Assembly: GCA_016748015.1 (NCBI GenBank)
Contig: JAAOMT010000097.1
Location: forward strand, 195,526 to 219,493
Direction of reading: 5' to 3'
Length of the DNA: 23,968 nt
Origin: Geosiphon pyriformis uo1
Lineage: Eukaryota; Fungi; Glomeromycota
Part shown: piece after piece, positions 1-23,968 of the stretch
How positions within the stretch are numbered: position 1 is the first letter of the stretch
How the letters are laid out: each line of letters opens with the position of its first letter
Translations under genes and position numbers: made by a program
Notes under the pieces: generated by a model
What the model saw: only the letters and a program-made list of their open reading frames with translations
Told to the model about the DNA's origin: nothing
Database searches by the model: none

Positions 1-48
1 AAAAAAAGAAAAAAAAAAAAAAGCCATTGACCACTAGCATTTTCGAAG

Positions 49-528
49 TAGTAGTGGTAGTAATAGTAATAGTAAGAGTAATAGTAATAGTAAGAGTAAT
101 ACTAATACTAATAGTAATAGTAAGAGTAATAGTAATAGTAAGAGTAATACTAATACTAATAGTAATAGTAAGAGTAATAGTAATAGTAAGAGTAATACTA
201 ATACTAATAGTAATAGTAAGAGTAATAGTAATAGTAAGAGTAATACTAATACTAATAGTAATAGTAAGAGTAATAGTAATAGTAAGAGTAATACTAATAC
301 TAATAGTAATAGTAAGAGTAATAGTAATAGTAAGAGTAATACTAATACTAATAGTAATAGTAAGAGTAATAGTAATAGTAAGAGTAATACTAATACTAAT
401 AGTAATAGTAAGAGTAATAGTAATAGTAAGAGTAATACTAATACTAATAGTAATAGTAAGAGTAATAGTAATAGTAAGAGTAATACTAATACTAATAGTA
501 ATAGTAAGAGTAATAGTAATAGTAGTAG
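49..528. repeat. Minisatellite with a 48-bp higher-order unit built from TAGTAA/GAGTAA/TACTAA hexamers, about 9.5 copies
   Basis: Lines starting at 61 and 301 are identical (240 bp = 5 x 48). The translated track repeats every 16 aa (IVIVRVIVIVRVILIL). Confidence 0.95.
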
Positions 529-767
529 TCAATCTTTTTTACCCCACACTTTTTCATAGAATAGAATTAGGAAAGATAGTTGATCTGACGTAAGGGTATT
601 TATTCTCATGATGTTCATTCATCGTCATATGTGATACTGATTTTCATCCATTGATGTGATAGATAATTCCCTTTTTTGAGAATTTGCAAATCATTAGAAG
701 ATGTTAATGAATAATGGAAAAAAAGGGTCATTTATTTTGTTACTATTTAATTAAAATATTTATTTAT

Positions 768-809
768 TTTGATTTGATTTGATTTGATTTGATTTGATTT
801 GATTTGATT
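768..809. repeat. (GATTT)n microsatellite
   Basis: Directly visible tandem pentamer. Confidence 0.95.
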
Positions 810-1597
810 CAATTCGATTCGAGATTTCTAACAATACTATCAGTATCTTCAAAAAAATAATTAATCGTCTAAAGTTTCGGGTGAAACTCTCGCTTATAAT
901 AGCTTAGTCTCTGTCTGTACTAGAACATTATTAGTTAAAGATGAATTAGAATTATTTAGATAAAAAACTAAATGCAACATGATTCAAAAATTACACATAT
1001 ATATTTTTTTTTATTTACTAATTTTCTCTTTTGAGTAGTACACACGAGTGTAACACCGTCTTTTTACTTTTTTTTTTCAACAAGAAAAAGGGAATCTTAT
1101 TTCTTCTCGGGTGGTACGGTTTAACAACAACAACAATATGATGTAGTACCCTACAATGAGGAATATATATATATATATAAATCAAAAATGTTCATATTTA
1201 CCACGTGTCGATTGCAGGACTTGGCAAAAAGTTTTATTATAATGCTTGTTTCAAAAAAAGTAATACAACTAGTGCTTCTCGGCTGTCAATTTTTTTAGAG
1301 ATATATAAATTGACAAGTTTTAAAAAAAAAAAAACTATTGTTGCGATTAAAAAAAGTTTAGGATAAAAAAAAACCCTATTATATGTATATCTATACATCC
1401 AAATATTTATCATTTTAAAAAAAAAAAATTTTTTTGTAACTGATAAATACCACCCCGTTATTTGTTTCAAAAATAAAAATAAATTTTTCAACAAAACTTT
1501 CTCCTATATTAATCAAGCAAAGCTTTTTGACAATAAAATTATTGTTTTTTTTTACACACGACTGTTATCAAAAAAATTTCTCTCTCTCTCTCTTTTC

Positions 1598-1657
1598 CTT
1601 CTTCTTCTTCTTCTTCTTCTTCTTCTTCTTCTTCTTCTTCTTCTTCTTCTTCTTCTT
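1598..1657. repeat. (CTT)n microsatellite
   Basis: Directly visible, upstream of the F-box gene. Confidence 0.95.
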
Positions 1658-1684
1658 TCCTGATCATTTGGTTGGTAACAGCAT

Positions 1685-1780
1685 TAATTTAATTTAATTT
1701 ATTTTATTTTATTTCATTTCATTTCATTTCATTTCATCATCATAAATCAATTCAATTCAATTCAATTCAATTCAAATTCA
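1685..1780. repeat. Compound pentamer microsatellite (AATTT/ATTTT/ATTTC/CAATT)
   Basis: Directly visible just 5' of the F-box ATG. Confidence 0.85.
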
Positions 1781-1791
1781 ATTAATCCAAA

Positions 1792-2859
1792 ATGATTTTC
1801 AAAAAATCCTCATTCTATAAACATCATAATCACTCATTTCATCATAAACAATTATCACCTTATTCCCTAACAACTCTTCCAAACGAGGTCCTATTATTAA
1901 TATTTCATAACCTCGATTTCGCTACCCTACTTTCATTATGCAACGTATCAATCCGTTTAAATTACCTTTCCAACATAATAATCGCTGAAAATTTTAAAGA
2001 TCCAAATTTTAGATTATTACTCGGATTTGATCAAGAGAATAAATGGAAATTTAATGTTGATTTCACATTTTCTCATGTGGTCACTTTTAAAGATGTTGAT
2101 GAAAAGAAGGATGGAATAGACATTAAAAAAAGAATTGGAAACTTGGTATTTAAACCAACGAATGAGAAAACGAGTTTAAGAGTTTTTAATTCAACTTTAT
2201 TAAGAAATCCTTGTATTAATCGGGTTTCATTGGTTGAATGTAAAAAAAATTCAAGACTAATAACAGGATCAAGAAATAAATTAAGACAATTATCGAACAA
2301 TCAAATTTTATACAACACTGAAAAAAATTCAGATTCAAAATCTTATTATCGTCAATCCTTCCTAAATTTCTTTCAAAAATCTTATAATCTCCCGGTAAAA
2401 ACTTCTGGAACTTTTATCAAAGAAAGAAATGTCTACCGTGTCGGACACTCATCAAAACATTTACCGGTACAATTTCGATTCATTTATAAAGTGAAAGAAT
2501 CATCACCTTCGACACCAAAATTACGTAGTGGTGAACGATGGATCACTCCAGTGTCATTCGAATGTCCATCTAGTTTCTTTTATCCTCATGAACCTACCGC
2601 GCATAAAATTTTATGGAACTTGAAACAAGGAGTGATTGGCACTGTTGATGCTCAGAAATATTCTATTAAAAAGAGATTTCAAATTAAGGGGTCGAATCAT
2701 ACATCAATATCGATATCTGATCATAATAAGCTTAGTAAAGGATGTCAACTACAGGAAAAAGAATGGAATGGGAATGGGAATGGGAAAGCAAATAAGGAAC
2801 AGAAATCTGGAAAAGATCAAAGAAAATTTAATTTTATGCTGATACGAAAACCCAAGTAA
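1792..2859 (+). CDS. F-box domain protein, 355 aa, single exon
   Basis: Long ATG-initiated ORF in AT-rich DNA. N-terminal F-box signature LTTLPNEVLLLIFHNLDFATLLSLCNVSIRL. C-terminal region not recognised. Confidence 0.85.
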   Translation: MIFKKSSFYKHHNHSFHHKQLSPYSLTTLPNEVLLLIFHNLDFATLLSLCNVSIRLNYLSNIIIAENFKDPNFRLLLGFDQENKWKFNVDFTFSHVVTFKDVDEKKDGIDIKKRIGNLVFKPTNEKTSLRVFNSTLLRNPCINRVSLVECKKNSRLITGSRNKLRQLSNNQILYNTEKNSDSKSYYRQSFLNFFQKSYNLPVKTSGTFIKERNVYRVGHSSKHLPVQFRFIYKVKESSPSTPKLRSGERWITPVSFECPSSFFYPHEPTAHKILWNLKQGVIGTVDAQKYSIKKRFQIKGSNHTSISISDHNKLSKGCQLQEKEWNGNGNGKANKEQKSGKDQRKFNFMLIRKPK

Positions 2860-2877
2860 ATGGAATTGGAAAAAATG

Positions 2878-2878
2878 A

Positions 2879-2921
<43 letters not shown>

Positions 2922-2968
2922 CATCATCATAATCATCATCATAATCATTATTATCATAATTATTATCA

Positions 2969-3019
<51 letters not shown>

Positions 3020-3025
3020 ATTATT
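2878..3025. repeat. (ATT)n/(ATC)n trinucleotide microsatellite
   Basis: Directly visible. It produces the spurious poly-I and poly-N ORFs. Confidence 0.95.
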
Positions 3026-3558
3026 ACAATATCTGTCCCCATCATTATTTTAAAATATTACATTATATATATTCTATTCGAAAATTTTTAATAAGAATTA
3101 AGAATCAAAATTAAAATCAAGGAAATTTAATATATTAAGTCAAAAATCTAAGTGAAAGAATAAAACGATTAAACCAATTACAAATAGAGAAAAATTTTCC
3201 ACAAATTAAAAAAAATAATAATAATAATAATAATAATTTATTTATATTATTTTAATAAGAGTTTTTTTTTTGTTTCATAACCAATTTTCAAATAATAAAG
3301 AATTAATAATAAAATATATATACATATATATTTATATATTGATACCTTAACAATTTAAAAAAAAACCCACACGCAAGAGATTCCTTTTTAAGGATTTAAA
3401 AAATATATATATATATTTGAAGTTAACAAGTTTTATTTTAAAAAAATCTTTGTAATATAAGATTTTTGATGTTTAATAATACCGATTATGTAACGAATCA
3501 TTCTTACTTACAAACATTTGCTTTTTTTTTTTCCAATTAAAGAAACTTTGATTCTTTT

Positions 3559-3578
3559 NNNNNNNNNNNNNNNNNNNN
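3559..3578. other. Assembly gap (20 N) next to a poly-T run
   Basis: Run of n characters. Confidence 1.
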
Positions 3579-4384
3579 TTTTTTTTTTTTTTTTTTTTTT
3601 TGGTCTCTATTTTTTTTACGAAAAGAAAAAAAAAATTTTTCTCACGAGTATTTCTAATTATTTCCTTTTAATCTCATGATTAAGATTATGAGTAACATAA
3701 AAAAAAAAAAAAAAACTTTTTGATAAAATTTGTATCACACACATATAAAAATTTTTCGGGGGAGGTGGGAGGTGGGAGAGGGGAGAGGGGAGAGGGGAGG
3801 GTTTTTTTTTATATAATTTTGTTTTTGGAATACTCTCGCTAAATGAAATCCACATATTTATTGTAACAATAAACTCTTATCTCGTATTGTTTCTAATTTA
3901 TCATTTATAGTTTATAATTTATAATTTATAATTTATCTTTTATCACATATTGTTTACCATTTTTTTTTACCTTTGTAAAAATCTGTTTGTAAGAACGTAC
4001 AAATAAATAAATAAATATTTTTGGCATAATCATGATCATTTGATCTTTTTGATAATAAAAAAAAATTTTTAAAGTTATCATTTCTTGAATCAAGATCATC
4101 TAATCATATCTAATATTAGATTGTTCCCTATTTGGATTAGAGGGAGAGAGGGAGAAAGAGAATTTATCATTTAGGGAGGGGGAGAGAGGTCTTTCGTACC
4201 ACAAATGGTATTTCTATATTATTATTCTTTCTTTCTTTAAAAAGTACTCTTTTTCATTAAGCCGTCCTTATATAAAAATCATTTTTTAAACCTTTTTTTT
4301 TTAATAGTATTAATAAAAAATATTTATTGAATCTTTTCAACTCTCTCACCCAAAAAAAAGTTTCATTAATGTTCACTATAATTG

Positions 4385-4385
<1 letters not shown>

Positions 4386-4430
<45 letters not shown>
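4386..4430. repeat. (AAT)n microsatellite
   Basis: Directly visible. Confidence 0.95.
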
Positions 4431-4431
<1 letters not shown>

Positions 4432-5267
4432 GACTTATTTGTTTACCCCAGATTTTCAATATTACCATATTTAGAAAACTAAAATCCAAGCCAAAAAGGT
4501 CGGAAATTTTCAAATTTCCTTTTTCATCATTTTCATTTTAAAATAGTGTACAAAACTAAATGAGGATCTAGAAAATTACGTTACTCGAAAATTCTATGCA
4601 ATGACTCAGAGATAATATTTTTATCCTATATACTTCATTGATAATGCACCTTGCCTCTCTGCCAAGGATCTTTTACCATTCAGACTTTGCACACATAAAT
4701 TGTAATTCTTGCATCATAATTGTTGCGACACATTACTCGAAATGGCATATAAGAAAGGTGGGGTAACATATTATTGGCTAAAATAAAACTAACTGTAATA
4801 GGAAGATTACTTTGTGTGTTAATCAGTGACTGGATCGTGAGAATAATTTGAATCGCGCGCGCGTTTCAAGAGTTTGATCATTCGGATACTTTAGTCTAAA
4901 TAAAAAAAGATAGCTAATACATATTTTAAATACATTAATCCCTATTTTAAATACAATCAATCCCTATTTTAATTACTATTTTAATTACATTAATCCATCG
5001 AGTTTTCCAATTTGTGTTATTATAAACTTGAACCGATTAATCGCATAACGAAAAAAACATTGTGCCCTAGTAACTGAGCGGAGGATCTCGAGAACAAAGA
5101 TTAGATTTCTTGATGGATAAATTATTAAGTTTAAATAATAGATAAACCTCCCCTTTTCCACATTGACTTTCTCATCATGACTCAAAAAAAAATTTATTAC
5201 GTTACAATCAACTTACTTCTTTAACAAACTTGTCTACCTTCTATAATAAATTCAACCAATAGAAAGT

Positions 5268-6195
5268 TTATAAAATAGGTTTAATCGCAATGGCTCCAAT
5301 CACATTGTCCAAGATTTCGCGTGAATCCTCCACTCGTTTGTCAATTTTATAGTACTACATCATTAAAAAAAAAAGAGAACTATTAATCTCTTCAAACCAA
5401 AAGAAAAGAATTATAAAAGAAAATTAACTAAAGTCAAACCTTTCTCACTGCAGAAAGTTCGACCAACTCCGAGAATTTATCAAGCGTTGTTAACTCTCCT
5501 TTGATCAGAGTTGAAAGATGTGCTTTTACCTTGATAATGTATAAATAATTCGATATCCGGTTAAGTACACTATATAAAACCAAAAGAAGTTTGTTTGATT
5601 TATATAGAAATTCTTCACCTCGTTAACATCCCTACCAACTTTGATCGTAACAAGGCCTGTGGTCGTATTCGAAATACCAAATCGTCGCAAAGATTCTGTA
5701 ATCTTTGTCTTTAATTAGTTACCAACAAAAAATTCATCAAAATAAATATTCAGGAATGAATCTTCGTCATGGACTACATACATTTGTTGTGGGTGAAAGG
5801 CTATAAACAATTTCAGAATGCAGATTGTGCGTTTTCAACTTGTTTTGTTGTTCATAATAAACAGCTGTGTTCACAGCAACCAAGATTTGAAAGACGTCTA
5901 AAACCTATAAAATAGGTTTTAGAGAAAAAAATAACATAGTTTCAACAAATACCAACCTGAATTAGAAATCAAGACGTTTTATAACTATTAGGAAAAGTCC
6001 TTTTATATTTTACACAATTTAGTAGCCCCAAGTTCAAATGATACATACAACTCTAGCGTCAATAAAACCATAGGAAAGTTCTTCGTCTCGCGCTATCAAC
6101 CTTTCTCGAAGTTCTGCTGCATTAGAAACATTTTTAAATAACGCGACATGGACTAAACCTCGGGTGGGGAATAGGTCTAAAGGAAAAGACTCCAT
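5268..6195 (-). CDS. CGI121: EKC/KEOPS complex subunit Cgi121 (TPRKB), 5 exons, about 176 aa
   Basis: Hand-spliced with GT-AG introns: MESFPLDLFPTRGLVHVALFKNVSNAAELRERLIARDEELSYGFIDARV (6195-6049) | VLDVFQILVAVNTAVYYEQQNKLKTHNLHSEIVYSLSPTTN (5904-5782) | ITESLRRFGISNTTTGLVTIKVGRDVNE (5702-5619) | VKAHLSTLIKGE...LSAVRK | YYKIDKRV...VIGAIAIKPIL*. The motifs VxNAxEL, HSEIVYSLSPxxNI and SLRRFGI are characteristic. Absent from the ORF track because the exons are short. Confidence 0.92.
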
Positions 6196-6811
6196 TTTTC
6201 TAAAACCTATTATAAATCGTTCAGGTGAATTAATTTAGAAATTGATTGACAAAAAATTTTATCTGAAAATTTTATTTTTATTGCATTAATTAAGTGTGAT
6301 CTAATATACACTACATTAGATTTAATAAATGAACCTTTAGCATCCATCTTAACAAAATCACTTAACCAAATCCTGGTTCTCTTTCTGGATTCCTTTACAT
6401 ACAGTTTTTAACATAAGCCAACTTAATTTTAATAGTTTTATTAAGAACTAGAATAAAAAACTATATTTACTTGAAAAAATTTTATTGTTTTTAAAATATT
6501 ACCAAAACCAATAGTATATTTTTTTTTTAAAAAAAAATTGTTTTGGTTTCTATTTTATCAACTTAATCTTTGGAATCAAATAATTCAATAAATAAATTAA
6601 TTAAAATTACATGTAAAAACATAACTTTTTTTTTTTTTAGAATTGGCAAAAATTAATGTATTAAATAATTTAATTATAAATTAATTCAAATTAATTTTGG
6701 CAAAAATATTACTATTGTTAATATTTAAAACAAAAAAAAAATTTTTTTATAACCAAATTGAAATTAAGTATTATAATTGGTACAATTGTATTTTTTTTAC
6801 AAAAAAAACAG

Positions 6812-9800
6812 GGTTCGTCAGTACGCACCTTTGGACTATGTTAGGGATGATGCTTTTTTAGGTGTTATGAGTGCAATCAGTATGGGCGAGTTACTTTCTG
6901 TTGTTGGTGGTCTTCCTGATGGCAAGACTGCTGGTTTGTCTGGTGTTCCTAATGAATTATGGAAACATGGTGGTGAGGTAGTTTTGGGGTGTCTGCTGGC
7001 GCTGTTTAATAAATGTTTGTCGGGTGGTGTGATGCCTGTTTTGTGGAAGAGGGCTTGGGTGTCTATGATTCCTAAGCCTTATGACTGGGATGGAGTTCTT
7101 ACGAACACTCGGCCCATTGCTTTGATTGAGACTGCCAGGAAGATTTTTTCCAAGATTCTGTCTGACCGTATTTTAATGGCTTGTAGCAAGTTCAATATTC
7201 TTCAGGGTGACAACTTTTCGGTGCTGAAGGGTATGTCAACACAATCTCTGGTGTTTGCTATTAGTTCGGTAATTAAGGATGCCATTGAGAAGGATAGGGA
7301 GTTATGGTTGGTCTTGCAAGATATGCGGAAAGCTTACAATTCAGTTGGGTGGCATCATTTAAGAGCTAGTTTGCAGCGTGTCAAGATGTGTGAAAGGTTC
7401 ATAAGGTTTTTTGGTGGTATTCATGAGGATAGAGTTAATAGGGTGATGACTGACTTTGGTTTGTCTGGTGGTTATAAGGTGCATGATGGGCTGGACCAAG
7501 GTGAGATCTTTTTACCACTTCTTTGGAGGATTTTTTATGATCCGCTTTTGTGTGAGGTTAAAAGGCACGAACAATTATGTGGGTACCAGATTGATACTAA
7601 GTTTGTTTCGAAATCTGGCAGGATTAAGGGCAGTGGTGGTTTGACATTGTATTTTTCGGCTGGTGCGTTTGTCGATAATACGATCTGGGTTGGAAATTGT
7701 CAGGCTTCTACTCAATATGCTCTGAACATTGCCAGTGAATTTTTTGTGATCAATGACATTTCTATCAATAGTGAGAAGACGGTGGCTATTCCCATCAATC
7801 AGGGCGTTAAAGTTGCTTCACTGAACATTTGTGGTCAGCCAATCTCTATTGCCAAGAAAGGGGAAGCACATCGATATCTGGGTATTTTTCTGTCGACTGA
7901 GGGGCTCTCCAAGCCGAGTGTTGCCAAGGCTCATGCGGATGTACGTTTCTTCGTCAATGTTGTGCTTAGGAAGGCTATTACAGACAAACAATTCTCGTAT
8001 CTGGTGTCAGCTGTTTTGCAGCCTATTGTTAGCTATTGTACTCAGTTCAGTTTTGTCTCATCTAATGTTTGTCGCAAATAGGATGTCTTGGTTAGAAAGG
8101 GTCTTAGGTCCAAAGCTTGTCTCCCCTGTGATTTTCCTGACGCTGCTTTGCATCATCCCTCATTGTATGGCCTAAAGCTTTTTGAGCAGATGCAGTCTGA
8201 AGGGAAGGTTGCTGCTTTGATGGCATTCTCTAATGCTTTTGGCATTCTTGGGCATTTGTTTAGACATAGGTTTTTGGACCTACAGGTTCTTGGTTGGGCT
8301 CCTTTGGATCCTTTGCAGTTTCCAGTCAGGTTGCGTGTTAGTCCGGTGAACAATTTTTTGGCTGGGATGGTGAAGATCTTTCTGGGCAGTAAGCTTACTT
8401 TGGTGAACAACCTCCCTACTGCATTTCATAGTCCTGGTCGGTTCCCGTTGTCCTCTGTTCTTGGAAAGTCTCTGTATTTTGATTTGGTCAAATCTCTTAA
8501 GTGTTTTGGTGTCGCTTTTGGTGATCGGCTTTTTGATAAGAAAGGTGTTTTGTTGGATTGGAAAACTTTTTGTCATTGGAAGAGGTTGGATCCACGTGGC
8601 CTTGTGCCTCACTGGTTCATGGTTTCTTCTGAGTTTTTGAAAGGTCAGGGTTACTCATTTTCTGGTTTTGTTGGCTCAGCAAAGAAGCTGGGTTTGGACA
8701 TTTTGGGGTCTGGAGAATTTTCTGCGGTTAAAGATGGATTGCATGACATTTGGTCAGACTCTTTTGAAGTTTTCACGGATGGGTTTTTGAGGAATGCAGG
8801 CTCTGCTGAGGTCGCCTGTGGTGCTGCTGCATACTTTCCAGTCTTAGATATGAGTATTGGTGTCGCTGTTTGTGGTCTTTTGTCATCTACTATGGCCGAG
8901 TTACAGGCTGTCACTTTGGCTTTGGAGTGTGTTCCTTCTTCAAGTACTGTGGTGTTGCGTTTTGACAGCCAGGCTGCCATTGACGCATGTGTGTCTGAGA
9001 TGTCTTTGGTTGCTTCTGATTTCCGTAATCAATGCTGGCTGGAAAGGCATCATATTTTCAATTTGGTCAGGGATAAGGATCTTAGTGTGAGTTGGGTTAA
9101 GGTAAAAGGACACTCTGGGATTCCTGGTAATGTGAGAGCTGACTTGGCTGCTGGGGCTGCCTCTGGGTCTCCCTTTTCCCTTTGTGCCGATGTGCGTGAA
9201 CATTTTTTGGTTGCTGAGGGTGTTGCTGTTTCTGGTAATATCCATCATTTTGTCAGAAATATTTTTCGATCAATTCATTGTGCTCGTTGGGAAGCTGGGC
9301 CTGGTTGTGATGTAGTTCCGGATGCAATGGTTGGTTGCATAGACTGGGTTGTCACGGTGAAGGTGTGGCATCCTGATTTTTATATGCTTGCTGGTTTCAC
9401 TAGCCGCGCATCCTCATCACTTTGCACTTATGTTATGAAGGCTGTGCACAGGAGGTTGCTGGTGGCCATTAGGAAGAGGTTGTATGATAAATGCTACCCT
9501 AGTGTGTTGTGTTTGCTTTGTGATGAGGTGGAGTTCTCTGACCATGTTTTTACTTGTGTTCATGAGTCTGGCATTTGTGGTGAGATTTTGGCGGAGGCTT
9601 CTGCTCGTTGGTCAGCTTTGTCTGGTGGTTCCTCTGCTTCTGCTGTGTTGTGGGTTTTGTCTCAATGTTCCATTGATGTTGGGCTGTACACTTTGGTATG
9701 CAAAGGGTTTGTGCTGGAGGAGTGATATGAGGAGGCTTGCGATGTTTTTGAGGATAGAAAAGTGGCCACTGCTAGGATTGTTGAGTATGTCAGGTTCGTT

Positions 9801-10184
9801 GTTGGTTTACATCGTGCTAAGGTATGGTTGGCTAGAGCCAGCCACCGGGTGGTGATAGAGAAGACTGGTCTGGTCTGTGATGTTGGTATTGTTTCTGGGC
9901 TCCCTTGTGGTGTGTCTTCGGTTTTGTCTGACGGTGTTGTGAGATTGCTTGGTTTGGCCAATTCCTTTGCTGTTAGCTTTGGTCGTCAGAAGCCTTTTTG
10001 TTTCTTTTCTGGTCTGGGTGGCAGTGTGCGGGTAGTTATAGCTGTGTAGTGTTGCCTTGTCTGGCCTGAGTGGCTAGCCATATGTAGAAAGTGCATGAGT
10101 CGCGTTTAGTTTGAGCCTCTTAGTTTGGTTCTATGTACTAGATAGCAATTGGGCTACACTCGTTAAATGCGTTAATAAAAAAAA
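6812..10184 (+). mobile_element. 5'-truncated non-LTR retrotransposon (LINE) with poly(A) tail, flanked by TSD AAAAAAAACAG (6801-6811 and 10185-10195)
   Basis: Abrupt composition switch at both ends, RT/RNase H/zinc finger coding, short 3' UTR ending AATAAA-poly(A), and the same AAAAAAAACAG on both sides. Exact TSD length is ambiguous because it merges with the poly(A). Confidence 0.93.
6813..10049 (+). pseudogene. LINE ORF2 remnant: reverse transcriptase, RNase H and C-terminal CxxC-H-C zinc finger
   Basis: ORFs 6777, 8088 and 9762 share one frame, split by TAG at 8079-8081 and TGA at 9723-9725. RT motifs: TRPIALIE, QDMRKAY(N)SV, GLDQGE, AFVD(N)T, YLGIFL. RNase H motifs: FTDG, AELQAV, DSQAA, KVKGHSG..N.RAD. 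Zinc finger: CLLC...DHVFTC. The endonuclease region is lost to 5' truncation. Confidence 0.92.
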
Positions 10185-10195
10185 AAAAAAAACAG

Positions 10196-11165
10196 ATTTT
10201 AAACCAAAAGCCATAACTTAAAAAATATTATTTAGTTTTTTACTTTAAAAAAACTTTTTAAGTATTAAAACTATTAAAAACAATAAAAAAAAATTTATTT
10301 TATTTTTTATTTTAGTTGTAAACATAAAAATATATATATAATATTAAAAATAAAATAAATATTATATTTATTAAAACTTTGATTTTGTTCTTTTATAATT
10401 CCAATTTATTAAATTAACTCTATAATTTAAAAAATTAGTTTGTTTTTAACTTGTTCAAAAATGTAAAAAAAAATATTTAATAATAATAAAACTTTAAAAT
10501 ACAATTTACGTAATTATAGTTACAAATAATATTTAAAATATTTTTAATTAATAATTTTACAAATAAATAAATATTAATTTAATAAATTAATTGTTTATTA
10601 TATATTATAAATTTTTATACAAATTTTTTCATAAGTTAAAATTATTTTATAATAGCAACTAATATTTAATATAATAACAGTAAACATTATTTAAAAATAT
10701 CAAAAAAAAGTATTATAATATGTTTTTTTATAAAAATATAAATATATATATATATATATAATAGTTTTAATATTAAGAAAAAAAAATTTTATATTATTTG
10801 TTTTATTTTGAACTAAATATTTAAATAAACTTTTAATTAATTAAAAAAAATTAAAATTAAAATTAAAAACCAAATTATTACAATAAATTTTATTTGTAAC
10901 TATTTATTAAATAAAATTGTTATTTATTAGCTAAATTTTTAAAAAAAAATAATTTTTGATTAAAATTATTTATATTATTAATAATTATTTAAACCTTTAT
11001 TGTAAAATTAGAAAAAATACTAAAAAATTATTAATATTTTATGTTTTTAAATTAGAAAAAAACTTTAAATAATTGTAAAAATAATTTTAAAGAAAACTTT
11101 AACAACAGCAAATAAATTTTAGATTAATTTTTAAGAAAAAATACATAAACCACATTATAATATCA
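10196..11165. other. Extremely AT-rich degenerate tract, continuous with ~6240-6800 before the LINE inserted
   Basis: Very few C/G and not a tandem repeat. The TSD shows the two sides were contiguous. Confidence 0.8.
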
Positions 11166-11179
11166 ACAAAAAATTTTTC

Positions 11180-13181
11180 TCAAAATATTGCTCCAATGAG
11201 GTAAAGATCCACTGTTCTCTCCGATTGCACATTCCCGCCATAGTCACAAACCCAGCGATCCCTAGTATAATCGCTATGATATTAGGCAAAAGAAATATAA
11301 CACAGATTAATTGAAAACATAGGCGGAACTTACGCGGCGGAAAAACATTCTCCAATATATCCCGTGTCATCGTCAGCTGGATTAACATCTTTAAGAGAGT
11401 TCCAGATCTGATTCGTTTCATCGACGACATCGTCGCGTTCTTCAAGAAGACGTGATAAATGTGCGCAGAGCGTCTTCGCATTGCTGAAATCGGATCTGGC
11501 AACCGAATCGCATATGCTTCCACATATGCTTTCGGACACCTCTCCGATCGACGTGACGTTGCTGGCAGTAGTCTTCAGAAGCTCTGAAATCCCAACGATG
11601 CCCCTTGTACGGTACTCCTTCCCGAGGACATGAAGGCTTAGAATATCGGATGTTGAGATAGCCTCAAGGATCGCATTGACGGATGGATTTAAGGCAGATT
11701 CAGCAGAGACGATATTGACGGCGAACTGTTCTAGTCGTTTGAACTCATCAGGTTGTAATAACTCCTTAGCACGGGGCAAATCTGGACATGGAGAAATCTT
11801 TTCTGGCCGCAAATCAACAATTCCCCACCAGAGTGGGCTATAGCAATGGCTGATGTATTAGGTCTCCATAACAAGATGCTACAGCGAACAAAAATGCCTT
11901 ACTTTGTGTGGGCGGCCGCATCGTCCCTCCGTATGATATTGATCGCATCAATCACAGCCGTATACGATGGTTCTGTCCATATGGAAGTAAATCACTAGTG
12001 GGTTTATGTTACCAATAATGATCACACCCTCACATTTCTCACCTTCATCCTCAACGTTTGCAGCCAGCTGCTTGCCGCTAGTAGATACTTCTGTTACGCA
12101 TTTATCTTCAATTTCTTCAGATTCGTTGACCGGATCGCCTGCGACATCTCCATCGCTGCTAGTGTCACTGTCGTACTCATGTCCTGTTTCGCTCTCTCCT
12201 CGGCGCCGCTTATGAGTCGGAGCGAAACGAGTCGTTGCTGCCGTGGCCGTAGCTTGAACTGCCACATTATCAATTTTGCGCTACGTTTATATGTATAAGC
12301 TATGTATAAGCGGAGAATATTTGCGCATCAAGTCAAGGAGGAAAAGGGAAGGACATACGTTTCCGACTCTGTTATCGATCGCGAGATCTACTAGTGTTGT
12401 GTGGTTTCTTTTCCAAATCGCATTGATAACAGGATCTTTTTTATTTTTTTGTCGCTGCCAGAGATATGGAAAAAAAACGTAAGTATGCATCAAATCATAA
12501 AGTAAATCATAAAGTATCAATGTGCGCAGCCGCGCACACGATGATGGAATCCGAAAGTCCAGATCGTAGTTCATGCTTCCCACTTCGGGCAATCAGACAA
12601 TTGCCTTGTGCAAACAAGATTGCTCGACAGACATCGCAGGGTATGGCTCGCGCGCTCCCAGCATAACGACACGTGCATGGTGCGGTAAGATGATAATTGT
12701 AACCTTGACCGCAACACCTTCTTCCCCACCCGAGTAGACGGACGAAAACTCGAGTAATCAACATGACGTTGCGGGGCGTAGCACTAATCGCAGAGGCCGA
12801 GCTTTTTACCAAAGAGGATTTCGGAGGAAAAACTGACCTTCAGTTCGGCTTTGAATGCATTCGCCTTATGCCATGCCGGACTTTTCTCTGGCAGGTGGCT
12901 GATAAGAATTTGGATATCCATTGCCAGTGTTGTGTGCGCTTGCTGGTGCGATGCACCAGGCACTTCGTCGATAAAATTCAAGTCCCAGTCTGCTACGCTC
13001 CCCCACTTTGCGAAAGGCTGACTCCAGTACTCTGGGCGAGAGATATTCGTGTTAGTTAGTGTCCACTAGCTAATGGTGAAATGAGAATGAGCCAGGTTAC
13101 ATGATAGATAGGCTGCTTACTGGGGTACTGGAGCCTTCGCGTGACTTCAGCAGATAGGATAAAGATTGGGTTGGACGACAT
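11180..13181 (-). pseudogene. Multi-exon hypothetical protein of a family I associate with Mucoromycota/Glomeromycotina; 3' part destroyed
   Basis: Seven exons splice in phase via GT-AG introns: 13181-13121 MSSNPIFILSAEVTRRLQYP; 13031-12838 KYWSQPFAKWGSVADWDLNF...AELK; 12454-12359; 12280-12043 (acidic); 11972-11903; 11837-11334 NPLWWGIVDLRPEKISPCPDLPRAKE...; then DYTRDRWVCDYGGNVQSERTVDLYLIGAIF* where the sequence decays to AT. Branch-point ACTAAC in intron 1. The family assignment is from recollection of YW..P..WGS..DWD, NPLWWG.VDLR and SERT motifs. Confidence 0.75.
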
Positions 13182-14066
13182 TGATATCAGTGCCAGCTTG
13201 TAAAGTGAAGCCAAGAGTGGTGGCAAAAGGCAAAGGAGAAAAAAAAATCACAAGGTCACTGTTGTGACTGGATTTGTGGGATCGTTTCTCAATTAAAGGC
13301 ACGCCAGATCACACAGTTTTTACGCATTGTTTATTACTACGTGAGTCTCTCTGGCTATATAAAGGAAAACATTGACCGACGTCACGCATTCTGACACGTG
13401 AACATACAAGACTCCAACAGTCACGAGCAAGCGGTAACACCAGCCCCCGCATAGCAGTCATCTTCGCGCGTACCGAGTTTACTGTATCATCCTACCCACC
13501 CACCCTCACCTATAGTGTACATATGTACCATATCAACAGATTGGCCCTCCGCGTGTCACGCGAGCGGCCCAGAAGACCGCCTTCCAACCAGCACACCGCG
13601 TCCTAGCTCCCTCAAGCAACAAAATCACAAGAAAAATTCCTCTCCCAGCTGCTCAGCGGAACAAGAGACTTTCCACCCTGTGGCCGTTCCTCACGTATTG
13701 CCTGTCGTCCAGTCACAATTGTCAACATTAGCTATAGACTTTTCAACAGTTGATTAACCTGTCGTTCTGCAACCCCAATGGCTCCGTGACACCATTCCGG
13801 CCAGCAATGCCCTTTCCCTATTCACCACGGCCGATCGGCGGGTGTTGGCCTTCCCCGCGTTGCGCGAGCGGCCCGAAAGCCTAGCTTCCAATCACCACAC
13901 CACGTCCCTCACGTGTAGCCAGGTACGATTGCTGTCCTTCAACAAGAGCCACGATGCGCTAGAAGTCTCCCCGGAAATGACAAGCGTAGCACTTCCTTCT
14001 ATCGATGAGTTTATGTTGTGGTTCAAAATGGCATATGTAGGATTATCCCCATATAAAAATAATTTT

Positions 14067-14477
14067 ATGAGACTAATTTACATCAAATCTACAATGGAAC
14101 CAAAAAACTATAGTACCATCAGAAGCATTTTAAAAAAAGAACAAGGCGAGAAAATTGCTCCTTACGTTTTTAAGATATCTGATACGAAAGCTATAAAAGA
14201 ATATTTGGATAAAGAGAGAATAACCTATGAAATCTACCAGCAATTGCATATCATTTCTAATAGAAGTATAAATACCGCTTACCAAGATATTTCTGGACGA
14301 AATCAGCAGGAATTAAATTCTAAGAAACGAATATCGTCAGAAGCCCTTCAAGAACCAAGGAAAAGGAGAAAAGTATCAGAAGTATATAGGATTAACCCTA
14401 TATATTTTAACACACTGCATAGAAGAAGTTTTACAAAACCAGACAAACTGAAAATAAAATATATTATATGGTTATGA
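14067..14477 (+). CDS. Hypothetical Lys-rich intronless ORF heading the code-4 block; true 3' end uncertain
   Basis: ATG at 14067 follows an AT-rich leader where composition shifts. MRLIYIKSTMEPKNYSTIRSILKKEQGEKIAPYVFKISD looks protein-like. Its end overlaps the next gene's start. The upstream extension to 13842 looks like chance. Confidence 0.45.
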   Translation: MRLIYIKSTMEPKNYSTIRSILKKEQGEKIAPYVFKISDTKAIKEYLDKERITYEIYQQLHIISNRSINTAYQDISGRNQQELNSKKRISSEALQEPRKRRKVSEVYRINPIYFNTLHRRSFTKPDKLKIKYIIWL

Positions 14478-16196
14478 TGACCGAATACGAAAAAGCAATT
14501 GAATTTTTGAAAGTAGGTTGTGGCTGCGGTTGCTCTTCCAAAGTTCCCACGGAAGCGTTTGCCGAGATGCGCGAGGCTTTCCAAGCCAGAACAAGACATC
14601 TTTTTAATGGCCCAACTTAAGGCCATGGATGGTGGATCCATAAGTGCTAGTCGCCGTCTTAAGAAAAAGGTCCGCGTCAATAAAAGGACTTTATACTGCT
14701 GAGACAGCAATACATCTCTTTGTCAGAAAACCTATTTGAATATGCTAGGCATTGGTCGATCTCATTTTGAGAATGTACGAGATCATCTGCTAAATAACGG
14801 CCTTCTTTCCAGGGTTCATGGTAATGTAAAAAGAATGCCGCGGTGAAAAACCAAGATGGTTATTGATAAAGACGTGACTACCGCAGTGAAAAATTTTCTC
14901 TTAAATTATGCCGAAGTCCATGGTTTACCTAGCCCAGTCAGAAATGTTAATCGCGTGACTCAATCAATTACCTTTTTACCAGCGGAAATGAGCTACAAGT
15001 CCGTTCACAGTGATTTTTTATCCGGACTAGAAGATGGTAGTACTCTGTGCGCACTCAAATATGATGCTTTTCGCAAACTATGGCATCACCTAACTCCATA
15101 TACCCAAATCATGAGTCCTCGAACCGATTTATGTGATACCTGTCAACACTTGCGGAATGACTTGCAATTCAAAGCTCGCAAAGAAGAAGAGGCCCGGGAT
15201 TTATTAAAAAAATATAAAGAGCATCTTGCCAAAGCCAAGTTAGAGCGTGACTATTACAATAGAAATACTAGGCTAGCCGGAGAACAAAGGAAACTTGTTG
15301 ATCAGAACTATTCTATGCTGAAAGGCAAGCCATTGCACTGCAACATTAACGCGGTCGCGCATTACAGTTATGACTGGGCCCAAAACGTCCACGTACCTCA
15401 TTCTGATCAACAGATTGGCAAAATATATTACCTTAGTGCTCGTAAAGTGCACCTGTTTGGTATCCAAGATGAAGCGGTGCATGAGCAAATTAATTACGTT
15501 CTTGACGAGAACGAACTTCTTGGAAAGGGTCCGAATGGTACGTTAAGCCTGGTTTTCGATGGAATTAAGCAATTGAATAAAGGCGAAAAGCATTTGAAAG
15601 TCACTTGCGACAATGCAGGCGGACAAAACAAAAACAATACCACTCTTTGATTTTACCTGTACCTGGTAATTGTTGGCTATTATGAAAGTATTGAATTGAA
15701 CTTCATGGTTCCGGGCCACACTAAATTCAAGTGTGATGGTAGTTTTGGTTTGATCAAAAGACTCTATCGCAAAACTACAGTAGATTGTGTTGATCACATT
15801 GTAGATGTGGTGAAAAGGTCCAGTATTGCAGGACTAAATAAAGCTCAGCGTTACAATGGCAGAGACGGCTTTCAATATTTTGACATCATAAGTGGTCTGG
15901 AAACCTACTTTAAAAAACTGCCTGGTCTGCAAAAGTTTCAGCATTTCCTCTTTACCAGTGCTAATCCCGGTGTAGTAAATGCCCAAGGAGTTGCTAACGG
16001 ACCTTTCCAAGAATTCAAATTATTAAAGGCTGAGAAATCAGATGCTCCAAGAGTGATAAAGAAAATCAAGACCTTGTCATTTCCAGTGCTAATGCCTCCT
16101 GCTATGGAATTGAAACGCCAGGAATACCTTTATCACAATATTCGCCCCTTTGTTCGAGATGAATTCAAAGATATTACTTGTCCAAGACCAATCTAA
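14468..16196 (+). pseudogene. Sola/DUF7869-like DDD transposase, readable with TGA=Trp, one frameshift near 14580
   Basis: MVMMTEYEKAIEFLKVGCGCGCSSKVPTEAFAEMREAFQA / LSKPEQDIFL...; then one frame to 16196 interrupted only by TGA at 14700, 14844 and 15648. Motifs: RVHGN, HGLPSP, PRTDLCDTC, SYDWAQ, CDNAGGQNKNN, FMVPGHTKFKCDGSFGLIK, terminal YLYHNIRPFV..CPRP. Confidence 0.8.
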
Positions 16197-16235
16197 TCTA
16201 CACTGTCAATAAATAAAATTATTTATATTGCCAAT

Positions 16236-17193
16236 ATGAATAATCAAAACCAAATTTCATGTCTCCACTGCTTTATCAAAGAACAGGCAAAAGTCAAAGG
16301 GAGAAAGTTAAAAATTATTTGCGATTGGGATGAATGTTTAACACCTTCTAAGCCTTTCCTTCTGTGGGAAATTGGAAACAGAAATATGTCTTTTAAAAGT
16401 TATTTTCAAAGTTTTTGAGAGAAAGCAGAAATTATGCTCTATGATCCCGATGGTTTTACTTTAAGTCCCAAGAGTAAAATAAATGATAACCAAGACTGGT
16501 GAAACTATTCTTACATTGATAAGAGTGACGTTAATGAGATAATCAATATAAAATCACTAAGTGATCGAAAGGAAAGGTGGAAAATGAAGCAAAAGAATCA
16601 TTATAGTGATCAGCCTGATTTCTATGATCGGGCTCCTTCCCTTTCTATAGCCAGAGAATTGCTATTGGCTTTAAAGGAGGATCTGGTTGAAGAATTGATC
16701 ATTTTAACTGCTGCTATGAAAGGAAGATATCCTAATGATGGTGGTAATCCCAAAAAAATTAAGAAGATTGAGGAAACTTTCGGTCATTTTCCTCAGTGTA
16801 AATTGAAATTCATCCCAACTGTCAAAGAGAATGATGGTTATTTTCCTCTAAGATGGGTGTGAATGAAAGAAAATACACCGGATTTCGATATTTTTATTGA
16901 TGATAATCCAGTTATAGTGCAAAAAGCGAAGGAAACTTTCCCCGAGAAAATTTATATTCTACCTAATTATGCTCCGAACAGACACAACAAAGCCCCGAAC
17001 ATTTATCATCTAAAAACCAGTGTCAATGATTTAAAAAATCAAGATTTCGCCATTGCTGCCTTAGAACTAAAAAATAAACAATTAGAACAAAAACTAAAAG
17101 CTCTGCAAACACGAGAGAGTTTTTTGGATGATAATCAGTGGATCACTACTTTTTCTCTTAGTTGTTTTAGTGTTTAAAAGGAAAAAGAAATAA
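16236..17193 (+). pseudogene. HAD-superfamily phosphatase/nucleotidase-like protein in genetic code 4, with coiled coil and a frameshifted C-terminal TM anchor
   Basis: ORFs 16236, 16584 and 16863 join in one frame through TGA at 16416, 16500 and 16860 (313 aa to TAA 17177). HAD motif I KIICDWDECL, motif II IILTA, motif IV IFIDDN. The +1 frame at 17122-17193 gives FWMIISGSLLFLLVVLVFKRKKK*. Confidence 0.8.
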
Positions 17194-18007
17194 AAGTGCA
17201 AAAGAAAAGAGAAAGAGAGGTTGAAAAACAAAGAACAGTAGGCTATATTTTGAGCTGTTTACTCTGATTATCTTATATGGTGGATATTGAATCATTAAGC
17301 GAAAATAAAATCTTCAAGCCTGATGACCGAGTGACGTCACATGTTCACTTTGTCTGGTTTTGTTGCAGCACGCCCCATATTTATTAATAAATTTCTAAAA
17401 TTTGGTATAGTCGTTAGGCTAGCCGGTTAAACGCGACAGTTTTATCCAGCGCCGGTTTAGACAAGTTTCACTTGTACAGTTAGATAGATACAATATCACA
17501 TGCAAATAAAGCCTGTTTTAAAGTCACAGCTGTGAATAATAATAACAAATTAGTTAATCTTAACCACACCAGCATCTTGGAGTTTATTTAAAACATAAAG
17601 TTGAATCCAAAAATCAAATTTTCTATAATTAATATTTTTTAATAAAAACCATTATTGTATTTGTTCACTTCGAAAAGTACTAATTGTTTCATTTTTTTTT
17701 GTTAATTATATAAACAAATAAAAATCATTTAAGCTTATTAAATATATTTTATATATAATAAATATTACTCATTTTAAGCGCAGCTTCAATTTTAAAAACA
17801 AAAATAAAGACTGTTCCAACATGTTTCAACTAGAATGGCAAGAGAAATAGTTTGTTTATAACATAACATTTGCTCATTTTGTAATAATCCAGTAAAATAT
17901 AAAGAAAATGAAAGTAACTTACAATATGTATTGTATTTTTTGATGTTTTATATGTATTAGACTTCTTAAAAATAATTCTGAACTGTATTTAGAGAATTCG
18001 GATTTTG

Positions 18008-18652
18008 CTAACCATAAGTTGAAATTTGACCAACACCCATCTCACCCCACCCACCGAGATCTTCAGACCTATCGTTGGAATCATCAACGATTGACTCTTG
18101 TTGAATATCAGTTGGCTTTTTTATTGAGGGGGAGGTACTTTGAATGGATTGGGGAATTAGCTGAATTTTGGGAACTTGGTCATTTTCATCATTTTCGGGA
18201 TCAGTATCCGAATCTTCAGTTGACCATTCGTCATCTTCCAGTATCATCAAAATATCTTCTTTTGTAGGCGAATGAGTTGTTTTGAAGACCTCATGGCTAT
18301 TTTCATCATCCTTAAATTCCATTTCAATGCTCCCCTTATTTTAAAATTCTTTTACTTCTGAATGTTTAGCAGGCCATTCCCCATTTTGTATATTCGTACT
18401 GGACAAGCTTTTGTTAACCTTTGCACCTTCGTCACCCATTTCTTCCCAACCACCTAGCTCTTCTTGGACTGAATCTTCATCGAAATTATTCCCAGAGGAT
18501 GAATTATCTTCATTTTTATCAAGTTCAGACGAAAGAAATTTGATATTTTTAGGTAGAGAAGGCTTCGTGGATGTTGTGGTACTGTTACTCGTGTATAATT
18601 GCGGGATGTGCTTCGGCCATAGTGAGAGCCGATGTTTGAATTTTTGATTCAA
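18008..18652 (-). pseudogene. Degraded acidic low-complexity ORF with a repeated E(E/D)LGGWxEMG motif
   Basis: Two ORFs (18341-18652 and 18008-18322) share a frame and are separated by a single TAA. Each has one copy of the motif. Further stops lie upstream and there is no clear start. Confidence 0.45.
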
Positions 18653-18906
18653 CCAGAGTTTGTTTTATGGGGTCTAACGTTCCAGTTGGTTATTGCAAGG
18701 TTTTAGATCATTCACCACCTCCCCTCCAGGGGGCATTCGAGATTCTTCACAGGGAGATTGATCAGGGAGTCTAGGGGAGTGGGGCTACATGGCGTTGCTG
18801 TATGATTTTCGTGCGTTGCTCGGCAATGCAAAGGAAAAAAAAAGTTAAGATGGAAAATTTTGCAGTTAATCAAACAACTACTGAAGAGAGCCGTCGTTCA
18901 CACAAG

Positions 18907-19087
18907 GCCGGCCATCCACTAGACGATGACTTGCCATTCCTGGCTTCCGAAAGACCTAAACTCTGCCGCAGACGCCCTGCATGCTCGACAAACCCAATAA
19001 TTTTGTATCCCGAAGACAGCCGGCCACCCACTAGACGATGACTTGCCATTCCTGGCTTCCGACAGACCTAAACTCTGCCGCAGACGC
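18907..19087. repeat. 69-bp direct repeat pair (18907-18975, 19019-19087), 2 mismatches, 43-bp spacer
   Basis: gccggcca(t/c)ccactagacgatgacttgccattcctggcttccga(a/c)agacctaaactctgccgcagacgc occurs twice, offset 112 bp. Confidence 0.95.
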
Positions 19088-20146
19088 TTACCTTCGTTCT
19101 TACAAAATTATCTAATAAGTTGTAATAAGTAAATTAAACGCCAACTAACCTGATTGTGAATTTTACCACCGCGCTCAGCGACTATATGAAAGACTTCCGC
19201 TGTTTACAGCTTAGAAATTTAGAAATTTCTTAACGTAATCGATAGATCAGGTGATATGCGAACAATTGCCTATTTGGAAATTAAATAAACAATTGCTTTT
19301 GTGAAATCAATGGACTCACTTTGTCTTATTCCCGATCTTCCAGACCTTAGTCCAGTCGAACCATTAGCTTGGACTCTTTTGATTCTGGGGTCCTATTATT
19401 TATAATCCAAAAAGAGTAATATATAAAAACTTAATTGGATTACCAAAGCCAGATTGCAATTGATCTTGAGTGACGCTTAAGATTTTACTGCTACTCGAGC
19501 AATCATTTCATTAGGATTAATGTTTATTGCTTTCTTCAAAGTTTCTAAGAAAGGTGGAGACGCTCTCCAGAACTTGTCAACCTGGACTGAATTTGTTTCT
19601 TCCTAAATGAACAAAACAGAGGAAAAAGCCCATTCAGACGTATCCAGTGAGTTGTCAGACGTATCCCTAGCACCTCTTGGGCTAGACGCCCTCTTTGCGA
19701 TTAACATATAATATGACAGAGTTGTTGTCAAACCTTAAATTTCTCTAAAACCTCTTGCGCCAATTTTCAAACTGTCTCATTACTGCGGGACTCTATTAAG
19801 CTCAGATCTTTCCAAATAGCCCAAGTATGTCTTGTAAACACGATGCTCACTGGCTTTGTCACTAAAATCGGGAGCATAGAACATACTCCATTGTAAAAAC
19901 TTTTCTAAACACCATGATATACTGTTTTCAAAATAGCAGGTCAGACATTTATATCAACAAAGTTCGAGTTTTCGCGACGCGTGCCAGGGGAAATTTGCAA
20001 AAAGTGTTAGTCCCGTGATTGCTTAATCATAAATTGAGCGTGACCCACGTGAGAAAGCCTCTCGTGATTCATTATTATTACTTATTAGTTTAAAAGATTC
20101 CTCTAATAAGCATTTCCGGCGTGCTGTTTCACCCGTACCGTCAGGA

Positions 20147-22090
20147 ATGCAACCTAAGAGTTTAGATATTCCGAATTTACCTGCACTAAAAAGTGTCACT
20201 CTTCAACGTTCTGGCTCCAGTTCTTCCTCAAAAGCACTTCCGCCAGTTCAAAAAGACGATTTGTTTAGACAAGATGCCATTCTAAATGATACTGAAGTTG
20301 ATAATGTTACTCCCAATCACCTTCACTTTAACAGTCCCAAAATCATAGAGAAGCCAGGGAATTATGAACATCCTGAACATCCCCCAAAAAATGGTGTGAA
20401 AAATCATTATCTTCAACCAAATATTGAAAGTTCTCATGAAACTGAGAAGAATCATCATAGTCACCATGATCATGATGAATCAAATCTTCATTTATCTCAT
20501 ACATCAAATCATGAGAATCACCATGGAAATAATCATCACAATCATAGCCCTCATTGTAATCATGACCAACCTATTCATTCTCGGAAAAATTCCGCGCCCA
20601 CACAATTTCCATCTTTAGGCTATATATTTTCGAGTTTGCCACCATCTCAAAAGACTATGTTTACATGGGCGTTTATTCATCTAATTTTAGGGACAACGGT
20701 ATTCCTAAAAGGACAATGGGATGATAGATTAGGTTGGTCATATTGTTAAGTTGAGAATTTTATCAAATCGAACTAACTATTCCATACCTTCGTGCACAAA
20801 GCTTTGACAGCATTTGGATGTATAATAACTTTTGATGCCCTTGGTGTATTTACGACATTTATTTCAACTGTTCTCTTAACTTATAAATCTCTTCAAGAAC
20901 CATCAATTAAGTATCCCTTCGGGTATGCCATCTTCTATTCATCTTTGATCACCTTTCCTATGAATATTTGCTAATCTGCTTTTTTATTGTGGTATAGTGT
21001 TCAGCGATATGAGATTCTCTTTGGCTTTGTCAGCACAATATATTTATTATTTGTAGCAATGTATAATATGAAGGAAAGTTTGGAACATTTAATTCTCGAA
21101 ACTACTCAAGAGCACTATGATGAAGATAGGTACGAGTTAATTTAGGAAATGTGACAACTTGATGATAAACAGCTTAAATAAATAATCTAATTCTTAATTT
21201 TTTCTTTCCAGCCCACCCTTTCCTTTATTTTTAGTAATAATATCAATAGGAGTCACATTAATATCCGCTATAGCCTACCAAAATCACAAAGCTTTTTGTG
21301 CATGTTGGTATTATATTTTTTTAATCACCTTTGTTCTGGTTGTTTTACATTTTATATACTTATATTGAGTATTTGACAGTGCTTACCTCAAATTCACAAT
21401 TCGGTGTCACATTCCCAAATTATAATTTTGAACGAAAAAGCCAAATCCCGAAATTTATGAGAAATTCGTTTACGTTAATAACTTTATCTTGCGGGGGTGC
21501 AGTTATCGCAGCCGGAATACTTGCCGAAATGAAGTGAGAGAATATTTGTCATCATCTCAAATGCCATTAACTCTTATCTAAATTAACTTGAATTGGCAAT
21601 TTTGCACCAAACATTACCTAACAAGTCCAGATTTGGGTTGGCTAGATGTTTTAATATCATTGCTAGAGTCTTTTCTAATGTTTTATCTTGCGAAGCCAGT
21701 CGCCATGTTATTAGGTAAAATCTTGTTACAGACAACTCCGAATATGGCAGTCCTGAGTTTGGAAATCTGTCTAAGAGAGGTAGGGTAATTCTCTGAATAA
21801 AAGTTAATGTTAAGCATAATATATAATATTGGCTCACAATTAACCTATACATTAAGATCGAACATCATCCATCAATAATTGCGATAATTGCTGTTCATGT
21901 TTGGCAAAATTCGTACAACCATTTGGTGGGTACATTATCCATACGGGTCAAAGCTGATGCTAATGAACAGGCAGTTTTAGCGCATGTGTATCAACGATTA
22001 GGCCCACTCTTAGATATTGGGAATACAAGTCCAGTTTTTCGAAATGCCAGGATCAGCATTGGAGAATTAACAGTGCAAATTGTTAAATGA
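20147..22090 (+). CDS. Cation diffusion facilitator (CDF) zinc transporter, Zrg17/ZnT5-7-like, multi-exon
   Basis: His-rich N-terminus, then TM segments across GT-AG introns: ...GQWDDRL|ALTAFGCIITFDALGVF...SIKYPFG|VQRYEILFGF...KESLEHL ... LGKILLQTTP ... VHVWQNSYNHLVGTLSIRV...GELTVQIVK* (TGA 22088-22090). Confidence 0.88.
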
Positions 22091-22663
22091 AGACGGTGAC
22101 CAAAACAGAACTTTGAATATTTCGAACACCAAGATATTGCCACTAAGGAACATGAGATCTTATCTTCCTAGTCTTTCTTGTATGCCTACCAAATATTGTA
22201 TGTAAATTCTTTTATTTTCTTGTTGATTAGAACATACCTTCTGCTTTTAACTTTATTTCTCCTGATCTTCCTTTAGCTTTCTTAATCAAGCCTATACGGA
22301 ACATCAAATCCTCATGTACCATATTTTAAAAGCCTCTAAAATAATCAAAGAACGTGAATCTCTTTAAAACACGTTCAATTGTACATATATAATTAACCAA
22401 ATCTAATTCCTGGTGGGTTGCGATAATTCGAGAAATTTTTTTTAAATATGAACTGTCGAGTCAGAATTTTTAGTACGAGAAGCACAAAATTCTAATACTG
22501 ATAAACAAAAATTTGCCCACAGATATGACCTAAAATTTCTCATTTTCATTTTGGTATTAAAATTGGTCATACCATTTTTAATAGTGATTGACACCAGATG
22601 AAAGCATCAAATAAGTTGTTCAACCCATCTTCCTTTAATTCCCTTCCTAGTAAAGAAGCAATA

Positions 22664-23939
22664 ATGGGGTCAAGGGGAACCGATAAAGTCCTCGAAAAAA
22701 TCCAAGAGGCGCTAGATAGACAAAACTATTATGAAGCTCACCAAATGTACCGTACTGTATGCAGACGGTAAGTTATTTTGGACATGATCAATAAAGTACG
22801 TGTTTTCTGCAACTTTTTCATAACCCTTTCCTAAGCATCTGACTTCCAACCTTGCTCACAAAATGCTCCATTGCTGTAGATTAATAAAGCAAAAGCAGTA
22901 CAGTAAAGCAATAGATTTGTTGTATACTGGTGCGCGTTCTTTGTTGGAGCATAAGCAAAGTGGCAGTGCAACCGACCTTTCATTATACATGATCGATGCA
23001 TATTCTGAGGGAGAACTGCCTGTTACGGATGAGTCGAGAGGTTTTTTGTTCATTTTTAATTTTTTATTACTGAAACATTGTCGTCTATTTGGACTAATCA
23101 AAGATATATAAAATATAGATCGATTGATTCAACTAATGAAATTATTTCCGTATGACGAACCTGGTAGAAAAAGATTTTTTGATACCGCCATAGGGTAATT
23201 TAAGGGATTTAATGTGTTTCCTGGCACAATATTCATGAAATATTAACATTTTTTGCCCCTTCTAAACCCATCGTTAGTTGGTCTGTCAAATTCGGGGAAA
23301 GTCCTGCTGGTGATCCAGAGCTACATCATTGTGTCGCAAAATTGTTTTGGAAAGGTGACGATATAATTAAACGCCAACTACGATATATCTATTAAAATCA
23401 ACTTGGGCCCCCAATTCTAAGGAAAATTAAATTTACTTGCAGACAAAATATACCAGGAAGCAGAATCCCATTTTCTCGCCGGTACATCTGAAAGTAGTGC
23501 TGCATATGGCCAGATGTTGGGAGAATGGGCAGCTCAAGATCAGCCGCATAAATGCGGTGCTTATCTTGCCCGCGCTGTATTACAGTAAGTAAATTTATCT
23601 CAAAATAAATACGTTCTTTTAATTGCTGGAAATTTTGATTAAATTCTTATCATTGACAGGTATTTATGTCTGCGAAATATTCATGACGCAAAAATTGCGT
23701 TTAATAGCTTTGAAGCAGCCATATCTGCAAAACATGTCGGTCAAAATATATTTTCTGGAACCTCTTCCTATCGACAAACCGTGAACGGTGATAGCATCGA
23801 ATTGCCAATCTATAATATACCCTTACTAAATTTTTTGCAGTTTTTGATCTTAACAGTACAACGTGACGCATCTGATTTATTTGTCACGTTGCGTAATAAA
23901 TACAAAAGTGAATTAGAGATTGAGCCTACTTTTGAAGAT
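22664..23939 (+). CDS. GET4: Golgi to ER traffic protein 4 (GET4/TRC35), multi-exon, continues beyond the window
   Basis: MGSRGTDKVLEKIQEALDRQNYYEAHQMYRTVCRR|LIKQKQYSKAIDLLYTGARSLLEHKQSGSATDL ... AGDPELHH ... EAESHFL ... ARAVLQ|YLCL ... PLLNFLQFLIL. The window ends inside an intron (GTAAGT at 23940). Confidence 0.93.
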
Positions 23940-23968
23940 GTAAGTGGTTATTTTTACCTTTTTCGCTT

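Follow-up and report, generated by a model that had tools for sequence, protein, structure and literature searches.

A Sola-like transposon family with TGA as an apparent tryptophan codon in nuclear chromosomes of Geosiphon pyriformis

DNA transposons of the Sola superfamily (Sola1–3) have been reported in Rhizophagus irregularis (PMC5751038, PMC4455052). The Mollicutes-related endobacteria Ca. Moeniiplasma glomeromycotorum have AT-rich, mobile-element-rich genomes that use genetic code 4, and gene flow from the fungal host and horizontal spread among hosts have been documented for them (PMC4916391, PMC10507103). The window analysed here, a 23,968-nucleotide stretch of Geosiphon pyriformis DNA, contains a copy of a transposon family that invites comparison with both systems. 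Like Sola elements, the family is of the cut-and-paste type with TIRs, a 4-bp TSD and an acidic-triad transposase, and it has relatives in eukaryotes and bacteria, including a sister clade in Rhizophagus nuclei. It departs from Sola elements in that all of its genes except an upstream gene of fungal type have TGA as a Trp codon, which the host's genes do not, and in that its cargo is gene-dense and prokaryote-like. We apply the Sola label on the basis of TSD length, the acidic triad and the original Sola description. The use of code 4 is shared with the mobile elements of Ca. Moeniiplasma glomeromycotorum, but no member of the family was found in the sequenced endobacterial genomes that were searched.

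NUMTs and the Wolbachia insertions of insect chromosomes provide a second parallel, in that their frames are also sensible only in the translation system of another compartment and decay in nuclear chromosomes. The present family differs from these in being TIR-bounded with TSDs and multi-copy rather than made up of random fragments, and in comprising a mobile element alone, for which no accompanying housekeeping bacterial DNA was found and whose donor we infer. Bacterial DUF7869 transposases (from a Desulfobacterium sp. MAG chromosome, Desulfocicer vacuolatum DSM 3385 and Thiomargarita) have the same fold and motifs over all of the 270-residue catalytic part and are similarly multi-copy within a genome, but they are only 28–45% identical, use the standard code and form a separate clade in the tree. 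We found no report of a nuclear-chromosome transposon family selected in a code foreign to the host nucleus.

The element at 14035–17377 and its family

Positions 14035–17377 constitute one dead nuclear copy of a cut-and-paste TIR transposon family with a DUF7869 (Sola-like) transposase; its features all lie on the plus strand, apart from the unstranded TSD. BLAST alignments to other copies begin at 14035–14044, in a left subterminal region (14035–14239) that starts at a conserved TAGGATTA-type motif, and a genuine step in base composition at ~14035–14040 falls at the same point as this onset of similarity. The same 200 bp are repeated in inverted orientation beyond gene 2 in four other copies (L007, L008, L011 and L032), and in soil copies the TAGGATTA-type motif recurs immediately ahead of the transposase ATG. 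An outer left TIR of ~60 bp, which precedes the equivalent of 14035 in L032, is missing from the window copy, and the left TIR motif was found nowhere in the window. The right TIR (17323–17377) is present, with its outer end reading ...GCAGCACGCCCC, and is followed by ATAT (17378–17381), the usual TSD of the family, of which the window holds the right copy only.

Between these ends, a small upstream ORF of 127 codons from its ATG (14094–14477 in the ORF list) is conserved in subfamily A copies, with homologues in L026 and L028, and gave no Pfam match. An internal TIR-like motif (14433–14455) adjoins the transposase start on its upstream side and forms a 23-nt inverted match (repeat I3), 91% complementary to 17341–17363 in the core of the right TIR; soil copies, too, carry this degenerate motif ahead of the transposase. 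Gene 1 comprises a CxC zinc-finger-like N-terminus (14468–14620) and a main body (14622–16196; DUF7869, Sola-like, DDD/E), which aligns with intact copies and with distant homologs. The initial annotation had described two coherent proteins once TGA is read as Trp. Both frames do terminate in TAA (16194–16196 and 17175–17177), but gene 1 is not a single frame from the ATG at 14468, which runs into a TAA at 14618–14620 because 11 bp are deleted after 14585 by comparison with intact copies, a gap seen in alignments to L002, L004 and L005. The window copy is therefore dead on two counts, the loss of its outer left repeat and the break in its transposase frame. The tight packing that had been noted holds for the 39-bp gap between the genes (16197–16235), but the supposed gene overlap at 14468–14477 is that of this ATG with the separate ORF at 14094–14477.

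The prediction of gene 1 as a DUF7869 transposase comes from a Pfam match to PF25273 at 15651–16193 (8e-9, and 1.5e-16 in a six-frame search of the genome) and from columns of D, N, Q, N, K, N, G, H and D that are invariant across 16 homologs; the motifs FD.AQ, DN..GQNKN and GHTKF..D bear the three acidic residues. Its nearest relatives outside the code-4 clade are standard-code nuclear transposons of Rhizophagus. Gene 2 (16236–17177) had no match in a Pfam search, and its relatives are found in L194 (52%) and L145 (32%). A DxDxC motif near its N-terminus, an IDD motif in the final ORF piece and a weak Atlas lead to PF06941 NT5C (score 0.83) suggest that the cargo of this copy is a HAD/5'(3')-deoxyribonucleotidase (NT5C)-like gene.

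At least 60 matches to the element, at 67–79% identity, are spread over many large contigs of the 128-Mb genome, and the genome's 35 DUF7869 matches are all members of the family, most of them with TGA. The 40-nt TIR pattern occurs at at least 40 genome sites with 0–3 mismatches, paired in inverted orientation around 5–9-kb elements and around MITEs of 430–550 bp (L030 and L031; 427 bp and 545 bp). Paired inverted repeats of 40–55 bp were identified in L026–L031; ATAT lies on either side of L026 and of L028–L031. The ends of L027 carry ATTT/ATTT as a direct repeat, and the TSD bases are thus not part of the inverted repeat. The family is accordingly defined by TIRs of 40–55 bp, a DUF7869/Sola-like transposase, cargo that varies and a 4-bp TSD, most often ATAT. 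It comprises dozens of lineages, 70–93% identical, with elements of 3.5–9 kb, and no pair among the ~25 best copies exceeds 93% identity, yet the differences are mainly synonymous. Deletion derivatives are visible in reads as the joints 14206->17332 and 16183->17344.

The initial placement of this DNA in a fungal chromosome was borne out. A contig from a DNA run bridges the left junction (12600–14171) with 0 differences, read depth is 72–96 within the element and 68–73 in the flanks, and contig continuity on the right side is interrupted only at the high-copy TIR (17323–17377), where depth peaks at ~3860 compared with ~70 in the flanks. The element is hence truly within the chromosome and not a chimera; the same window also holds a LINE and an F-box gene. 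No sense-strand expression of the element was seen in the run data. Contigs of runs X2 and X3 that cover it appear to be antisense transcripts and keep A, with no other letters, at 14702, 14846, 16418 and 16502, with 15650 and 16862 uncovered. Run X5, from a second organism, yielded many contigs 90–99% like the window copy and without its flanks.

TGA codons in tryptophan columns

The six in-frame TGA codons reported initially were all found, at 14700, 14844 and 15648 in gene 1 and at 16416, 16500 and 16860 in gene 2, with no TAA or TAG over ~840 codons. With only TAA and TAG as stops, the frames run to 559 and 326 codons; base composition predicts ~43 TAA or TAG in 837 codons, whereas 0 were observed (chance 9e-20). 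A recount of Trp-type codons agreed with the earlier figure of 6 in about 14, giving 6/14 (3 TGA and 2 TGG in gene 1; 3 TGA and 6 TGG in gene 2).

This pattern extends to the whole family. Other copies hold either TGA or TGG at the TGA sites of the window. In 10,044 aligned codons from 19 other copies there were 71 TGA, 12 TAA and 7 TAG, and 65 of the 71 TGA fell within 11 columns in which, apart from three stray stops (one TAG and two TAA), every other codon was TGG. TGA thus outnumbers TAG by 65 to 1 in these Trp columns (p = 2e-18). The alignment of TGA columns to Trp or aromatic residues, proposed as a check at the outset, bore out TGA as a Trp codon: the 11 columns alternate between TGA and TGG, never CGA/Arg, and three of the five transposase TGA columns are Trp or aromatic among relatives 35–40% identical. 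Intact frames of 530–612 codons appear only under code 4, and dN/dS between copies is 0.07–0.28 with dS up to 1.2. These alignments indicate that TGA is read as Trp in the genes of the whole family, which are held under purifying selection. TGA makes up 58% of Trp codons in Geosiphon copies, 61–82% in soil copies and 100% in Ambispora. The sampled host genes contained 8 TGG and 0 TGA, and the element genes are untranslatable under the standard code of the host, so that the earlier view that they were untranslatable on arrival is upheld.

Relatives in fungi, soil and bacteria

The family has spread across distant fungal hosts. A Gigaspora rosea copy is 83–85% identical at the nucleotide level to Geosiphon subfamily B, which exceeds the identity of subfamily A with B. 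An Ambispora element has 7 TGA and 0 TGG, with four of the seven TGA in Trp columns of the family. Transposase genes at 79 soil loci contain 179 TGA against 114 TGG and include 29 intact frames of at least 570 codons. In the tree, the code-4 elements form a single clade (support 98), whose sister group is the standard-code Rhizophagus elements. One soil element, L038, packs its genes densely and in both directions, without introns. The transposase of soil copies is adjoined on its upstream side by a co-oriented gene of kinase or P-loop type, whose homology is fungal and which uses nearly all TGG (156 TGG to 21 TGA); nuclear residence and recent capture explain this equally well. All genomic contexts with identifiable neighbours were fungal and nuclear.

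The search for endobacterial homologs proposed at the outset gave a different answer from the one anticipated, the nearest non-code-4 relatives being the nuclear Rhizophagus elements. A set of 185,579 species genomes, scanned twice, produced no copy in Mollicutes or other code-4 bacteria; the bacterial relatives recovered were 28–45% identical and came from Desulfobacterales, Thiomargarita and others. None of the 54 bacterial loci matched was from Mollicutes, a count to be read with the possibility that the genome of the Geosiphon endobacterium lies outside the searched collections. The plasmids and phages searched contained no copy of the element, and representatives of 15 billion proteins included no full-length protein of >50% identity. 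Within the assembly we detected none of the bacterial markers sought: no DnaA, no FtsZ among tubulin-family matches, no bacterial-type 16S and no TGA-only DnaK.

Compartment of translation and route to the nucleus

The reading that we favour, with roughly an even chance of being correct, is that the family is expressed in a compartment in which UGA encodes Trp, most probably the endobacteria, and reaches nuclei by transposition, decaying there. Genes kept in a TGA=Trp code while residing in a standard-code host nucleus imply expression in such a compartment of the mycorrhizal-fungus holobiont, and this would be ongoing or have lasted until recently. The Mollicutes-related endobacteria, which lie free in the cytoplasm, would be the likeliest candidate, the case for an endobacterial donor coming from the code. 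Arrival in the nucleus would occur through TIR-precise insertions made by the transposase, not as random chunks of bacterial chromosome, and copies there, being untranslatable, would decay. A reservoir outside the nucleus is suggested because the best copies are at most 93% identical yet differ mainly at synonymous sites, because L038 has a gene-dense, intronless and bidirectional organization and because mobile elements abound in endobacterial genomes, with transposases accounting for 1–8% of non-orphan genes (PMC4916391). Counting against this reading, MITEs and precise TIR/TSD insertions indicate that the transposase acts on nuclear DNA, to which an enzyme made in bacteria would need access.

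Further observations counted against it are that no Mollicutes, plasmid or phage copy was found in the collections searched, that all contexts with identifiable neighbours are fungal and nuclear, that no sense-strand expression was seen and that the upstream gene uses nearly all TGG.

A more specific version, which we put forward only tentatively, makes the family a shuttle transposon shared by fungus and endobacterium. Replicated and translated in code-4 endobacteria, it would integrate precisely in host chromosomes and capture standard-code fungal genes (kinase, P-loop/nuclease-like) at its left side while its own genes stay in code 4. If so, it would be a physical vehicle for two-way gene flow between fungus and endobacterium and would also carry DNA from one fungal host to another, distant one.

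Alternatively, the family may be nuclear and translated in the cytosol through unrecognised UGA-to-Trp decoding (a tRNA-Trp of suppressor or short-stem type, readthrough confined to certain stages, or A-to-I editing that turns UGA into UGG), with TGA acting as a throttle on the transposase. This would account for the nuclear nature of every context found, for MITEs and 4-bp TSDs as products of transposition into nuclear DNA, for a nuclear Rhizophagus transposon as the sister clade, for the fungal-type standard-code gene carried by or abutting the elements and for the lack of a bacterial copy. We nevertheless consider it unlikely, as TGA is the majority Trp codon, a true code-4 pattern under AT pressure, whereas inefficient readthrough would strongly select for TGG. 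The bases following the six TGA (G, A, T, G, A and A) form no common readthrough context, the X2 and X3 contigs show A unchanged at four of the six sites (although these are apparently antisense), TGA for Trp is never used in the sampled host genes and no tRNA gene is present within the elements.

An improbable explanation places the reservoir in another UGA=Trp system travelling with these fungi, such as mitochondria, another code-4 endosymbiont, a code-4 eukaryote or a virus. The code signal by itself does not single out a compartment, and the flankless X5 contigs would be compatible with such a source. Fungal mitochondria also read UGA as Trp; the mitochondrial genomes of these fungi, however, are small and well described and are not known to contain such a transposon. 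Dozens of 70–93% identical lineages of 3.5–9 kb each could not fit there, and no assembly copy was on a mitochondrial-looking contig.

The initial annotation had proposed that an operon-like piece of endobacterial chromosome was transferred once from endosymbiont to nucleus. The code-4 signature, the two co-oriented, intronless genes 39 bp apart and the confirmed nuclear junction are all in keeping with this proposal, which we now regard as highly improbable: it is contradicted by copy number and TIR/TSD structure (at least 60 related copies with TIRs and 4-bp TSDs, together with MITEs), gene 1 is a predicted transposase whose closest non-code-4 relatives are fungal, no Mollicutes homolog was found in the genomes scanned, and the assembly yielded no other bacterial marker. 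Ordinary decay of a standard-code transposon (TGG-to-TGA, CGA-to-TGA) or an assembly chimera can be dismissed, despite the 11-bp deletion and lost left end of the window copy, as both are contradicted by the column statistics (TGA never opposite CGA/Arg, alternating with TGG in fixed columns under purifying selection, and with TAG ~65 times rarer there) and by independent contigs that bridge the junction at flank depth.

If the reservoir is endobacterial, as we favour, the family would mark ongoing symbiont-to-nucleus DNA traffic in copies that can be counted and dated, and could be what carries the host-derived genes that endobacterial genomes are known to contain. A nuclear reservoir would require mycorrhizal fungi to read UGA as Trp by unrecognised means. 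Either outcome bears on how codes isolate, or fail to isolate, genomes in a shared cytoplasm. Finally, gene predictors split the elements or invent introns at TGA, as in the Ambispora model P0009, and published fungal genomes therefore mis-annotate the family.

Structure and location of the window copy

The initial annotation read the two-gene block as operon-like and as a candidate insertion of endobacterial DNA. It is instead a transposon copy (14035-17377), as seen from its DUF7869 transposase, related places in the genome, terminal inverted repeats (TIRs) and a target-site duplication. In the 128-Mb genome of Geosiphon pyriformis, at least 60 further places resemble the 3.2-kb block (67-79% identity); they are spread over many contigs whose length reaches 2.7 Mb, and all 35 DUF7869 matches in this genome belong to the transposon family, most of them with TGA. 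Generic repeat finders reported no TIRs in the window or the first loci; the repeat was recognised only through a roughly fifty-fold rise in read depth at 17341-17380 and a subsequent pattern search. This 40-nt stretch, whose outer end reads GGGGCGTGCTGC, was found at no fewer than 40 sites of the genome when 0-3 mismatches were allowed, and these sites are paired in inverted orientation around elements of 5-9 kb and around miniature elements of 427 and 545 bp. Each element end is flanked by 4 bp, usually ATAT. As the Geosiphon element L027 carries ATTT at its two ends in direct orientation, the 4 bp represent a target-site duplication lying outside the inverted repeat. The right repeat of the window copy (17323-17377) is intact, and ATAT comes directly after it. 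At its left side, the window copy resembles other copies from 14035 onwards; the outer left repeat (~60 bp in the Geosiphon element L032) is missing, and no left repeat was found anywhere in the window. At the left end of soil copies, what was seen of the inner TIR was at most a degenerate remnant. The left parts (3-5 kb) of the Geosiphon elements L026-L029 share no homology among the four, and these long 'full-length' elements may be composite or nested.

Location of the block inside a fungal chromosome was borne out by independently built contigs from a DNA run of the same organism, which bridge 12600-14171 with 0 differences. In the DNA run the element has a depth of 72-96 and its flanks have 68-73, and on the right side the contigs break only at the high-copy repeat. 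Plus-strand features of the window in the standard code are an F-box gene (1792-2859) and a LINE-type reverse transcriptase with RNase H in two adjoining frames (6777-9725). A long tandem repeat (27-593, plus strand), one frame of which gives a repeated VIVIVRVI-type peptide, is probably a minisatellite and not a gene.

All six in-frame TGA codons (14700, 14844, 15648, 16416, 16500 and 16860) were found as described, as were the TAA codons ending both frames and the 39-bp spacing between them. The reported absence of TAA and TAG also held, where base composition predicts ~43 in the 837 codons counted (P of none ~9e-20). With TAA and TAG as the sole stops, genes 1 and 2 form frames of 559 and 326 codons, whose Trp-type codons are 3 TGA and 2 TGG in gene 1 and 3 TGA and 6 TGG in gene 2. 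Gene 1, which contains the Pfam DUF7869 domain, has the coherent open body claimed for it when TGA is read as Trp, but it is not continuous from the ATG at 14468, which lies in another frame, and alignment to intact copies reveals an 11-bp deletion after 14585. The transposase gene of this copy is therefore broken under any code and, with the left repeat lost as well, the copy is immobile. Pieces of gene 2, the cargo gene at 16236-17177, had no Pfam match; sequence motifs and a weak Atlas lead hint at an NT5C/HAD-like product.

Contigs of runs X2 and X3 contain nine skips relative to the window between 13031 and 16963, all of them CT..AC on the plus strand and hence GT..AG on the minus strand. 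This suggests that spliced antisense transcripts cross the transposon and its left flank, X2 and X3 looking like RNA although run types were guessed. Such transcripts may be non-coding RNA related to silencing, or may result from read-through of a neighbouring gene. The contigs listed have A and no other letter at four of the window's six TGA sites (15650 and 16862 are uncovered) and, being antisense, say nothing on editing of sense transcripts.

Use of TGA across the family

Other copies have TGA or TGG at the TGA sites of the window. Counts of TGA to TGG are 16 to 1 at 14700, 5 to 11 at 14844 and 13 to 6 at 15648; the window's TGG sites at 15081 and 15375 are TGA in other copies. Full-length homologs of 35-40% identity have Trp or an aromatic residue in three of the five transposase columns. 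Alignment of 19 copies with the window's frames gave 10,044 codons for a tally, TGA being read as X or W in alignments, tree and codon counts. The tally yielded 71 TGA, 12 TAA and 7 TAG. Eleven columns hold 65 of the 71 TGA, and are otherwise occupied by TGG and three stray stops (1 TAG, 2 TAA). TGG turns into TAG or TGA when its second or third base changes from G to A, and the two outcomes have equal prior likelihood; a ratio of 65 to 1 therefore excludes neutral decay. CpG deamination (CGA to TGA) and RIP-like decay were also rejected because TGA aligns with TGG, never with CGA, and TAG is ~65 times rarer. Several copies have open frames of 530-612 codons, only if TGA is a sense codon, and dN/dS between copies is 0.07-0.28 at dS of up to ~1.2. 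Such dN/dS values indicate that the transposon lineages were being translated for most of the time over which they diverged.

Relatives and cargo genes

Among 1.84 billion representative proteins there were 3,503 relatives, the closest of which are short fragments, as a gene caller stopping at TGA would produce. The copy from Ambispora leptoticha (L037, CAJVPS010011573.1) has 7 TGA and 0 TGG, with four of the TGA in the family's Trp columns, and the published Ambispora model P0009 leaves out some in-frame TGA as gaps or introns. Elements using code 4 (TGA read as Trp) are thus mis-annotated in public fungal genomes. A Gigaspora rosea copy (L132, QKWP01000665.1) is 83-85% identical at the DNA level over 1.8 kb to Geosiphon subfamily B (compared with L006-L011) and is nested within this subfamily in the tree; identity between Geosiphon subfamilies A and B is lower (70-74%). 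Gigaspora and Geosiphon belong to different orders, and an identity of this level therefore points to horizontal movement of the element among hosts. Rhizophagus clarus and R. irregularis have relatives that encode Trp by TGG, the one TGA of the R. irregularis frame being terminal. In the maximum-likelihood tree, a single clade (support 98) unites the code-4 copies and has the standard-code group of Rhizophagus as its sister (support 88); both are apart from a large group with real bacterial chromosomes. DUF7869 transposases are multi-copy in bacterial chromosomes, among them those of Desulfobacterium sp. (OY764894.2; L042-L045, L084) and of a cultured isolate, Desulfocicer vacuolatum DSM 3385 (L050); the Pfam family is thus not purely eukaryotic.

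Soil metagenomes contain at least 170 close relatives. In the 79 soil loci analysed, transposase frames, 29 of them intact, have 179 TGA versus 114 TGG, and the downstream cargo has 231 TGA versus 52 TGG. On 28 soil contigs (L145, L153, L164, L169, L170, L174 and 22 others) a co-oriented intronless gene lies 100-700 bp upstream of the transposase. It is of fungal type, and its product is either a P-loop NTPase whose C-terminus is nuclease-like or a protein kinase, in some cases with DUF6826. Its relatives are Paraglomus, Gigaspora and Racocetra proteins. It has 156 TGG versus 21 TGA; in those genes that were examined, TGA lies in leaders or where a true stop is likely. Upstream genes share only 25-33% identity where the adjoining transposases share 70-93%, and this also holds beside transposases that are 90% identical; such a gene may be a preferred landing site, or cargo that recombination has swapped. 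The soil locus L038 has six called genes in 6.4 kb and 41-bp inverted repeats at its ends that begin ATATGGGTCATG; among its genes is a Lon-like cargo gene of 796 codons (3862-6252, minus strand), whose frame contains 8 TGA and whose C-terminal domain is Lon protease S16-like. A 436-codon frame in L029 (Geosiphon C669; 4271-5581, minus strand) has 15 TGA, 0 TGG and no TAA or TAG. The element around it is 5.2 kb long, is bounded by TIRs and has no transposase that could be recognised; this frame is another code-4 cargo gene.

Candidate reservoir of the family

We are highly confident that the window holds a dead copy of a Sola-like family that reads TGA as Trp, has evolved under purifying selection and has inserted into the nuclear genomes of several mycorrhizal fungi. 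In the best explanation as a whole, which we hold with about even confidence, the family would be expressed in Mollicutes-related endobacteria and its entry into nuclei would be transposase-mediated. Endobacterial genomes are rich in mobile elements and have spread among hosts (PMC4916391, PMC10507103). Among the ~25 best Geosiphon copies no pair is more than 93% identical and differences are mostly synonymous, a pattern suggestive of a diverse, functional reservoir that made deposits repeatedly, rather than of bursts within the nucleus. The elements are intronless and gene-dense, with genes on both strands.

Other observations argue against the endobacteria. No bacterial 16S, FtsZ or DnaA was found in the assembly, and nuclear code-4 DNA thus seems limited to the element and its cargo. 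The gene upstream of the transposase in soil copies has relatives in fungi and mostly TGG. All contexts with recognisable neighbours are fungal; one soil contig of 31.6 kb, for instance, carries a Crinkler gene besides a kinase and a CP2 transcription factor. Two scans of 185,579 prokaryotic species (one genome per species) returned the transposase only at 28-45% identity, in Desulfobacterales, Thiomargarita and assorted metagenome bins, with no Mollicutes, and plasmid and phage collections gave no match. In favour of the endobacteria, genome papers of 2015 reportedly describe host-derived genes in endobacterial genomes, and published endobacterial bins may have lost contigs with fungal best matches.

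Alternatively, a cytosolic mechanism of unrecognised kind may convert UGA to Trp, which we consider unlikely: the TGA majority is expected from AT pressure where UGA is read efficiently, whereas leaky readthrough would select the reverse. The six TGA codons of the window share no common readthrough context, and no suppressor tRNA was found in the window or the 19 copies. A genome-wide IUPAC pattern for tRNA-Trp had 0 matches, an uninformative result probably due to an intron or an incorrect pattern. A code-4 reservoir other than the endobacteria is less probable still. A non-standard nuclear code of the host was rejected since the open frames of its tubulins and HSP70s, albeit a small sample, contain 8 TGG and 0 TGA, versus 37 TGG and 51 TGA in the element (p = 0.002); the stop codons past these frames are mixed and uninformative.

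Hundreds of contigs in run X5, from organism B, are 90-99% like the window copy at 13979-16342 and 17328-17524, and none match its flanks. As the closest Geosiphon paralog is 79% identical, the lineage of the window copy is abundant in another organism or sample.
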